A DNA stretch of 64,000 bases. Source: a virus (taxonomy: Duplodnaviria > Heunggongvirae > Uroviricota > Caudoviricetes). Both the position numbers and the translations under genes were made by a program. The stretch covers positions 54,551 through 118,550 of the IMG/VR virus record IMGVR_UViG_3300023184_000028. One strand, given 5' to 3'. Under the pieces are notes generated by a model. The model did no database searches and was not told the DNA's origin. It was given only the letters and a program-made list of their open reading frames with translations. Positions 1 to 64,000 of the stretch are shown here, piece by piece (positions within the stretch are counted from its first letter, which is position 1; each line of letters starts with the position of its first letter).

Positions 1-1
1 C

Positions 2-466
2 CCTATAGTTCATACTGGAACTCAACCTGTGGTTTCTCCTAGTTTAATATACTATGAAGCACAAAAAGTTGATGAATGGGTTGGTGAAAATTATGCCGGA
101 ACATCTGTTAGGGGTGCCGCCAAATACTTAAAAACTGCAGGTAAAATAACATCGTACTATTGGGCATTTGATGTTAACACTTTAGTTAATACCGTATTAA
201 ATTTAGGTCCAGTTGTTGTCGGCACCAATTGGTATTACAATATGTTTTACCCGGTAAATGGTGTTATAAGTGTAGGAGGTTATTACGCTGGCGGTCACGC
301 TTACGTAATAAATGGGGTTGATACAGTAAAAAAACAATTTAGAATAAAAAATAGTTGGGGTCAAACTTGGGGTATTACTGGACATGCTTATATCTCATTT
401 ACGGATATGGCAAGATTAATTTCTGAAAGTGGTGAAATATGTTTGGCAGTAGAAAATAATTTTTAA
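2..466 (+). CDS. Papain-like (C1 family) cysteine peptidase, 5'-truncated by the window edge
   Basis: The frame is open from base 2. It has the catalytic His motif AGGHAYVINGVD and the Asn motif IKNSWG. The catalytic Cys would lie upstream of the window. Confidence 0.8.
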   Translation, partial: PIVHTGTQPVVSPSLIYYEAQKVDEWVGENYAGTSVRGAAKYLKTAGKITSYYWAFDVNTLVNTVLNLGPVVVGTNWYYNMFYPVNGVISVGGYYAGGHAYVINGVDTVKKQFRIKNSWGQTWGITGHAYISFTDMARLISESGEICLAVENNF

Positions 467-480
467 TAAATAATATTACC

Positions 481-1701
481 ATGAAATGTTATAAATATAC
501 AATTACGAACACGGCAACTACTTGGGTAACATTTGGTTACCATAGTTGCGAAAGTAACTTAATCGTAACTCAAGATGAGTTATTTCCGGGTCAGCATAAA
601 TATGTTTGGGCATACGAAGATACAATAGTATCTGCTTTCCAAACAGGTTATAATCTTAATAATGATACTTTAAACCCAATACCAATTTCAACAGGTGCTA
701 CAACCACTACTACAACCATTCCACCTACACCAACTAATACTGAAACGCCAACGCCAACAAATACTGAAACGCCAACACCGACTCCTACTCCAACATTACC
801 AATGTATTATTACGATGTTAATGGTTATAGTTGCGGAACTCCTTGTAATTTTGCGGGAACATTTGTTGTTAAATCATCAACTCCTTTAACTACCGGATAT
901 TTTTATAATAACCCTGAAAATAGGACATATTCATTTGAAATTTTATCATTAACATCAGAAGTTGTTACAAATTATGATTTATCAACCGAACCTGGATATA
1001 GTGATTGTGTATCGTCTTGTTATGGGCCAACACCCACACCAACTAACACATCTACCCCCACACCAACAGTAACACCAACAATAACACCAACACAAGCACC
1101 TAATTATAGTCAATGTGCGTCAGGGTGGACATTATTAAACTTGGATGTTACAACATATAGAAATGGTGACCCAATTCCTGAAGTAACAGGTAACACAGAA
1201 TGGACTGGTTTGACAACAGGTGCTTGGTGTAATCCTGGAGGTAGTTCAAATCCAAACCCATTGTATGGAAAATTATATAATTGGTATGCAGTAAATGACC
1301 CAAGAGGTCTCGCACCCGAGGGGTATCATATACCAACACAAAGTGAATGGTTAGATTTAATAAATTGCGCCGGAGGAGCATCAATTGCTGGAGGTGAATT
1401 AAAAATGACAGGAAATACTGGTAATTGGGCGCCACCAAATTCAGGTGCAACTAATAGTACTAATTTTTCGGGTTTACCAGCAGGAGTAAGGGCTTCAACA
1501 AATGGAAGTTTTGGGGGAACATATACACAGGCAGGTTTTTGGGCATCAAATGAACAAAGTTCATTAAATGCTATTTCAAATTTTTTAACTTATTCAAGTA
1601 CTAATGTTTCTTCTGTAAATTCACCAAAAAGTAGAGGACTTAGTGTTAGATTAATACAAGACCCAACAACAACACCAACACCAACTCCAACAATAACGTA
1701 A
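481..1701 (+). CDS. Pro/Thr-repeat virion-surface-like protein with a C-terminal FISUMP (Fibrobacter succinogenes major paralogous) domain
   Basis: TPTPT tracts separate the domains. The C-terminal part reads WTLLNLDVTTYRNGDPI...YGKLYNWYAVNDPRGLAPEGYHIPTQSEW...FSGLPAG...GLSVRLIQD, the typical FISUMP pattern. Confidence 0.8.
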   Translation: MKCYKYTITNTATTWVTFGYHSCESNLIVTQDELFPGQHKYVWAYEDTIVSAFQTGYNLNNDTLNPIPISTGATTTTTTIPPTPTNTETPTPTNTETPTPTPTPTLPMYYYDVNGYSCGTPCNFAGTFVVKSSTPLTTGYFYNNPENRTYSFEILSLTSEVVTNYDLSTEPGYSDCVSSCYGPTPTPTNTSTPTPTVTPTITPTQAPNYSQCASGWTLLNLDVTTYRNGDPIPEVTGNTEWTGLTTGAWCNPGGSSNPNPLYGKLYNWYAVNDPRGLAPEGYHIPTQSEWLDLINCAGGASIAGGELKMTGNTGNWAPPNSGATNSTNFSGLPAGVRASTNGSFGGTYTQAGFWASNEQSSLNAISNFLTYSSTNVSSVNSPKSRGLSVRLIQDPTTTPTPTPTIT

Positions 1702-1729
1702 AAAAAGTAAATAATAAAACAATAAAAGA

Positions 1730-1737
1730 TATTTATA
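1730..1737 (+). promoter_or_regulatory. TATTTATA putative late-promoter motif (one of about 20 copies, see findings)
   Basis: It lies 17 nt upstream of the ATG at 1755. The same motif recurs upstream of most structural genes. Confidence 0.6.
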
Positions 1738-1754
1738 AATAAAATAGAAAAATT

Positions 1755-4232
1755 ATGTTAACAGGAAAAACCATAGGACAATTAACTTATTTGGAAGTAC
1801 CAACACCAGATACTTTAATACCCGTAGAATTAAGCGGAGCCACATATCATATTGACTTCTCGGCAATCACTACAGGAGGACTTATTGAAGTAACTTACTC
1901 TGAACTTGTAGATAAAATTAATGGTGAAACATTAACAAAAGGTACTCATTATATCATAACTGATTTCCAAACTTGTTATGATGTTCCTGAATATTATGTA
2001 AATGGTAATCCTAAAGGAAGTAATGTAATACAATACAATCAAGGCAATATTGAACCTATTATTGTTTTCGCAACAAGTATTAGTACAATTAGTTCTACCG
2101 CATATCAACCATCATATCCAAATGATAGAATCCAGTATGATTGGACTTTTAATATGACACCAAATACAGGTGGGATTGCTCTTGGTAGAATAACAGAAAG
2201 AATTGATGAATATAACAATAGAACCGACTATGACCACAGAACCATACTTTTTAATAGATTTAAATCATACAATAAAGGCTCTCAATTAACGGGGACTATC
2301 AATAGTTATGATTCCTCAACGGGTATAATAACAGGTAATGGTACTTTATTTTTAGGTGAAGTAGAAATTGGGGACATACTATTTTTTGAATATCAAGGAT
2401 ATATGGTGGGTGTTAGGGTTTATAGTGCTAGTACAAATACCACAATATTAGTTATTGTTGACCCGTCATTTGGAAGCACAATAAACTTCACAGGTGGACT
2501 TATTCCTTTCTACGCATCAACACCAACAGGTAATTACTACGAATATAAAGAGGTTTATATTGGACAAAAAAATGAAGAAGACTGGGATAATTTTTTAACT
2601 TTTAATTTAGATGGAAGTGCAATACATAACTATATTGGTGATTATTCTAAATTTTATCTTGATGAAATCGGAAGTAACTCAGGATTTTTATTGGCAAATA
2701 ATGTGTTTTATGGTAATAGAACTTATTCAAATACTATTGGTGATAGGTCTTATAACAATACGGGAACATATTGGTTTGCAAGAAATACAATTGCCGGTAG
2801 ATTTTATAACAATGTAATTCATAATAATGGTTTTTATAGTAATAGTATTGGAGAATATTTTGATAATAACATTATTAAAGGTTATATGTATGAAAATACA
2901 ATTGAACAATACTTTGAGAATAATGAAATTTATAGGGACTTTTATAGTAATCAAATTGGTAACTATTTTGATTATAATACAACATACCATTATTTTTACG
3001 ATAATAAAATAGGTGTTTATTTTGAAAATAACACTATTGGTCAAGAAGACATATATTATGAATTTTATTCAAACAAAATAAATAATAATTTTAAAGGTAA
3101 TTTATTTCTTGGTGATTTTTCTCTTAATACTGTCGATTCTAATGTTGTGGGTAATCATTTTTCAGGTTATACTGTGGCAAATAAAATAGGTTTAGAAACA
3201 AATTATAATGACTTTTCAGATGTTGTGACAGGAAATGATTTAAAAGGGAATTTTTATGAAAACACTATTGACGGTTCATTTGACGGAAATACTATTGGAT
3301 TTACGTTTCACGATAACTCAATAGTTGGTACTCTACAAGGAAATAAGTTTGGCTATGAAACTTCAGGTAATACTATTACAGGATATTTCACAGGTAATAC
3401 TGTTGGAAATTATTTTAATAATAATGAATTTTCAGGTGAAACCACAGAAAACATAATAGGTGATTTATGTTATGAAAACCAAATATTAAACTATTTTGAG
3501 GGTAATAACATATCTTATGGTTTTAAAGGTAATCTTATTTTAGAACCATTTGCATTTAACAATGTGGGTCTTGGATTCACCGCAAATCAAATATCTGGCC
3601 AGACAATATTTAATACGTTTGGTGACGCAACCGCAGGAAACGATTTCTTAGGTAATTTTATAAGTAATAAAATAAGTAATTTGTTTGTAGAAAATTCGGT
3701 TGGCAGTGATTTTAGTCTTAATACTATTGGAGAATCATTTGGTTTTAATATTATCGGTAATTCATTTGGAGCAAACACAGTTGGAATAGGATTCCAATAT
3801 AACACCATCGGTAATGAATTTGAAAGTAATTATATTGGTGATATATTTTCCGGAAATACCATAGGTAATAGTTTTGGATATGGAGCTGTCTCAAGTCAAA
3901 AAAATATTGTAGGTGATAATTTTATTGCCAATACAATAGGAGAACATTTTTATAATAATAGAATTAGTAATAATTTTAACCTTAATACTGTTGATAACTA
4001 TTTCCAATGGAATATTGTTGATACCATAGTTGGCGATACTTGTTTAACTACGGGTGTTTTGTACGAACCAACTACGGTTAATATCTTTAAAAATAGAAAT
4101 CTTGATAATAGATTGTCGTATTATGATGAGTTAGATGTATTAACAATAGAAACATTAACTGAAGCACCTTGTAATGACTTTGTGACTTTAGACATACCAG
4201 AGAATGATTTGAATTTTGGATTAATATTATAA
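1755..4232 (+). CDS. Tail fibre/spike-like protein with long Asn-rich parallel beta-helix repeats
   Basis: Dozens of NxIGxxFxxN repeats run from about residue 300 to 770. The N-terminal KTIGQL...DTLIPV...GATYHI motif is shared with the 7857 ORF. Confidence 0.7.
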   Translation: MLTGKTIGQLTYLEVPTPDTLIPVELSGATYHIDFSAITTGGLIEVTYSELVDKINGETLTKGTHYIITDFQTCYDVPEYYVNGNPKGSNVIQYNQGNIEPIIVFATSISTISSTAYQPSYPNDRIQYDWTFNMTPNTGGIALGRITERIDEYNNRTDYDHRTILFNRFKSYNKGSQLTGTINSYDSSTGIITGNGTLFLGEVEIGDILFFEYQGYMVGVRVYSASTNTTILVIVDPSFGSTINFTGGLIPFYASTPTGNYYEYKEVYIGQKNEEDWDNFLTFNLDGSAIHNYIGDYSKFYLDEIGSNSGFLLANNVFYGNRTYSNTIGDRSYNNTGTYWFARNTIAGRFYNNVIHNNGFYSNSIGEYFDNNIIKGYMYENTIEQYFENNEIYRDFYSNQIGNYFDYNTTYHYFYDNKIGVYFENNTIGQEDIYYEFYSNKINNNFKGNLFLGDFSLNTVDSNVVGNHFSGYTVANKIGLETNYNDFSDVVTGNDLKGNFYENTIDGSFDGNTIGFTFHDNSIVGTLQGNKFGYETSGNTITGYFTGNTVGNYFNNNEFSGETTENIIGDLCYENQILNYFEGNNISYGFKGNLILEPFAFNNVGLGFTANQISGQTIFNTFGDATAGNDFLGNFISNKISNLFVENSVGSDFSLNTIGESFGFNIIGNSFGANTVGIGFQYNTIGNEFESNYIGDIFSGNTIGNSFGYGAVSSQKNIVGDNFIANTIGEHFYNNRISNNFNLNTVDNYFQWNIVDTIVGDTCLTTGVLYEPTTVNIFKNRNLDNRLSYYDELDVLTIETLTEAPCNDFVTLDIPENDLNFGLIL

Positions 4233-4257
4233 TAAATAAAAAATAAAAAATAAAAAA

Positions 4258-5334
4258 ATGATACAAGGAATTAGAATAACAAGTACAAATTTATCAGGTG
4301 CCACCGCCGATGTAACTTTTTATCCAACAACAGGTGGCTCAACTTCTTTAGGTACTCAAACGGTACCTTTTGATAACATTAGTGATTATCCTTACGGTAC
4401 TTATGATTTATCAATTGCCGAATACGATAGAACCTATGAAATAGAAGTACCAGCACCCTTAACAGGCCAAAGTGCGTATACTGATACGGTAAGGGGAGTT
4501 ACAGTAGATGGCGGAGCACAACCATTCTCAGGTGCGGTATTATCTGAGGTGTGGGGTACATATACAACAGAATATATCACAAATGAAGGTATACCATCTA
4601 CAGACATTGTTTTAGCGGAAGGTATTTGTTCAGATGATGTGGATGCATCAAAAGTACCCGGAAATATTGGTGGATGGCCAACCAGTATTAATTCATTTTT
4701 AGGACCGTTTATGTCCGGTGGATTGGCAGGTTATCCGTTTGTTGGTAGTGTTGGGTTTGGAGCATTTGCAAGTCACGTAGCAACAACTCTTGGTGGAACC
4801 TTGTTTGTTACAAGTATGCCACATATTGGTGTAACTGAAGAAGGTAGTTCAGGTAGAATGTTACGTAGAGGTAAATCCGATAGTTTGACTGATAATACTT
4901 GTGGTGCTGTATGGGGTGCAATTAACCAAGTTGTAAATGTATTAAGTACCGCACCAAGTCAAGATAATCCACCATTTGACAATGGTAATTATTCTTTTTG
5001 GAAATTAACAGATATTTTATGGCCGTATAAATCAACCTTAACAGGTTTTACAGGTACTGCTGAAGAAATATATAATAAACAAATGATATTTGCTACAGAA
5101 ACTATTAGGGATTCCGCATATCAGTATGTTATTGACTATTTACCAGGTGCAACCGAAGCAAATACAGAAAATGATGTATATTTTTTAAGCGGTATTTTTA
5201 TTAATAGTGATGTTAGTACGGGTACAACACAATTTGAATCATATGTTGTTGTTGATAAAGTTATGAAATATGTGTTTGACGACCAATGGTATGATATAAC
5301 TGGCGATTATTTGGCGGGATTACCAATTGACTAA
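4258..5334 (+). CDS. LCIB/LCIC-family beta-carbonic anhydrase-like domain fused to an N-terminal virion-type module
   Basis: Motifs are ICSDD (C124, D126), F-x-x-GGLAGYPFVGSVGFGAFASH, PHIG (H189), GRMLRRG and TCGA (C215). This is the Cys/His/Cys zinc ligand set and glycine pattern of LCIB-like proteins. Confidence 0.8.
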   Translation: MIQGIRITSTNLSGATADVTFYPTTGGSTSLGTQTVPFDNISDYPYGTYDLSIAEYDRTYEIEVPAPLTGQSAYTDTVRGVTVDGGAQPFSGAVLSEVWGTYTTEYITNEGIPSTDIVLAEGICSDDVDASKVPGNIGGWPTSINSFLGPFMSGGLAGYPFVGSVGFGAFASHVATTLGGTLFVTSMPHIGVTEEGSSGRMLRRGKSDSLTDNTCGAVWGAINQVVNVLSTAPSQDNPPFDNGNYSFWKLTDILWPYKSTLTGFTGTAEEIYNKQMIFATETIRDSAYQYVIDYLPGATEANTENDVYFLSGIFINSDVSTGTTQFESYVVVDKVMKYVFDDQWYDITGDYLAGLPID

Positions 5335-5360
5335 ATAAATTAAAATAAAAAATAATAATT

Positions 5361-5627
5361 ATGAGAATTTGTATATTATGTGAAGAATCTAAAGTTTCAC
5401 AAGCAAGAGAAAAAATGAAAAATAATAATATCTTAAAAATAGATTTATCCCCAACCGGAGAATTACCCGCAACACATAAGTTATGTGTTATGGCAGTAAC
5501 CGAAGAAAGGGCGAAACAACTTATGGATTCCGCCGAATTAACAATAATTGAGGCAATGAACCCAAGTGAATTTTTGGAAAAACATAATCTAAAAAAAATC
5601 GGCAAATACGGAATTGGAAACCTATAA
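5361..5627 (+). CDS. Hypothetical protein
   Basis: 88-aa ORF with an A-rich leader, in line with its neighbours. Confidence 0.6.
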   Translation: MRICILCEESKVSQAREKMKNNNILKIDLSPTGELPATHKLCVMAVTEERAKQLMDSAELTIIEAMNPSEFLEKHNLKKIGKYGIGNL

Positions 5628-6234
5628 GATAAAAAAAAATTTCATCACAAAGGATGAATCAAACCAAATAGTAAATTGGTTAGATTCTGTTAACCATACA
5701 GGTGATGATAGTAATTACCATCTTACAGAGCTCTCCAAAGTATTAAAAGGTAAATCTTGTATTTTTGATATTTCAAATACATCATTAACAAATTATATCA
5801 CAAAATTCCAATCAATATCAGACGTATCTAAAAACCCTTTACCTGATTTTATTCATAACATAATAGATAGAATATCAGAAGAGTTTAATTTTCCAAAAGA
5901 TAATATTTTTCTTCAGGCGGTTGATATGAATAAAGGGGGAAAAATTAACCCACATTATGATGCATCTCTTGATGGATATGTTAATTATAAATGTAACATT
6001 AGTGTATTGTCAGAAGATTATGATTTATTTTTAGACAAAGAGTCAATTAAAATACAAGAAACTGATTTATACGGATTTGAGGCCTCATTATATAAACATT
6101 GGACAAACGAGTTTAATTCAAGAAGAGTTTTTTTAAGTTTTGGGTTTTTATTAAAATATGAAGATGTGGGTAGAGATATAAACGACCCGAGAGTTAGATT
6201 AAGTAAAAGAATTGAGAAATACTTTCAAAAATAA
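5614..6234 (+). CDS. 2OG-Fe(II) oxygenase superfamily protein
   Basis: HxD motif (NPHYDA), distal His (YKHW) and Arg (RRVFLSFG). TTG start overlapping the upstream gene. Confidence 0.7.
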   Translation: METYKIKKNFITKDESNQIVNWLDSVNHTGDDSNYHLTELSKVLKGKSCIFDISNTSLTNYITKFQSISDVSKNPLPDFIHNIIDRISEEFNFPKDNIFLQAVDMNKGGKINPHYDASLDGYVNYKCNISVLSEDYDLFLDKESIKIQETDLYGFEASLYKHWTNEFNSRRVFLSFGFLLKYEDVGRDINDPRVRLSKRIEKYFQK

Positions 6235-6256
6235 AATATTTATTAAATAAAGAAAA

Positions 6257-7228
6257 ATGGGAACAAAATACATTGTAAATAACGTAACAGAACAAACTAT
6301 AACAGGTGATTTAAAAATCAACGGAAATATAGTCGTCACAGGTTCAACAACAAATAATAGTATAGGTACTTATAAAGCATTATTAAGTCAAACAGGTTCA
6401 TTAACAGGGACTAGCGTGGGTGACTTTGGTGGTCAATTAATAATTGGTGAAACATATACTATTACAAATTATCAAACTGGTGATACTTTTACTAATGTTG
6501 CTGATGTAATAAGTGGTACTATTAACACAAGCGGTTGTGTATTTATCGCAATTGCAGATGTACCGTCAAATTGGTCAAATAGTTCTGAATTAGTATCAGA
6601 TGGTGATATTGTTTCCCGTGTTTTAGAAAATTCACTAGGTTTTGATATTGATTGGATTCATAATGATACTGGTTATTACATTGGGTATCGTTCTGGACTT
6701 CCTTTTACATACTTTAATGAATTTCCGAGAAATGATATATATACGAATGCCCAATCAATATATCCTTTTAATTATTTTGGTTGTCCTTTTTCACCACTTT
6801 TAACAATTGGTGTTGGTAGTGATTATTCACCTAATGATTCTTTATATTTATCTGTCACTGATGTGTGTGCAGGTCCAGGTCCTGCGTATTTAGATAACTT
6901 ACTATACTTTACACCTATTCAAATACAATTTAAAAAAGAATATCTTGATATATATGGTGCACTTGATGCTTCTTTTCCTTTTAATTATGTGAGCTTGGCA
7001 TTATTTTGTAATGGTAGTTATTTAACCGATATTTATGCTGACGATACATCTTATGTTAATAACATGTCTGAATTAATAACACTATTAAATAATGACCCAG
7101 AAAGTAAAGTATATGATATATCATTCTCTGAAGGTGGTCCAGGCGGTATTACAATGAGAATGTCAAAAGATATTAAAAATTTATATTGTGAGGGTGAATT
7201 AACATTTTTAATTTATAGTAACATTTAA
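6257..7228 (+). CDS. Putative virion fibre/decoration protein
   Basis: Shares ITGDLKINGNIVVTG and YKALLSQTG...VLENSLG segments with the 7857 ORF. TATTTATT lies at 6237. Confidence 0.55.
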   Translation: MGTKYIVNNVTEQTITGDLKINGNIVVTGSTTNNSIGTYKALLSQTGSLTGTSVGDFGGQLIIGETYTITNYQTGDTFTNVADVISGTINTSGCVFIAIADVPSNWSNSSELVSDGDIVSRVLENSLGFDIDWIHNDTGYYIGYRSGLPFTYFNEFPRNDIYTNAQSIYPFNYFGCPFSPLLTIGVGSDYSPNDSLYLSVTDVCAGPGPAYLDNLLYFTPIQIQFKKEYLDIYGALDASFPFNYVSLALFCNGSYLTDIYADDTSYVNNMSELITLLNNDPESKVYDISFSEGGPGGITMRMSKDIKNLYCEGELTFLIYSNI

Positions 7229-7240
7229 AAAAATAAAATT

Positions 7241-7582
7241 ATGATAAAGATAATAAAAAGAACAACAGACAATAAATACCTTAAATCAGTTGAAACTGAA
7301 ACATGGGTTGATAATGTTAAAGACGCATTTGAAATGACATACCTAGAGTGTGAATCTGCTAAAGCAGCATTAAATGGTTTGTTTTTACCAGAACAATTAC
7401 AAGTAATTGTTAATCCTCAAAAAAGTAAACCAATGACAGATGAAGAAATATCACAGATGTCTGCAATGAGACCAAGAAAAAACGTATTACCAAAATCGCA
7501 ACCTATGATGATGAATAATAAAGTAAGTAAAAAAGAAGAGTATCTAAAAAGTTTAGATATAAGTAAATTTTTTAAAAAATAA
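7241..7582 (+). CDS. Hypothetical protein
   Basis: 113-aa ORF with an A-rich leader. Confidence 0.6.
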   Translation: MIKIIKRTTDNKYLKSVETETWVDNVKDAFEMTYLECESAKAALNGLFLPEQLQVIVNPQKSKPMTDEEISQMSAMRPRKNVLPKSQPMMMNNKVSKKEEYLKSLDISKFFKK

Positions 7583-7588
7583 ATTACT

Positions 7589-7849
7589 TTGTACGCAGTA
7601 AAATTAAATAGCAATTTATATAGTGGTCAGACGGCTAATATTATCTTTAGTCCTGATACAGGAGGTACTGTAGATATTGGTTCTGTGGTTATACCATATG
7701 ATTTTTTTGTTGATTATTATTATGGTGTCTATAGCTTTTCATTTCCTGACATAAACAAAAATTGTTTTTTATATCTTAATGACCACTATTTATTATTGGA
7801 AAATGGATATAATTTACTACAAGAAGACGGTTCAACGATAATTATATAA
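7589..7849 (+). CDS. Small protein carrying the repeated ~65-aa module plus a C-terminal LLLENG..LLQEDG motif
   Basis: TTG start. It aligns by eye with the N-terminus of 4258 and with 8755. Confidence 0.6.
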   Translation: MYAVKLNSNLYSGQTANIIFSPDTGGTVDIGSVVIPYDFFVDYYYGVYSFSFPDINKNCFLYLNDHYLLLENGYNLLQEDGSTIII

Positions 7850-7856
7850 AAAGATT

Positions 7857-8753
7857 ATGGCAAGTTTAAAAATAAGTCAACTACCCTCATTAAGTGCAAT
7901 AACAGGTACTGATATAATACCTATTGTAAGTTCAGGTGATACTTATAAAGTATCTTATAGTTTATTATCAAATGGTGATTATCAATTATTTAGAAATAAA
8001 ACAATAAGTCAATCAGGATTTACATTTACCTTTGCTGGTAACTTAAATAGTAAATTAATTATATCTCAAAAATTTGAACAAGGATTGGGTAATAACGCCT
8101 TTGGTATTTATTCTCACGCTCAAGGACAAAATACAATAGCATATGGCGATTATTCTCACTCAGAGGGGTATGGTACAAAATCTACTGCTGCGTACTCTTT
8201 TGTACATGGATATAATAGTGAATCTTTAGGAAATTATTCTTTTACATCAGGTATTGGAACATTTACCTCAGCACAAGGACAGGCAGTATTTGGTAAGTAT
8301 AACACAACAGGTAATACAAGTTCTTTATTCGTTATTGGTAATGGAACCAGTGTTTTTACTAGACGAGATTTAGCATTATTTAATTCAACAGGACTTACAA
8401 TAAATGGTGATTTAATTGTCACAGGAAATACTAATATTAAACCTTATAGTGTTTATATTGGTTTAATATCTCAAACGGGTACATCGGCACCTACTGATGT
8501 TGTTTTAGAAAACACATTAGGATTTACACCTGTTTGGGAATATATATCAGCAGGAACATATAGTGTTAGTCAAACAGACGCTTTTCCAATAGAAAAAGTG
8601 TATGTTAACACACCATTAATGGTTAATAACGATATTACAGATTATTACGCAATAGATAATACTTATTTTCCAAACACATTAATTGTTAGAACATTAAGCG
8701 GTCTTGATGATTCGTTATACTATTCACCAATTGAAATAAGAGTTTACAACTAA
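7857..8753 (+). CDS. Fibre/adhesin-like protein with YadA-head-like (SHAxG) repeats
   Basis: N-terminal KISQLP...DIIPIV anchor motif. Repeats SHAQGQNTIAYG / SHSEGYGTKSTA / SFVHGYNSESLG / SFTSGIGT. Confidence 0.7.
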   Translation: MASLKISQLPSLSAITGTDIIPIVSSGDTYKVSYSLLSNGDYQLFRNKTISQSGFTFTFAGNLNSKLIISQKFEQGLGNNAFGIYSHAQGQNTIAYGDYSHSEGYGTKSTAAYSFVHGYNSESLGNYSFTSGIGTFTSAQGQAVFGKYNTTGNTSSLFVIGNGTSVFTRRDLALFNSTGLTINGDLIVTGNTNIKPYSVYIGLISQTGTSAPTDVVLENTLGFTPVWEYISAGTYSVSQTDAFPIEKVYVNTPLMVNNDITDYYAIDNTYFPNTLIVRTLSGLDDSLYYSPIEIRVYN

Positions 8754-8754
8754 T

Positions 8755-8982
8755 ATGAGCACATCAACCACCATAACACTTGAAAGTATAAATTATAGTG
8801 GTGAGTCAGCTTCCATTATTTTTAGGCCGATTGGAGACACTGTGTCAATTAATTTAGGTACTCAAATACTTCCATACGTATTTGACCCATCAATTTTAGA
8901 ACCATCCAAAACTATTTATGGACAATATGTAATTAAGACCTCAACAGGGAATTGTTCATATAACTTATTTGTGGTTAAGTAA
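8755..8982 (+). CDS. Stand-alone copy of the repeated ~65-aa module
   Basis: SINYSGESASIIFRP...LGTQILPY...YGQY matches the module in 4258 and 7589. Confidence 0.65.
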   Translation: MSTSTTITLESINYSGESASIIFRPIGDTVSINLGTQILPYVFDPSILEPSKTIYGQYVIKTSTGNCSYNLFVVK

Positions 8983-8993
8983 TATTTATAGAC

Positions 8994-10217
8994 ATGGGAA
9001 ATCCTTTATATTGTTGTAAATATACTATAGTTAACTCCGGCTCAACTCCGGCGTATTTTAACTACGTTTCGTGTGTTCCAAATACTCCAACCAATAATTT
9101 CCAAATACCATTATCACCAAAACAAGTAAAATATATTTGGTCTTTTGACGGGATGTTTACCCCATTAAATAGGACAATTGGGATTCTTTGTAAAGAATGT
9201 AAACCATTTAATGTTACTCCAGTCCCATCCAAAACACCTACTCGGACTCCGACCCCAACCATAACTTCAACTATTACGCCTACAATGACTCCAACCGTAA
9301 CACCAACGGTAACACCATCAAATTTACCATTATCAGGTTGTTATGAAGGATATTCAATACCTAACACATATATAATGTATACTGATTGTTGTGATGGAAC
9401 TATAGTTTCTAGATACGTTATTGAACAAACACCATACTTGGTTAATGTTGATTTATCACAATTCTATCAAAATATTAATTTTACATATCAAATTTCAAAT
9501 TGTCCAACTCCAACTCCAACCCCAACAATAACTTCAACACCGACAGTTACTCCAACAAATACTGTAACCCCAAGTCAAAGTTATATACCTAAAATATTAA
9601 CAATGAAGTTTAATTCAACAGGTAATACTAATAATTGGTTTGTGGAAGGTTCCACTTTCTTTGATATGGTTGTTGATTGGGGTGACACTCAAATTGAAGC
9701 GTATGTCGCATCTAATATGTATAATCCAACTCACACATATTCGGCTAGTGGTGAGTATTCTTGTGTGATAACATTTACCGACCCAACAATTATAACATCT
9801 TTAGATATCTCAACAGGGTATGGAGATAACAGATTAGTTGAGATAACAGGATTAGAATATTTAACGACATTATCTTACTTAAATTTAAGTGGTAATTTAT
9901 TAAGTGCGTTTACTCCAACAATTCTAACATCATTAAATCTTTTAGATTTATCGTCTAATCAAATTGTATCATTTAATTCATTATACCCAATTTCAAGTTC
10001 TTTAGGTTTCTTATACTTAAATGATAACTCATTATCAAATACTGAAATTGATAATTCTTTAATTTATTTATCAGGAACAACAAGTTGGTCTTCACCTAAT
10101 TTAATGACCTTTAATAATCAATTGGGTGGCGGATGTTTAGTAAACCCAAGTTCAGGATATGACGAGTACTTGAGTTTAACAGGTGCAGGATGGACAATTT
10201 CTATTGATATTTGTTAA
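8994..10217 (+). CDS. Pro/Thr-repeat protein with PKD-like and leucine-rich-repeat regions
   Basis: PTPT/PTVT tracts, VDWGD...PTHTYSASGEY (PKD-like), and LSYLNLSGNLL / LNLLDLSSNQI / LGFLYLNDNSL (LRR). The N-terminal module is shared with 481. Confidence 0.75.
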   Translation: MGNPLYCCKYTIVNSGSTPAYFNYVSCVPNTPTNNFQIPLSPKQVKYIWSFDGMFTPLNRTIGILCKECKPFNVTPVPSKTPTRTPTPTITSTITPTMTPTVTPTVTPSNLPLSGCYEGYSIPNTYIMYTDCCDGTIVSRYVIEQTPYLVNVDLSQFYQNINFTYQISNCPTPTPTPTITSTPTVTPTNTVTPSQSYIPKILTMKFNSTGNTNNWFVEGSTFFDMVVDWGDTQIEAYVASNMYNPTHTYSASGEYSCVITFTDPTIITSLDISTGYGDNRLVEITGLEYLTTLSYLNLSGNLLSAFTPTILTSLNLLDLSSNQIVSFNSLYPISSSLGFLYLNDNSLSNTEIDNSLIYLSGTTSWSSPNLMTFNNQLGGGCLVNPSSGYDEYLSLTGAGWTISIDIC

Positions 10218-10270
10218 AATTACTATTCATTATTTTATTCTTTGTTTTATTTTTTAATAAAAAGTAAAAC

Positions 10271-11524
10271 ATGAGTAAAATTTTTATTCAGATAGCAAGC
10301 TATCGTGACCCACAGTTACCTCTCACAATAAAAAACGCAATTGAAAATGCAAAAAGTCCAAAAAATTTAAGATTTGGTATTGCAAGACAATTTCATGAGG
10401 ATGATAAATTTGATGATTTATCAGAGTATTCCAATGATAAAAGATTTAGAATCTTAGATATCCCTTATAATGAATCAAGAGGAGTTTGTTGGGCAAGACA
10501 TTTGACACAACAACTTTATGAAAACGAAGAATATACAATGCAAATTGATTCTCACATGAGATTTGAAAAAGATTGGGATAAGACCTTCATAGACATGATT
10601 AAACAGCTTCAAAAGAAGGGACACCCTAAACCATTACTTACAGGTTATGTGTCCTCATTTGACCCCGATAATGACCCTGGTGCAAGAGTTAGAGAGCCGT
10701 GGAGAATGGCGTTTGATAGATTCATTCCTGAAGGCGCGGTATTCTTTTTACCTGAAACAATTCCAAGTTGGCAAGAACTTAAATCCCCCGTACCTGCAAG
10801 ATTTTATTCTGCACATTTTTGCTTCACAGTAGGTCAATTCTCAAAAGAAGTTCAACATGACCCTGAATTTTATTTTCACGGCGAAGAAATTTCAATTGCC
10901 GCAAGAGCATATACTCATGGATATGATTTATTCCATCCACATAAAGTCGCCATTTGGCACGAATATACTCGTAAAGGTAGAACAAAACAATGGGATGACG
11001 ATAAAGAATGGGGTGAAAAAAATAGATTAGCACATCTAAAAAACAGAAAACTTTTTGGTATGGATGGTGAGGTTTATGATGAAGAGTATTTTGGTAATTA
11101 TGGATTTGGTAAAGAAAGAACTTTAACTGAGTATGAAAAATACTCAGGATTATTATTCAGTAATCGCGCAGTACAACAATATACGTTAGATAAAAACTAT
11201 CCTCCAAATCCTTATGATTTTCAGAATGAAGAAGATTGGAAAAACAGTTTTGCTCAAATATTCAAGCATTGTATTGATGTGGGGTATTCTCAAGTACCAG
11301 AAAAAGATTATGATTTTTGGGTAGTCGCTTTTCATAATTCAGCGGACGAAACTATTTTTAGAAAAGATGCGGACATTAATGAAATTAATGGTATGATGAG
11401 AGACCCTGACGGTTATTGTAAAGTATGGAGAGAGTTCCAAACATCTCATAAACCAACATACTGGGTAGTATGGCCACATTCATTATCTAAAGGATGGTGT
11501 GATAGAATTACAGGAAATTTATAA
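10271..11524 (+). CDS. GT60-like (GlcNAc/Gnt1-type) polypeptide N-acetylglucosaminyltransferase
   Basis: IFIQIASYRDP, GVCWAR, QIDSHMRF (DSH variant of DxD) and FHGEE...AARAYTHGYDLFHP motifs. Confidence 0.8.
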   Translation: MSKIFIQIASYRDPQLPLTIKNAIENAKSPKNLRFGIARQFHEDDKFDDLSEYSNDKRFRILDIPYNESRGVCWARHLTQQLYENEEYTMQIDSHMRFEKDWDKTFIDMIKQLQKKGHPKPLLTGYVSSFDPDNDPGARVREPWRMAFDRFIPEGAVFFLPETIPSWQELKSPVPARFYSAHFCFTVGQFSKEVQHDPEFYFHGEEISIAARAYTHGYDLFHPHKVAIWHEYTRKGRTKQWDDDKEWGEKNRLAHLKNRKLFGMDGEVYDEEYFGNYGFGKERTLTEYEKYSGLLFSNRAVQQYTLDKNYPPNPYDFQNEEDWKNSFAQIFKHCIDVGYSQVPEKDYDFWVVAFHNSADETIFRKDADINEINGMMRDPDGYCKVWREFQTSHKPTYWVVWPHSLSKGWCDRITGNL

Positions 11525-11530
11525 AAAAAT

Positions 11531-11920
11531 ATGGAAAATATAAAATTAGTTAATAACGAGCCAAAATATTATGAATTTATAAGATTTTTAAGAACAACTG
11601 AAGAAAATATTAGTGGTTTTTTAAGTCAATCATCAATAAGTGAAAATGAACAGTTAGAATATATGGAAAAATATGGTAATTGTTATTATGTTGCGTTATT
11701 AAACGAAAATCCTGTTGGATTTGTTGGAGTTATTGATGATGATATTAGAGTAGCTACTCATCCTAATTTTAAAAAATTAGGAATTGGTAAATTTATGATT
11801 AATGAAATTGTAAAAAAATTTCCTAAAAGTTTTGCAAAAATTAAACTAAATAATGAATCAAGTCTTAAACTTTTTGAGTCTTGCGGATTCAAAAAAGAAT
11901 TATTAATTATGAAAAAATGA
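11531..11920 (+). CDS. GNAT family N-acetyltransferase
   Basis: VGFVG...VATHPNFKKLGIGK acetyl-CoA motif A and NESSLKLFESCGF motif B. Confidence 0.8.
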   Translation: MENIKLVNNEPKYYEFIRFLRTTEENISGFLSQSSISENEQLEYMEKYGNCYYVALLNENPVGFVGVIDDDIRVATHPNFKKLGIGKFMINEIVKKFPKSFAKIKLNNESSLKLFESCGFKKELLIMKK

Positions 11921-12558
11921 TTTATAAAAGACCTAAAAACAATCCGTATAAAATAGTACAAATGTTTGAGGAAGAGGTGGCGGATTACACCGGTTCAAAA
12001 TTTGCAGTATCTGTTGACAGTTGTACTAACGCATTGTTTCTTGTGTGTAAATATTTGAAAGTTGAAGAAGTTACAATACCATCAAAAACTTATCTTTCTG
12101 TTCCTCAATCAATAATACATTCAGGTGGTGAAGTTATTTTTGATAAAAGGGATGAAACTAATAATTGGCTTGGGATGTATCAATTAAAACCATACCCTAT
12201 TTATGATGCGGCTAAAAGATTCACTTCAGGTATGTATTTACCAAATTCATTTATGTGTTTATCTTTCCACATAAAAAAACATTTAAAAATATCTAAAGGA
12301 GGTATGATTTTAACTGATGATGAAAATTCTGTTAAATGGTTTAAAAAAGCAAGATATGAAGGAAGAAGCGAAAAATTATATCACGAAGATGATATTGATA
12401 TGTTAGGTTGGAATATGTATATGACACCTCAACAAGCATCTCACGGGTTATCATTAATGCAAAATATCCCCATGCATAATAAAGATTTGGGGGAAAATAA
12501 TGGTTACAGAGATTTGACCGAATTTTCTGTCTTCAAAGATTGTAAAACAATAATATGA
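11917..12558 (+). CDS. DegT/DnrJ/EryC1-family PLP sugar aminotransferase, short (213 aa)
   Basis: SCTNAL, DAA and SFHIKKH..KGG (PLP lysine) motifs. The ATG at 11917 overlaps the GNAT stop (ATGA) and is preferred over 11881. Confidence 0.8.
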   Translation: MIYKRPKNNPYKIVQMFEEEVADYTGSKFAVSVDSCTNALFLVCKYLKVEEVTIPSKTYLSVPQSIIHSGGEVIFDKRDETNNWLGMYQLKPYPIYDAAKRFTSGMYLPNSFMCLSFHIKKHLKISKGGMILTDDENSVKWFKKARYEGRSEKLYHEDDIDMLGWNMYMTPQQASHGLSLMQNIPMHNKDLGENNGYRDLTEFSVFKDCKTII

Positions 12559-13322
12559 ATAAAATTTGTTTTGTGTTGGACACACATTATCTTAATTATA
12601 CGAATAGATTAAAACAAACTTCTTTAAAATCATTTATAGACTTAGAATTAGAAAAATTTGGAATTCATTTTTTTATTTCAACAAATAGACCTGATGATTT
12701 CAAAGAGTATAAATCAGACAGTATACACGTTTTTGATATAAATGAATTAAGAAAAAATAACGATATTTCTTTAAAATATGAACTATTACCTGAAATCCCT
12801 ACTGGGATTTACCCGTCAGGATTTCCTTGGAATTTGGAAAGATTTATTTTGAAGAAAGCTGCGGATATGGGATTTAATTACATTATAAACTTAGATTCTG
12901 ATGTTATTTTTGATGAAAGATATTCAGGATTAGAAATTAAAAATTTATTGGAAGATATTTTTGAAAAAAATACAATATGTACCAACCAAGCAATCTTTAC
13001 TTATGATGTTAATTCACAATCTGAAATTTTTTATTTACACAATAAATATAAAAAACACTTTAATTTAAATTTTGAAACTAATCAATATAATAGTTTAGAT
13101 GGTCCTGTTGTTATTTATATGGGAGAAACAACAAAAGACATATTGAGGTATTATAACAATTGGAATATGTTATCTAATTTTGGGTATCAAAAAGAATTTG
13201 GTTATGGATATGAAGGAATTGTTTGTGGTAATTGGTCTTTGTGCATACCAATGTCAGATTTCAAATTAAAATGGGTGGGTGTACCTTTTATACCACACCA
13301 TAAATATGATGATAGATATTAA
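12555..13322 (+). CDS. Putative GT-A fold glycosyltransferase
   Basis: NLDSDVIF DxD motif after hydrophobic strands, inside the glycan cassette. Confidence 0.45.
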   Translation: MNKICFVLDTHYLNYTNRLKQTSLKSFIDLELEKFGIHFFISTNRPDDFKEYKSDSIHVFDINELRKNNDISLKYELLPEIPTGIYPSGFPWNLERFILKKAADMGFNYIINLDSDVIFDERYSGLEIKNLLEDIFEKNTICTNQAIFTYDVNSQSEIFYLHNKYKKHFNLNFETNQYNSLDGPVVIYMGETTKDILRYYNNWNMLSNFGYQKEFGYGYEGIVCGNWSLCIPMSDFKLKWVGVPFIPHHKYDDRY

Positions 13323-13324
13323 TT

Positions 13325-14854
13325 ATGGTAAAAATTTTAGATATAGAAATAGCCGAAAAAGGTTATTATATTAATTTAGACGAATCTACTGATAGAAAAG
13401 AAAATGTAGAAAAACAAATAGAAAAATATAAGATAGAAAACTTAGAACGTTTTTCGGCATTGACTGACCCTGCAAGATTTTTATCTTGTACTAAATCACA
13501 TTTAGAAATTTTTAAAAAATCACTAGAAATGGATGTAAACACCATATTCATTTTAGAAGATGATTTTCAAATTTACGATGAATGTAAGATTAATCAGTTT
13601 AATTTTGATTTTAAAAAAACATTATCTGATGCCATGTCTCAACTCAAAGAGGTTGAATGGGATGTTGTTATGTTTGGGTGCAATCCAAAAACGTATTTAA
13701 TTCCTGAAACAAATCTACTATCTAGAAATTTTTCAAGTACCGGTTCTTGGGCTTATATTATAAATAAAAGGGCTTATAAATATATTTTTGAGAATTCGGA
13801 TTATTTTAAGGATTATTTAGCAATAGATGATTGGTTGGCGGTTTTGAGTAAAAAAGGTTTTAATGTTTTTACAACTACTCCAAAATTAATTTCACATGCG
13901 GTTGGATTTGAATCAACATTACTTCCATCGGGTAAAGTTAATTATGATACGTGGATTGAAGGTAATTATGAGAATTATTTATATCAATTCATAACCAATT
14001 TAAATTTTTTTGAAGACTATTCCGTTGAAAGAAGCGTAACCATTGTTATTGTAGGTCATTTTGTTGATAATTTTTTACATTATTTGAGATATCTTTTAAA
14101 AACAATTCCAACTGAAATTGAAAAATGTAAATTCTTAATTATTTACGACACTAATCACAAAACGGCCGAATATTCAAAGATTGCCGAGCTTCAAAATTAT
14201 TTTAAAAATAGGAATAAACCGATAAATTATGAAATAAAATACTCTAATGGTGGGTTAATAGATAGTGTTGATATTATGTTAAAATCACTAACAACTGATT
14301 ATTTTATATTTTTAGAACATGATTGGATTTTTTTAAAAAATGAGAAAATTGATTTTAAAGGTCTTTTAAATTGTTTTAATAAATATAATTTTGTAAATGC
14401 TGTATGGTTCAATAAAGATGATAATCAATTAAAAGGTTTTGAAATTTCCGGAACTGGAGATGGAAAAGAAACACCATATGGTAAAGAAGAAAGAATTGAG
14501 GATTTTGATTTAGTGACAACAGTAAGATGGTCTAATAATCCATCTATGTTAAGAACATCAAAGTATAAAGAGTGGTACGAAAAATACATATATAATCCGG
14601 GCGTTGGTATAAATCACCAAGGTCAATATAATGTGGAAGATTCAATGATTAGGGAATATAGAGAATTATTATTAAAAACAAAATGGGAAGATATTAGAGA
14701 TAATTGGGGTACTTTTTTGTATGGAAAGGTTGGTTCCGGTCCTTATGTGGGTCATACTGACGGTTCTCGTAGATATCAAACAACAATCAGAACTATGGCG
14801 GAAGATAATGCAGATGAATATGTAAAAAATAATCCGTTACCAAATAACGATTAA
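13325..14854 (+). CDS. Two-domain glycosyltransferase: GT25-like N-terminal domain plus GT2-like C-terminal domain
   Basis: YYINLDESTDRKE, SCTKSH and ILEDD (GT25). The second half has TDYFIFLEHDW and WSNNP. Confidence 0.7.
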   Translation: MVKILDIEIAEKGYYINLDESTDRKENVEKQIEKYKIENLERFSALTDPARFLSCTKSHLEIFKKSLEMDVNTIFILEDDFQIYDECKINQFNFDFKKTLSDAMSQLKEVEWDVVMFGCNPKTYLIPETNLLSRNFSSTGSWAYIINKRAYKYIFENSDYFKDYLAIDDWLAVLSKKGFNVFTTTPKLISHAVGFESTLLPSGKVNYDTWIEGNYENYLYQFITNLNFFEDYSVERSVTIVIVGHFVDNFLHYLRYLLKTIPTEIEKCKFLIIYDTNHKTAEYSKIAELQNYFKNRNKPINYEIKYSNGGLIDSVDIMLKSLTTDYFIFLEHDWIFLKNEKIDFKGLLNCFNKYNFVNAVWFNKDDNQLKGFEISGTGDGKETPYGKEERIEDFDLVTTVRWSNNPSMLRTSKYKEWYEKYIYNPGVGINHQGQYNVEDSMIREYRELLLKTKWEDIRDNWGTFLYGKVGSGPYVGHTDGSRRYQTTIRTMAEDNADEYVKNNPLPNND

Positions 14855-14865
14855 AAAAAAATAAT

Positions 14866-15414
14866 ATGAAAAATCTTGAAGAAATTTATAATGAAAAATG
14901 TTTAACTTATTCTGATATATCTGAACACTTACCCACATTAAAGAAATATACCGAGGAATGTGAACACGTTACTGAAATGGGTGTCAGATATGTTATTTCA
15001 ACGTATGCTTTTATGATGGGTAAACCAAAAAAATTAATATCTATTGATATTTTACCTGTTGAAAATTTTGGTATCAATCGCGAAGACTTAAAAAAATTAG
15101 CGTTAGAAAATGGTGTTGAATTTAATTTCATAGTTGGAGATACTACTAAAATAGAAATTGAGGAAACTGATTTACTTTTTATTGATACATGGCATGTTTA
15201 CCACCAGTTAATAAAAGAATTAACTTTACACGGAAATAAATCTAGAAAATATATTATTTTACATGATACAACTACTTTTGGTGAATATGGTGAATGTAAT
15301 GAAGGAGAAGGTCTATGGAAAGCCGTTGAAGAATTTTTAAACCTAAATTCAAACTGGATTTTAGAAAAAAAATATACAAACAATAATGGACTAACAATTT
15401 TAAAAAAAATTTAA
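14866..15414 (+). CDS. Class I SAM-dependent methyltransferase (Methyltransf_24-like)
   Basis: EMGVRYVIST, DLLFIDTWH and IILHDT motifs. Confidence 0.75.
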   Translation: MKNLEEIYNEKCLTYSDISEHLPTLKKYTEECEHVTEMGVRYVISTYAFMMGKPKKLISIDILPVENFGINREDLKKLALENGVEFNFIVGDTTKIEIEETDLLFIDTWHVYHQLIKELTLHGNKSRKYIILHDTTTFGEYGECNEGEGLWKAVEEFLNLNSNWILEKKYTNNNGLTILKKI

Positions 15415-15417
15415 ATT

Positions 15418-16194
15418 ATGGAAGTTAATATTATAATAACTTGTTATAATAAGGAAATATATTACCCTTATTTAAAAAAAATTATAGAATCATACAAAAA
15501 AATTAAACCAAACATTGTTTTATGTTATTCAGGTAATGATGATAAATTTATTTGTGATATAAAAATTGAAAATCTAATAAACGGGGGTAGAGGAGATAAT
15601 CATCACGAACACGCTTGTTTATATGCCGATATTGATTATAAATTAACTATTTTAGGGTATAATCATTTGAAAAGTAACGGAGTTAAAAATTGGATTAAAT
15701 TATCAGTTGATAGCTGGCTAATGGATGAAAAAAAACTAATTGATATTTTTAATGAGTTAGAATCTCAAAACTGTGTATATGCAGGTAACCGTTGGTATAC
15801 TCATATAAATTTATCCACAGATGTTTTTTTCTCCAACACAAAAAATAATAATATATTTGAAGATTTAGAAAAAAATGGGGAAGAATTTTTAGATTGGTTA
15901 TATTATAATAAAATACCAACTGGATTTGAAAATCTAATGAGATATATTGTAATTCCTTATGATTATCTGATAATAAATGGTAGAGAGCCTTTGGATGCAG
16001 ATAAAACAAGATGGATGTGTCCTGAATTGGGTTGGGCGATGTCTCACGATTTAGGTACAAACATCACTTTTTATGAAAATTACATATCAGATGAAAAAAA
16101 GGCTGAAGTGACAAAAATTTTAGGTAATAAAATACCATTTTCTATGGAATGGTATAAACAAGACTCAGGGCAACAAAAAAAAAATTATATATAA
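15418..16194 (+). CDS. Hypothetical protein, possible glycosyltransferase
   Basis: The N-terminal strand IIITCYN and a WIKLSVDSW segment resemble GT-A starts. It lies within the cassette. Confidence 0.4.
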   Translation: MEVNIIITCYNKEIYYPYLKKIIESYKKIKPNIVLCYSGNDDKFICDIKIENLINGGRGDNHHEHACLYADIDYKLTILGYNHLKSNGVKNWIKLSVDSWLMDEKKLIDIFNELESQNCVYAGNRWYTHINLSTDVFFSNTKNNNIFEDLEKNGEEFLDWLYYNKIPTGFENLMRYIVIPYDYLIINGREPLDADKTRWMCPELGWAMSHDLGTNITFYENYISDEKKAEVTKILGNKIPFSMEWYKQDSGQQKKNYI

Positions 16195-16195
16195 A

Positions 16196-18532
16196 ATGAA
16201 AAATCTTTTAAATAAAATAATTTCTTTTAATAATAAAAAAATTAATTCATCAATAATAAATGATGACCAAATAAGTAAATTAGTTTATTACTTATTAGAT
16301 ATTATTGAAAATAAAATTGAAGGTGACATTGTTGAGTTTGGTTGTTATGTTGGGGAATCAAGTAAATATTTGATGAAAACATTAGTTGAATGTGATGTTA
16401 ATAAAAAACTTTACGTTTACGATTCTTTTGAGGGGCTACCTGATTTGTCTGAATGGGAAAAAAATACGGGGTGGAGACCTAGAACACTAAAAACTAGCGA
16501 AGAAATATTAATTAGTAATTTTGTAGAAAATAATTTACCAATACCTATAATACATAAAGATTGGTTTAAAGATGTTCCTGATTACAAAGTACCTGAAAAA
16601 ATTTCTTTTGCTTTTTTGGACGGTGATTTTTATGATTCAATTTATGATAGTTTATCAAAAATATATGATAAAGTTCAGGATGGGGGTTATATTTGTTTTC
16701 ATGATTATAAAAGAAATGATTTACCAGGCGTTGAGGCAGCAATAAAAGATTTTTTTATCAGTATTGGAGTTGAGGATAATACAATTGAAGTTACAACACA
16801 ATTAGGTGTTTTTAGAAAAAATAAATCCTTCCCTCCAATTGAGGTTAAACATTTACCAAATAATAAAATCACATTAGTTACTGGATTATGGGATTTAGGT
16901 AGAGATAAACTCACTGAAGGATGGTCTCGTACATATCAACATTATTTAGATAACTTTAGGCAACTTTTACAGGTTGATGAAAATATGATAATATTTGGTG
17001 ATGAGGAACTTCAAAAATTTGTTAGAGAAAATAGGTCGTCCGATAAAACTCAATTTATTCTTAGAACAACTGATTGGTTTAAAAATAATGATTACTACCC
17101 ATTAATTCAAAATATTAGAAATAACCCTAATTGGTGTAATCAAGTTGGGTGGTTATCCGAATCAACTCAAGCAAAACTTGAAATGTATAATCCTTTGGTT
17201 ATGTCTAAAATGTTTTTACTACATGATGCAAAGATTGTTGATAGTTTTAACTCGGAATATATGTTTTGGATTGATGCTGGATTGACAAATACAATTCATT
17301 CTGGATATTTTACTCATGATAAAGTTTTAGATAAACTTTCTAAGTATATTTCTAAATTTTCATTTGTTTGTTTTCCTTACGAAACTACAACTGAAATTCA
17401 TGGGTTTGAAATAAATAAAATGAATTCTATATCGGGGGATAAAGTTAATAAAGTCGCCAGGGCTGGATTTTTTGGAGGTCCAAAAGAGTCAATATCCAAT
17501 ATGAATTCAATTTATTATGGATTATTATTATCCACACTACAAGAAGGTTATATGGGTACCGAAGAAAGTATTTTTACGATAATGACTTATAAGCATTCTG
17601 ATTTAATTAATTATTTTGAAATTGATGGTAATGGATTGTTCGGTAAGTTTTTTGAAGACCTTAAAAACGATAATTTAATAGTTAAATCAGAAAGTAAAAT
17701 ATCTGTTGAAAATACATTAGACACTAATAAAGTAGGGTTATATGTTTTAACATTTAATAGTCCAAACCAATTTAGGACTCTAATAAAATCAATGTTAGAA
17801 TATGATAAAGATTTTGTCTTAAAAACAACAAAATTTTTATTAGATAATTCTACCGATGAAACAACTTTTAATGAATATTCAGAATTATGTAAAGAACACG
17901 GTTTTGAACATATAAAAAAAGATAACTTAGGAATTTGTGGAGGAAGACAGTGGATTGCAGAACATTTTGATAAAACTGATTTAGATTATTACATCTTCAG
18001 TGAAGATGATATGTTTTTTCAAAATAAACCAGGAGAAACATGTAGAAATGGATTTAATAGGTATTCACCAAATTTATTTTCAAACACATTACAAGTAATT
18101 AAAAAAGAAAATTTAGATTTTATAAAGTACAATTATAGTGAATTTTATGGTGATAATGGTACTCAATGGTCTTGGTATAATGTTCCCCAACATGTTAGAG
18201 AAGAATTTTGGCCTGAAAAAACAAAGTTACCTGAGATGGGATTAGACCCCAATTCACCTAAGACTAAATTTAATAATATTAAAACTCATAATGGATTACC
18301 TTATGTTGATGGTGAAATATACTACTGTAATTGGACTCAATTAATTAGTAGGATAGGTAATAAAAAAATGTTTTTGGATACTACTTGGGCACATCCTTTT
18401 GAGAATACATGGATGTCTCATATGTATCAACTAACAAAAAAAGGAGAACTTAAGGGTGGATTGTTATTACTTACTCCTGTTGAGCACAATCGTTTTGACC
18501 ATTATGACGGAAAATTGAGAAAAGAATCATAA
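16196..18532 (+). CDS. Three-domain fusion: TylF/MycF-like O-methyltransferase, HtrL/WlaTC-like glycosyltransferase and GT2-like domain
   Basis: GDIVEFGCYVGES...DSFEGLP...FLDGDFYDS...FHDY (TylF), TLVTGLWDLGR...FWIDAG (HtrL-like), and DNLGICGGRQW...FSEDD (GT2-like). Confidence 0.75.
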   Translation: MKNLLNKIISFNNKKINSSIINDDQISKLVYYLLDIIENKIEGDIVEFGCYVGESSKYLMKTLVECDVNKKLYVYDSFEGLPDLSEWEKNTGWRPRTLKTSEEILISNFVENNLPIPIIHKDWFKDVPDYKVPEKISFAFLDGDFYDSIYDSLSKIYDKVQDGGYICFHDYKRNDLPGVEAAIKDFFISIGVEDNTIEVTTQLGVFRKNKSFPPIEVKHLPNNKITLVTGLWDLGRDKLTEGWSRTYQHYLDNFRQLLQVDENMIIFGDEELQKFVRENRSSDKTQFILRTTDWFKNNDYYPLIQNIRNNPNWCNQVGWLSESTQAKLEMYNPLVMSKMFLLHDAKIVDSFNSEYMFWIDAGLTNTIHSGYFTHDKVLDKLSKYISKFSFVCFPYETTTEIHGFEINKMNSISGDKVNKVARAGFFGGPKESISNMNSIYYGLLLSTLQEGYMGTEESIFTIMTYKHSDLINYFEIDGNGLFGKFFEDLKNDNLIVKSESKISVENTLDTNKVGLYVLTFNSPNQFRTLIKSMLEYDKDFVLKTTKFLLDNSTDETTFNEYSELCKEHGFEHIKKDNLGICGGRQWIAEHFDKTDLDYYIFSEDDMFFQNKPGETCRNGFNRYSPNLFSNTLQVIKKENLDFIKYNYSEFYGDNGTQWSWYNVPQHVREEFWPEKTKLPEMGLDPNSPKTKFNNIKTHNGLPYVDGEIYYCNWTQLISRIGNKKMFLDTTWAHPFENTWMSHMYQLTKKGELKGGLLLLTPVEHNRFDHYDGKLRKES

Positions 18533-18559
18533 TCGTTGTATTTATAATAAAAAAGATAG

Positions 18560-18940
18560 ATGGAATTTTTTATTAAAAAAAATGCAACGTTACCTCTTCT
18601 TAAAATGCAAATCGTAAAAGACGGAAGAAGTGATTACCAAAATTTTATGGAGTTGATAGAAACTTCAACCATTGTTTTTTCTATGGTAAATACTGATACT
18701 GGTATTGCCAAAATAACGTCTAAAACTGCCGGATTTGTTTCCAAAACTTTTAATAGTCCTGACACTCCAACTGAATATTATATTTACTACCCATTCACAA
18801 AACGGGATACCAATACCGTTGGTAGATTTGAAGCACAATTCTTATTGAAGAACTCTCAGGGAGATTTAATTGTGCCTATTAGGGAACCTTTGTTTATTAA
18901 CATTCAAGATTCTTTTATTTCAGATGACCCATGTTGTTAA
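18560..18940 (+). CDS. Putative BppU-like baseplate/fibre attachment protein
   Basis: Small beta-rich protein (FFIKKNATLP...YPFTKRDT...GRFEAQF). TATTTATA lies at 18539. Confidence 0.45.
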   Translation: MEFFIKKNATLPLLKMQIVKDGRSDYQNFMELIETSTIVFSMVNTDTGIAKITSKTAGFVSKTFNSPDTPTEYYIYYPFTKRDTNTVGRFEAQFLLKNSQGDLIVPIREPLFINIQDSFISDDPCC

Positions 18941-18969
18941 TTGATTTCCAAAAATAATTATTTTATATT
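18941..18969 (+). promoter_or_regulatory. Sigma70-like promoter for the DNA polymerase gene
   Basis: TTGATT (18941-46), 17-nt spacer, TATATT (18964-69). Confidence 0.5.
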
Positions 18970-18980
18970 TATAGTAATAA

Positions 18981-19006
18981 GGTTAATCCAACAATTTGTT
19001 GGAGCC
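18981..19006 (+). promoter_or_regulatory. Palindrome/hairpin in the polymerase leader
   Basis: Perfect inverted repeat TCCAACAA-T-TTGTTGGA (18987-19003), extendable by GGT/GCC pairing. Confidence 0.5.
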
Positions 19007-19031
19007 AATGTACCACAAAAAACTATAAATT

Positions 19032-21803
19032 ATGATTTCCCAAGAAGAGATTAAGTCCTTTTTAGAAGGCAACGACCCCGAAGAGCACATTGTGTGCGTA
19101 GAGTTTGATTACGCGAAAGATTGCGTTTACAAGATTAAAGAAATTCCAGGACAACCTAAAACAATACAGAGAGACACGTTTATTGCGTTCTCATGGGTTG
19201 GAGATTTAAGAAACCTAAATTTTTACCAAGATTCTAAAGAACTACAGAAAGAGTCAATGACCAAATATGGTATTGTAATTGAAAAATTAGAAACTCAAGG
19301 TAATGATAGATTAGAGAAAGGACTTAAGTTTATGGTTAAGTCATTAAAGGGATATCGTTCACTTATACAATTTTTTAGAGATGGTGGATTAGACCCGTGG
19401 TCTGATAGAGCAAAAGATAAAATACTAATACTTCCTCCTGTAGAACAATATTTAATTTCAAAAGAAAAAAGATTATTCAAAGGTTATGAAGAATACAATG
19501 ATGTTACCCGACTTGTATTTGACTTGGAGACGACCTCATTAGAACCTAAGGATGGTCGTATATTCATGATTGGAATCAAGACAAACAAAGGATACAAGAA
19601 GGTGATAGAATGTTCTGACGCTGAACAGGAACGTCAAGGATTGATAGAATTCTTTAATATAATAGATGACATCAAACCAAGTATTATTGGTGGTTATAAC
19701 TCCGCAAACTTTGATTGGTTTTGGATATTTGAAAGATGTAAGGCACTTAATTTAGACATTAAAAAGATTTGTAGAACATTAAATCCTGGTAAAAATATTT
19801 CCCAATCTGAGAGTATGTTAAAACTTGCTAATGAGGTTGAGAAGTATAATCAGGTATCAATGTGGGGTTATAATATAATAGACATTATTCACGCCACAAG
19901 AAGGGCTCAAGCCATTAACTCAGGTATTAAGTCTGCTGGCTTGAAATATATAACAAAGTATATTGATGCTGAAGCTCCTGACCGTGTGTATATTGAACAT
20001 ACAGATATTGGTTCTATGTATGCCAAGAAAGAAGAGTATTGGTTAAATACTCAGAATGGTAAATATAAAAAGGCCGATAAACCTGAGTTTGATGATTTGG
20101 ATAAAAGATTTCCCGATGTTTATATTAAAGTAACTGGCGACAATATTGTGGAGAGATATCTTGATGATGATTTGGAGGAGACGTTATTGGTTGATGATGA
20201 GTTTAATCAGGGTTCGTTCTTGTTGGCGGCTATGATTCCGACAACCTATGAAAGGGTATCTACTATGGGTACCGCAACATTATGGAAAATGTTAATGTTA
20301 GCATGGTCATATAAGTTTAAGTTAGCAATACCTCAAAAACAACAAAAAACAGAATTTGTAGGTGGATTGTCAAGATTGTTAAGAGTAGGTTATTCAAGAA
20401 ATGTACTTAAGCTTGATTTTAGTTCACTATATCCATCAATACAACTTGTTCATGATGTATTCCCTGAGTGTGACGTTACGGGTGGTATGAAAGCTATGCT
20501 TAAGTATTTCCGTGATACTCGTATTCTATATAAGAACTTGGCAGGACAGTTTGAGAAAGAAGACCCCAAGAAGTCATTGTCTTACGATAGAAAACAATTA
20601 CCGATTAAGATATTCATTAATAGTATGTTCGGAGCATTATCTGCCCCACAAGTATTCGCATGGGGAGATATGTACATGGGAGAACAAATTACCTGTACGG
20701 GTAGACAATATCTTCGTATGATGATTAAGTTCTTCATGAAACGTGGATATACCCCTCTGGTGATGGACACGGATGGTGTGAACTTCTCCAAACCTGATGA
20801 TTGGGAGAATAGACGGTATATTGGGAAAGGTAATAATTGGAAGGTTAAAGAGGGTAAAGAATATAAGGGTGACGATGCGGATGTTGCCGAGTTTAATGAT
20901 TTATTTATGAAAGGTGAGATGGCGTTAGATACTGATGGAACTTGGCCTTCTTGTATTAATTTAGCACGTAAGAACTATGCGGTTATGGACGCTAAGGGTA
21001 AGGTTAAACTCACAGGTAATACCATTAAGTCCAAAAAACTTCCTTTATATATTGAGGATTTCTTGGATAAAGGAGTTAAGATGTTATTGGAGGGTAAGGG
21101 TCAGGAATTTGTTAATTGGTATTACGATTATCTTCAGATTATATTTGATAAACAAATTCCACTAATGAAGATTGCTCAAAGAGCCAAAGTTAAATTATCT
21201 ATGGATGATTATATGAAGAGAACAACTCAAAAAACTAAGTCGGGTGGAGCTATGAGTAGAATGGCTCATATGGAATTGGCAATACAAAATAAGTTAAATG
21301 TAAATTTAGGTGATGTAATATACTATGTTAATAACGGTTCAAAAGCTTCTCATGGTGATGTCCAAAAAATATCAAAACCAACTAAGGCTCAAAATGAAGA
21401 ACACACTAAAAAATATGGTAAACCAATGCCGGTGGATTATATTCAGATTAATAGTTACATGTTAGATGCTAAAGAGTTGGAGAATAACCCTGAAATGACG
21501 GGTGAGTATAATGTCCCAAGAGCAATTGCAACGTTTAATAAGAGAATTGAACCATTATTAGTCGTATTCAAAAAAGAAATTAGAGATGGTTTATTGGTTG
21601 AGGACCCTAAAGATATGGGATTATTTACCAAAGAACAATGTGAACTAATTAATGGTATTCCGTTTGAAGAAGGTGACCAAGATAGTTTGGAAGAAGTATT
21701 AACTGTATCTGAACCTGAAGTTAAGTATTGGGAGAAAAGAGGATTAAGTTGTGACTATATGTATGAGTTGGCGGAAAAAGGATGGGAAGAATATATTAAT
21801 TAA
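19032..21803 (+). CDS. polB: Family B DNA polymerase with 3'-5' exonuclease
   Basis: Exonuclease motifs FDLET, GYNSANFD and YLDDD. Polymerase motifs DFSSLYPS, KIFINSMFG and DTDG. Confidence 0.97.
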   Translation: MISQEEIKSFLEGNDPEEHIVCVEFDYAKDCVYKIKEIPGQPKTIQRDTFIAFSWVGDLRNLNFYQDSKELQKESMTKYGIVIEKLETQGNDRLEKGLKFMVKSLKGYRSLIQFFRDGGLDPWSDRAKDKILILPPVEQYLISKEKRLFKGYEEYNDVTRLVFDLETTSLEPKDGRIFMIGIKTNKGYKKVIECSDAEQERQGLIEFFNIIDDIKPSIIGGYNSANFDWFWIFERCKALNLDIKKICRTLNPGKNISQSESMLKLANEVEKYNQVSMWGYNIIDIIHATRRAQAINSGIKSAGLKYITKYIDAEAPDRVYIEHTDIGSMYAKKEEYWLNTQNGKYKKADKPEFDDLDKRFPDVYIKVTGDNIVERYLDDDLEETLLVDDEFNQGSFLLAAMIPTTYERVSTMGTATLWKMLMLAWSYKFKLAIPQKQQKTEFVGGLSRLLRVGYSRNVLKLDFSSLYPSIQLVHDVFPECDVTGGMKAMLKYFRDTRILYKNLAGQFEKEDPKKSLSYDRKQLPIKIFINSMFGALSAPQVFAWGDMYMGEQITCTGRQYLRMMIKFFMKRGYTPLVMDTDGVNFSKPDDWENRRYIGKGNNWKVKEGKEYKGDDADVAEFNDLFMKGEMALDTDGTWPSCINLARKNYAVMDAKGKVKLTGNTIKSKKLPLYIEDFLDKGVKMLLEGKGQEFVNWYYDYLQIIFDKQIPLMKIAQRAKVKLSMDDYMKRTTQKTKSGGAMSRMAHMELAIQNKLNVNLGDVIYYVNNGSKASHGDVQKISKPTKAQNEEHTKKYGKPMPVDYIQINSYMLDAKELENNPEMTGEYNVPRAIATFNKRIEPLLVVFKKEIRDGLLVEDPKDMGLFTKEQCELINGIPFEEGDQDSLEEVLTVSEPEVKYWEKRGLSCDYMYELAEKGWEEYIN

Positions 21804-22135
21804 GACATTTTTAATCCGTCCGAACTTAATACATACCATCCACCGGCACAATAAGCAAACTCAACACAAGCCCCTTTATCAATGAGTATTTCATCAAACT
21901 CATCATCAATTTTACCCATTAAAGGTATTATTAATACTTTTGTAAGCGCTTTTATTGTTACGTGGTCAGTTGTTGTGTGGTCTAATCTAATAGTACAACT
22001 ATCCACTTGTTTAATAATTACAATTCCTTCTCCTCTTGTGGTGAATTGATTATCAGAAACAATTACCATTTCTGATGATATTACTATTTTTCCATTTATT
22101 ACTCTTTCCGATGGGGTATTTCTAATTATTGACAT
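21800..22135 (-). CDS. Hypothetical protein
   Basis: 111-aa ORF in the minus-strand block. Its stop overlaps the polB stop (TTAA). Confidence 0.7.
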   Translation of the reverse strand: MSIIRNTPSERVINGKIVISSEMVIVSDNQFTTRGEGIVIIKQVDSCTIRLDHTTTDHVTIKALTKVLIIPLMGKIDDEFDEILIDKGACVEFAYCAGGWYVLSSDGLKMS

Positions 22136-22138
22136 AAA

Positions 22139-23251
22139 TTATATTACATATATTTGACGAGGGAACGCTCTGAATTTCATCGCCTTATTTAAGTTCTCAG
22201 CGGTTAATGCATCCCTTTCCATCATTTTTTCAGGTCTCAATCTTTCCAAACGCAACATTAATTCCTCTCTGAGTTTATCTCTTTCGTCTTTACCTTCGGT
22301 CAATAAACTTGTATAATCCATAGTTAATTCACTATCAGGGGTTTTAAGATTACCACTATATTTTCCTCTAACTCTACCTAAAGTTTCTTTACAAAGTCCA
22401 ATAAACCATCTTCTAACCCACTGTTGTGATGGATTATTTAGGTCATCCCAATTAATTTCATCAATCGGAACGTCAGAAGGTAATTTAACGATATCAGGGT
22501 TTTTCTTTAGACAATCATCTCTGTCGCCACCTTCAACATCATAATACCAATACCAAACTTTTCCGTTGTGGTATGAGGCATTACCAAAGTCAAATTTACC
22601 GCCAGGTACGTTCATTAAATGAATCATTTTTTTACCGTCAGGTAAAGCTGTAATTCTGTAAGTTAATTCAGAACCCAACATTCTTCTCTGAATATTTGTT
22701 TCTTGCATTCTTAACAACATATCAAATGCCGGCATCATGGTATAAGAACCTGAATACCCTAACTGAGCGAACCCACCAGTACCTCCAAGTCCAGGTCCTC
22801 CCATTGCTCCGAAAGCCCAAGGGTCAAACAAGACATTGTTCATAGTTGGTGGTGTTAACCATAATAATTCATTGATTTCTCTACCTGCCGGAATTTCGTA
22901 TAATTGTTGTCCTTTTTGTAGAGTAATATAGTCTTTCTTTAATACCCAATCACCACCAGCTTGTAATCCAACTATTTTAGAGTATGCGTAAGAATATCTT
23001 GTTTCATAATCTAAACTTCTAGTTACGAACGCATGTGCTAAAGATTGTTCATCTAAATTCAGGTTTTGTAATGAACCCCATTGAGATTCAATCAACCAAT
23101 CTTGTATATATTGAGAATAGTCACCAATCGCCAATTCCAATAAAGAATCTAACATCTCATCTTCAAGTTCAACACTTCTTAATGGTGCTCCGAGTAAATG
23201 TTTTACTCTTTTATATAATTTACTTCTATTTGGTTCGGATATTATAGTCAT
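22139..23251 (-). CDS. Neck/head-completion protein (T4 gp13-like)
   Basis: LGAPLRSVELEDEMLDSLLELAI N-terminus, C-terminal GRVRGKY...EGKDERDKLREEL, and size. It lies near gp14- and gp15-like genes. Confidence 0.65.
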   Translation of the reverse strand: MTIISEPNRSKLYKRVKHLLGAPLRSVELEDEMLDSLLELAIGDYSQYIQDWLIESQWGSLQNLNLDEQSLAHAFVTRSLDYETRYSYAYSKIVGLQAGGDWVLKKDYITLQKGQQLYEIPAGREINELLWLTPPTMNNVLFDPWAFGAMGGPGLGGTGGFAQLGYSGSYTMMPAFDMLLRMQETNIQRRMLGSELTYRITALPDGKKMIHLMNVPGGKFDFGNASYHNGKVWYWYYDVEGGDRDDCLKKNPDIVKLPSDVPIDEINWDDLNNPSQQWVRRWFIGLCKETLGRVRGKYSGNLKTPDSELTMDYTSLLTEGKDERDKLREELMLRLERLRPEKMMERDALTAENLNKAMKFRAFPRQIYVI

Positions 23252-23260
23252 AGAATTTCT

Positions 23261-24904
23261 TTATGATAAATATTCAGAACAATCAATAAATTTTAATTCA
23301 TTGCTCCCTTTTAGTGTTGCCACTTCATTAGTCAACGGTATTGTAAATTCATTACCTCTTGTTGATATATTAGTGGTCTTAAAAATCTTAACAACTCTTC
23401 TTGATGGATTAACAAATGTTAAAAAATCTACTTTACTGTAGTTTTTTGCACCTGATGAACCACCAATTACAACATAATCACCATCAACAACTTCCGTCTT
23501 AAATGGTTTTATTTGTGAGGTTGATTTAACGTCATCCTTTGTAATATTAGCATCAATACCTTTATTCATATCTGATGCCAATCCTGCACCTGCAATTATT
23601 TCACAAGAACCCTCACCCCAATTTTCGTTAATTATTTTTTTGGCCGCATCCTCATTTCTTTTTCCAATACAATCAGTTTTCTTCAATATTTTTTCAACCG
23701 TCTTAAAGGTGTTAGATGACTCTCTATCAAATAGAGGTTTTTTGATTGCCTCCATAACACTAAAAAATCTTTCTAATTCTGAAATATTTTTAGCAGGGTC
23801 ATCACCGTACTGAATAGGTTCCATATTTTGTTTCTTCAAATATCTATTAATATCTCTATGTATAACACAAAACGCACTGTAAGATGATGTTAAGTTATTC
23901 AATAATGACCTCTGATTTTCAGCACTGTATAAACCAGGAAGGTGTCCAATAGGTAATCTATCACCTTCTTTCCAATTTGCAGGATATAATGTTTTTAATA
24001 TATTATTCCATCCTCTTACATAGGACGACTTAAATTCTTGATATAATTTAGATTTTTTAATATTTTCACTATGTGGAAACAATAAATCTCTAAATATTTT
24101 TTCTTCTCCCGGCAAACATTTTTCAGATTGTCCTGTCGCTTCTAACAAAATTTCATTGGTTTCTAGTTTTAGTAGTGTCATAACTGTTTCTTCGTTTATT
24201 TTGGTTTCTAATTTCATTTTGTAAAGTTTCTCAACAAATTCCCAATTTACTGCTTCCCAGAATTGTTTGATATAATCATCTCTCCTATTTCTATATTTCA
24301 GATAATAAGCATGTTCCCATAAATCTAATCCAAGAATTGGATAACCACCGTCTTTAACATCATCCATTAATGGGTTATCTTGGTTTGGTGTTGACATTAT
24401 TTTTAATTTGTTACTTTTCGTAACTACCAACCAAACCCAACCTGAACCAAATCTTTCTTTAGCAATTGTCTCAAATTCTTTCTTGAATTTGTTAAAGGTA
24501 TTAAAATCTTTGTTAATCCTTTGTGAAACTAATTCTTTTGGTTTTTGTGGGGTAGGGGACAACATCTTCCAAAACAATGCGTGATTGTAAGCACCCCCTG
24601 CGTTATTTCTAATGGTATCATCATATTTGCTAATCGTTTTAACAATTTGTTCCAAATCTAAATCACCATATTTTTCTTTATCTAATGCAAGATTTAATTT
24701 TTCAACATATCCTTTATAGTGTTTGTTGTAGTGAAAGTCCATAGTTTCGGGGTCAATAAATTTCTTTAATGCCGTTTTAGCGTATGGTAATTTCTCAATA
24801 CCTATTTTTTTCATTTCAGTTATGAAAAATTTTTCACTAAAATCTTTTTCTTTTTTAACAATTTCTTCTTCCAATTGCTCTATTCTATTAACTAAGTTTT
24901 TCAT
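23261..24904 (-). CDS. sod: Fe/Mn superoxide dismutase domain fused to a ~300-aa C-terminal domain
   Basis: LPYAKTAL...HYNKH...NNAGGAYNHALFW...FGSGWVWL...NQDNP...DLWEHAYY, with all four metal ligands present. Confidence 0.9.
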   Translation of the reverse strand: MKNLVNRIEQLEEEIVKKEKDFSEKFFITEMKKIGIEKLPYAKTALKKFIDPETMDFHYNKHYKGYVEKLNLALDKEKYGDLDLEQIVKTISKYDDTIRNNAGGAYNHALFWKMLSPTPQKPKELVSQRINKDFNTFNKFKKEFETIAKERFGSGWVWLVVTKSNKLKIMSTPNQDNPLMDDVKDGGYPILGLDLWEHAYYLKYRNRRDDYIKQFWEAVNWEFVEKLYKMKLETKINEETVMTLLKLETNEILLEATGQSEKCLPGEEKIFRDLLFPHSENIKKSKLYQEFKSSYVRGWNNILKTLYPANWKEGDRLPIGHLPGLYSAENQRSLLNNLTSSYSAFCVIHRDINRYLKKQNMEPIQYGDDPAKNISELERFFSVMEAIKKPLFDRESSNTFKTVEKILKKTDCIGKRNEDAAKKIINENWGEGSCEIIAGAGLASDMNKGIDANITKDDVKSTSQIKPFKTEVVDGDYVVIGGSSGAKNYSKVDFLTFVNPSRRVVKIFKTTNISTRGNEFTIPLTNEVATLKGSNELKFIDCSEYLS

Positions 24905-24915
24905 AACTATAAATA

Positions 24916-26676
24916 TTAAGATTTGTTGTTTATTAATCTCATTATCTCCTCAACAACATCAACCTTATCTATGTTATCACCCATCACTGTTTCAAAAATA
25001 TTTTTCTTTTTGGATAGGATATCATAGATAACACCCGCAATTGTATTCTCAAAGATAGGATAATAAACTGAAACATTTGATTTTTGTCCGTATCTATACG
25101 CTCTATCTTCCCCCTGACTATGGTCTGAAGGTACAAATGATAGGTCGTTCATGATAACTGCCTCACCCGCAGTTAATGTTAAACCAACACCGGCAGCTTT
25201 AAGATTACCAACAAATACTTTTATTTTATCATTTGTTTGAAACTCATCCACAGCGTTTTGTCTTTTAGCGGGAGAACAACTACCATCAACATAGACAGCC
25301 TTTTTTCCAAAATGTTCCACCAATTTTTGTAGGGAGGCAGTAAAGTTAGTAAATATGATAACTTTTTTTCCTTGTTCCACGATATTCTCGGCAAGTTCTA
25401 TTGTTGATTCTATTTTTTCATCGGCAATTATCTGTCTAACTTTTGTAAGTTTGGTAAATTGTAATGTCATGGATGAAGATTCTTCAGCCTTTGTTTTATA
25501 CCAATCATAATATTCACCCATTAGTTCCTCATACAATCTTGACCTTAATCTCAAATAAACGGGTGTAATAATCTTATCAGGTAAATCCAACACGTCTTCT
25601 TTTAATCTTCTTAACACTTGTTTGGATGTTCTATCTCTAAGTTCTTCAAGGTTGGATGCACCATTCGTATTCCATATTTTTCTATTACCACCAACTCTAA
25701 ATTGATATCCCTCACAATATCTAATAACGTAAGCCATCCAATTTCCTGCAACAGGATTCTCAATTAGACTCAATAAATTATAATAATTGATTGGCCTTGA
25801 TGTCATCGGAGTACCCGTTAATAACCATAACTTATCAACACTTTTGGCAAAACTATTAATTAATTTGGTTCTTTGTGCTTGAACATTCTGAAGATAATGT
25901 GCCTCATCTATTACTATTAAATCAAAATTACATTGATAAATTGGACTATTCTCTTTGTCTTTTATATCATAAAAATTCTTAATAATATCGTAATTGGTAA
26001 TAACAAAATCGTGTTCGGTTGAGAAATTTTTACTTTCACAGATAAACACACTCCTATCACTATAGTTAGCAATCTCTCTTTGCCAGTTTATCTTAAGGGA
26101 TGCGGGACAAATAATGAGAATCTTTTTAGCCCCTGTTTCTAACGCCGCGATAATCGTTGCAGTCGTCTTTCCCAATCCCATATCATCAGCAAGAATAAAT
26201 CTTTTACTACCAACCAATTTCTCAATAGCTTCTTTCTGATGTGATAATGGGGGACGATGGTCATACTTGGTATAATCAATCTCAACTTGTTCTACTTTAT
26301 GTGATTTAATTATTGCATTCTTCGGTAACCAAAAATCATGGTTTGTTTCCCCACTAAATATTTTACCCCAAATATGATATGATTTATCCTTCTCAACCAA
26401 TAATTTTTCAACCCAAATTTGTTCGGGGACTATGGTATATAATTTTTCATCCGCAATCTTTTGAGCAAAGTATGGGTCTAAATCAACCCACTTCTTGGCA
26501 ACTTTAGGTTGATTATTATGGAAATTAATAATGTAATCCGATTGTGCTCGGGTAGGATAAAATTTTTTATTAACTTGAGCTTGATGTTTTAATTTGAGAA
26601 TATAGTTATTCGCACCCTCATATGAGTCCAATATTTTTAATGCCGTTCTTTCTATTAAGTGAGTAGTATTTTCCAA
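24916..26676 (-). CDS. SNF2-family helicase (HARP/SMARCAL1-like)
   Basis: LADDMGLGKT, DEAH, LLTGTP, GVGLTL and QGEDRAYRYGQ motifs. TTG start. Confidence 0.92.
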   Translation of the reverse strand: MENTTHLIERTALKILDSYEGANNYILKLKHQAQVNKKFYPTRAQSDYIINFHNNQPKVAKKWVDLDPYFAQKIADEKLYTIVPEQIWVEKLLVEKDKSYHIWGKIFSGETNHDFWLPKNAIIKSHKVEQVEIDYTKYDHRPPLSHQKEAIEKLVGSKRFILADDMGLGKTTATIIAALETGAKKILIICPASLKINWQREIANYSDRSVFICESKNFSTEHDFVITNYDIIKNFYDIKDKENSPIYQCNFDLIVIDEAHYLQNVQAQRTKLINSFAKSVDKLWLLTGTPMTSRPINYYNLLSLIENPVAGNWMAYVIRYCEGYQFRVGGNRKIWNTNGASNLEELRDRTSKQVLRRLKEDVLDLPDKIITPVYLRLRSRLYEELMGEYYDWYKTKAEESSSMTLQFTKLTKVRQIIADEKIESTIELAENIVEQGKKVIIFTNFTASLQKLVEHFGKKAVYVDGSCSPAKRQNAVDEFQTNDKIKVFVGNLKAAGVGLTLTAGEAVIMNDLSFVPSDHSQGEDRAYRYGQKSNVSVYYPIFENTIAGVIYDILSKKKNIFETVMGDNIDKVDVVEEIMRLINNKS

Positions 26677-26707
26677 AAATACGTTATTTATATAATAATA
26701 ACAAAAT

Positions 26708-26721
26708 TATAAATATTTATC
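26708..26721. promoter_or_regulatory. Palindromic back-to-back TATTTAT motif between divergent genes
   Basis: ATAAATATTTAT (26709-26720) is a perfect palindrome and gives TATTTAT on both strands. Confidence 0.55.
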
Positions 26722-26724
26722 AAT

Positions 26725-27240
26725 ATGTCAAACAGTAAAGTTCCAATTACAAGGTTAGGTAAGTTCTTCGGGGCCGAGGATTATTCATTGGATGTTAATA
26801 TGGGTGAGGAGTGGTTACATGGAGATATGAACTTCACATTGGTTCTATATCGTGTGGATAGATACAAAACCAAAACAGATGATGTTTATGGTGAGGTATT
26901 ATCTGACGGTATAAAATATTTACCTCCTGTAGAGTTTAAGGGATTAGTACAAATTGTTGCACCTGAAAATAAATTTATGGGTAATTCAAAGATAGAACAG
27001 TTTGAGCCTGGAAATATTAAAGTTTCTGTTTATCAAAAGCATTTGGATGAACTTGAAGTGGATATCTCATATGGTGATTATTTAGGATATTATGAAACCG
27101 AAACAAGAGTTAGATATTATGTTGTTGCAAATGATGGTAGGGTTGTTTCGGATAATAAACACACGTACGCAGGCTACAAACCTTTTTATAGAACAATTAT
27201 TGCGGCACCTGTAAGTCAAAACGAATTTAGAGGATTATGA
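26725..27240 (+). CDS. Neck/head-closure protein (T4 gp14-like)
   Basis: LYRVDRYKTKTDDVYGE...YLPPVEF...GDYLGY pattern and position. Confidence 0.6.
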   Translation: MSNSKVPITRLGKFFGAEDYSLDVNMGEEWLHGDMNFTLVLYRVDRYKTKTDDVYGEVLSDGIKYLPPVEFKGLVQIVAPENKFMGNSKIEQFEPGNIKVSVYQKHLDELEVDISYGDYLGYYETETRVRYYVVANDGRVVSDNKHTYAGYKPFYRTIIAAPVSQNEFRGL

Positions 27241-27878
27241 GAATATTGGTAACAGAAAGACAATTGAAAATACTTGAGCAAAACAAAACTCCTCAAGAAC
27301 AACTTGATGATTTTAATAATCAAGAGGATAAGATTAAATCATCTTTTATACCAAAGAAGATTGTTAAAAAATGGTTAACATATCTTGAAACCAAATATCC
27401 TTCATTGTCTTTTAGATTTGAGTATGGAAATGATGTATTAATCGCCAAAGGTAAAATAAAAAATATTACGGAATCAGATAATATGGATAGTCCTTTAGGT
27501 AAAAGAGTGAAGGTTTATTATAATCTACATAAACAAACTTTTTCCGTAACATATAACAATTTGGTTATTTTTCATGCTGATTATGTTAAATTAAGTGATG
27601 TTGAGTTTAGAGTTAGACCCGGAGGAAAAGAAAAAGTTAGAAAAGAAAAATCTAAAAACGTTCACGCCTTCGTTATTGGTAATTTGGTAGATTATTGTGA
27701 GTTTCCTTGTGATAATCTACCTGAAGATTCGTTGGGTAATGTAGTAACGTATAATCCTTACAAATATGATAGTTTTGTTTATAAGGATACCGAAGAACCT
27801 GTTTATCATGCAAAAGAAGTTGATATGATAAATCTTAAAAATAAATTATTCGTAATAAACGAAATAACTCAAAGATAA
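27237..27878 (+). CDS. Conserved-looking phage hypothetical protein
   Basis: VKVYYNLHKQTFSV...EKSKNVHAFVIG segment and an N-terminal ILVTERQLKILEQ leader. Confidence 0.65.
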   Translation: MRILVTERQLKILEQNKTPQEQLDDFNNQEDKIKSSFIPKKIVKKWLTYLETKYPSLSFRFEYGNDVLIAKGKIKNITESDNMDSPLGKRVKVYYNLHKQTFSVTYNNLVIFHADYVKLSDVEFRVRPGGKEKVRKEKSKNVHAFVIGNLVDYCEFPCDNLPEDSLGNVVTYNPYKYDSFVYKDTEEPVYHAKEVDMINLKNKLFVINEITQR

Positions 27879-28921
27879 TGGGATTTCCAAAAAAAATAAA
27901 AAAAGACATTAACTTATATCCTGAAAAAACATTATACCCAAGAAGGGTGGAATTGTTAGATAAGATTAATGAACACGGAACTTATTTACCAAAATCAATT
28001 CTACACGCAGATTTAGATAGAGGGTTTTTAGATTTTGTTAGAGATGACCTAAAGGTTGTTGTTGATGGTAAGATAATACCTGTTATTGATATTTTGGTGA
28101 CTCTACAGAATTGGGCTCAATTTACTGAAACATGGAAATTCCAAGATTTAGATAAAAACGCAACACCACCATTCATAAGTGTTGTTAGAGTACCTGAAAT
28201 AAAATACGGTACCCACCCGTCATTAATTTATACAATACCAAATAGAAGACATTATTATTACGCATCAGTTCCAAGTTTTGACGGTAATAAAATGAATGTT
28301 GACGTATATAAGATTCCTCAACCAGTTCCCGTAGATATAACATACAATGTTAAAATTGTATGTAGTAGAATGAGAGAATTAAATATGCTAAATAAAAACA
28401 TACTACAAAAATTTTCATCAAGACAAGCATACACTCAAATAAAAGGACATTATATACCAATTATTTGGAATAATATAACAGATGATGCATCAGTAACTGA
28501 AATAGAAAAAAGAAAATATTATATACAAAGTTATGAATTTACTTTGGTAGGATTTTTAATTGATGAAGATGAATTTGAAGTGTCTCCAGGCGTACAGAGA
28601 ACTTTACAATTATTTGAAACAACGGCCACGGAAAAAAGAAAAGGAAAATCCCAAAGGATTGATAACACATCAAGTTATCCCGTTATTTACGAATTTGTTG
28701 ATGAAAATACCGAAACACAAAAAAAATTTTATGATAGAGTTAATTTAAAAATTATAACTCTAAATAATACACAAACTTTTGAAGTTTATATAAATGGGGA
28801 TTACTACGGCATTAACTTAAATGAAGTTTCCGTTAATCCAGGAGATAACGTTAATTTTATAATAACTAAAGAGTTTACTGATTTAACATCACAAATTGAC
28901 TGTGTTGCTATCATAGTTTAA
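27878..28921 (+). CDS. Tail terminator/sheath stabiliser (T4 gp15-like)
   Basis: PPFISVVR...PVPVDITYNVKI...IKGHYIPI pattern. Located between the gp14-like gene and the sheath. Confidence 0.6.
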   Translation: MGFPKKIKKDINLYPEKTLYPRRVELLDKINEHGTYLPKSILHADLDRGFLDFVRDDLKVVVDGKIIPVIDILVTLQNWAQFTETWKFQDLDKNATPPFISVVRVPEIKYGTHPSLIYTIPNRRHYYYASVPSFDGNKMNVDVYKIPQPVPVDITYNVKIVCSRMRELNMLNKNILQKFSSRQAYTQIKGHYIPIIWNNITDDASVTEIEKRKYYIQSYEFTLVGFLIDEDEFEVSPGVQRTLQLFETTATEKRKGKSQRIDNTSSYPVIYEFVDENTETQKKFYDRVNLKIITLNNTQTFEVYINGDYYGINLNEVSVNPGDNVNFIITKEFTDLTSQIDCVAIIV

Positions 28922-29079
28922 CTTTCCCCGTAAATATCTTTCTTATCCTTACATTTTTCCATTATTAAATTTTCCAAAAACTTGTAAATTTTAATACCTC
29001 TCTTATCGCAATACTTCTTCAGTATCTCATGAGACTCAACGGAAATCTTAAGGTTTTTTATCTTTTTCTTATCTTCCAT
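28918..29079 (-). CDS. Small ribbon-helix-helix DNA-binding protein (not in the ORF track)
   Basis: Manual translation gives MEDKKKIKNLKISVESHEILKKYCDKRGIKIYKFLENLIMEKCKDKKDIYGES (53 aa), with a strand, a helix ending in G and a second helix. TATTTATA lies upstream on the minus strand at 29122-29129. Confidence 0.75.
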   Translation of the reverse strand: MEDKKKIKNLKISVESHEILKKYCDKRGIKIYKFLENLIMEKCKDKKDIYGES

Positions 29080-29088
29080 AATATATAA

Positions 29089-29117
29089 GGCAGAAAAAAG
29101 GTAGAAAATAATCTGCC
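29089..29117. promoter_or_regulatory. Candidate operator: GGCAGA / GGTAGA / TCTGCC boxes
   Basis: Inverted repeat GGCAGA (29089-94) ... TCTGCC (29112-17) with a central direct variant GGTAGA (29100-05), in otherwise AT-rich DNA. Confidence 0.4.
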
Positions 29118-29209
29118 ATAATATAAATATCTTTTGTAAAGTAAAGTTTTTTCGCTAAAAAAGAAATATTTATTAGAAAATAAATCAAACAAAAGAAAAT
29201 TAAAGAATA

Positions 29210-32200
29210 ATGGCAACAAACAGCAAAGTATTCGTATCACCTGGGGTGTATACATCCGAAAGGGATTTAAGTTTCGTCGCTCAAAGTGTTGGTGTAACAA
29301 CTTTGGGTATTGTTGGTGAGACTTTAAGAGGTCCTGCCTTCGAGCCCGTTTTTGTAACTAACTATGATGAGTTTCAAGCTTATTTTGGAGGAACAACTCC
29401 AGAAAAATTTGTGAACACACAAATTCCAAAGTATGAAGCCGCTTATATAGCGAAATCATATCTTCAACAATCAAATCAACTATTTGTAACAAGAGTACTT
29501 GGATTATCAGGTTATGACGCGGGTCCTTCTTGGTCAATTAAAACAATTGCAAACGTAGACGTTGACACTGTAGGTTTCGTTCAAGCTTGTTCGGGAACTC
29601 CTATTTATAGTCCAACCCCTTCATGTGTTGTAACATGTGACCCACCAATTCCAGTAACATTTAGTGTTGAATTTAGTGGTACTGCAGGACAAGATGGTTC
29701 TATAGTACTTACTAACTGGATAGGTGGTAGTGAAATCCAAGTTAAATTGGACGACACCTATACTAAATTTAATGGTAGTACTTCAACATTAAGAGAAGAC
29801 ATTAACGCAGAATTGTTAACTGTTTTTGGTAGTCCAGCAAAAAGTGCATCAACTATTAGTTACTTTGGTACAATATGGGAAACTGAATATTTAATGTTAG
29901 CTCCTGTGTATACTTCAGCAACCAATGTTTTTTCAGTTCAGAATGTTTGTTCAACAAGTGCTATATTAAGTTCTCGTTTAAATGACGCGTGGTACTATTC
30001 GTTATTTGATAACTTTAGTGGTAATAGTTATTCAGGTTTCTCATTCTTCAGTATTGTTGATACTTTAGTAATGTTACCTAAATCTACAACTACTACAACA
30101 ACATCACCTACAACTACCACAACTACATTTAATCCATGTAACCCTGGTGGCGGAGGTGGTGGTGGTGTAACTACAACTACAACTACAGAACCAGATTCAT
30201 TCTCAGGTACTGTAACAGGTTTAATCTACTATTTTACTGGTGATTCTTACGTTAATTATAACAATTTAATAGTTGCAACGATGAGGTCTAGAGGTATTTC
30301 TAACTTTAATACAACTCAACATGGTCCATTATATGAAGTAACTGAATTATCTAACGTAGCTTTAGATTTCTCAGGAAGTTATATGGCGGTAGAAAAAAAT
30401 CCATATGCACCTTTTGGAATTAATATTACGGGAGATACTGGTACTGTTTATTCGTTTCAGGCATCAATGAATCCTAATATTGTTAGTTATTTACCTAAAG
30501 TATTTGGTACTGACAATTTTGCTAAACCAAAATCTGAAGTTCCTTTATTTGTTGAATCAAGATTTGACAGTATGGTAAGTTGGGCATATAAAAAAGGTTT
30601 TATTAGAGGTTTAAGACAAGATTTAACTTCATTTGATAGTGCTAGAAGTAATTTACCAACAAATCATGGTTATTATAATGAACAATATAAATCGCCAGAA
30701 AGCCCTTGGGTTGTTTCTGAATTGAGAGGTAGTGTTGTTTATAATCTATTTAAAGTTATATCTGTATCAGATGGTGATAGTGCTAACAGACAAATTAAAG
30801 TTTCATTTATTAATATGTCATTTGACAATAATAATTTTGATGTATTAGTTCGTGATTTTTATGATTCAGATGAATCTCCTGTTGTTTTGGAAAAATTCAC
30901 TAACTGTTCTATGGATTCAAATCTTAATAGTTTTATTGCTAAAAAAATCGGTACTTCTAACGGTGATTTTACATTGAATTCTAAATTTATTATGTTAGAA
31001 ATGAATGAAGATGCACCTATGGATGCATTACCATGTGGATTTGAAGGTTATAAATACCAAGTTTTTGGTACTGATAAATCTCCATTCCCTGTATATAAAA
31101 CAAGATATACATATCCTGGTGAACAAGTATTTAACCCACCATTTGGTTATTCTGATGGTACTGAAGATGCGTCATTTAGTAGCGGAGATAATGTTAGAAG
31201 AACTTACTTAGGTTTATCAACTAATGTTGATTCTGAATATGATGGAGATTTCTTTGATTATATTGGTAAAATAAATACCGGTTCAATTGAAAACCCAACA
31301 TTGAATGATTGGAATTATATGACAAAAGGTTTCCATATGGACTCGGGAGCAACCTCAATAATAATTTCAAATCAATACACAACTTCAGGTATGTCAGCAT
31401 TTGCCGCAGGTGCCGCTGATTTTAGATTTGACCCAATTGATGAGAATAATCCTTACTATAGAATTTACGCAAGAAAATTCACTGTTATGGTAGCGGGTGG
31501 TTTTGACGGATGGGATATCTATAGAGAATCAAGAACAAATACTGATAAGTACATTCTTGGTAAATCAGGTTACTTAGGTGGAGCCGCACCAGACGCTAGA
31601 TATCCATCAGCAAGTGGTGTTGGTTTATTCAAAAGAATACAAATTGAAGATAATACTGTAGATTGGGCAAATACTGATTACTACGCTTACTTATTAGGAC
31701 AAAGAACATTCTCACATCCTGAATCTACTAATATCAATGTGTTTGTAACTCCAGGTATTGACTACGTTAATAACTTAGGATTGGTTAATCAAGCAATTAA
31801 TTTAGTTGAAATAAATAGAGCTGACTCTTTGTATATCACAACAACACCTGATTTTGAAATGTTTGTACCTAATACTATGAGTCCAATGGATTTCCATTAT
31901 CCTACAGATGCGGTTGACTTGTTAGCCGAATCAGGAATAGATTCTAACTATACGGCAACTTACTATCCTTGGGTATTGACAAGAGATAATGTTAATAATA
32001 CTCAGATTTACATTCCAGCAACTGCTGAAGTTTGTAGAAACTTAGCGTTAACAGATAACATCGCTTTCCCTTGGTTCGCATCAGCGGGTTACACAAGAGG
32101 TCTTGTAAATGCAATTAAAGCTAGACGTAAGTTGACTCAAGAAGATAGAGATACTCTATACATTGGTAGAATCAACCCAATCGCAACGTTCTCAGATGTA

Positions 32201-32563
32201 GGTACGGTAATTTGGGGTAACAAAACTCTACAAGTTGCAGAAAGTGCTCTTAATAGAATCAACGTAAGAAGATTATTATTACAAGCTCGTAAATTAATAT
32301 CTGCAGTAGCTGTTAGATTGTTGTTTGAACAAAATGACCAAAAAGTAAGACAAGATTTCTTAGACGCTGTCAATCCTATCTTAGATGCAATCAGAAGAGA
32401 TAGAGGTTTATACGATTTCCGTGTAACAGTTTCTAATTCTATTGAAGATTTTGATAAAAATCAGTTGGTAGGTAAGATTTATATTAAACCTACTAAATCT
32501 TTAGAATTTATTGATATTGAATTCTTGATTACACCAACAGGTGCTTCATTTGAAGATATCTAA
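29210..32563 (+). CDS. Contractile tail sheath protein (T4 gp18-like), enlarged
   Basis: N-terminal FVSPGVYTSERDLS...GETLRGPAF and C-terminal WFASAG...INPI...WGNKTL...RINVRRLL...IKPTKSLEFI. Confidence 0.95.
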   Translation: MATNSKVFVSPGVYTSERDLSFVAQSVGVTTLGIVGETLRGPAFEPVFVTNYDEFQAYFGGTTPEKFVNTQIPKYEAAYIAKSYLQQSNQLFVTRVLGLSGYDAGPSWSIKTIANVDVDTVGFVQACSGTPIYSPTPSCVVTCDPPIPVTFSVEFSGTAGQDGSIVLTNWIGGSEIQVKLDDTYTKFNGSTSTLREDINAELLTVFGSPAKSASTISYFGTIWETEYLMLAPVYTSATNVFSVQNVCSTSAILSSRLNDAWYYSLFDNFSGNSYSGFSFFSIVDTLVMLPKSTTTTTTSPTTTTTTFNPCNPGGGGGGGVTTTTTTEPDSFSGTVTGLIYYFTGDSYVNYNNLIVATMRSRGISNFNTTQHGPLYEVTELSNVALDFSGSYMAVEKNPYAPFGINITGDTGTVYSFQASMNPNIVSYLPKVFGTDNFAKPKSEVPLFVESRFDSMVSWAYKKGFIRGLRQDLTSFDSARSNLPTNHGYYNEQYKSPESPWVVSELRGSVVYNLFKVISVSDGDSANRQIKVSFINMSFDNNNFDVLVRDFYDSDESPVVLEKFTNCSMDSNLNSFIAKKIGTSNGDFTLNSKFIMLEMNEDAPMDALPCGFEGYKYQVFGTDKSPFPVYKTRYTYPGEQVFNPPFGYSDGTEDASFSSGDNVRRTYLGLSTNVDSEYDGDFFDYIGKINTGSIENPTLNDWNYMTKGFHMDSGATSIIISNQYTTSGMSAFAAGAADFRFDPIDENNPYYRIYARKFTVMVAGGFDGWDIYRESRTNTDKYILGKSGYLGGAAPDARYPSASGVGLFKRIQIEDNTVDWANTDYYAYLLGQRTFSHPESTNINVFVTPGIDYVNNLGLVNQAINLVEINRADSLYITTTPDFEMFVPNTMSPMDFHYPTDAVDLLAESGIDSNYTATYYPWVLTRDNVNNTQIYIPATAEVCRNLALTDNIAFPWFASAGYTRGLVNAIKARRKLTQEDRDTLYIGRINPIATFSDVGTVIWGNKTLQVAESALNRINVRRLLLQARKLISAVAVRLLFEQNDQKVRQDFLDAVNPILDAIRRDRGLYDFRVTVSNSIEDFDKNQLVGKIYIKPTKSLEFIDIEFLITPTGASFEDI

Positions 32564-32573
32564 TATTTATAAT

Positions 32574-32603
32574 GGATGGGGAATAAAATCCCCATCCTTT
32601 TTT
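32574..32603 (+). terminator. Rho-independent terminator after the sheath gene
   Basis: GGATGGGGA-ATAAAA-TCCCCATCC followed by T6. Confidence 0.8.
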
Positions 32604-32610
32604 GCCTATT

Positions 32611-33426
32611 ATGAAAAAAAAACTGAGAGAAGGGATTAATGATGAGGGGACACCTGATTTAAAGTATTATGCGTTTGATTGGGATGATAATATTGTCACA
32701 ATGCCGACAAAAATAATACTTAAAAACGAGGAAGGTGATGATGTTGGAATGTCTACTGAAGATTTTGCTAAATACAGAAGTAGATTAGGGAAAGAAAATT
32801 TTAATTATAAAGGGGACGTTATTGTTGGTTATGGTGAGAATCCTTTTAGGAATTTCAGAACCGAGGGTGATAAATTATTTATAATTGATTCCATGTTAGC
32901 AAAACCAGGTCCTGCTTGGGGTGATTTTATGGAAGCAATAAACTCAGGTTCAATATTCTCAATAATAACAGCTAGAGGACATAATCCTAATACGATTAAA
33001 GAAGCGGTTTATAATTATATTATTTCAGGTTTCAATGGGTTGGATAAAAGTGAGTTGATAAAAAACTTAAAAAAATATAGGGAATTTACAGACCAAGATA
33101 ACTTAAAAGATATTGAATTAATTAGAGATTATCTTAATTTATGTAGATTTTATCCTGTTTCTTTTGGTGAAGGTGCTGAATCAAATCCTGAAGAAGCTAA
33201 AATAAAGGCGTTAGAAGAATTTGTGAATTATATTAAGGAATTATCACATGAATTAAATAAAAAGGCTTATTTAAAAAATAATGTGAAAAATTTCTTTTTA
33301 CCTACTGTAGGATTTTCTGATGATGATATTAAAAATGTTGAAGCAATTAAATCGCATTTTAATAATAAAGAAGATAATATAGTTAAAACATATTCAACAC
33401 AAGGAGGAATTAAAAAAGAATATTAA
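32611..33426 (+). CDS. HAD-superfamily (polynucleotide kinase-phosphatase-like) protein
   Basis: FDWDDN (motif I), ITARGH (II), K (III) and GFSDDD (IV). The ATG at 32611 is preferred to the TTG at 32602, which lies in the terminator tail. Confidence 0.7.
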   Translation: MKKKLREGINDEGTPDLKYYAFDWDDNIVTMPTKIILKNEEGDDVGMSTEDFAKYRSRLGKENFNYKGDVIVGYGENPFRNFRTEGDKLFIIDSMLAKPGPAWGDFMEAINSGSIFSIITARGHNPNTIKEAVYNYIISGFNGLDKSELIKNLKKYREFTDQDNLKDIELIRDYLNLCRFYPVSFGEGAESNPEEAKIKALEEFVNYIKELSHELNKKAYLKNNVKNFFLPTVGFSDDDIKNVEAIKSHFNNKEDNIVKTYSTQGGIKKEY

Positions 33427-33549
33427 TTAATAACTGGATACTGGATTCTAGATAAGAATAAAAAATAAAAAAAACAAAGTAAATACAAATATTTTTTAAA
33501 ACGAAGTATTTATAATAAAATAAAACAAAAAAATTAAAATTGTAATATT

Positions 33550-34038
33550 ATGGCTGATTTACTCATGAAGATGCCGGTTCCATACGAACCAAAACGGCAG
33601 AATAGGTTTATCTTAAGATTTCCATCTAATTTGGGAATCAACGAATGGTTTGTTGAATCTGCAGCTAGACCACACATCAAAATTAACTCAACTGAAATTC
33701 AGTTCTTAAATACATCTACTTACGTAGCAGGTAGATTTACTTGGGACCCAATTACAGTTAAGTTTAGAGACCCAATTGGACCTTCAGCGTCTCAAGCTCT
33801 TATGGAGTGGGTTCGTTTATGTGCTGAATCAGTTACAGGACGTATGGGTTACGCAGCGGGTTACAAGAAAAATGTTGATTTGGACATGTTAGACCCAACA
33901 GGTGTTGTGGTTGAAAAATGGATTCTTCAAGATACATTCTTAACCGATGTAAATTTTGATTCTTTGAGTTATTCTCAAGATGCGTTAGCGACAATCACTG
34001 CTTCTCTTAGAATGGATAGATGTATATTGGTTTATTGA
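33550..34038 (+). CDS. Tail tube protein (T4 gp19-like)
   Basis: EPKRQNRF...RPHI...WDPITVKFRDPI...MGYAAGYKK...LDPTGVVVEKW. Located between the sheath and the tape measure. Confidence 0.9.
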   Translation: MADLLMKMPVPYEPKRQNRFILRFPSNLGINEWFVESAARPHIKINSTEIQFLNTSTYVAGRFTWDPITVKFRDPIGPSASQALMEWVRLCAESVTGRMGYAAGYKKNVDLDMLDPTGVVVEKWILQDTFLTDVNFDSLSYSQDALATITASLRMDRCILVY

Positions 34039-34097
34039 TTTTTTATTACTAAAATATATTAATATATTCTATTGATAAAAAAAATATAATCCCTATA

Positions 34098-34141
34098 TTT
34101 AACCGTAGAGACAATAAACTCTTTACGGTTAAATTTTTTTT
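34098..34141 (+). terminator. 14-bp hairpin with T-tract immediately upstream of the tail chaperone ATG
   Basis: TTTAACCGTAGAGA (34098-111) pairs with TCTTTACGGTTAAA (34120-133) with one G.U pair, followed by a T run. Confidence 0.55.
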
Positions 34142-34144
34142 TAT

Positions 34145-34900
34145 ATGGATGCAACACAACAATATGCTCAACAGAATTTCTCATTACCACACGATGTCGT
34201 AAAATTACCATCAGGTGGAGTATTTTATAAATCAAAGAAAAAGGTTATCAAAGTAGGGTATCTTACTGCTGCTGATGAAAATCTATTGATGGCGGGAGGA
34301 ACTATTGGAAACGATAGCGTTATTATGACACTCCTTCGTAGTAAAATATATGAATCTGATATTAAACCTGAGGAGTTATTACAAAGTGATATCCAAGCAA
34401 TTCTAATCTTCTTAAGAAACACTGCTTTCGGAACTGACTATGAGTTTTCAATTGAAGACCCCGAAACAGGTAAAATATTTAATTCCATTATATCTTTGGA
34501 GGAATTATTTTTAAAACAAACTGATGTTAAACCAAGTGAAGATGGTTCTTTATTAGCAACATTACCTAAATCAGGTATTTCTGTTAAAGTGAAACCTTTA
34601 TCTTTTGGTGAATTAAATGAGTTGGATAAAATGGCGGAATCATATCCACAAGGAAGAGTAGTTCCAAAACAAACTTGGAAATTACAACGAATGATTGTTG
34701 AAATGGATGGTAATTCAGACAAATCATATATTGTTCAAAATATTGAAACATTACCTATTTCAGATGCCAAATTTATTAGAAAATTTGTTGATGACAATGA
34801 GCCAGGATTAGACCTAAACAAAAAAATTATAGCCCCATCAGGAAAAGAGATATCTGTCAATATATCTTTTGGGGCGGAGTTCTTTCGGCCTTTCTTCTAA
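34145..34900 (+). CDS. Tail assembly chaperone / T4 gp26-like baseplate hub assembly protein
   Basis: VKLPSGG...YLTAADEN...ILIFLRNTAFG...PGLDL...FFRP. Located between the tube and the tape measure. Confidence 0.75.
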   Translation: MDATQQYAQQNFSLPHDVVKLPSGGVFYKSKKKVIKVGYLTAADENLLMAGGTIGNDSVIMTLLRSKIYESDIKPEELLQSDIQAILIFLRNTAFGTDYEFSIEDPETGKIFNSIISLEELFLKQTDVKPSEDGSLLATLPKSGISVKVKPLSFGELNELDKMAESYPQGRVVPKQTWKLQRMIVEMDGNSDKSYIVQNIETLPISDAKFIRKFVDDNEPGLDLNKKIIAPSGKEISVNISFGAEFFRPFF

Positions 34901-35048
34901 TTACCGAGAATCACAATCTAGAGAATACTATATCTGCACTAAACACTTAAACGTGTCTTATGCAGATTTTTGTGTTATGCCTATCTTTCTACGAAAATTC
35001 ATAATTAATGAATTAGTTACGGAAAACTCTCCACCACAAAATAAATAA
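34884..35048 (+). CDS. Unannotated +1-frame ORF, the probable frameshift extension of the tail chaperone (gp51/gpT-like)
   Basis: Translation is FGLSSNYRESQSREYYICTKHLNVSYADFCVMPIFLRKFIINELVTENSPPQNK*. The frame is open from 34833 and has no ATG until 34977. Confidence 0.65.
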   Translation, partial: FGLSSNYRESQSREYYICTKHLNVSYADFCVMPIFLRKFIINELVTENSPPQNK

Positions 35049-35077
35049 CTAAATATTTATGTTAAATGTAATTTATT

Positions 35078-38000
35078 ATGCTTGAAGGAAAAAAAACAGA
35101 TACTACTTCATCAGAAGTAAAAGAAGCTCTACCAATATTTGGTGACTTTGATTTAGGTAAAGTTGCTGATGGATTAAATCCTGTGAATGCCGCGTTTAGG
35201 ATTCTTAACAGTAATGTCAATGTACTTAGTGAATCATTTCAAACAAAGTTAGTAGAATCTATTAATAAAATGGAAACTGCGGTTACCAGTTTAGCAATGA
35301 AGTTTGGTGGTAATAGGGAAATGGTTGGTGAAATTGAAAAGAGTCTTAGTTTAGCGAGAAGTAGTGTTGTATCATTAGGTGGTACATTAGATGATGTTGT
35401 AAATATTCAAGCGGGTGTAATTAAAGGATTACAAACTCAAACAATTTTAGATAAAGAATCTTATGGTGATTTATATGCCATTGGTAATTTAATTAATGAC
35501 GGTGCCAAAACCACTGCAGAATCAACTGCAAATTTAGTAAAACAATTTTCAGATGCTGGATATGGTTTATATAATATTAGCAAAGAAATGGGTACTATTA
35601 TTTCTAATGCTAGAGAAATTGGTGTTGCTACATCTGCGGTTTATAAACAACTTAGTGATAATATTGGTGTTGTTTCTTTATATAACTTTGAAAATGGTGT
35701 GCAAGGTATGGCCAAAATGGCGACTGAAGCTGCGGGATTAAGACTTAATATGGCAGATGTTTTAAAGGTCGCTGATAAAGTTTTTAACCCTGAAGATGCG
35801 ATACAAATGGCTGCTGATATGCAGAGGTTAGGTGTTAATGTAACTAGTTTATTAGACCCATATAAGTTAATGGATATGGGTAGAAATCATCCTGAAGAGT
35901 TACAAAAATCCATGGAAGAAATGCTTGGGTCTCTAACATATTTTGATGAAAAACAACAAGCTATAAGGATATTACCAAACGAACAAGGTAGATTAAGAAA
36001 AATTGCTGAGGCAATGGGAATGGGTGCAAAAGAAGCCGCTCAAATGGCGGTTAATTTTGCTGATATGGATAGAAAGATGAGTAAAATTAAATTCTCATCT
36101 GATTTTGCAACAGAAGAAGATAAACAATTAGTTGCACATATGGCACAAATTGGTGAAAAAGGTACACAATTTGAAGGTAAATATGTCGTTAATTTATTGG
36201 ACGAATCTGGTGAACCAACGTTAAAGGCGGTTGAAGAGTTAACTAAAGCCGATAAAGAGAGGCTCAAAAAAATGGAGGGGGATAAAGGTAAAAGTCCCAC
36301 TGAATTACAAATTGAGGCTAATAATTATCTTTCTAATATCAACAATAGTTTAAAGGCTAGAGAAGGGGTAGTCCCTACAGCAATGGCTGCATCAACATCT
36401 TTTCAAAAGATACAAAAAGGAATTTACGAAAGAGTTGACCCTGTAATAAAAGGTGTGGGTGCTGCTTATGGTATGGTGGAAAATAAGAAAGGTTATATTG
36501 ATGTAAAACCTGCCATTAGTAAAGCAGAAAAAGTTGCTGAGAATACTCTTGGAGGGTTTGTTAATGCTTTACAAAATGGGGAAACCGATACTAAAAAAAT
36601 ATTTAATAATTTAAAAGGTTCATTTAATGACTTGGTTACTGATTTTGGAAATGCTTCTAAAAAGATTGCTGAGTTCTCTAACAGAATATCAGAAGAAGGT
36701 GTAAAAAGTGGTAAATATTCTGAAACTCACAAATATGATGATTTAGTAAATAGTATTACTAATATGGTTACAACGGTGACAAACAAATTTGGTGTTATTT
36801 TATCAAATTCAAATACAACGCCAAATACTACAGTAGTAACTAATTCAAACTACACCCCAACAACTAACCCTAATTATCCTATTACACCTTCATCGTCACA
36901 ACCAGCACCTCCACCATCGTCAACAATAACAATACCACCGGCAAGTAATACTCTTCCCGTAATTAACGCTAATTATCCGGTATCGTCACAACCAGCACCT
37001 CCACCATCGTCAACAATAACAATACCACCGGCAAGTAATACTCTTCCCGTAACTAATGCTAACTATCAAATACCATCACAACCAACAACAAATACACCAC
37101 CACTAATACAAAGAATTACAACACCACAAACAAATAATGTTGGAGTTGCACCAACAACTAATAATTCTTTATCAACACAACAACAGTCACTTACCAATTT
37201 ATCTAAACTGTTTAAAGAAATTGATGATAATATTAATAATCTTTCTACTTCTAAGATTCAACAAAGTTCAATACCTTCTACAAGTATAGATTGGGTTAGT
37301 ATTATAAGTACGGGTAGTGCTTTAGGATTTGGTAATGCATTATCTAAATTTGAGAATCCTGGAACAATAAAAATGACATTGTATGGTGATAAAGCGGGAT
37401 TAGGGTTACAGATAAGTAATAGTGTTGGTAAAATGGAAAATACTATTGGTAATGCCATCACCGAATCTCAAAAGTCAAATACAAACGTAGTAACAAAAAC
37501 GGAAGTTAAAAAAGAAGAATCTTCTACACAAAAAAATACAATATCGGTACCTACTTCTTATACAACTCCTAACGAATTAAAAGGTGCGGTACAAAAACCA
37601 TTTATAGGACCAATACAACCTGAAAAAACATCCGTTATTACCGCAACACCTCCACCAACACCTGAACCTATTATAAATGTTGTAAAACCTAAAATTGGTG
37701 GTGAGGATGAAACATCGTTAATTTCTGAAATTGTAAGAAATGAAAATAATATTATAAATGAGGTAAAAGATTGGAAAACACCGATGGTATTGCCTGAGGA
37801 GACTAAGAAAGAAACAAATATGTTTTTATTACCATCAACTACGGAAAAACCTTATGATGTTAATACACCTTTAAAACCTAAAGAAGAAGAAAAAGAAAAA
37901 ACAATAACACCTACAGAAACTAAAACTATTGAGACGAAGCCGACAACCGATATTTTTGGTAGTTCTAATAAGTTAACTGATTCTATTGTTAATTTCTTAA

Positions 38001-39256
38001 ATAAAAATAAACCAGTAACAACTGATATTAAGGAATCCCCTATATCTCCTGTGGTTGATTTAAGTAAGATATCTGATAATTTAAAAACATTATTAACTGA
38101 AAAAACAATAACACCTGTATCCCCTCCATCACCTGAGCCTACAATAAAATTCACAATGCCTAAAATTGGTGGAGAGGATGAAACATCATTAATTTCTGAA
38201 ATAATAAGAAATGAAAATAATATTATAAATGAGGTAAAAGATTTGAGAACGCCAATGGCGTTACCGGAGGAACCTAAAAAAGAGAAAACGGCACCTGTTT
38301 TTAATATATTAAAACAAACTGAAAAACCTTACGATATTAAGGTACCTTTAAGACCAAAAGAACAATCAATTGAAAAAGAAATTAAAACGGTTGATACTGA
38401 ACAATCTAAAATCTTAAAATTTGAAAATGACTTTTTAGGTAATTTTAATAAAATGAATGAAACTTTGGATAAAGGTTTTAACTCTCAAGTTTCTTCTGCG
38501 GATTTAAGTAATAAAAATATTGAAAAAGATGGTGAAATTAAAACGCAGATATTATCAGCAAATGTGAAATTGAGTGATGATTTTACTAAAGGAATTTCTA
38601 ATATTACTAATATAGATAATAATCAAGTTAATCAAACACCAACTACTGAGTTAAAAATGACCGATGAGATTAAAAATCTATTAGGTAAAAATCAGTCTCA
38701 AACATTTGTTGAAAAACTAACTACTGTACCTCCAATATTAAATCCAACTATCAAATTACCTGATTATTTAAATAATGTTAAACCTGAGGGAGAAACGTCA
38801 ATAAAAGTAAAGGAAGATATTATTTCAACAACTAAAAAAACAACTGAACTTTTTAATGATATAAATAAAATATATAATCCAAGTTCATTAATTGCTAATT
38901 TAAATGAAAGTAATAAAGGATTATATAGTACTATTAATAAAGTTATTACACCTGTTAATGAAGGAAGCGTTACTAACGTTAAACCACCTGTAACTACTAC
39001 ACCAATATCTAATGTTATACCACCAGCAATTACAAATGTGTCTAATGTTACTAGAACTGAAACGGTAACCAAAGATGTAAATCATAAATTTGATGATATA
39101 AAGGGAGATATAACTATAAATGTACCTAATATGCCAAATTTAGAAGCCGCATTAAATAATCCTCAATTTATTGGAGACTTACAAAGAAAAATTGTTAATC
39201 ATGTTATAAATCAAAAAATATTAGAAGGGGCCGGTAACTATAGTTATAATGTTTAA
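35078..39256 (+). CDS. Tape measure protein with a long low-complexity C-terminal half
   Basis: Helical Ala/Leu/Lys/Glu-rich N-terminal ~550 aa directly after the tube and chaperone genes, followed by Pro/Thr-rich repeats. Confidence 0.75.
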   Translation: MLEGKKTDTTSSEVKEALPIFGDFDLGKVADGLNPVNAAFRILNSNVNVLSESFQTKLVESINKMETAVTSLAMKFGGNREMVGEIEKSLSLARSSVVSLGGTLDDVVNIQAGVIKGLQTQTILDKESYGDLYAIGNLINDGAKTTAESTANLVKQFSDAGYGLYNISKEMGTIISNAREIGVATSAVYKQLSDNIGVVSLYNFENGVQGMAKMATEAAGLRLNMADVLKVADKVFNPEDAIQMAADMQRLGVNVTSLLDPYKLMDMGRNHPEELQKSMEEMLGSLTYFDEKQQAIRILPNEQGRLRKIAEAMGMGAKEAAQMAVNFADMDRKMSKIKFSSDFATEEDKQLVAHMAQIGEKGTQFEGKYVVNLLDESGEPTLKAVEELTKADKERLKKMEGDKGKSPTELQIEANNYLSNINNSLKAREGVVPTAMAASTSFQKIQKGIYERVDPVIKGVGAAYGMVENKKGYIDVKPAISKAEKVAENTLGGFVNALQNGETDTKKIFNNLKGSFNDLVTDFGNASKKIAEFSNRISEEGVKSGKYSETHKYDDLVNSITNMVTTVTNKFGVILSNSNTTPNTTVVTNSNYTPTTNPNYPITPSSSQPAPPPSSTITIPPASNTLPVINANYPVSSQPAPPPSSTITIPPASNTLPVTNANYQIPSQPTTNTPPLIQRITTPQTNNVGVAPTTNNSLSTQQQSLTNLSKLFKEIDDNINNLSTSKIQQSSIPSTSIDWVSIISTGSALGFGNALSKFENPGTIKMTLYGDKAGLGLQISNSVGKMENTIGNAITESQKSNTNVVTKTEVKKEESSTQKNTISVPTSYTTPNELKGAVQKPFIGPIQPEKTSVITATPPPTPEPIINVVKPKIGGEDETSLISEIVRNENNIINEVKDWKTPMVLPEETKKETNMFLLPSTTEKPYDVNTPLKPKEEEKEKTITPTETKTIETKPTTDIFGSSNKLTDSIVNFLNKNKPVTTDIKESPISPVVDLSKISDNLKTLLTEKTITPVSPPSPEPTIKFTMPKIGGEDETSLISEIIRNENNIINEVKDLRTPMALPEEPKKEKTAPVFNILKQTEKPYDIKVPLRPKEQSIEKEIKTVDTEQSKILKFENDFLGNFNKMNETLDKGFNSQVSSADLSNKNIEKDGEIKTQILSANVKLSDDFTKGISNITNIDNNQVNQTPTTELKMTDEIKNLLGKNQSQTFVEKLTTVPPILNPTIKLPDYLNNVKPEGETSIKVKEDIISTTKKTTELFNDINKIYNPSSLIANLNESNKGLYSTINKVITPVNEGSVTNVKPPVTTTPISNVIPPAITNVSNVTRTETVTKDVNHKFDDIKGDITINVPNMPNLEAALNNPQFIGDLQRKIVNHVINQKILEGAGNYSYNV
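36892..37067 (+). repeat. 90-bp in-frame tandem duplication in the tape measure gene
   Basis: 36892-36961 is identical to 36982-37051 (SSQPAPPPSSTITIPPASNTLPV twice). Confidence 0.9.
37650..38365 (+). repeat. Diverged ~80-codon duplication in the tape measure gene, 471 bp apart
   Basis: PKIGGEDETSLISEI(V/I)RNENNIINEVKD...EKPYD...PL(K/R)PKE occurs twice (AAAATTGG at 37691 and 38162). Confidence 0.85.
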
Positions 39257-39295
39257 AAAACAATTAACAATCTATTTATTATAAAAGAATTATAA

Positions 39296-42200
39296 ATGCC
39301 AAGTAGTTTAGATTTTTCATCAACCGAAGCTTTTAGGAATAGATGTCTCACTAAGAATTTATCCCCTTATACAGTACCTGGCGTCTATGCACCACCATCT
39401 ATAACAAATATAGTACAAGAGATAGTACAAACAGTTTCATCTGTTATTGACTCACCTGATAACCTTATAGCAAATGACCCATTTGCAGATGTTTTATATC
39501 CATTAAATCTTTATGGCCCTGATGGTGGGTATGATAAAAATATTAATGTTGGCGGATTGAGTAATACTCGGTCTAACGCTGGTCCATATGACTATAGTGA
39601 TGCTAAATTACCAAGATTAAGTCTAAATACCGAAAGTTTAATACCGTCTTTAAATAAATACGGTTCTTTAACACCAACAGATTTAATATCCATTAATAAT
39701 ATTCAATCTGTACCTACGTTTGTACAATACTCAGACCCACTAAGTTTTATACCATCAACATATACGCCTTATGAAATTTTATTAAATAATGATAACGCTG
39801 TTGGTGATAATGGTAGTTTATCTCAAGATTCATATATTGCTCAATTAGGTGCAAAACAACTTAAAAAAGATTTTGAAGATAGAATTGCTAGAGAGATTTA
39901 TAGAAATTCGGTAGGTAGAGTTAATTTATTAAATGCCGTTGGTAATCCATTACAGGCAATACAAATTTTACAAGGAAAGACACCTTTAATTGAAAAAAAT
40001 TGGACTATCTCAAGACCAAGTAATTATATTTTTAGAGCAGCTGATTTTATTGCCAGATTGGGGGGAGCTTATTATCCTGCATCTGTAATACCCGGTGATT
40101 ATTTTACGGCCGACGACCATAATTTAAGTTTATTTGGGCAGATATCAAAAGCATTCAATGGAGGGAAAGACCCAAGATTATCATATGATGATGAGGGAAA
40201 TCCTAAAGGAAGTAGCAGTACAAGTAAATTAATAGGTAGATTTTATTCAAGACCATCACCGTCTCAATTATTTCTTGATAATACAGGTCAAGGACAAAAA
40301 TCACAATTATATTATAATTTAGGATTTAATAGATATGCTCCTGATTATAATAAATCTATTTTTGGTGAGATTAGGGATAAAATTAATCAATCAATAGACA
40401 ACCCAACTAAAGGGGGTTACTATGTTGGTACAAAACAATTAGACGCTTCTTATATTAATTCACCAGCTGGTGATGTGCCTATTGACCCTTGGGGTAGAGA
40501 AATGCAATCATCGGTTTATGGTCCTGACAAATTATATAAAACATTTGAAGGTAATCTTATTGATGATAACTATAAAATTGGTTTAGGGGGATTGGCTATT
40601 ACAAGTGATGAAGTAAGAGGAGAAACGGGAGGATTAGTTTGGACTTCACCAAAATATAACGTTGTTGGAAAAGAAGCGATGATTGGAGGTGACTTATCTA
40701 AAAATTATACAAGAAATAATTTCTCATCAAAAATAACATCAATTTTTTTAACTGATAATTTTACATTTAAACAAGGTTCAATATTAGATAATACACAAAG
40801 AATAGTTGACTCAACACCTAGAAGTACTAGAAGATTTTCACATGCGGGTAACGCAATTAATCAATTGAGTAAAGTATTTCATGATGGGTATAAAGAAATA
40901 ACTAAAGGTTCAAAAATTCAAGGGTATATTAATCCTGCAAAATCAGTATATAGTGGTACTAATGTTTATTGTAGAGTATTTGCTAAAGACACCCCTTATT
41001 ATCAGTATTCCGATTTACAAAAAACTGATGGTAATATAAGAAAATATACATATTCTGTTTTAGATAATACATTCAATCTTAATATTGCACCAACTAAAGG
41101 ACCTGGGTCAACAAATATCGTTGATGGTAAAGTTAAAAAATATATGTTTTCTTTAGAAAATTTGGCATGGGCGAGCTCAAAAAGAAGTGGGGTTTCAGTT
41201 TCAGATTTACCGGCTTGTGAAGTAGGACCTAATGGGGGTCGTATTATGTGGTTCCCACCATATGATATTAGTTTTAGTGAAACTGTATCACCAACATTTA
41301 AAGGACAAGATTTTCTTGGAAGACCCGAACCTGTTTATACCTATACAAGCACAAAAAGGTCAGGACAATTAAGTTGGAAAATAATTGTTGACCACCCATC
41401 AATATTAAATGTTATTGCAAATAAGGAATTACAAAACAATCCAAATGCGGATAATATCATAGAATCTTTTATTGCGGGATGTTTGAAATATGATATATAT
41501 GAGTTGGCTAGGAGATGGAATCAAATTAGTCCAAACGAATTATTTGTATTACAAGAAACTATCAAAAAGAACAATCCGAAAGTAGAATATGTTGCTGCGG
41601 TTGCTGGAGACCTACCAACTACTAAAGATGTTACAAATACTATAGTTACACCTATAAGTGTACCTAACTTAAAGAATTATGAAGGATTTGGATATTATTT
41701 TGATAATGATACACCAAATCCCAATACTTATGCGACTACATCCACAAGTAATTGGAATACATTATATAATACCTATATACAAAATATTGATTCATATAGT
41801 GCGAAAGCACCTACTGATAAATTAAAAGATGCGGTAAGAACATTTTTTTATTCTGCAATAACGTATAACTACGAACAAACAAATGCCTTATATAGAGATA
41901 TTGAAAAATATTTTAATGATTTTAAACAAAATCCTGATTCTACCACACAACCATTAGTTACAATTACTTTGGTTGGAAGTGCATCTGCTGTGGCGTCTAA
42001 TCAATATAATGTTAATTTATCTGCAAGAAGAATTAATTCTGTTGTAAATTACTTATCGGGAGATAGTTTCTTATCTCAATACATTCAGAATGGACAATTA
42101 AAAATTGTGAATGGTGGTGCACAAGGTGAGGATTATACGGCAACAACAATGGCTAATTCAGGGTTTCCTGTAGATAGTATTGATTGTACTCAATTATCAA

Positions 42201-44245
42201 AAAATGCAACTTTATTTGAAAAAAGATATTCAGTAAATGCGATGGCTTGTAGAAGAGTAGCAATTTCAGATATAACATATAGTACTCCCGACCCAAAACA
42301 AACTGTTAGTACAACAAAAGAAAATACTAGTCCTGGAAAACAAGGGACTCCCGAATATTGGACTTCCACACCACAACCTGATACAATAACAACCCAACAA
42401 AGAATTAAAGAAGGTATTAGTAAAGAAGTTTTAAGAAAATTATTATCTGAATGTGATTATTTTGAAGTATTAAAAGAAAATGACAGTATGATTTATAGTA
42501 AATTACAAGATAAATTAAAATTTTTTAATCCTGCATTTCATTCTATAACACCTGAAGGATTAAATTCTAGACTAACATTTTTACAACAATGTATGAGACC
42601 TGGAGATACAATACCATCAAAAGACAAAGATGGTAAGGATGTTTATAATGATGCTAGAAATACAGCCTTTGGTGCCCCTCCTGTGTTAGTGTTAAGAATT
42701 GGGGATTTTTACAATACTAAGATTATACCACAAAGTATGAATATCACATATGACCCATTGTTATTGGATATGAATCCTGAAGGTATTGGGGTTCAACCAA
42801 TGATTGCAAAAATTAGTTTAAATTTTGAAATAATAGGTGGTGAGGGATTAAAAGGTCCTATTGATAAATTACAAAATGCTTTGTCATTTAATTATTATGC
42901 AAATACAGAAATGTATGATGAGAGGGCAGATGCTACAGACGATTCTTATCAACAGATAGATAATGATTTAGTTAAAGCGATTTTAGATAATTCTGATTAT
43001 GTTGTTGGTATTAATAACTTAAATAACGAACTTGAAAATGAGGGAGGAAATACTATAGGTATTATACAAGAAAGATTTGTAGATAATACGGGTATCAGTG
43101 GAACCACGACGTATCAGAAAATAATGGATTCCTATTATGATGCGGGGCAATCATACTTAAATTCGTTTTTTAATAAATCAAAAGAAATTATATCTCAATA
43201 TAACATACCATTATTTACTCTTTTTTCTTTAGAAAGAAAATATTCACAAGGTAATGCTAGAGAATTTACATCACCATTTACTATGTTTATATATGGTAAG
43301 CCCGATAACGTACAACAAAATATTAACGATTTATTTGATAATATTATTGATGATATACAAAGAGTTAATAGTAAAACTGATGACGGAAATAGATTTATTG
43401 CGACCTTATTTAGATATAACTTTCCAAAGAAAAAAGTTATTAATGTTATTAAAACTAATTTAATTAATGAAGTTAATTCTGCAAAAGAAAAATTAATTAC
43501 TTCATTAAGTCAAGTAATTCAAGAATTGGTACAAAATCAACAAAATCTTGTAGGTGTTATGGCTAAATTGGATTTAGTTGATACACTAACAGATGGTTAT
43601 ATTAAATCTAACCAAAGCGCTCAAATATTTAATTTAACGGCAACAACCGAAGTACAAACAGGTTCTAATGCTGCCAACACTTACGATGAATTAGTTAATG
43701 ATTATAGTTCAGGTAGTACAAAATTATTTACATTCTACGTTAATTATTTAACAAACAATTTAATTAAGTATGGTTTTGATTTTGATGATATTAATCTTGT
43801 TTATAATCCTGATTTTATTTATCCTAATTGTGATGTTTGTACAAATTCTGAGAAAAGATTTTTTACAGGAATGAGTAATATACTTTTAAATGAAACAAGT
43901 TATAATTCTTTTAGGAGTCATGTCATTACCAGTGATATTGCTAATGAAAATTATAATGGATTTACTCCCTTAACGGTCTTTGATTTATTTTATTCAGGAA
44001 GAAAAATCGTTTATGATACTGAATATAAGTTAGAACAAGATTTCTTTTTGAATAAAATTGAAACTGAATATAATAAAAATTATAAAGAATGGAATGCTTT
44101 TGTTAAAGGAAAGACAAGGAAGTTTTTATTCACAAACTATGTTGGAGGCACTCCAGTACAAGAAGAAAGGTTAAAAAATCTATATAAAGATGGTAATTCT
44201 AATACCAATAATAACGTTTTCAACGGTAAAACTAAATTTAACTAA
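39296..44245 (+). CDS. Large baseplate hub / tube-initiator-like protein with an internal OmpA-like domain
   Basis: WFPPYDISFSE...GRPEPVYTY and PPVLVLRIGDF tube-initiator-like segments flank ITLVGSAS...YNVNLSARRINSV...GE...RRVAI. Confidence 0.6.
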   Translation: MPSSLDFSSTEAFRNRCLTKNLSPYTVPGVYAPPSITNIVQEIVQTVSSVIDSPDNLIANDPFADVLYPLNLYGPDGGYDKNINVGGLSNTRSNAGPYDYSDAKLPRLSLNTESLIPSLNKYGSLTPTDLISINNIQSVPTFVQYSDPLSFIPSTYTPYEILLNNDNAVGDNGSLSQDSYIAQLGAKQLKKDFEDRIAREIYRNSVGRVNLLNAVGNPLQAIQILQGKTPLIEKNWTISRPSNYIFRAADFIARLGGAYYPASVIPGDYFTADDHNLSLFGQISKAFNGGKDPRLSYDDEGNPKGSSSTSKLIGRFYSRPSPSQLFLDNTGQGQKSQLYYNLGFNRYAPDYNKSIFGEIRDKINQSIDNPTKGGYYVGTKQLDASYINSPAGDVPIDPWGREMQSSVYGPDKLYKTFEGNLIDDNYKIGLGGLAITSDEVRGETGGLVWTSPKYNVVGKEAMIGGDLSKNYTRNNFSSKITSIFLTDNFTFKQGSILDNTQRIVDSTPRSTRRFSHAGNAINQLSKVFHDGYKEITKGSKIQGYINPAKSVYSGTNVYCRVFAKDTPYYQYSDLQKTDGNIRKYTYSVLDNTFNLNIAPTKGPGSTNIVDGKVKKYMFSLENLAWASSKRSGVSVSDLPACEVGPNGGRIMWFPPYDISFSETVSPTFKGQDFLGRPEPVYTYTSTKRSGQLSWKIIVDHPSILNVIANKELQNNPNADNIIESFIAGCLKYDIYELARRWNQISPNELFVLQETIKKNNPKVEYVAAVAGDLPTTKDVTNTIVTPISVPNLKNYEGFGYYFDNDTPNPNTYATTSTSNWNTLYNTYIQNIDSYSAKAPTDKLKDAVRTFFYSAITYNYEQTNALYRDIEKYFNDFKQNPDSTTQPLVTITLVGSASAVASNQYNVNLSARRINSVVNYLSGDSFLSQYIQNGQLKIVNGGAQGEDYTATTMANSGFPVDSIDCTQLSKNATLFEKRYSVNAMACRRVAISDITYSTPDPKQTVSTTKENTSPGKQGTPEYWTSTPQPDTITTQQRIKEGISKEVLRKLLSECDYFEVLKENDSMIYSKLQDKLKFFNPAFHSITPEGLNSRLTFLQQCMRPGDTIPSKDKDGKDVYNDARNTAFGAPPVLVLRIGDFYNTKIIPQSMNITYDPLLLDMNPEGIGVQPMIAKISLNFEIIGGEGLKGPIDKLQNALSFNYYANTEMYDERADATDDSYQQIDNDLVKAILDNSDYVVGINNLNNELENEGGNTIGIIQERFVDNTGISGTTTYQKIMDSYYDAGQSYLNSFFNKSKEIISQYNIPLFTLFSLERKYSQGNAREFTSPFTMFIYGKPDNVQQNINDLFDNIIDDIQRVNSKTDDGNRFIATLFRYNFPKKKVINVIKTNLINEVNSAKEKLITSLSQVIQELVQNQQNLVGVMAKLDLVDTLTDGYIKSNQSAQIFNLTATTEVQTGSNAANTYDELVNDYSSGSTKLFTFYVNYLTNNLIKYGFDFDDINLVYNPDFIYPNCDVCTNSEKRFFTGMSNILLNETSYNSFRSHVITSDIANENYNGFTPLTVFDLFYSGRKIVYDTEYKLEQDFFLNKIETEYNKNYKEWNAFVKGKTRKFLFTNYVGGTPVQEERLKNLYKDGNSNTNNNVFNGKTKFN

Positions 44246-44568
44246 TGAGTAATTTATATTTTAATAGATACGTTAATTTTGTAATTAATGGGGAACAAAC
44301 AGTTGTACCGTTTGCTAAGGTACCTGGTAAACCATCGGACAAAAAATATTTTTATAAAAAAAATGTTAGTCGTCTTGATAAAATTAGTCAAGAATATTAT
44401 GGTAGTCCTTATTTTGGTTGGTTAATATTATTGGCAAATCCTGAATATGGTGGGTTAGAATGGAACATACCTGATGGTGGTTTATTAATTGTACCCTTTC
44501 CATTAACTTCCTCAATCCAAGATTATGAGGCAAATTTAAAAAATTATTTTTTCTATTATGGTAGATAA
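44245..44568 (+). CDS. Baseplate LysM-like / gp53-like protein
   Basis: RLDKISQEYYGSPYFGWLILLANP...IPDGGLLIVP. Confidence 0.7.
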   Translation: MSNLYFNRYVNFVINGEQTVVPFAKVPGKPSDKKYFYKKNVSRLDKISQEYYGSPYFGWLILLANPEYGGLEWNIPDGGLLIVPFPLTSSIQDYEANLKNYFFYYGR

Positions 44569-47500
44569 TGACGATAATGTTTATGTTGAGTTAGATTACG
44601 ATAATATTGTTTTGGTTGACCCAAATAAAGTTATTAGTAGTGACGGAGTTGTCAGTGAAAGATTGGTTAAACATGAAAATCTTGTAATGTATGCTAATTT
44701 AGAAGCGTCTTTAATACCAAGAACAAGATTAAATTTTAATAATCAAGGTAATTTTGAGAATCAAAAAATATCAATTGCTACAATAAATTTTTTAAAACCA
44801 GGAAATAAGTCTTATTTAACAAATGAGTATACAAACTCATTAACGGGAATTAAGATTGATAATACTGTAGAAAAGAATCAAACTTTTGTTAGCCAAGATA
44901 ATACTAATATTGTTGATAGTGAATTATTGTTAATTAGTTCAATAAATATTGAATTAAAACAGGCAGGAATTGCAACAGTATCTATTGAAATGGATGACAT
45001 TAGAGGGAGAGCATTATTTGAACAAGGTGAAAATTCACCGTACGCGGCTTTTTTTAATTACCCATATCCTATATTTCATTTAACGGTAAAAGGATATTTT
45101 GGTAAAGCGATTACTTATCAGTTATTTTTGAGGTCATTTAATGCAAGATTTGATACTGAGTCAGGTAATTTTAAAGTTTCTCTTATTTTATTACCATATA
45201 CTTTTAATGTTTTGACTAACATACCTATTAGAGACTTATTTTCAGTTCCCTATATGTATGCGAAACAATACACGGTCAATCAAACTAATGATAGTTCTGC
45301 GCAATCTTCAAGTATAACTGCAGGTAACACAACTAAAAGTGATGTTATTAATATTAATACTTCAAAAGGTAAACAAAAAATACATGAAGTTTATTCAGAA
45401 TATAAAGCTAAAGGATTAATTGATGATGATTTCCCTGAATTAACCGTACAAGAACTTGTAACTAGATTAGAAAATATTGAAGCGTATATTACACATACAT
45501 TTAGTGATGGTGATTTATCTATAATAACAGATGCGGATAACTATTCCAATACTTTGGATGATTATAAAAAACAAGTTTATGGGTATCTTTCAGAATCATG
45601 GTTTGGGAAATATATTGATAGTAGTAATTTTTATATTAGTACGAATAATATAAAAGTATACACCTTTAAAAAAGAAGTGTTTGAAAAAAGTGAGGTTAAG
45701 GCAGTTGAAGACGAGTTAAAAAAAATTATTGAAACAAAAAATTTAGAATTAAAAAATAACCCAACATATGGTGATATTAGTAATCCTATTACATATGATA
45801 AGATATATCTTAAAACATTTTCTAAAAATGATGTAGATGTAAGTAAATCTTATAAACAAAGAACAGGAAAAGACCCAGATGACACCAATAATTCAGTTGA
45901 TTATGAACAATTCCGAAATGATTTAAGTGCTCAATTTAATAATATTATATATATTAACGGAAACCCTGTTCAATATTGGTATTTTTTTGAGGGAGAAAAT
46001 TCATTTGATAATTGTATTACTAATATTAAAAATCTTTTAACAAGTAAATCAGATGAAAAAACAAACTTATTAAGTGAAAAATTATCAAGTAGATTAGAAG
46101 ATAAAAAAGAAGGTTTGGGATTTAAACCATTATTAATAAATGTAATTGCGGTTATACTTGCAAGTAGTGAGGCGTTTTTAAGATTGTTATCTGATGTTCA
46201 CAATCAAGCGTGGAATGTTAGAGAAGACCCTAATAGAAGAGGAGCGATTTTAGACTCCAATAAAAGTGTGATATCTACAGATTCAAAAGATTCAGTTCAA
46301 AAAGATGGGAGTAATTTAATACCGGTTTATCCTTGGCCACAATTTTTCGTTCAAAGGAATGGAGGGAATGATGAACCATTTGCTTTGGCGTACCCTGGAG
46401 ACCCTAGGTATATTCAACAAACAAAAGGTTTTATGTATAACATTTGGCCTGAAATAGAATTTGTTGAAGAATTTATAAAGGCAAGAACAATTAACACAAG
46501 TTATACTCAAAATTTAGGACAATCGGTAAACTCCGCTCAAGTTACTAACAGAGTTTCAATAAATGCATTAGATTTCCCAACAGATAATATTATTTATTCA
46601 AACAAACAAACCGTTAGATTTTTATACGAAATTTGGGAGAGAATTTATTTATATTCAAATTATCAAAGATTAATGAGACCTGGTACTGAAAATAGTATTA
46701 GTAATCTTGTTGGTGAGACCGAAGCAATTAATATAAAAAATTCTTTGTCTCAAGACTCGCCTGATTTAATAAAAACACTTAAAGAATTTGGTTTTAACTC
46801 TAATAATTTTATTAGCACTATGAAGAATATTTCTTTAGGTGGTGTGGGAGAAAGTTGGCAAAAATATATAAGAGATATTTTTGTAACACCCTATATTCAG
46901 TCTGAAGTTGATAATAGTTTTAGTATTTTAGATAAAACATACATTACTCCTGGTGTAAATATCGTTTCACCCGAACCAACACAGATGAATAAATTAAAAG
47001 ATTATTTATCTACACAAAATAGTAATACTACTGATATAACCGACACAATACCTTTTAGTGGTATAACCGATTGGTTTAAAACCAATTTGGCTGATGGTAA
47101 AACTTCATCACCTACTGACATGTATAACACAACAAAAACTTTGTTGGTAAACGACGATAAAAAAATGATTGCAAATTTTGCACCACAAACTAGCGTAAAA
47201 GAAACAAGACCAATAACTAATTTTAATTTTTATAGTGTTACTAAACCAGAACCCAATCCTACTAATTTAAAACAATTTTATTTAGATAGAATTAACGATA
47301 ATGTTAAAAACCAATTACCAACAGAAGGAAGTTTATTTTTTAAAACATATAGTGGTAATGTTTTAGATGTTCAAACAACATCAATATTAAATACACCATA
47401 TTTTGTAAATTCAATACAACAAGGGGTTAATAATTGGTTATCAGGTAATTCTTTTCCATACGCGAGTTCTGCGTTTTTATTTTTACAAAGCTTACCATTA

Positions 47501-50500
47501 GCAACTTTAAGAGAAAAATATAAAACATATGATGGTACGTCTTCATTAGACTTAGATTACATTTTTGCAACATTTAAGAAATTTGGTGCCATTCATAAAA
47601 TACCGTATGCTTGGGTCTTAAAATATGGAAGTATTTGGTATCGGTATAAGACGTTTGTTAATACAGGAATTGATATTTTACAAAACGTATTTAAAGATTT
47701 TGATTATGTTAAAAATTTTGACCCAATAACTCAAAATTTAAATAAATCGTATAATTTAAATATAAATGGAACAACCCAGTTAGTTCCGTTAGAAACTTCA
47801 ACAACTGTTGGTAGTATTAATTTAACACAAATTAATTTGGGATTTTATCCTAAATTAATCAATGATTTTAATGTTTTTTTTAGAGGTTATAATTTATTTG
47901 ATGGTTATACTGATACAGATATTCAAAATAAATTAAATACTAACAGTGGATTTACCTTAGTGTTTAATACAAATTCATTATCATCTTTTGATAAAAATTT
48001 GTCTACTAATCAATCTTTAAGGTTAAAGACGTGGAGTTGTACTATACAGGATTCTAGAAAACAAAAAGACTATGTGGTACCGTCATTTGGTAGTAATTTT
48101 AATCAGACATTAAATGAATGTTTTGACAACAATGGTAATGTTTTAATAAACATTCCATCAAATCCTGCGGTATTTAACGGCTCAGTTAGAACATTTTGGT
48201 CTTTACCTAACTATGGGTATTTTGACAATTCAAATTTAACAATACCATCACCGACAAAATACATGAAAAAAATATATTCAGGTATGTCAGAACAAGAATC
48301 ATTTTCAATCAGAGGAATAGACAATGATTATACTAATATAGAGGAAATATTTTCTACATTTGAAAAATCAATTTTAGATGTTATGGAGGATGAGTTTTTG
48401 AAATTTTCAAAATCAATGTATGACTATGAAGTTAATCAAAACGTTAATAACACAATGACTAAAGTTATAATAGACAAACTTCCTAAAGATGTTGATGCTA
48501 AAAATAAAAACTTTCAAGCATTGATGATTAATTTATTAACGATTAATCAAGTAAAATCTTATTCGTCCTCAGATGATTTTAATACTCAAGTCCAAACAAG
48601 TCAATTTAGTAATGCGTTGAATGTGATTCAAAATTTTTTAGAATATGATGTTGTATTAAAATATGGTAATCCATCAGGGTACGATAGAAAATTATTTGAT
48701 AGTTATTCAACTGTTAATCAAATTGAGGATAAAATAACTTTCAACCCATATGTTATTGGTACCCTACCAAGTAGTACTACATCATCAATCCCTTTAAGTT
48801 CTTTTATAAGTTCAAATATCCAAGCGTGGAATAACTTATCTTTATATGTTGGATTTTCAGATGAAGATGGTGTTAAATATACAAATACGGGTTCAACAAT
48901 TACCGATTTTTTTATTGATATGAATATTGAATTTACACCAGATTCGGTTAAAATATTAGCACCAATTATAAAAATATATTCAACACAAAAGAAGATTGAC
49001 CCAACATTTAATAAAACTAAATTTACTGCAGCAATAAATCAATTTTTATTAAATAATAAAAAATTTAGCGATTTAGTTTTTAATTCGTTATTTACACAAT
49101 TACAAAAAACATTACCAACAATAACGGAACAACCTCAAAAACCTACTGATAGGGCGGTTCAATCAGAGCAACTTCAATATACTTTATGGGATTCATTTAA
49201 AGGATTAAATGACAGATGGATTTCGGGGTATGAATTTTCACAAAAAACAATGTTAGATGATTTTTTATTTTTGGATAGAGCTAGTAGAAATATAAGAAAT
49301 AAAATTTTTATTGACCCATATGTTGTAAGAAAATATTTAAGTTTAAATAGTCTTAGTGAGGGGGCTACTGTACTTGGAGTATTAGGCTCAATTATTACTG
49401 AACATAATTTTTACGTATCAATGCAACCTGCTTTTGTTAATTTTTATAATGTTAATGAAGTTAAGAAAAATGCGACACCTCAAAGCGAGCCAATTTTGGC
49501 GTTTGGTAATAATTTATTTGGAACATTTTTAAATGTGGATACTAGAGAATCGTCACCAAAAATGGTGTGTATGTATACAAGTATAGGAAGTCAACATACT
49601 GATACATCTAAAAATGAAATGAATAGATATAATTCAGACTCATTTCATTTTGAAAGACCAAGTACTGTTCCATTAAGAGAAACATATGATAGTAATACAA
49701 ATTGGGGTCAAGTTAACAAAGTAGTTGGATTTAATGTTGATATTGGAATAAGAAATCAAAATATTTTTTATCATTTTAATGTATCTCAAGATATGGGCAA
49801 AGAAACTGATGAATCCTTAAAAAATCTTGATTACACAATTAATCAAGTTAACGGTAAAAAAGGTTCTACTCAAAATGCTGGATTATGGGATTTTTATAAG
49901 TCAAGGTCATACACATCACAGGTTAGATGTATGGGTAATGCTATGATACAACCTACGATGTATTTTAATTTAAGACATGTTCCTATGTTTTACGGACCAT
50001 ACATGATAACTGAGGTTAAACATACTATCTCACCTGGAAGTTTTGAAACAACATTTGGGGGTGTTAGACAAAGTGTTTTTAGTTTTGATGACAATATAAA
50101 TTATATGCAAATTCTAACTAAAAAAATTTTGACGGAATTTGCAGAAAAATTAAAAACAAAAACACAAACAACAGGGACTATTAATACAATTAATAACAAA
50201 AGTAATACCACTTTAGATAATACGTATGAAATTGATATCTCAAGTAATTGTTCTAAATATTTATCTGGTATTAAGTCTTATGAAAAATACTCACCGGCAA
50301 CACAATCGGCAACAACACTGTCTGTGTCGGATATGGTTAGTGATATTAAAACATACATAAGTGCGACAGGAGGTAATGATGTTATAGCGAGATTATTAAG
50401 TTTTGTTACAGTTTATTTAGGTTCGTATAATGGAAGTGTTTTTAATTGTTGGAATAATAATTATAGTGCAACATTTTTAACATTTTATAATGATAAAGCA

Positions 50501-50833
50501 GAATTAATTAAATGGCCTGGCGAGAGTATTAAATATTTTCAATCACAATATTTATGTGAAATTACTAACGGAATATCAATACCGTTTGCGGTGTTTAAGG
50601 ATAAACAAGATATGTTTTCATTAATGAAAACTAGATGGGGAAAAATATCAATAGATAGTACGATAAATAGAAATAACCCAGAAAGTTTTTTACAGGCTTG
50701 GTTTACAAAATGGAATAAAAGTTGGAACAAAGATTATTTTGATAATTATAAAAATAATCTTCCAGATGATTATTCAAAAAAATTAAAAGAAGTTACAGAT
50801 GCTTTAAAATTAGCGGAATTGTTAGGTTTATAG
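44558..50833 (+). CDS. Very large baseplate hub protein (gp27/gpD-like C-terminal region)
   Basis: 2091 aa, with CMGNAMIQPTMYFNL...GPYMITEVKHTISPGSFETTF, typical of hub proteins. It follows the LysM-like gene. Confidence 0.6.
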   Translation: MVDNDDNVYVELDYDNIVLVDPNKVISSDGVVSERLVKHENLVMYANLEASLIPRTRLNFNNQGNFENQKISIATINFLKPGNKSYLTNEYTNSLTGIKIDNTVEKNQTFVSQDNTNIVDSELLLISSINIELKQAGIATVSIEMDDIRGRALFEQGENSPYAAFFNYPYPIFHLTVKGYFGKAITYQLFLRSFNARFDTESGNFKVSLILLPYTFNVLTNIPIRDLFSVPYMYAKQYTVNQTNDSSAQSSSITAGNTTKSDVININTSKGKQKIHEVYSEYKAKGLIDDDFPELTVQELVTRLENIEAYITHTFSDGDLSIITDADNYSNTLDDYKKQVYGYLSESWFGKYIDSSNFYISTNNIKVYTFKKEVFEKSEVKAVEDELKKIIETKNLELKNNPTYGDISNPITYDKIYLKTFSKNDVDVSKSYKQRTGKDPDDTNNSVDYEQFRNDLSAQFNNIIYINGNPVQYWYFFEGENSFDNCITNIKNLLTSKSDEKTNLLSEKLSSRLEDKKEGLGFKPLLINVIAVILASSEAFLRLLSDVHNQAWNVREDPNRRGAILDSNKSVISTDSKDSVQKDGSNLIPVYPWPQFFVQRNGGNDEPFALAYPGDPRYIQQTKGFMYNIWPEIEFVEEFIKARTINTSYTQNLGQSVNSAQVTNRVSINALDFPTDNIIYSNKQTVRFLYEIWERIYLYSNYQRLMRPGTENSISNLVGETEAINIKNSLSQDSPDLIKTLKEFGFNSNNFISTMKNISLGGVGESWQKYIRDIFVTPYIQSEVDNSFSILDKTYITPGVNIVSPEPTQMNKLKDYLSTQNSNTTDITDTIPFSGITDWFKTNLADGKTSSPTDMYNTTKTLLVNDDKKMIANFAPQTSVKETRPITNFNFYSVTKPEPNPTNLKQFYLDRINDNVKNQLPTEGSLFFKTYSGNVLDVQTTSILNTPYFVNSIQQGVNNWLSGNSFPYASSAFLFLQSLPLATLREKYKTYDGTSSLDLDYIFATFKKFGAIHKIPYAWVLKYGSIWYRYKTFVNTGIDILQNVFKDFDYVKNFDPITQNLNKSYNLNINGTTQLVPLETSTTVGSINLTQINLGFYPKLINDFNVFFRGYNLFDGYTDTDIQNKLNTNSGFTLVFNTNSLSSFDKNLSTNQSLRLKTWSCTIQDSRKQKDYVVPSFGSNFNQTLNECFDNNGNVLINIPSNPAVFNGSVRTFWSLPNYGYFDNSNLTIPSPTKYMKKIYSGMSEQESFSIRGIDNDYTNIEEIFSTFEKSILDVMEDEFLKFSKSMYDYEVNQNVNNTMTKVIIDKLPKDVDAKNKNFQALMINLLTINQVKSYSSSDDFNTQVQTSQFSNALNVIQNFLEYDVVLKYGNPSGYDRKLFDSYSTVNQIEDKITFNPYVIGTLPSSTTSSIPLSSFISSNIQAWNNLSLYVGFSDEDGVKYTNTGSTITDFFIDMNIEFTPDSVKILAPIIKIYSTQKKIDPTFNKTKFTAAINQFLLNNKKFSDLVFNSLFTQLQKTLPTITEQPQKPTDRAVQSEQLQYTLWDSFKGLNDRWISGYEFSQKTMLDDFLFLDRASRNIRNKIFIDPYVVRKYLSLNSLSEGATVLGVLGSIITEHNFYVSMQPAFVNFYNVNEVKKNATPQSEPILAFGNNLFGTFLNVDTRESSPKMVCMYTSIGSQHTDTSKNEMNRYNSDSFHFERPSTVPLRETYDSNTNWGQVNKVVGFNVDIGIRNQNIFYHFNVSQDMGKETDESLKNLDYTINQVNGKKGSTQNAGLWDFYKSRSYTSQVRCMGNAMIQPTMYFNLRHVPMFYGPYMITEVKHTISPGSFETTFGGVRQSVFSFDDNINYMQILTKKILTEFAEKLKTKTQTTGTINTINNKSNTTLDNTYEIDISSNCSKYLSGIKSYEKYSPATQSATTLSVSDMVSDIKTYISATGGNDVIARLLSFVTVYLGSYNGSVFNCWNNNYSATFLTFYNDKAELIKWPGESIKYFQSQYLCEITNGISIPFAVFKDKQDMFSLMKTRWGKISIDSTINRNNPESFLQAWFTKWNKSWNKDYFDNYKNNLPDDYSKKLKEVTDALKLAELLGL

Positions 50834-50872
50834 AGATTTTAACTAAATGATGATATTTATAATAAAAACAAT

Positions 50873-51097
50873 ATGGATATAAAAAACACATTAGATACGT
50901 ACCTAAATAAAAAAGGAAGGTATACTGAAAAAGAAACTGGTAACGGTTTTAAAGAAGTTTGTGATTTAGAAACAGGTGATTGTTATACTGTTAGAATGAA
51001 AGATGGTTTAATTGAAAGAGTAGACCATATGATGTCAGCAAATAAAAGAGTACAAGTTGAAACTTCAAAAGGAGTTAAACAATTATTAAATGGTTAA
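50873..51097 (+). CDS. Hypothetical protein
   Basis: 74-aa ORF with TATTTATA at 50854. Confidence 0.7.
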   Translation: MDIKNTLDTYLNKKGRYTEKETGNGFKEVCDLETGDCYTVRMKDGLIERVDHMMSANKRVQVETSKGVKQLLNG

Positions 51098-51100
51098 CAT

Positions 51101-51766
51101 ATGTCAATAGATAAAAAAATTATAGAAGAATTAAATAGATACCGTAGTATCAATAAATATATCATGGAGCAAGATGCTGCCACTGATGTACCCCCACCAG
51201 GAGGAGATGTACCACCACCAACAGGATTAGGAACACCCCCACCACCAGGAGGAGATGTACCACCAGCACCTGAAGCGGGAGCAGCGCCAGCACCTGTAGA
51301 TATTGCAAATGACCCTGATGTAGAAAAGATTGGTGATGAAGATAAAGGTGGTGCTGAAGGCGGAGATGAGTCAGGTACGGAAGAATTGGATATTACTGAT
51401 TTAGTTACTACTCAAAAAGATGCTAGTCAAAAACAAGATGATTACTTTGAAGAATTATTCGCTCACATAGAAAGATTAGAATCTAAATTAGGTGAGATGG
51501 ATAATTTGGTTAATAAAATTAACTCATTAGAGGCGGCAGTTGAAAGAAGTCGTCCAAAAACTCCACAAGAAAAACTTGAGTTAAGAAGTTTGGATTCAGG
51601 ACCTTACAATCAAAAGTTAACAGATTTTTTTGTTGATAAGGAACAGGACATGCAAAAGTCAGGTAAAAATGAATATATTTTAACTACTGATGATGTTGAG
51701 AATTTCTCACCGTCAGACCTTAGAACATCATTTGTGCCAGGACCTCATAAAAACTTCGGAATTTAA
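51101..51766 (+). CDS. Pro-rich/acidic/coiled-coil hypothetical protein
   Basis: PPPGGDVPP repeats (24-bp direct repeat at 51194-51217 and 51242-51265), followed by a heptad-rich segment. Confidence 0.7.
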   Translation: MSIDKKIIEELNRYRSINKYIMEQDAATDVPPPGGDVPPPTGLGTPPPPGGDVPPAPEAGAAPAPVDIANDPDVEKIGDEDKGGAEGGDESGTEELDITDLVTTQKDASQKQDDYFEELFAHIERLESKLGEMDNLVNKINSLEAAVERSRPKTPQEKLELRSLDSGPYNQKLTDFFVDKEQDMQKSGKNEYILTTDDVENFSPSDLRTSFVPGPHKNFGI

Positions 51767-51767
51767 T

Positions 51768-51796
51768 TTGACAAAGACATAATTTGGGTTTATATT
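51768..51796 (+). promoter_or_regulatory. Sigma70-like promoter for the ssb-recA unit
   Basis: TTGACA (51768-73), 17-nt spacer, TATATT (51791-96). Confidence 0.65.
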
Positions 51797-51830
51797 TAGT
51801 TATTAATAAAAATTAAATAAAACTTAAGTT

Positions 51831-52670
51831 ATGATGTCAACACTAGATTCAGTCCTTGCACAGTACGAGAAATCAAAACAGTCAAGCGGTTCAGGCAGTG
51901 GCAAAATGTCACAGGAAGAGCGTATGAAGAAATACTTCGCGGCAATCCTTCCACAAAATCAAAATTCAGCACAAAAGAGAATTAGAATTCTCCCTACCAA
52001 AGATGGTAGTTCCCCATTCGTAGAAGCATGGTTTCACGAAGTACAAGTAGGTGGTCAATGGAACAAAATCTACGACCCCGCAAAGAACGACAACGAACGT
52101 TCACCCCTCAATGAAGTTTACGAAGAATTAATATCCACAGGTAAAGAGTCGGATAAACAATTGGCGAGTCAATATAGGTCGCGTAAGTTTTATATTGTTA
52201 AAGTTATTGACAGAGACAAACCTGAAGAAGGTGTTAAGTTCTGGCGTTTTAAGCACAACTATAAGAACGAAGGTGTTCTTGATAAAATCATTCCTATTTG
52301 GAGAGCTAAAGGTGATGTTACCGACCCTGAAAAAGGACGTGACCTTATCATTGAGTTAGCTAAAGCTAAAACACCAAAAGGTAAGGATTATACAATCATC
52401 CAAACGGTTATGTATGATGACCCAAGTCCTGTACACACTGAAAAGTCTCAGGCTGATGAGTGGGTTAAGGATGAGTTATCTTGGAGAGATGTTTATTCCA
52501 AAAAACAAACTGACTATCTTGAGGCTATTGCTCGTGGAGAAACTCCAAGATGGGATTCAGATAAAGGTGGTTATGTTTTTGGTGATTCATCTACAAGTGA
52601 AGTTGTTTTAGGTGGAGCATCAGTAGACCCACAAGCGGATTCTGATGTTGATACGGAATTACCGTTTTAA
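51831..52670 (+). CDS. Single-stranded DNA-binding protein (T4 gp32-like)
   Basis: RIRILP...PFVEAWFH...FYIVKVIDRD...DPEKGRDLII, and an acidic tail ending DTELPF. Confidence 0.85.
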   Translation: MMSTLDSVLAQYEKSKQSSGSGSGKMSQEERMKKYFAAILPQNQNSAQKRIRILPTKDGSSPFVEAWFHEVQVGGQWNKIYDPAKNDNERSPLNEVYEELISTGKESDKQLASQYRSRKFYIVKVIDRDKPEEGVKFWRFKHNYKNEGVLDKIIPIWRAKGDVTDPEKGRDLIIELAKAKTPKGKDYTIIQTVMYDDPSPVHTEKSQADEWVKDELSWRDVYSKKQTDYLEAIARGETPRWDSDKGGYVFGDSSTSEVVLGGASVDPQADSDVDTELPF

Positions 52671-52683
52671 TTAAATAAAATAT

Positions 52684-52715
52684 AAGGGTGGAGATAAAAC
52701 ATCTCCGCCCTTTTT
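52684..52715 (+). terminator. Rho-independent terminator/hairpin between ssb and recA
   Basis: AAGGGTGGAGAT-AAAAC-ATCTCCGCCCTT followed by Ts. Confidence 0.7.
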
Positions 52716-52728
52716 AATATACAAACTT

Positions 52729-53724
52729 ATGGCAGGAATTAAGAAAAAAGACATTGGTGGGATTGGGAACATAAAAGATAAGTTCTCAACCAAAACCAAA
52801 TATAAAGAAACTAACTACTATAATTGTGGTGAAGCGTTTCATAATGCTTGTGGAATACCAGGTCCTGTAATGGGGGGTATCAATATGTTCTTGGGACATA
52901 GTAATAGTAGTAAGACAACAGCTATGATACTTGCGGCGGCAGACGCTCAAAAGAAAGGACATCTACCTGTGTTCATTATCACCGAGAAGAAATGGAGTTG
53001 GGAGCACGCAGTTGAGTTGGGATTACAAGCGACAAAAAACGAGAACGGAGAATGGGATGGAGACTTTATCTTTAATGATTCGTTTGATTATATTGAGCAG
53101 GTTACGGACTTTATTAATGAAGTGTTGGATGCTCAAGAAAAAGGTGAGGTTCCGTATAACTTATTGTTCTTATGGGATTCAGTTGGTTCTATCCCATGTA
53201 AAATGACATTTGATGGCAAAGGCGGCAAACAACATAATGCTGCAACATTAGCTGATAAGATTGGTATGGGGGTTCATTCAAGAATAACCAAATCAAAGAA
53301 AGAAGATTATCCATATTATAATTCAATGGTTGTGGTCAATCAGCCCTGGGTTGAGTTACCTGACAATCCATTTGGACAACCAACGATTAAAGCAAAAGGT
53401 GGTGAGGCGTTATGGTTGGCATCTTCATTGGTCTTCTTATTTGGTAATCAAAAGAACGCAGGTATCAATCATATTACAGCCACCAAGAATGGTAGAACCG
53501 TATCATATGCAATCAGAACAAAAGTATCTATTCTTAAAAACCACGTAAATGGTTTGGGATACAAGGATGGAAAAGTGATTGCCGTTCATAACGGATATAT
53601 TCAAGACACCAAAGAAGATTTGGAAAAATATAAAAAGGATTATTCACAATATTGGAACGCGATATTATCTGGTGATGGTGAAATAAACATTGAAGAATCG
53701 GAAGAAGTAGAAATAACAGAATAA
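52729..53724 (+). CDS. recA: RecA/UvsX-like recombinase
   Basis: Walker A-like GHSNSSKTT, Walker B FLWDSVGS, VVNQPW and KGGEA. It follows the SSB gene. Confidence 0.85.
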   Translation: MAGIKKKDIGGIGNIKDKFSTKTKYKETNYYNCGEAFHNACGIPGPVMGGINMFLGHSNSSKTTAMILAAADAQKKGHLPVFIITEKKWSWEHAVELGLQATKNENGEWDGDFIFNDSFDYIEQVTDFINEVLDAQEKGEVPYNLLFLWDSVGSIPCKMTFDGKGGKQHNAATLADKIGMGVHSRITKSKKEDYPYYNSMVVVNQPWVELPDNPFGQPTIKAKGGEALWLASSLVFLFGNQKNAGINHITATKNGRTVSYAIRTKVSILKNHVNGLGYKDGKVIAVHNGYIQDTKEDLEKYKKDYSQYWNAILSGDGEINIEESEEVEITE

Positions 53725-53776
53725 AAATTAACCCCTCCATTAAAAGAGGGGTTTTTTATTATATTAGATATTTATA
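53724..53776 (+). repeat. Terminator plus late-promoter unit, copy 1
   Basis: AACCCCTC...GAGGGGTT hairpin with T6, then ATTATATTAGATATTTATA. The last 31 nt are identical to copy 2. Confidence 0.85.
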
Positions 53777-53788
53777 AATAAAAATATC

Positions 53789-54268
53789 ATGGCAAAAAAA
53801 ATTATAAGATTAACTGAATCTGACCTAACAAAACTTATTAAGAGAGTTATTCTAGAATCGGAAGATGACATTCAACCTGATGATTTAGAATCCGGAATTA
53901 ATGTATCATCAAATGAACTTGAACAACACGCTCAAGAAGGAACGTTACCACCAATTGTTGCTAAAGTATTAAATACCCCAATCGGTAAAGAAATAATATC
54001 AAAAGTTGAAGAATATTGTTCCCAAGGACAACCTAAAGAAACAATTTTAAGTTATTTAAGAGGGAAGAGGGATGAATTTAGAAAACAAAAAAGGGAGAAA
54101 ACAAAACAAAACGCTCAAGTTCAAGAACAACTTACAATGTTGGGGGCGGTTGCATTTCTTGTTGGATTTATTCTCCTTATGCTATTATTAATTAAAATTT
54201 TTAGAGGTGGAGATGGTTGTGGAAGTTATACTGATTGGAGAAACCGAAACTTTAGTGGATATAAATAA
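53789..54268 (+). CDS. Hypothetical membrane protein with an IIRLTESDL...ILE leader
   Basis: C-terminal hydrophobic helix LGAVAFLVGFILLMLLLIKIF. It is flanked by the two repeat units. Confidence 0.75.
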   Translation: MAKKIIRLTESDLTKLIKRVILESEDDIQPDDLESGINVSSNELEQHAQEGTLPPIVAKVLNTPIGKEIISKVEEYCSQGQPKETILSYLRGKRDEFRKQKREKTKQNAQVQEQLTMLGAVAFLVGFILLMLLLIKIFRGGDGCGSYTDWRNRNFSGYK

Positions 54269-54318
54269 AATTAACCCCTCCTTTAAAGAGGGGTTTTTTA
54301 TTATATTAGATATTTATA
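54267..54318 (+). repeat. Terminator plus late-promoter unit, copy 2
   Basis: AAAATTAACCCCTCC-TTTAAA-GAGGGGTTTTTTATTATATTAGATATTTATA. Confidence 0.85.
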
Positions 54319-54325
54319 TATACCT

Positions 54326-55933
54326 ATGAAAAAATCTCACAAAATCTATTTACTTTTATCAATTATTATAATGCTGGTTTTTTTTACAATTAAAACAATT
54401 GTTTTATTTGAAATAATGCCATCTCAAAAATGGACTAGAATTACAGAGTATGTGTGTTTTATTTTATTTATTCCACTATTTCGTTTAATTACCAAAGATT
54501 TCATTTCCAAAAGTAAAAATGTTGAATTAGGTCACGTTGAATTAGAAAATTTTATAGATAGTGCGGCCATAATATCTAAGGCGGATAGGAATGGTAAAAT
54601 AATATATGTCAATAAAAAATTTACAGAAGTTTCGGGTTGGGGTTTGGATGAGGTAATGGGTAAAGACCATAGTGTTGTTAATTCTGGTTTACATCCCAAA
54701 GAACTATGGACAGAAATGTATAAGACAACAATTAAAGATAAAAAAATATGGAATCATGTTGTCACTAATAAATCTAAGAATGGTGAATTATATTATGTTG
54801 ACACATATATTAAAGCTAGTTTTGATTTGGAAGGGAAATTAAAAGGGTTTATGTCTATTAGACAAGATGTTACAGAATTAAAAAGAAAAGAAATTGAGAT
54901 TAGAAATAGAATGGATGCGATAAATAAATCAAATGCAGTTATTGAATTTGATTTGGAAGGTAAGGTTATGTTTGCGAATGATTTGTTTTTGACAACTATG
55001 GGGTATAAAACAATAAAGGAAGGTGGTTTGGATGAAATAGTTGGTAAACACCATAGAATATTTGTTAGTGAAGAATATTCAAATTCGGAAGAATATAAGG
55101 AATTTTGGGATACCCTTAAAAGTGGTGTGTATGTTTCGGGTGAATTTGAAAGACTCTCAAAGAGTGGTGATATTGTTTGGTTACAAGCGTCATATAATCC
55201 TGTAATAGATTTTAATGGTAAACCATATAAGATTATGAAGATTGCTCAAGACATTACTAATATGGTTGAACAAAGACTGGAGATAGATAAAAAGAACTCT
55301 TATTTGGAACACGCAGCGAAGATATTAAGACACGATATGCATTCGGGAATTAATACATATATGCCAAGGGGTGTTACATCATTGGAAAGAAGGCTAAAAC
55401 CTGAAGATATTGAAACGTTGAAATTGGATGCTCCATTAAAAATGATTAAAGAAGGATTAAAACATTCACAAAAAGTTTATAAAGGTGTTTATGAGTTTAC
55501 AAATTTGGTAAAGAAAGATGCTGTTTTAACAAAAACAACTTGTAACCTTACTGAAATTCTTCACGATTATTTAAATTCAACTGCATATTCGTCTCAAGTT
55601 AAGATTGATGAACTAGTAACATTAGATGTTAATGAATCATTGTTTTGTACTGCAATAGATAACTTAATTCGTAACGGATTAAAATATAATGATTCGGACT
55701 CAAAGTTTGTTAAAATATATATGGAAGACGATTTTATTGTAATTCAAGATAATGGTAGAGGGATGACACAAAAAGATTTTGACCATTTATCACAACCATA
55801 TACGAGAAAAGAAGGGCAAAAAGAATCTGGAACGGGTCTCGGATTAAATATTTGTATTGCAATATTAAAAGAACATGGTTTTTCTATTACCTGTGAAAAA
55901 AATGAAATAGGAACTAAAATTAAAATTAAATAA
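54326..55933 (+). CDS. Membrane-anchored PAS-PAS sensor histidine kinase
   Basis: Two N-terminal hydrophobic helices and two PAS/PAC repeats (IIYVNKKFTEVSGW..., VMFANDLFLTTMGY...). H-box LRHDMH, N-box NLIRNGLKYN, G1 DNGRG and G2 GTGLGL. Confidence 0.9.
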   Translation: MKKSHKIYLLLSIIIMLVFFTIKTIVLFEIMPSQKWTRITEYVCFILFIPLFRLITKDFISKSKNVELGHVELENFIDSAAIISKADRNGKIIYVNKKFTEVSGWGLDEVMGKDHSVVNSGLHPKELWTEMYKTTIKDKKIWNHVVTNKSKNGELYYVDTYIKASFDLEGKLKGFMSIRQDVTELKRKEIEIRNRMDAINKSNAVIEFDLEGKVMFANDLFLTTMGYKTIKEGGLDEIVGKHHRIFVSEEYSNSEEYKEFWDTLKSGVYVSGEFERLSKSGDIVWLQASYNPVIDFNGKPYKIMKIAQDITNMVEQRLEIDKKNSYLEHAAKILRHDMHSGINTYMPRGVTSLERRLKPEDIETLKLDAPLKMIKEGLKHSQKVYKGVYEFTNLVKKDAVLTKTTCNLTEILHDYLNSTAYSSQVKIDELVTLDVNESLFCTAIDNLIRNGLKYNDSDSKFVKIYMEDDFIVIQDNGRGMTQKDFDHLSQPYTRKEGQKESGTGLGLNICIAILKEHGFSITCEKNEIGTKIKIK

Positions 55934-55947
55934 AAAAAAACCTACCT

Positions 55948-56385
55948 ATGATTGACTCAATTATGCTTGTGGATGATGAGGATTTATTCCATCTTGTTTT
56001 TGAAGACGCTTGTTCTTTATTAGATATAAGTTTGTCTTTAAAATCGTTAAACAGTGCTGACCAAGCCGAAAAACTTTTTAAGAAATGGTTTACCGAAGGA
56101 AATACTGAAGGTAGGCCGGAATGTGTTTTTGTGGATTTAAATATTATTGGTTCATCCTTTGATGGGATAGAACTTATTAGAAAAGTTAATTTTGAGTATG
56201 GTAATAATGTGGTGATTGGGATAATATCATCATCAAATGAATCAACAGAACAATCAAAAGCGGTTCAGGCTGGTGCTCAATTTTGGATTATTAAATCAGA
56301 TGATATAGAGCCAAGATTGGAAGAATTCAGAAAAGATTTTGATGGTTATAAAAAAAGAACGGCACCTTTTAAAGTATATAAATAA
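55948..56385 (+). CDS. Single-domain response regulator (receiver)
   Basis: LVDDED acidic pocket, FVDLN phospho-acceptor Asp, ISSS and IIKS conserved Lys. Confidence 0.9.
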   Translation: MIDSIMLVDDEDLFHLVFEDACSLLDISLSLKSLNSADQAEKLFKKWFTEGNTEGRPECVFVDLNIIGSSFDGIELIRKVNFEYGNNVVIGIISSSNESTEQSKAVQAGAQFWIIKSDDIEPRLEEFRKDFDGYKKRTAPFKVYK

Positions 56386-57059
56386 TGATTAAATTTTGTT
56401 CACAAACAAAAAAAGATTTAATTAACTTAAAAGAAACAAAAAATATTGTTTTTGAGGGTAATATTGCAAAAATGATTGATTCGGATGGTGATGATGAGTT
56501 TAATGAATATATTAATTTTTGTATTGAAAAGGATAAGGAAACAAGAAGAAAAAGATTGGATATTACAAAACAGGTTCAAAATCAAAATAAAGAGCTGTCC
56601 GACTTAAATATTGAAAACGAAAGAATCTTAGAAGAATTACAAGAAACTTTAAAAAATGTTGAGGAAACAAAAACTCATATTGAATACCAAAACAAAGAGC
56701 TGATTGATTGGAAAAATGATAATGAAAGATTAACTATAGAACTTACAAGTCAAATGAGTAAGGCTGAACTGGCAAAAATGGAAGCCGAAAGAGCTAAAAC
56801 TGATGCGGAAAACAATTTGGATGTTTTACAGAAAAAAACTCAATTTGAATTAATTAATATGATTGTTAAAATAGCCCTATCAATAATTCTTGGTGTCGGT
56901 CTCATAACAACAGGGTTATATTTGGTTTCAATATTTACCGGAAAAGAAACTCAAATTATTGGTTCTACATGGTCAAATATGTTTGGTATATTATTAACGA
57001 ATGCCTTTAGTATTGTTGGTACAATAATGGGTGTTAAATATGCCACAGAAAAAAAATAA
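56385..57059 (+). CDS. Coiled-coil protein with two C-terminal transmembrane helices
   Basis: Long heptad region, then IALSIILGVGLITTGLYLVSIF and MFGILLTNAFSIVGTIMGV. It is translationally coupled to the receiver gene. Confidence 0.7.
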   Translation: MIKFCSQTKKDLINLKETKNIVFEGNIAKMIDSDGDDEFNEYINFCIEKDKETRRKRLDITKQVQNQNKELSDLNIENERILEELQETLKNVEETKTHIEYQNKELIDWKNDNERLTIELTSQMSKAELAKMEAERAKTDAENNLDVLQKKTQFELINMIVKIALSIILGVGLITTGLYLVSIFTGKETQIIGSTWSNMFGILLTNAFSIVGTIMGVKYATEKK

Positions 57060-57061
57060 AA

Positions 57062-57090
57062 TTGACTTATCACCGACTTACAACTATACT
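57062..57090 (+). promoter_or_regulatory. Sigma70-like promoter for the exonuclease/helicase/RNR unit
   Basis: TTGACT (57062-67), 17-nt spacer, TATACT (57085-90). Confidence 0.65.
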
Positions 57091-57130
57091 TAATTCAGAA
57101 ACAATATTTTATCACCACACAAATGGTTAA

Positions 57131-58120
57131 GTGAAAACATTTTTAATTGACGGAAACAATCTCTACAAAATTGGATATGAGGGAGTTAGGGATTTGTTCT
57201 CAGGTAATAATCATATCGGAGGAATATACCATTTCATTAATACAATTCGGAAGTTTTTAGAAGAACAGAATTACGACAAGGTAATTGTGTTTTGGGACAG
57301 TGAGTCCAATACATCGGTTAGAAAAGAATTATACCCCAACTATAAGGCACAAAGAAGAAATGAGATGAGTGAAGACCAAGAGGAGTCCTACCTTCATCAA
57401 AGACGACGTGTAAAACAATACTTGGAAGAAGTATTTGTTAGACAATTAGAAGTTCCCAATAATGAGGCTGACGATTTAATAGCACAATACTGTAATATTG
57501 CATTAGATGAGAATATAACCATCTTTTCAGGAGATAAGGACTTTACACAGCTCATATCAGAAAGAGTCCAAATTTACTCTCCTAATAAGAAAGAATACTA
57601 TAAATTAGGCGATATGATATCACTTGATAAAGTTAATATCCCCCATCAAAATGTATTACTGACGAAGGTGTTTGTTGGTGATACGTCAGATAATATTTCA
57701 GGTATTGATGGGCTTGGTGTAAAAACTTTGGTTAAGTTATTCCCTATGTTGCAGGAGAAATCATGCACTATCACTGAAATCTTGGATAATGCACGACTTA
57801 TCCTGCAGGAAAAGAAAGTTCCAAAAATTATTGATAAAATTTTGACAGGACACTCAAAAAATGGTATACTTGGGGAAGAGTTTTATAATACAAATCTAAA
57901 GATAATAGATTTAGGAAACCCCCTCGTAACAGATGAGGCGAAAGAATTGGTGGAAGAAGTTTATAAAGAAAGAATTGACCCCACGGATAGGGGATATAAA
58001 AATCTAATGAAGATGATGATGGCTGACGGACTATTCAAGTATTTGCCGAAAGACGACAATGCTTGGATTAACTTCCTAAAACCATTTCTAAAATTAACAA
58101 GAAAAGAAAAGAAAAAATAA
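57131..58120 (+). CDS. 5'-3' exonuclease / flap endonuclease (T4 RNase H-like)
   Basis: LIDGNN, EADDLIA, SGDKDFTQL and GDTSDNISGIDGLGVKT motifs. GTG start. Confidence 0.92.
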   Translation: MKTFLIDGNNLYKIGYEGVRDLFSGNNHIGGIYHFINTIRKFLEEQNYDKVIVFWDSESNTSVRKELYPNYKAQRRNEMSEDQEESYLHQRRRVKQYLEEVFVRQLEVPNNEADDLIAQYCNIALDENITIFSGDKDFTQLISERVQIYSPNKKEYYKLGDMISLDKVNIPHQNVLLTKVFVGDTSDNISGIDGLGVKTLVKLFPMLQEKSCTITEILDNARLILQEKKVPKIIDKILTGHSKNGILGEEFYNTNLKIIDLGNPLVTDEAKELVEEVYKERIDPTDRGYKNLMKMMMADGLFKYLPKDDNAWINFLKPFLKLTRKEKKK

Positions 58121-58139
58121 CCAAAAAACAAAATAAAGT

Positions 58140-58592
58140 ATGAAAGAGATGGACATTACTAAAATGGAATTTTTGTTGACACTTAACGATATTATTATCG
58201 TCCAAAGATTCTATAATGTGAGAAACTACAACCCAAGTGTGAGGAATTCTTTTGAGATTTACGACTTGATGTTTCAGATTAAAAACGAGTTGCAAAACGA
58301 CTTGAAGTGGAAGACAATTGTGTATATGATTGACAACAAATCGTTGATTGAACAAGACCCAAAAGTCATGAATACTTCTATGACTAATGAACCTGAATTT
58401 TTTAACATGTATATTAAAGTTGGGGATGAGACAATTTGTCATAGACAATTTGATGCTAAAATGTATCCACCAAAGATAAGATATACTGTGGATGTACGCC
58501 CTTACTTGAAAAGTATTCTTAAGGATTTGACTGACATTTTTTCAGAACAAAATTTAACTTATGAATATCTCGGACTTCCGCTAGAGGCTTAA
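58140..58592 (+). CDS. Hypothetical protein
   Basis: 150-aa ORF co-oriented within the replication unit. Confidence 0.75.
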   Translation: MKEMDITKMEFLLTLNDIIIVQRFYNVRNYNPSVRNSFEIYDLMFQIKNELQNDLKWKTIVYMIDNKSLIEQDPKVMNTSMTNEPEFFNMYIKVGDETICHRQFDAKMYPPKIRYTVDVRPYLKSILKDLTDIFSEQNLTYEYLGLPLEA

Positions 58593-58621
58593 TATTTATT
58601 TTAACACAAACACATTTTAGC

Positions 58622-60004
58622 ATGAATTCTGACAAAAATTTTAATTATTTAGGTAATACATTTCAACTACAACTTCTTAACCAAATCATTTTAGACAAGG
58701 AATTTTCTCGTTCAATAATTGATGTTACTGAGTTGAACTACTTTGAGAACAAATACTTTAAGATTATCATTCAGATGATTAAAGAGTATTATGTAAAGTA
58801 TGAATCAACACCATCGTTTGACACTTTGGAACAAATTGCTAAGTCAGAAATTTCACAAGAACTTGCGGCAAAGATTGTCTTAGATACAATTAAGCAAGTG
58901 AAAGATGCACCATTTGAAGGTGTGACATTTGTTCAGGAAAAAGCATTGAAATTCTGTAAACAACAAGAGTTACAGAAGGTGATGACAAAGGCTCAAAAAA
59001 TTATTGATGGGGGAGAGTTTGAGAATTATGATACGTTAGAGGAAATGGTTAGAGAAGCCTTACAAGTAGGCGAGGTTGACAAAGGAACTGAGGATGTGTT
59101 CCACAACCTTGAGGATGTATTAAACGACGATTTTAGACATCCAATTCCGATGGGGGTACCTTCTATAGACAAACTACTTAAAGGTGGTTTGGCGAAGGGA
59201 GAGATAGGTGTGATACTAGCCCCAACGGGAGTAGGTAAATCAACATTACTTACAAAAATGGCAAATCACGCATATAATCTTGGGTATAATGTTCTTCAGA
59301 TATTTTTTGAGGATAACCCAAAGATTATACAAAGAAAACATTTCACATTGTGGACGGGAATATCACCTGATGAATTGGCAAATCAAAAAGAAATGGTGAT
59401 GAAAAAGGTTATTGAAATTAAGGAGACACTACCAAATAGATTAATCCTTAAAAAATTACCTTCCGACACAATGACGATGTTACAGATTAAAAACCAAATT
59501 AGAAAGATGATTGCTGAGGGTAATAAAATTGATATGGTACTTTTGGATTATATTGATTGTGTTGTCCCCGACAAAAATCTTGGTGATGAGTGGAAAAGTG
59601 AAGGTTCAGTTATGAGAGGGTTTGAGGCCATGTGTCATGAACTTAATTTAGTTGGTTGGACTGCTACACAGGGTAACAGAAGTTCAATATCTTCTGAGGT
59701 CGTTACCACCGACCAAATGGGTGGCTCCATTAAAAAAGCCCAAGTTGGACACGTTATTATTTCAGTCGCTAAAACTCTACAGCAAAAAGAAATGAAATTG
59801 GCGACAATCGCTATCACAAAATCTCGTATTGGTCCCGATGGAATCATCTTTGAGAACTGTAAATTTGATAACGAATTATTGGTTATTGACACCGAAAGTT
59901 CCGTAACGTTCTTAGGTTTTGAAGAAAACAAAGAAGTACAACAAAAGAACAGAGTTAAAGAGTTATTGGAGAAGAGAAAAGAAAGAGAATCACAAAACAA
60001 ATAA
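58622..60004 (+). CDS. dnaB: DnaB-like replicative helicase (T4 gp41-like)
   Basis: Walker A LAPTGVGKS, LLDYID, WTATQGNR and KSRIG. Confidence 0.92.
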   Translation: MNSDKNFNYLGNTFQLQLLNQIILDKEFSRSIIDVTELNYFENKYFKIIIQMIKEYYVKYESTPSFDTLEQIAKSEISQELAAKIVLDTIKQVKDAPFEGVTFVQEKALKFCKQQELQKVMTKAQKIIDGGEFENYDTLEEMVREALQVGEVDKGTEDVFHNLEDVLNDDFRHPIPMGVPSIDKLLKGGLAKGEIGVILAPTGVGKSTLLTKMANHAYNLGYNVLQIFFEDNPKIIQRKHFTLWTGISPDELANQKEMVMKKVIEIKETLPNRLILKKLPSDTMTMLQIKNQIRKMIAEGNKIDMVLLDYIDCVVPDKNLGDEWKSEGSVMRGFEAMCHELNLVGWTATQGNRSSISSEVVTTDQMGGSIKKAQVGHVIISVAKTLQQKEMKLATIAITKSRIGPDGIIFENCKFDNELLVIDTESSVTFLGFEENKEVQQKNRVKELLEKRKERESQNK

Positions 60005-60018
60005 ACTAAAAACGAAAA

Positions 60019-61887
60019 ATGAATAAAATGGACGCATCTCAGAAGATATTGTCTGACATTACGGTGTATATGAAATACGCCAAATTTTTACCCGAACTTG
60101 ATAGAAGAGAAACGTGGGAAGAATTAGTAACCAGAAACATGAATATGCACATTAAAAAATACCCCAAACTCGGAAGTGAGATTGTTGAGGTATACAAATA
60201 TGTGTATGATAAAAAAGTATTACCCTCAATGAGGTCAATGCAATTCGGTGGAAAACCAATTGAAATTTCTCCAAACAGAATTTATAATTGTGCTTACCTA
60301 CCTATTGACCATTTGGACGCATTTGCTGAAGCAATGTTTCTACTTTTGGGTGGAACAGGTGTTGGGTACTCAGTACAAAAACATCATGTTGAGAAATTAC
60401 CTGAAATTAGAAAACCAAACTCAAACAGAAAAAGAAGATTCTTAATTGGAGATTCTATTGAAGGATGGGCTGACGCAATCAAAGTATTGTTCAAATCTTA
60501 TTTCGGAGAACAGTTGTCAATGCCTGAGTTTGATTTCTCTGATATCAGACCAAAAGGAGCTCAACTGGTAACATCAGGTGGTAAAGCACCAGGTCCTCAA
60601 CCACTTAAAGATTGTCTACACAAACTACAAGGAATGTTAGAGGCGAGAGAAGATGGTGATAAATTAAGTCCTATTGAGGTTCATGATATGGTTTGTCATA
60701 TCGCTGACGCTGTCCTTGCCGGAGGAATTCGCAGAGCTGCTCTCATCTCCTTATTCAGTGCTGATGACCACGAAATGATTGCTTGTAAAGCGGGTGCATG
60801 GTGGGAGAACAACCCACAAAGAGGTAGAGCAAATAACTCCGCAGCACTTGTTAGACACAAAATCACTAAAGAGTTCTTCATGGACTTATGGAAAAGAGTT
60901 GAAGCTTCAGGTGCTGGTGAGCCAGGAATCTATTTCACAAATGATAAAGATTGGGGAACTAATCCTTGTTGTGAGATAGCACTTCGTTCAAATCAATTCT
61001 GTAATCTTTGTGAAGTTAATGTCTCTGACATTGAATCACAAGAAGACTTAAATAGTAGAGTTAAAGCTGCGGCATTTATTGGAACCCTACAAGCTGGCTA
61101 TACTAATTTCCATTATCTTCGTGATGTTTGGAGAAGAACAACTGAAAAAGAAGCACTTATCGGTGTATCAATGACAGGTATTGGTTCAGGTGTTGTACTT
61201 GGATACGATATGAAAGAAGCTGCGAAACTTGTTAAAGAAGAGAATTCAAGAGTTGCAAAACTTATTGGAATTAACGAATCTGCAAGAACAACAACTGTTA
61301 AACCTGCAGGGACAACATCATTGACATTGGGAACATCAAGTGGTATTCACGCTTGGCACAACGACTACTACGTTAGAAGAGTTCGTGTAGGTAAGAATGA
61401 AGCAATTTATAACTATCTACTTCAGAATCACCCTGAACTTGTTGAAGATGAATACTTCCGTCCTCATGACACCGCAGTAATCTCTGTACCACAAAAAGCA
61501 CCAGAAGGAGCAATATTGAGAACAGAAAGTCCATTCCAACTTCTTGATAGAATTAAAAAGATTACTTTAGATTGGGTTAGACCTGGACACAGAAGTGGTT
61601 CTAATACTCACAACGTATCTGCAACCGTAAGTTTGAAACCTGAAGATTGGGAATTAGCAGGAGAATGGATGTGGAATAATCGTGAATTTTATAATGGCTT
61701 ATCAGTACTTCCATTTGATGGGGGTTCATATATCCAAGCCCCTTTTACAGATTGTACTAAAGAAGAGTTTGAGCAATTATTTGCTAAACTACATACAATT
61801 GATTTATCTAAAGTTATTGAATTAACTGATAATACAGATTTAAGTGGAGAACTTGCTTGTGTTGGTGGGGCTTGTGAAATTAAGTAA
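60019..61887 (+). CDS. nrdJ: Class II (adenosylcobalamin-dependent) ribonucleotide reductase, monomeric type
   Basis: NCAY, GGIRRAA, QRGRANNS, GTNPCCEI, TTVKPAGT and C-terminal ACVGGACE. No adjacent beta subunit. Confidence 0.9.
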   Translation: MNKMDASQKILSDITVYMKYAKFLPELDRRETWEELVTRNMNMHIKKYPKLGSEIVEVYKYVYDKKVLPSMRSMQFGGKPIEISPNRIYNCAYLPIDHLDAFAEAMFLLLGGTGVGYSVQKHHVEKLPEIRKPNSNRKRRFLIGDSIEGWADAIKVLFKSYFGEQLSMPEFDFSDIRPKGAQLVTSGGKAPGPQPLKDCLHKLQGMLEAREDGDKLSPIEVHDMVCHIADAVLAGGIRRAALISLFSADDHEMIACKAGAWWENNPQRGRANNSAALVRHKITKEFFMDLWKRVEASGAGEPGIYFTNDKDWGTNPCCEIALRSNQFCNLCEVNVSDIESQEDLNSRVKAAAFIGTLQAGYTNFHYLRDVWRRTTEKEALIGVSMTGIGSGVVLGYDMKEAAKLVKEENSRVAKLIGINESARTTTVKPAGTTSLTLGTSSGIHAWHNDYYVRRVRVGKNEAIYNYLLQNHPELVEDEYFRPHDTAVISVPQKAPEGAILRTESPFQLLDRIKKITLDWVRPGHRSGSNTHNVSATVSLKPEDWELAGEWMWNNREFYNGLSVLPFDGGSYIQAPFTDCTKEEFEQLFAKLHTIDLSKVIELTDNTDLSGELACVGGACEIK

Positions 61888-61888
61888 T

Positions 61889-62089
61889 ATGGAAAACATA
61901 GAACAAAAAATTAGGGAGAAGGATAAACTTCTCCCTTCTTATTATTATTTTAACGAAAAGGGTTTATTAGTTTTTACTGAGGACTATCATTTAAGTAGAG
62001 GACATTGCTGCGGAAACAAATGTTTAAATTGTCCTTACGAACCTAGATATGAAAAAGGGGTGACAAACATAAAAAAAACTAATACATAA
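61889..62089 (+). CDS. Small Cys-rich protein (DUF5522-like)
   Basis: LVFTEDYHLSRGHCCGNKCLNCPY. The ATG at 61889, just after the nrdJ stop, is preferred over 61844. Confidence 0.7.
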   Translation: MENIEQKIREKDKLLPSYYYFNEKGLLVFTEDYHLSRGHCCGNKCLNCPYEPRYEKGVTNIKKTNT

Positions 62090-62100
62090 TATTTATTTGT

Positions 62101-62562
62101 ATGTCAAATGGTAAAACATACGGTATAGCGTTTCCCTTTAATATTTCAAATCAAGGTAAGTACCTAAGATTAACTCAAACTGCTAATGATGAAATTAGAA
62201 CTGATTTAATTCATTTACTCTTAACAAGAAAGGGTTCAAGATATTTTTTACCTGATTTTGGTACAAGATTATATGAATATATATTTGAACCAATGGATAG
62301 TCCGACATTCAATAATATTGAGGCGGATATTAGAGAGGCTTGTGAAAAATACATGCCACAACTTAAAATAACTAATATTTCTATAAAGGCAGCATCAGAT
62401 GAAGAAGAAGTTAATGTTGTTACTACGGCAGGAAATGTTATTAATAAAGAATTTAATGTGCCTAATTCAAGTACTCAACCATACACAGCAAAGGTTAGAA
62501 TTGATTATGCGATAACAGACGATGTATTTAATTCAAGAGATTTTGTAATACTTAATATTTAA
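62101..62562 (+). CDS. Baseplate wedge protein (gp25/GPW family)
   Basis: IRTDLIHLLLTRKGSRYFLPDFGTRLYEYIFEP. Confidence 0.9.
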   Translation: MSNGKTYGIAFPFNISNQGKYLRLTQTANDEIRTDLIHLLLTRKGSRYFLPDFGTRLYEYIFEPMDSPTFNNIEADIREACEKYMPQLKITNISIKAASDEEEVNVVTTAGNVINKEFNVPNSSTQPYTAKVRIDYAITDDVFNSRDFVILNI

Positions 62563-62568
62563 TATTAT

Positions 62569-64000
62569 ATGGGAGAAAAAAGAATATCATATTCCGTAAG
62601 GGATTTTCAATCAATAAGAACAGAATTAATAAATTTTGTTAAAACATATTATCCAGAATTAATAGATAATTTTAACGATGCGTCTGTTTTTTCTATGTTT
62701 TTGGATTTGAATGCTGCGGTATCAGATAATTTACATTACCATATTGATAGAAGTATTCAAGAAACGGTATTACAATACGCACAACAAAAATCATCAATAT
62801 ATAATATTGCCAGAACTTATGGATTAAAATTACCGGGACAAAGACCTTCAGTTGCTTTAGTTGATTTTTCAATTACAGTTCCAGCTAATGGAGATAGACC
62901 TGATGAAAGATATTTGGGTTTGTTAAGAAAGGGAAGTCAAGTTATTGGTGCGGGACAAGTATTTGAAACTGTTAATGATATTGATTTTACATCACCCTTC
63001 AATTCTGAAGGTTTTCCAAATAGAACTATTCGTCCTAATACTAATGGTAATAATACATTGGTAAATTATACTATAACAAAACGAGAAATTGTAGTTAATG
63101 GTATTACAAAAGTTTTTAAACAAACAATAACTCCTGGTGATGTTAAACCTTTTTATGAGTTATTTTTACCTGAAAAAAATATACTTGGAGTTACTTCTGT
63201 TATTCAAAAAGATGGGACAAATTATTCTAATGTACCTACAGTTCAAGAATTTTTAACTTTAAATGGAAAATGGTATGAAGTGGAGGCGTTAGCACAGGAT
63301 AGAGTTTTTATTGAAGACCCAACAAAACCTACAGACGCACCTGGGGTTAAAGTCGGTACTTATATCTCAACGGATAATAGATTCATGACCGAATACACAC
63401 CCGAAGGATTTATGAAAATGACTTTTGGTGGTGGTAACACATCGGCTGAAGACCAGTTAAGGGAGTTTGCGAGAACGGGAATCAATGTTCAAAGTATCCA
63501 AACATATTTAAATAACTTTTCTTTGGGTAGCACATTAAAACCAAATACAACATTATTTGTACAATATAGAATTGGTGGTGGTTTAGGAACAAATCTTGGA
63601 GTTAATGTTATTAATCAAATAGGTACTGTTTATTTCTTTGTAAATGGTCCTTCGGATGAAACTAATACATCTGTAATTACTTCTTTAAGATGTAATAATG
63701 TTACCGCAGCGATTGGGGGTTCAGGGTTACCTACTTTAGAAGAAGTTAGAAATTTTATTTCATTTAATTTTGCTTCTCAGAATAGAGCGGTCACAGTAAA
63801 TGATTATGAGGCTTTGATTAGAAAAATGCCATCAAATTTTGGAGCACCCGCAAAAGTTGCCATTTTAGAAGAAGATAATAAAGTTAAAGTTAAAATTTTG
63901 TCATATGATGCCAACGGTTCATTAACGGCAATTGTATCTAATACTTTATTAGGTAATATTGCAGAATATTTGTCTAACTATAGAATGTTGAATGATTATA
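62569..64000 (+). CDS. Baseplate wedge protein (T4 gp6-like), 3'-truncated and absent from the ORF track
   Basis: MGEKRISYSVRDFQSIRTELINFVKTYYP...QETVLQYAQQKSS...FASQNRAVTVNDY. The frame is open to the window end. Confidence 0.88.
   Translation, partial: MGEKRISYSVRDFQSIRTELINFVKTYYPELIDNFNDASVFSMFLDLNAAVSDNLHYHIDRSIQETVLQYAQQKSSIYNIARTYGLKLPGQRPSVALVDFSITVPANGDRPDERYLGLLRKGSQVIGAGQVFETVNDIDFTSPFNSEGFPNRTIRPNTNGNNTLVNYTITKREIVVNGITKVFKQTITPGDVKPFYELFLPEKNILGVTSVIQKDGTNYSNVPTVQEFLTLNGKWYEVEALAQDRVFIEDPTKPTDAPGVKVGTYISTDNRFMTEYTPEGFMKMTFGGGNTSAEDQLREFARTGINVQSIQTYLNNFSLGSTLKPNTTLFVQYRIGGGLGTNLGVNVINQIGTVYFFVNGPSDETNTSVITSLRCNNVTAAIGGSGLPTLEEVRNFISFNFASQNRAVTVNDYEALIRKMPSNFGAPAKVAILEEDNKVKVKILSYDANGSLTAIVSNTLLGNIAEYLSNYRMLNDY

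What the first reader, a model, noticed from the sequence alone, without database searches (positions are those of the whole stretch)
4258..5334. LCIB-type beta-carbonic anhydrase domain built into a virion-module protein
Seen: residues ~115-225 contain C124-x-D126, GGLAGYPFxGxxGFxAFxSH, PH189IG, a downstream Arg cluster and C215GA. The N-terminal ~65 aa is the module also found in 7589 and 8755. Established: the LCIB/LCIC family (Chlamydomonas CO2-concentrating mechanism, diatom PtCA1) has a beta-CA fold with Cys/His/Cys zinc ligands. Inference: a zinc enzyme of this family may be displayed on the particle or reused as an oligomeric or ligand-binding head. I do not know of this family as a described phage structural component, but I cannot check that here.
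Basis: partly seen in the sequence, partly recalled or inferred. Interest (0 to 1): 0.78.

Follow-up and report, generated by a model that had tools for sequence, protein, structure and literature searches.

The report
Phage LCIB-type carbonic anhydrase on adaptor
An uncultured 192-kb freshwater phage encodes a complete algal-type (LCIB/theta) zinc carbonic anhydrase joined to a small N-terminal adaptor that related phages put on adhesin-like proteins, so the enzyme is probably carried on the virus particle, which no paper I found describes and which remains untested.

Summary
ORF 4258-5334 (358 aa) matches Pfam LCIB_C_CA (E 2.6e-28). Its model (pLDDT 93) superposes on PtLCIB4, 6kfs, LCIB and LCIC. 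C124, D126, H173, H189, R203 and C215 align with the PtLCIB4 zinc and catalytic residues and are invariant in all 46 homologs aligned.

Residues 1-68 form a separate Ig-like beta-sandwich. It recurs in two small ORFs of the window (7589, 8755) and at the N-terminus of many unrelated phage proteins.

New here:
- Phage LCIB domains form one strongly supported clade that holds no cell genome and sits beside Bacteroidota sequences.
- Cellular homologs are bare 230-290 aa enzymes.
- Phage copies carry at least five different N-termini.
- In T4-like relatives the gene lies between neck gp13 and the tail sheath. There it has taken over the N-terminus of the neighbouring non-LCIB gene.
- In a crAss-like phage it lies near the capsid gene.
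- The enzyme core is the most conserved part (dN/dS 0.16).
- A symmetric dimer is predicted that leaves the adaptors free.

Virion mounting is therefore plausible (about 0.5) but unproven, and activity and purpose are untested. This scan had already noted phage LCIB enzymes on other DNA, in at least 10 genomes.

The parts
4258..5334 (+). Whole gene, 358 aa (P0001): N-terminal adaptor plus LCIB-type carbonic anhydrase domain
   Evidence: ORF list and translation. More than 260 close homologs, mostly 358 aa, in metagenomes. dN/dS 0.20.
4258..4461 (+). N-terminal module, residues 1-68: six-strand Ig-like beta-sandwich, candidate docking adaptor
   Evidence: AF2 pLDDT 85. Only generic Ig/FN3/T9SS-CTD-like fold matches, Z up to 6.2. 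Found at the N-terminus of many other proteins of 110-785 aa. Not part of the predicted dimer interface.
4462..4563 (+). Connecting segment, residues 69-102 (helix 70-79, start of the LCIB fold); well ordered, not a Pro/Thr linker
   Evidence: pLDDT 84-96 and pTM 0.84 for the whole chain.
4564..5256 (+). LCIB_C_CA domain as matched by Pfam, residues 103-333. The fold continues to the C-terminus.
   Evidence: Pfam E 2.6e-28. Foldseek PtLCIB4/6kfs E 1e-14, TM by target 0.81-0.83.
4627..4635 (+). C124-S125-D126: first zinc ligand and catalytic Asp (PtLCIB4 C46-S47-D48)
   Evidence: Mapping through the S47R mutant chain 5b60. C and D invariant in 46/46 homologs.
4774..4776 (+). H173, equivalent of PtLCIB4 His88
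   Evidence: Aligns with the residue changed in the H88A mutant chain 5b5z. Invariant 46/46.
4822..4824 (+). H189, second zinc ligand (PtLCIB4 H102)
4864..4866 (+). R203, invariant Arg of the RRG motif, candidate partner of D126
   Evidence: Invariant 46/46. Lies in the predicted dimer interface.
4900..4902 (+). C215, third zinc ligand (PtLCIB4 C126)
7589..7849 (+). Stand-alone paralogue of the N-terminal module (86 aa), directly before spike-like gene 7857-8753
   Evidence: BLASTP E 2.6e-9 to P0001 residues 2-59. Alignment.
8755..8982 (+). Second, more divergent stand-alone module (75 aa), directly before the Pro/Thr-stalk LRR protein 8994-10217
   Evidence: BLASTP E 2e-4 to ORF 7589-7849. 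Alignments.
1755..4232 (+). Upstream 825-aa repeat-rich, fibre-like gene. It ends 25 nt before the LCIB gene and is probably co-transcribed with it.
   Evidence: Its N-part matches a Clostridium phage 'tail fiber protein' weakly, E 6e-4. The A-rich 25-nt gap has no motif of its own.
1730..1736 (+). TATTTAT promoter-like motif 19 nt before the start of 1755; likely drives 1755-4232 and the LCIB gene
   Evidence: 13 of 37 plus-strand motifs lie within 35 nt upstream of ORF starts against 0.93 expected.

Best explanation
The gene encodes a two-domain late protein. Residues 86-358 are a complete LCIB/theta-type beta-carbonic anhydrase. Zinc is held by C124, H189 and C215, the D126/R203 pair and H173 are in place, and two LCIB domains pair symmetrically next to the active sites. 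The domain most likely interconverts CO2 and bicarbonate. Residues 1-68 are a small Ig-like adaptor that stays outside the dimer interface. Phages of this group put the same adaptor on Pro/Thr-stalked, adhesin-like and other large proteins, and also encode it alone. I infer that the adaptor docks its cargo onto the virus particle, so that a dimeric carbonic anhydrase rides on the virion and meets the host envelope on adsorption. Shown: family membership, intact site, purifying selection, a phage-only clade, adaptor swapping, and structural-module context in other lineages. Inferred: catalytic activity, dimer, virion location. What the enzyme achieves for the phage is unknown. My best guess is that it changes local inorganic carbon or pH in the host's capsule or periplasm at infection.
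For: Family:
- Pfam 99.3 bits, E 2.6e-28.
- The profile of phage homologs hits 6kfs and PtLCIB4 at E 4e-46 and 7e-46.
- The model has pLDDT 93. Its top Foldseek matches are all LCIB-family chains, followed by classical beta-CAs.

Site and selection:
- C124, D126, H173, H189, R203 and C215 are invariant in 46 of 46 homologs down to 24% identity.
- dN/dS is 0.155 for the core, which is the least variable segment among 98 close homologs.

Dimer:
- ipSAE 0.74 against a best control of 0.00. The three runs agree in at least 62% of contacts, and the partner's pLDDT is at least 78.
- In calibration, 20 of 30 proteins solved as pairs and 1 of 23 solved as single chains reached the mark.
- The interface lies only in residues 116-294.
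- LCIB-family dimers have been solved, so this pass may be from memory.

Adaptor:
- The same N-module heads proteins of 110-785 aa, including Pro/Thr-stalk proteins P0185 and P0188 and the 691-aa P0169.
- P0169 occupies the syntenic slot in a related 183-kb phage.

Other lineages:
- 139 IMG/VR contigs carry the domain, with at least five different N-termini.
- In a T4-like contig it lies between gp13 and the sheath.
- That 374-aa form carries the N-terminal ~60 aa of a 307-aa non-LCIB protein. In a relative, that protein is the gene just before a 308-aa LCIB gene.
- In a crAss-like contig it lies about 2.6 kb after the capsid gene.

Cellular homologs and tree:
- Cellular homologs (146, mostly Bacteroidota) are bare 230-290 aa proteins.
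- All phage rows form one clade (SH-aLRT 100, stem 0.72) with no cell genome inside.

Neighbours:
- ORF 7857-8753 matches a Flavobacterium phage 'tail spike protein' at E 9e-13.
Against: - No virion proteome, structure or cultured relative exists. There is no PHROG hit and no tblastn hit in 50,697 phage records.
- The adaptor's fold is generic (Z up to 6.2), and no docking partner is known.
- None of the proteins that share the adaptor is a proven virion protein.
- In this genome the gene sits in a variable cargo region flanked by glycosyltransferases and sugar enzymes. It is not among the baseplate or capsid genes.
- The enzyme is joined rigidly, without a stalk.
- A dimer fits poorly with the trimeric anchors usual for fibres.
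- From physical chemistry: a nanometre-scale particle in open water cannot hold a CO2/bicarbonate gradient, so a benefit of surface display is not obvious.
- From my own knowledge: Chlamydomonas LCIB/LCIC showed no activity in vitro, so an intact site does not guarantee catalysis.
Confidence: 0.5

Rival explanations
1. It is a soluble auxiliary metabolic enzyme. The protein is made late and stays in the infected cell. There it speeds CO2/bicarbonate exchange to feed carboxylations that nucleotide and lipid synthesis need. The N-terminal modules only serve oligomerisation or localisation inside the cell.
For: - The likely host phylum carries stand-alone homologs, and the phage clade sits next to Bacteroidota sequences.
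- The catalytic core is under the strongest constraint.
- The phage invests heavily in nucleotide metabolism, with a ribonucleotide reductase, a DNA polymerase and a helicase.
- Viral alpha-, beta- and gamma-class CAs have been read as auxiliary genes elsewhere (bioRxiv 10.64898/2026.01.21.700432).
- One homolog, P0124, lies beside sugar-nucleotide enzymes rather than structural genes.
Against: - It does not explain why every phage lineage adds an N-terminal module that cellular enzymes lack.
- It does not explain why those modules are shared with adhesin-like or neighbouring late proteins.
- It does not explain why the gene sits between neck and sheath genes, or next to the capsid gene, in unrelated phages.
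Confidence: 0.28
2. It is an enzyme with another substrate. The beta-CA fold and zinc site are kept, but the phage clade has shifted to a related small-molecule reaction such as COS or CS2 hydrolysis, or to an unknown hydrolysis at the host surface.
For: - A long stem branch (0.72) separates the phage clade from cellular LCIBs.
- The phage clade has its own insertions, for example residues 132-138 with conserved N136 and G138, and 266-273.
- From my own knowledge, COS and CS2 hydrolases have the beta-CA fold.
Against: - All residues shared with active PtLCIB4 are unchanged.
- Only eight clade-specific conserved substitutions were found, and none is at a zinc ligand or catalytic residue.
- No known glycan- or envelope-directed activity exists for this fold.
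Confidence: 0.1
3. It is a non-catalytic head. The LCIB fold is reused as a stable dimeric knob or binding module on the particle, and zinc serves only to hold the structure.
For: - From my own knowledge, Chlamydomonas LCIB/LCIC lacked activity in vitro.
- The domain sits where other phages of the group place adhesin-like heads.
Against: - Invariance extends beyond the zinc ligands to D126, R203 and H173, which matter for catalysis rather than folding.
- Binding heads of phages usually vary, whereas this core is the least variable part.
Confidence: 0.1

Closest known systems
PtLCIB4 / PtLCIB3 of Phaeodactylum tricornutum (LCIB family, also called theta-CA; PDB 5b5y, 5b5z, 5b60) and the LCIB-domain proteins 6kfs and 9vzj
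   Same: Same Pfam family and fold. The CSD motif, the His88 equivalent, the His and Cys ligands and the RRG arginine are all identical. A homodimer is predicted through the same domain.
   Different: Only 20-22% identity in the structural alignment. The protein is phage-encoded, carries an extra 68-aa N-terminal Ig-like domain and clade-specific insertions, has no organelle-targeting role, and belongs to a separate phage-only clade.
Chlamydomonas LCIB/LCIC (PDB 5k5w, 5b5x), components of the algal CO2-concentrating mechanism
   Same: Same family and fold (Foldseek E 4e-9 and 6e-8).
   Different: More distant: the profile E-value is 1e-18 to 1e-19, against 1e-46 for PtLCIB4. There is no link to Rubisco or a pyrenoid here. 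A role in photosynthetic carbon concentration is not expected in a phage of heterotrophic Bacteroidota.
Stand-alone LCIB-family proteins of Bacteroidota (Chitinophaga, Saprospiraceae, Dyadobacter, Flavobacterium, Pedobacter and others)
   Same: Nearest cellular relatives, from the probable host phylum, with the same conserved residues.
   Different: At most 35% identical, 230-290 aa with no N-terminal module, and none falls inside the phage clade. I found no functional study of them.
Phage proteins built as a lineage-specific N-terminal anchor plus an exchangeable C-terminal head (tailspikes, tail fibres, display on decoration proteins such as T4 Soc/Hoc)
   Same: One head domain sits on several unrelated N-termini, and one N-terminus carries several unrelated heads. 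Genes are interleaved with fibre- or spike-like genes.
   Different: The head is a small-molecule zinc enzyme rather than a glycan-degrading or receptor-binding domain. It is predicted to be dimeric, not trimeric. Virion attachment is not shown.
Viral alpha-, beta- and gamma-class carbonic anhydrases reported as auxiliary genes (e.g. bioRxiv 10.64898/2026.01.21.700432)
   Same: Virus-encoded carbonic anhydrase.
   Different: Those belong to other CA classes and are read as soluble metabolic helpers. No LCIB-fold protein was found among the catalogued viral protein structures. The best CA match in BFVD is a Pandoravirus protein at TM 0.28.

Membership tests
LCIB/LCIC family (Pfam PF18599, theta-type beta-carbonic anhydrases) | Profile match above the curated threshold | tested here: met
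   99.3 bits against a cut-off of 25, E 2.6e-28, profile positions 11-217 of 223.
LCIB/LCIC family (Pfam PF18599, theta-type beta-carbonic anhydrases) | LCIB variant of the beta-CA fold | tested here: met
   AF2 pLDDT 93. The eight best Foldseek PDB hits are all LCIB-family chains (E 1e-14 to 3e-7, TM by target 0.67-0.83), followed by classical beta-CAs.
LCIB/LCIC family (Pfam PF18599, theta-type beta-carbonic anhydrases) | Cys-His-Cys zinc ligands (PtLCIB4 C46, H102, C126) | tested here: met
   C124, H189 and C215 align with them and are invariant in 46/46 homologs. I could not measure their distances in the model, because the coordinates are not exposed.
LCIB/LCIC family (Pfam PF18599, theta-type beta-carbonic anhydrases) | Catalytic Asp after the first Cys, conserved Arg, and the His88 equivalent | tested here: met
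   D126, R203 and H173 are invariant. H173 and S125 are mapped through the H88A and S47R mutant chains.
LCIB/LCIC family (Pfam PF18599, theta-type beta-carbonic anhydrases) | Homodimer through the catalytic domain | tested here: met
   Prediction only: ipSAE 0.74 against a best control of 0.00, symmetric interface at residues 116-294. Solved LCIB dimers exist, so the pass may be from memory.
LCIB/LCIC family (Pfam PF18599, theta-type beta-carbonic anhydrases) | Zinc content and CO2 hydration activity | not testable with these tools
   Needs recombinant protein, metal analysis and stopped-flow or 18O-exchange assays.
Phage virion (structural) protein | Detected in purified particles | not testable with these tools
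   No cultured relative. No match in 50,697 deposited phage genomes or in PHROGs.
Phage virion (structural) protein | Encoded within a structural or late gene block | tested here: inconclusive
   In this genome it lies among fibre- or spike-like genes in a variable region flanked by sugar enzymes. In T4-like contigs it lies between gp13 and the sheath, and in a crAss-like contig near the capsid gene. The TATTTAT motif upstream of the operon also precedes replication genes, so it does not mark late genes.
Phage virion (structural) protein | N-terminal anchor shared with known virion proteins | tested here: inconclusive
   The adaptor is shared with many adhesin-like proteins, and in T4-like phages with a neighbouring late protein. 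None of these partners has a proven virion location.
Auxiliary metabolic gene (host-derived soluble enzyme) | Same architecture as the cellular enzyme and a position outside structural modules | tested here: not met
   Cellular homologs lack any N-terminal module. Phage copies carry lineage-specific modules and lie in or beside structural genes.

The most novel reading that the evidence does not exclude
A phage-only clade of LCIB-type carbonic anhydrases, taken once from bacteria (probably Bacteroidota), has spread among T4-like, crAss-like and giant freshwater phages as an exchangeable head mounted on virion adaptors. This would be the first carbonic anhydrase known as a component of a virus particle, acting on inorganic carbon or pH at the host envelope during infection.
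Probability: 0.45. Interest if true: 0.8.

Novelty: new variant of a known kind. Interest (0 to 1): 0.68.

Why it matters
The LCIB/theta family is known almost only from algal CO2-concentrating mechanisms. Here it appears as a large, strongly conserved clade found only in phages so far. It is abundant in lake metagenomes and built like a virion head, not like a metabolic helper gene.

If the enzyme is active and particle-borne, three things would follow:
- It would add a new class of virion-associated enzyme, one that acts on a dissolved gas and not on a polymer.
- It would raise the question of what inorganic-carbon or pH chemistry does during adsorption or early infection of freshwater Bacteroidota.
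- It would offer a compact, naturally display-ready carbonic anhydrase scaffold.

If instead it is a soluble late enzyme, it still extends viral auxiliary metabolism to a CA class that surveys have not counted. The survey PMC13098186 treats theta-CA as restricted mainly to diatoms and protozoa.

Tried and rejected
- PHROGs found no family for this protein.
- tblastn of the whole protein against 50,697 phage records found nothing.
- Pfam on ten proteins that share the adaptor found nothing.
- PHROGs on seven LCIB proteins with other N-termini found nothing useful.
- The adaptor fold search gave only generic Ig-like matches at Z 5-6, with T9SS C-terminal domains tied with FN3 domains. No function can be read from it. 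The protein-atlas feature search on the adaptor gave no usable hit.
- I recalled the 'MAQTKDQL...' N-terminus of the 374-aa T4-like form as a known tail-fibre N-terminus. It gave no match in deposited phages, nor did the 776-aa fusion. That recollection is therefore unverified.
- No RNA holder was listed for the region, so expression timing could not be examined.
- The literature search for LCIB with phage found nothing relevant. Jin et al. 2016 and Kikutani et al. 2016 are not held.
The first genome scan failed for lack of a conserved stretch and was repeated with a smaller alignment.
- Three odd multi-stretch hits of the representative search are artefacts. P0123 is a 61-residue tandem repeat. 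P0147 and P0177 look like long repeat proteins by eye, but BLASTP gave only one HSP for P0147 and none for P0177.
- TATTTAT as a late-promoter marker was rejected, because it also precedes replication genes.
- L092, a 1.5-kb MAG contig at 46% identity, is too short to place and was left out of the tree.

Full report
**The observation.**
ORF 4258-5334 on the plus strand is open and encodes 358 residues.
- C124-S-D126
- GGLAGYPFVGSVGFGAFASH at 154-173
- PHIG at 188-191
- RMLRRGK at 200-206
- C215-G-A

Pfam LCIB_C_CA (PF18599) matches residues 103-333 at 99.3 bits against a curated cut-off of 25, E 2.6e-28. phmmer against PDB sequences finds only LCIB-family chains: 6kfs at 6e-13, 9vzj at 1e-9, PtLCIB4 at 2e-9, and LCIB and LCIC weakly.

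**The fold and the active site.**
An AlphaFold2 model built on a 70-row alignment has mean pLDDT 93 and pTM 0.84. The eight best Foldseek matches in the PDB are all LCIB-family chains. These include PtLCIB4 and its mutants and 6kfs (E about 1e-14, TM by target 0.78-0.83), then LCIB and LCIC, followed by classical beta-carbonic anhydrases.

A profile of the phage homologs hits 6kfs and PtLCIB4 at E 4e-46 and 7e-46. The mutant chains 5b60 (S47R) and 5b5z (H88A) let me map residues directly: C124 = C46, S125 = S47, D126 = D48, H173 = H88, H189 = H102, C215 = C126. In 46 LCIB-bearing homologs down to 24% identity, C124, D126, H173, H189, R203 and C215 are invariant. I could not measure ligand distances, because model coordinates are not exposed. 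Clustering of the ligands is therefore inferred from the superposition.

**The N-terminal module.**
- Residues 2-59 match ORF 7589-7849 at E 2.6e-9. That ORF matches ORF 8755-8982 at E 2e-4.
- Folded alone, residues 1-70 give a six-strand beta-sandwich with pLDDT 85. Its PDB matches are generic: Z 5-6, with T9SS C-terminal domains tied with FN3 and Ig domains.
- An exhaustive search of 1.8 billion representatives shows the module at the extreme N-terminus of many proteins of 110-785 aa, including a large set near 690 aa.
- Examples are P0185 and P0188, where the module is followed by Pro/Thr stalks and Cys-containing domains. P0169 (691 aa) is another, and there are stand-alone forms. None of ten such proteins has a Pfam family.
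- P0169 occupies the same syntenic slot in a related 183-kb phage.
- P0188 lies in the same variable region, before the DNA polymerase gene, in a 75-kb contig.

**Genomic setting.**
The window is bases 54551-118550 of a single 192,370-bp contig. It is a low-GC phage (about 30%) with a B-family DNA polymerase, a helicase, a ribonucleotide reductase and baseplate wedge genes.

The LCIB gene lies in a plus-strand run:
- a 1130-aa protein ending in a papain-like peptidase;
- a Fib_succ_major protein with Pro/Thr linkers;
- an 825-aa repeat protein;
- the LCIB gene;
- an 88-aa and a 206-aa protein;
- two fibre- or spike-like proteins and a Pro/Thr-LRR protein, interleaved with a 113-aa protein and the two small module ORFs.

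ORF 7857-8753 matches a 'tail spike protein' of Flavobacterium phages at E 9e-13. The N-part of ORF 1755-4232 weakly matches a Clostridium phage 'tail fiber protein' at E 6e-4. Both flanks of this run are sugar-modifying enzymes, not capsid or tail core genes. The label 'virion module' therefore rests on weak similarity of the neighbours.

The gene starts 25 nt after the stop of ORF 1755-4232, across an A-rich gap with no motif of its own. A TATTTAT motif sits 19 nt before ORF 1755. That motif is strongly placed before ORF starts: 13 of 37 occurrences against 0.93 expected. It also precedes replication genes, so it says nothing about timing.

**Distribution and origin.**
- Close homologs (78-94% identity, mostly 358 aa) are very common in metagenomes, on contigs up to 320 kb.
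- DNA runs holding a fifth or more of the sampled words are labelled lake water or freshwater metagenomes, apart from one labelled only 'metagenome'.
- IMG/VR holds 139 viral contigs with the domain.
- GTDB species genomes hold 146 cellular homologs, mostly Bacteroidota, with some Acidobacteriota, Planctomycetota and others. Apart from one 1.5-kb MAG fragment at 46% that was left out of the tree, all are at most 35% identical, and all are bare proteins of about 230-290 aa.
- In a maximum-likelihood tree of 139 domain sequences, all 13 phage-contig rows and 20 unlabelled metagenomic representatives form one clade (SH-aLRT 100, stem length 0.72).
- No cell genome falls inside that clade. Its neighbours are Chitinophaga and other Bacteroidota sequences, and the algal clade lies across the tree.
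- The tree is midpoint-rooted and came from a quick search, so 'one origin from Bacteroidota' is the simplest reading and not a proven one.

**Adaptor swapping in other lineages.**
Within the phage clade the N-termini differ by lineage:
- the window's module, in three subgroups at 80-91%, about 53% and 48-50% identity;
- a 776-aa fusion;
- a 308-aa form;
- a 374-aa form;
- a 315-aa form;
- a 399-aa form with a C-terminal extension.

In a T4-like contig the 374-aa form lies between the neck protein gp13 and the tail sheath. Its first ~60 residues are 83-87% identical to the N-terminus of 306-315-aa proteins that have no LCIB domain. In a related 95-kb contig, exactly such a 307-aa protein is the gene just before a 308-aa LCIB gene, at the same place between gp13 and the sheath. 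The 374-aa form therefore looks like a fusion of the neighbour's N-terminus to the LCIB head.

In a crAss-like 129-kb contig the 315-aa form lies about 2.6 kb after the capsid gene. This is the strongest argument that the domain behaves as an exchangeable head on lineage-specific anchors. It is still an argument from gene architecture.

**Selection and oligomer.**
Among 98 close homologs the catalytic core (residues 103-232) is the least variable segment and the adaptor the most variable. Pairwise dN/dS is 0.20 overall, 0.155 for the core and 0.23 for the adaptor. This speaks against a fast-evolving receptor-binding head.

Two copies are predicted to pair symmetrically. The ipSAE is 0.74 against a best control of 0.00, the three runs agree in at least 62% of contacts, and the partner's pLDDT is at least 78. 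In calibration, 20 of 30 proteins solved as pairs and 1 of 23 solved as single chains reached the mark. The interface lies only in residues 116-294, next to the active-site motifs, and the adaptors are free. Because LCIB-family dimers have been solved, this pass may reflect memory of those structures.

**Interpretation.**
- Best supported (about 0.5): a dimeric, probably active LCIB-type carbonic anhydrase carried on a docking adaptor and likely mounted on the particle.
- Main rival (about 0.28): a soluble late enzyme that supplies bicarbonate or CO2 inside the cell. It leaves the N-terminal modules and the structural-module positions unexplained.
- Shifted substrate (about 0.1): suggested by the long stem branch and clade-specific insertions.
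- Non-catalytic knob (about 0.1): disfavoured by the invariance of D126, R203 and H173.
- The purpose of a particle-borne carbonic anhydrase is unclear. A free virion cannot hold a gradient in open water, so any effect would have to arise in a confined layer such as a capsule or the periplasm.

**What is known.**
I found no paper linking LCIB or theta-CA to phages. Viral CAs reported so far are alpha, beta and gamma classes. A 2026 survey treats theta-CA as restricted mainly to diatoms and protozoa. BFVD holds no LCIB-like viral protein.

This scan itself had already noted phage LCIB enzymes on other DNA, with 13 notes in at least 10 genomes. Their reading agrees with mine. Here I tested the phage-only clade, the adaptor sharing and the T4-like context independently.

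Noticed in passing
window 5614-6234 (+): A 206-aa protein two genes after the LCIB gene. It has an H-x-D motif, and its language-model features sit nearest 2OG-Fe(II) oxygenase clusters (score 0.96; PF13640, PF05118). Together with the Pro/Thr-stalk proteins and the GT60-like GlcNAc transferase at 10271-11524, it could be a prolyl or other hydroxylase acting on the stalks. Pfam itself gave no hit.
   Followed up: partly
window, 13 sites, e.g. 1730, 6237, 8983, 35054, 39273, 53769, 58593, 62090: TATTTAT lies 5-34 nt before ORF starts 13 times out of 37 plus-strand occurrences, against 0.93 expected. Same-composition 7-mers reach at most 5. It precedes both fibre-like and replication genes.
   Followed up: partly
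L090:346-1530 (T4-like viral contig, 48.8 kb): A phage contig that carries a 776-aa LCIB fusion also encodes a 394-aa RuBisCO_large-family protein, next to PhoH and about 8.5 kb upstream of the LCIB gene. I did not examine whether it is a true Rubisco or a Rubisco-like protein.
   Followed up: no
L172:9001-10900 versus L089:10001-11125: Two adjacent genes in one T4-like phage (a 307-aa protein and a 308-aa LCIB) correspond to a single 374-aa gene in a relative. That gene joins the first protein's N-terminus to the LCIB domain, an apparent in-frame recombination between neighbours.
   Followed up: partly
window 7589-7849 and 8755-8982: Two stand-alone copies of the adaptor (86 and 75 aa) each sit immediately before a fibre- or adhesin-like gene. 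I could not tell whether they are functional caps or adaptors, or leftovers of head swapping.
   Followed up: partly
window 481-1701 (+); also L091:19283-20923: Fib_succ_major domain proteins (Pfam E 2.9e-32 in the window's copy) with Pro/Thr linkers occur both in this phage and in the crAss-like phage that carries an LCIB gene.
   Followed up: no
window 2-466 (+), end of a 1130-aa protein (genome 51624-55016): A papain-like cysteine peptidase domain (Peptidase_C1, phrog_16701) forms the C-terminus of a very large protein at the head of the fibre-like gene run. In a related phage a 303-aa peptidase-like protein follows the adaptor-bearing 691-aa protein.
   Followed up: no

Follow-up and report, generated by a model that had tools for sequence, protein, structure and literature searches.

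Does this phage encode an enzyme that glycosylates its own fibre proteins? The question is raised by a locus within a 64,000-nucleotide stretch of viral DNA, hereafter the window, in which a GT60-like glycosyltransferase gene (ORF 10271-11524) lies directly behind a gene whose product carries Pro/Thr (PT) tracts. The window is phage DNA, with tail sheath, DNA polymerase, helicase, and RNR genes identified. Its parent record (192 kb, 64% complete) belongs to a clade of ~320 kb jumbo myophages, the hosts of which are probably Bacteroidota. The source is a giant uncultured lake phage, and the clade is one of very abundant freshwater jumbo phages. In a DNA-level search of cultured phages, the sole match was a short stretch, 67% identical, in jumbo phages of Xanthomonas and Stenotrophomonas. 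When IMG/VR was queried with single distant representatives, P0250 did not return any locus and P0156 returned only four. To our knowledge, a few mycobacteriophages are the only phages in which glycosylation of the virion has been shown; virions glycosylated autonomously are otherwise a hallmark of giant eukaryotic viruses.

The GT60 enzyme

A preliminary description of this DNA had assigned GT60 hallmarks to ORF 10271-11524, and all three motifs were located in its 417 residues: ASYRDP (residues 9-14), QIDSHMRF (residues 91-98), and FHGEE (residues 202-206). The HMM search that it had proposed reports PF11397/GT60 as the best family match (Pfam profile "GlcNAc", E 6.4e-71, 240 bits for a cut-off of 21). 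The same match is recovered by a six-frame genome search, and phrog_24687 is hit with an E value of 1e-166. ORF 10271-11524 is a true member of the PF11397/GT60 glycosyltransferase family: the profile scores above threshold, the fold is GT-A with the DxH motif and the His, and the nearest characterised relative is a GT60 enzyme. The protein comprises a GT-A catalytic domain (residues 1 to ~313) followed by an FN3/Ig-like β-sandwich (residues ~329-417), and the AF2 model displays the GT-A fold with a pLDDT of 95.5. The DxH motif (D93-S-H95) and the distal H230 are invariant across 43 homologues, at identities down to 36%. Among reviewed proteins, the first structural neighbour is Dictyostelium Gnt1 (Q8T1C6; E 1.5e-24, TM 0.66), with 24% identity over residues 3-313, and below it only polypeptide GalNAc-transferases are found. 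The best 50 PDB structural matches of the model are all GT27 ppGalNAc-transferases (E down to 5e-11), which share 10-15% identity with the phage enzyme. A PDB sequence search did not return any solved relative, only noise against T7 RNA polymerase (E 0.25). The C-terminal domain, folded alone, did not return any significant Foldseek match, and VIA-align reports generic FN3/Ig-like matches with Z scores of at most 7.6, which is the range of chance arrangements.

A hydropathy scan identifies no transmembrane segment in the enzyme, nor was a signal peptide found; judged by its sequence, it is a soluble, cytoplasmic protein. It is 77-86% identical across hundreds of metagenomic contigs. Our literature search combining GT60 and bacteriophage returned no paper on function. 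Every characterised GT60 enzyme modifies polypeptides, and Thr/Pro-rich mucin-like repeats are acceptors of characterised family members (PMC8724618). The donor sugar of the phage enzyme is predicted to be GlcNAc, probably drawn from host UDP-GlcNAc.

The GT60 island and its putative promoter motifs

Across the clade, GT60 is the first gene of a hypervariable island that encodes soluble sugar enzymes and has PT-tract fibre genes on its flanks (Table 1). The diversity amounts to 63 gene clusters among 73 islands, and the cassettes include GT34, GT25, GT2, and GT10 glycosyltransferases, FkbM and CmcI methyltransferases, and a HAD plus nucleotidyltransferase. The gene that closes the island is conserved in 73 of 80 loci. 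In the window, the DegT-like gene probably starts at the ATG at position 11917. For the proteins encoded from 10271 to 18532, a hydropathy scan finds no segment of transmembrane grade, and none of the island proteins has a signal peptide. In 20 of 45 relatives, the 126-residue module that follows the island is longer, with added Pro/Thr linkers and variable tips.

Table 1. Coordinates of the GT60 island, its flanking genes, and the associated motifs in the window.
Feature	Position	Strand	Evidence or remark
C-terminal end of a 1130-aa protein, start upstream of the window	2..466	+	candidate acceptor
406-aa modular protein	481..1701	+	Fib_succ_major, PF09603, E 2.9e-32; candidate acceptor
Exact TATTTAT motif	8983..8989	+	5 nt before the ATG of ORF 8994
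407-aa protein with Pro/Thr linkers	8994..10217	+	candidate acceptor
TATTCAT, one-mismatch copy of TATTTAT; probable island promoter	10224..10230	+	40 nt before the GT60 ATG
GT60/PF11397 polypeptide HexNAc-transferase-like enzyme	10271..11524	+	Pfam, phrog, AF2 model, structural neighbours, hydropathy
GNAT acetyltransferase, variable cassette	11531..11920	+	present in 1 of 80 related loci
Short DegT/DnrJ/EryC1-type sugar aminotransferase-like protein, variable cassette	11881..12558	+	family match
255-aa protein without family match, variable cassette	12555..13322	+	
509-aa protein with GT25 domain, variable cassette	13325..14854	+	family match
Two proteins (182 and 258 aa) without family match, variable cassette	14866..16194	+	
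Closing gene: TylF-type sugar O-methyltransferase, HtrL_YibB, weak C-terminal GT-like region	16196..18532	+	
TATTTAT motif (18539-18545) and 126-aa module (18560-18940)	18539..18940	+	

Many structural genes of the window have the TATTTAT motif in front of them, and the island bears a motif of the same type, in keeping with the late timing proposed below. The GT60 gene had been thought to be possibly co-transcribed with ORF 8994 from position 8983, with no separate TATTTAT between the two genes. The 53-nt spacer (10218-10270) indeed holds no exact copy, but it does contain the one-mismatch TATTCAT. Since this copy occupies the site where relatives have TATTTAT (an exact motif at the homologous position in 19 of 50 distinct relatives), the GT60 gene probably has a promoter of its own. 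Many relatives display either the exact motif or a terminator hairpin directly upstream of GT60, which together with the degenerate motif makes the proposed co-transcription doubtful. A scan for sigma-70 promoters and terminators performed no better than on shuffled sequences.

Pro/Thr-tract proteins as candidate acceptors

The 192 kb record encodes six proteins with Pro/Thr linker tracts. The tracts noted earlier in the gene before GT60 and in ORF 481 are both present in the translations. ORF 481-1701 comprises a Cys-containing N-terminal module, Pro/Thr linkers (residues 68-108 and 178-207), and the Fib_succ_major C-terminal domain. ORF 8994 possesses a related N-terminal module, two linkers with ~27 Thr (residues 74-110, nt 9213-9323; residues 167-196, nt 9492-9581), and a C-terminal domain resembling leucine-rich repeats, for which the LRR_4 match is weak (E 0.0036). 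In the 1130-residue protein ending at position 466, a papain-like (Peptidase_C1) tip is accompanied by three Pro/Thr linkers. The tail sheath (29210-32563) separately carries a poly-Thr/poly-Gly insert. No signal peptide or transmembrane segment was identified in ORF 8994 or the other PT proteins, and the PHROGs database did not return any match for them or for most of their neighbours. Their architecture and position suggest that they are virion components of the fibre or adhesin type.

Co-occurrence of GT60 with PT-repeat genes, which the preliminary description had proposed to examine in related phages, is observed in close relatives, distant phages, PT-selected contigs, and bacteria. In 35 of 53 distinct related configurations, a PT tract is encoded by the gene immediately upstream of GT60, and in 44 by at least one of the two genes before it, the longest tracts reaching 874 residues. 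PT tracts are absent from all 250 island genes examined and present in the gene after the island in 20 of 45 cases. A loss/gain contrast anchored on the DNA polymerase gene found the island wherever the flank was reached; because the island is universal in the clade, no such contrast exists within it, and the adjacency there may be inherited synteny. Beyond the clade, XacN1 and RAS14, the GT60s of which are 44-48% identical to the phage enzyme, encode a giant PT-tract protein ~9 kb from GT60, and contigs L085-L088 (37% identical) a PT protein within 9 kb. For an unbiased sample, IMG/VR records were selected solely for a (PT)6-coding tract, with collagen-repeat records as controls. PF11397 is found in 11 of 68 (PT)6 records versus 1 of 42 controls (p 0.028) and, among records of at least 60 kb, in 8 of 15 versus 1 of 15 (p 0.014), the samples behind both p values being small, not phylogenetically independent, and not habitat-matched. 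The GT60s of the positive records are 25-74% identical to the phage enzyme, and in five of these 11 records no more than 2.5 kb separate a PT tract from GT60. Only one of six near-complete PT-bearing records contains GT60, and PT linkers also occur in phages without it; one GT60-bearing control record is devoid of a (PT)4 tract.

In bacteria, PF11397 returns at least 564 matches among species genomes and thousands of metagenomic clusters, and the family is therefore not specifically eukaryote-like, a label of the preliminary description that is misleading. Bacterial PT-tract genes are concentrated around GT60 (21 of 333 genes within three positions versus 3 of 374 farther away, p 4e-5). The PT gene near GT60 codes, in four Burkholderiales, for a VgrG spike whose C-terminus forms a (PT)n tail.

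The same pairing is met again in distant phages and in the injection spikes of bacteria, which makes it probable that the phage glycosylates its own fibres. With the family match and the co-occurrence both borne out, self-glycosylation of the PT stalks is the best-supported reading, as the preliminary description had proposed under its eukaryote-like label. The form that we somewhat favour would begin in the cytoplasm with a HexNAc O-linked to Thr in the fibre linkers of the phage itself; the glycan would then be variably extended and capped by methylation. Late in infection, GT60 would transfer HexNAc onto Thr, and some Ser, side chains in the Pro/Thr linkers of the modular fibre/adhesin proteins (the ORF ending at 466, ORFs 481 and 8994, and three outside the window), either ahead of virion assembly or in its course. 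The primer would then be extended by the downstream soluble enzymes that vary between phages, here the GNAT, DegT-like, and GT25 proteins and those without a family match. Completion or capping of the glycan would fall to the conserved last gene, whose product joins a TylF-type O-methyltransferase to GT-like domains. The benefit could be linker stiffening, protease resistance, or a changed surface recognition.

The island may instead glycosylate other phage proteins (tail sheath, capsid) or host proteins, the PT tracts being plain flexible linkers common in neighbouring fibre genes, which we regard as rather unlikely. Such acceptors would suit the Thr-rich insert of the sheath, the many phages with PT linkers and no GT60, the GT60 record lacking a (PT)4 tract, and the capsid and tail-tube subunits known to be glycosylated in the mycobacteriophages summarised below. 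However, PT tracts are enriched beside GT60 in unrelated phage lineages and in bacteria, the enrichment decaying clearly with distance; such an association, seen in several independent lineages, is hard to reconcile with tracts that are unrelated to GT60. Thr/Pro-rich repeats are, moreover, the acceptors of characterised members of the family (PMC8724618).

GT25 and HtrL_YibB are domains typical of LPS-core loci, the hypervariability of the GT cassettes is reminiscent of O-antigen loci, and jumbo-phage GT clusters have been interpreted as modifying host polysaccharide (Iyer et al. 2021, PMC7824862). The island might on these grounds remodel a host envelope glycan (LPS core, O-antigen, or capsule), for instance to block superinfection, GT60 then having a non-protein acceptor. 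We consider this improbable, as the island contains no flippase, polymerase, lipid-carrier transferase, or any membrane protein, and thus lacks the membrane-embedded component of lipid-linked (Wzx/Wzy or OTase-dependent) pathways. Moreover, the characterised GT60s and the top structural neighbours all act on polypeptides, and remodelling of host glycans does not predict an association with PT tracts and cytoplasmically assembled VgrG spikes. It is highly improbable that the enzymes glycosylate modified DNA bases of the phage, as happens in the glucosylation of T-even DNA: the 778-residue closing protein has a weak PHROG match to a beta-glucosyl-HMC alpha-glucosyltransferase (E 8e-4), the island is close to the DNA polymerase gene, and three of five near-complete relatives have a ThyA-family gene, but no ThyA/hydroxymethylase family gene was found in the record (64% complete) or in a 98% complete GT60-bearing relative, fibre genes are inserted between island and polymerase in relatives, fold and family point to polypeptide acceptors, and DNA sugars are not usually built by cassettes with aminotransferase, acetyltransferase, and O-methyltransferase genes.

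Self-glycosylation of the PT stalks would place a highly conserved initiator at the head of a hypervariable glycan cassette, beside plausible substrates, in an abundant phage clade. The pairing of GT60 with PT tracts also occurs in cultured systems such as XacN1, where it concerns ORF334/ORF325, Xoo-sp13, RAS14/CM1, and Burkholderiales VgrG loci. A wider proposal can be made only tentatively. A cytoplasmic form of mucin-type O-glycosylation, so far undescribed, might be widespread among prokaryotes, with GT60s as its initiators and the Pro/Thr stalks of contractile-injection machinery (phage fibres and T6SS VgrG spikes) as its dedicated substrates; the glycans would be extended differently from strain to strain under diversifying selection, and the protist GT60 and animal GT27 initiators might descend from this prokaryotic/phage pool. 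If self-glycosylation of the stalks is the right reading, the Pro/Thr "linkers" of phage fibres and T6SS spikes would be glycosylated mucin-like stalks, and such linkers would be interpreted differently in thousands of genomes. Phage-host recognition and virion stability would gain an additional glycan layer, and the initiators of mucin-type O-glycosylation would have their origin in the prokaryotic/phage world.

Comparison with known glycosylation systems

The protist GT60s (Dictyostelium Gnt2/ModB, T. cruzi pp-alphaGlcNAcT) and Gnt1 share PF11397, the GT-A fold, and the DxH motif and His with the phage enzyme. Protist and phage GT60s are alike devoid of a ricin lectin domain, and Gnt1 is also soluble and cytoplasmic. 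In contrast with the protist GT60s, the phage enzyme has an extra FN3/Ig-like C-terminal domain and is encoded by a phage of bacteria. The animal GT27 polypeptide GalNAc-transferases exhibit the same GT-A architecture and DxH motif; however, the phage enzyme possesses neither their ricin-type lectin domain nor their type II membrane anchor, and Pfam reports only PF11397. As to the Skp1-type PhyA and Gnt1 pathway, its prolyl 4-hydroxylase partner was not found: the prolyl-hydroxylase families PF13640 and PF03171 have no match in the 192 kb record (64% complete), and PF13640 is absent from four of five near-complete relatives. A hydroxyproline acceptor is therefore unlikely.

Virion O-glycosylation has been reported for the mycobacteriophages Che8, Corndog, and Myrna (Freeman et al. 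2023, PMC10527164, as cited in PMC12363180). In that summary, glycosyltransferases encoded by the phage act in the cytoplasm of the host on virion proteins of the phage itself, as is proposed here, but the hosts are Actinobacteria, the targets are capsid and tail-tube proteins, and no Pro/Thr stalk or GT60 initiator is described. A system of the same logic as that proposed here, with a soluble Ser/Thr initiator and strain-variable extension, is found in the serine-rich-repeat adhesins of Gram-positive bacteria. There, GtfA/GtfB perform cytoplasmic O-GlcNAc initiation, and variable glycosyltransferases then extend the glycan. GtfA, however, is a GT-B (GT4) enzyme, whereas the phage model is GT-A with GT27 and GT60 neighbours, and the adhesins are exported by the accessory Sec system instead of being assembled into a virion. 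Lastly, the chlorovirus capsid glycans and mimivirus fibrils result from autonomous glycosylation by virus-encoded machinery. In these giant viruses as in the phage, soluble machinery with aminotransferase, acetyltransferase, and methyltransferase genes decorates, or in the phage would decorate, virion surface structures; the giant viruses infect eukaryotic hosts and rely on other initiating enzymes and linkages, whereas here the initiator is a GT60 enzyme and the host is a bacterium.

A GT60 enzyme in a jumbo myophage

The product of ORF 10271-11524 is securely identified as a GT60 enzyme; PF11397/GT60 is its best family and the motifs quoted for it in the preliminary description are present in the ORF. 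Its AlphaFold2 model (pLDDT 95.5, alignment of 43 homologues) reports, as best reviewed-protein match, Dictyostelium Gnt1 (E 1.5e-24, TM 0.66, 24% identity), which is the Skp1 hydroxyproline GlcNAc-transferase. The other reviewed-protein matches are exclusively polypeptide GalNAc-transferases, and the 50 best matches among solved structures are all GT27 polypeptide GalNAc-transferases. Residues D93, H95 and H230, invariant down to 36% identity in the 43 homologues, are the predicted counterparts of the DxH and His metal site of the clan. The model comprises an additional β-sandwich of FN3/Ig type (residues ~329-417), for which structure searches found no specific structural relative. In GT27 enzymes this position is filled by a ricin lectin domain, a domain absent from GT60 enzymes (PMC8724618). 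Since a sequence scan detected neither a signal peptide nor a membrane segment, the enzyme is expected in the cytoplasm, like Gnt1, and should act there. A Skp1-type route requires a prolyl 4-hydroxylase. Profile searches returned no member of this family in the 192 kb record (64% complete), and none is found in four of five near-complete relatives; the acceptor is therefore more likely to be Thr (or Ser) than hydroxyproline, as in the Golgi-localised GT60 enzymes of Dictyostelium and T. cruzi (PMC8724618).

The source record (GC 31%, completeness by CheckV; the window spans its bases 54551-118550) encodes within the window a tail sheath, a family-B DNA polymerase, helicases, a recombinase and RNR. 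Given these tailed-phage genes and near-complete relatives of 272-322 kb, one with direct terminal repeats, the source phage is a jumbo myophage. More than 7000 metagenomic proteins match its GT60 enzyme at E <=1e-5, the best 120 of them all at least 77% identical, and an exhaustive metagenomic search yields 4663 clusters at 50% identity. Some metagenomic proteins of 1000-2461 residues (P0122, P0123, P0124 and others) contain two to four tandem GT60 domains. Relatives are encoded by at least 564 bacterial species genomes; the family is thus not specifically eukaryotic, and the earlier term "eukaryote-like" is misleading. The closest "bacterial" matches come from MAGs of Saprospiraceae and other Bacteroidota (58-76% identity), consistent with Bacteroidota as the probable hosts of the phage clade. 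On one Saprospiraceae contig (L428, 230 kb, GC 34%), the GT60 is 68% identical to the phage enzyme and adjoins a 381-residue protein with a Ser/Thr/Pro repeat and, at its C-terminus, a sorting domain for type IX secretion; this contig could represent phage sequence binned in error, a prophage or part of a host genome.

Pro/Thr proteins and their association with GT60

The Pro/Thr-rich (PT) tracts first noticed in ORF 8994, and the similar ones in ORF 481, are indeed present. The C-terminal tip of the 1130-residue PT protein ending at 466 is a papain-like Peptidase_C1 (E 2.3e-5), and the whole has the appearance of a fibre-type protein tipped by a protease; three more PT proteins lie outside the window in the same record. 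The first ~68 residues of ORF 481 are ~80% identical to the start of two distant ORFs, apparently a shared anchor module bearing different tips. Also among the fibre genes, a 358-residue protein (window 4258-5334) matches the LCIB/LCIC β-carbonic-anhydrase family (PF18599, E 2.6e-28) and has homologues in 20 of 80 related loci.

Features of the window and record (window positions unless stated)
Feature	Position	Description	Occurrence
PT protein	2-466	end of 1130-aa protein begun ~2.9 kb upstream of window; three PT tracts	
PT protein	481-1701	N-terminal module of same kind as ORF 8994; two PT tracts; Fib_succ_major domain	
PT protein	8994-10217	two PT tracts, ~27 Thr; Cys-containing N-terminal module; LRR-like C-terminal domain	
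GT60 enzyme	10271-11524	417 aa; PF11397 E 6.4e-71; phrog_24687 E 1e-166	
DegT-type aminotransferase	11881-12558	225 aa against 360-position profile, two matching stretches	
Closing fusion	16196-18532	TylF-type sugar O-methyltransferase, HtrL_YibB domain, GT-like region	73/80 loci
Small module	18560-18940	between closing fusion and DNA polymerase	
ORFs sharing N-terminus with ORF 481	genome 182985-184352, 184662-186773	minus strand	

The co-occurrence anticipated for related phages is borne out: among 53 distinct configurations of the clade, a PT tract (up to 874 residues) is found in the gene directly upstream of GT60 in 35 and, when either of the two genes upstream is counted, in 44. PT tracts are absent from all 250 island genes, and the gene following the island has one in 20/45. 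Since all members of the clade have the island, this adjacency may partly be inherited synteny. In Xanthomonas phage XacN1 and Stenotrophomonas phage RAS14 (GT60 44-48% identical), a carbamoyltransferase and other sugar genes follow GT60 and a giant PT-tract protein lies ~9 kb off. Viral contigs of another lineage (L085-L088; GT60 37% identical) encode a PT tract of 67 residues no more than 9 kb from GT60.

In IMG/VR records chosen solely for encoding (PT)6, without reference to GT60, PF11397 occurs in 11/68, versus 1/42 records chosen for a collagen-like Gly-X-Y repeat (Fisher p 0.028), and in 8/15 versus 1/15 records of at least 60 kb (p 0.014; here and below, samples are small and p values ignore phylogeny and habitat). 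The PT tract lies inside a long open frame in 67/80 sampled (PT)6 loci, and within 2.5 kb of GT60 in 5/11 GT60-bearing cases. The 11 enzymes are 74, 72, 68, 66, 41, 39, 37, 36, 31, 29 and 25% identical to ours, and therefore represent several lineages. At scored loci of bacterial species genomes, PT genes number 21/333 within three positions of GT60 versus 3/374 farther away (p 4e-5). In Ralstonia, Achromobacter, Trinickia and Paraherbaspirillum, the PT gene encodes the type VI secretion spike VgrG with a C-terminal (PT)n tail of 40-136 residues, located three genes from the GT60 homologue in L481, L491, L479 and L450, respectively. Both VgrG and phage fibres are put together in the cytoplasm and do their work outside the cell. 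PT linkers clearly occur without GT60 as well.

The best-supported reading, to which we give slightly better than even chances on entirely comparative grounds, is that the GT60 enzyme would prime O-glycosylation on Pro/Thr stalks made by the phage itself. Glycosylation of protein targets other than PT linkers is less likely; in its favour, the tail sheath (window 29210-32563), an exposed protein of the virion, carries at residues ~294-326 an insert of poly-Thr, Pro, poly-Gly and poly-Thr, where O-glycosylation is possible too.

Island architecture and transcription

In 80 related IMG/VR loci, variable fibre genes are followed by GT60, 1-13 variable genes, the conserved fusion, a small module and the DNA polymerase, sometimes with extra fibre genes before the latter. 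The GNAT, DegT-like, 255-residue and GT25 genes of this window each occur in only 1-4 of these loci, and the variable genes form 63 clusters over 73 islands, with GT34, GT25, GT2, GT10, FkbM-type and rhamnosyl O-methyltransferase-like domains and a HAD phosphatase-nucleotidyltransferase fusion. The DegT-type aminotransferase, with a likely start at the ATG at 11917 overlapping the GNAT stop codon, may have been truncated or have diverged. In the jumbo phages of Xanthomonas and Stenotrophomonas, the carbamoyltransferase (XacN1 ORF333; L083 13415-15712) suggests carbamoylated sugars.

A sequence scan reports no membrane segments in the island proteins of this window, and the island looks like a soluble system assembling a glycan sugar by sugar, its first and last steps constant and its middle swappable. 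Remodelling of the host envelope, in line with the interpretation of jumbo-phage GT clusters as host polysaccharide modification in PMC7824862, would fit the GT25 and HtrL domains; it is rather improbable, as it does not accord with an island lacking membrane components, with a polypeptide-directed family or with the PT/VgrG association. Glycosylation of DNA bases, for which a weak PHROG match and nearness to the polymerase are the sole support, is highly improbable, as searches detected a ThyA or hydroxymethylase family gene neither in the 192 kb record (64% complete) nor in a 98% complete relative.

An exact TATTTAT stands ahead of many structural genes of the window, ORF 8994 among them; the next copy after that is at 18539, directly past the island. 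The preliminary description, seeing no such motif in the GT60 spacer, had suggested possible co-transcription from 8983. No exact copy is indeed present there, but a one-mismatch TATTCAT occurs at 10224-10230, 40 nt before the GT60 ATG, at the position where 19/50 distinct relatives have the exact motif (38-47 nt upstream in 16 of the 19). Other relatives have a terminator-like hairpin behind the upstream gene; four loci (L017, L064, L070, L072) display, in the interval separating GT60 from the fibre gene before it, a GC-rich hairpin and then a T run. In these loci the two genes are predicted to be separate transcription units. Given the motif position and these hairpins, the island most likely has a weak version of the structural-gene promoter to itself; it would then be regulated together with the fibre genes, and not merely share a transcript with ORF 8994.

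Comparison with known glycosylation systems

Our literature search found no paper describing GT60 priming of phage Pro/Thr stalks. The phage PT tracts are strikingly similar to the Thr/Pro domain of T. cruzi gp72 (PMC3630849), and the proposed system resembles mucin-type initiation by GT60/GT27 enzymes. It would likewise be akin to the virion glycosylation known from mycobacteriophages.
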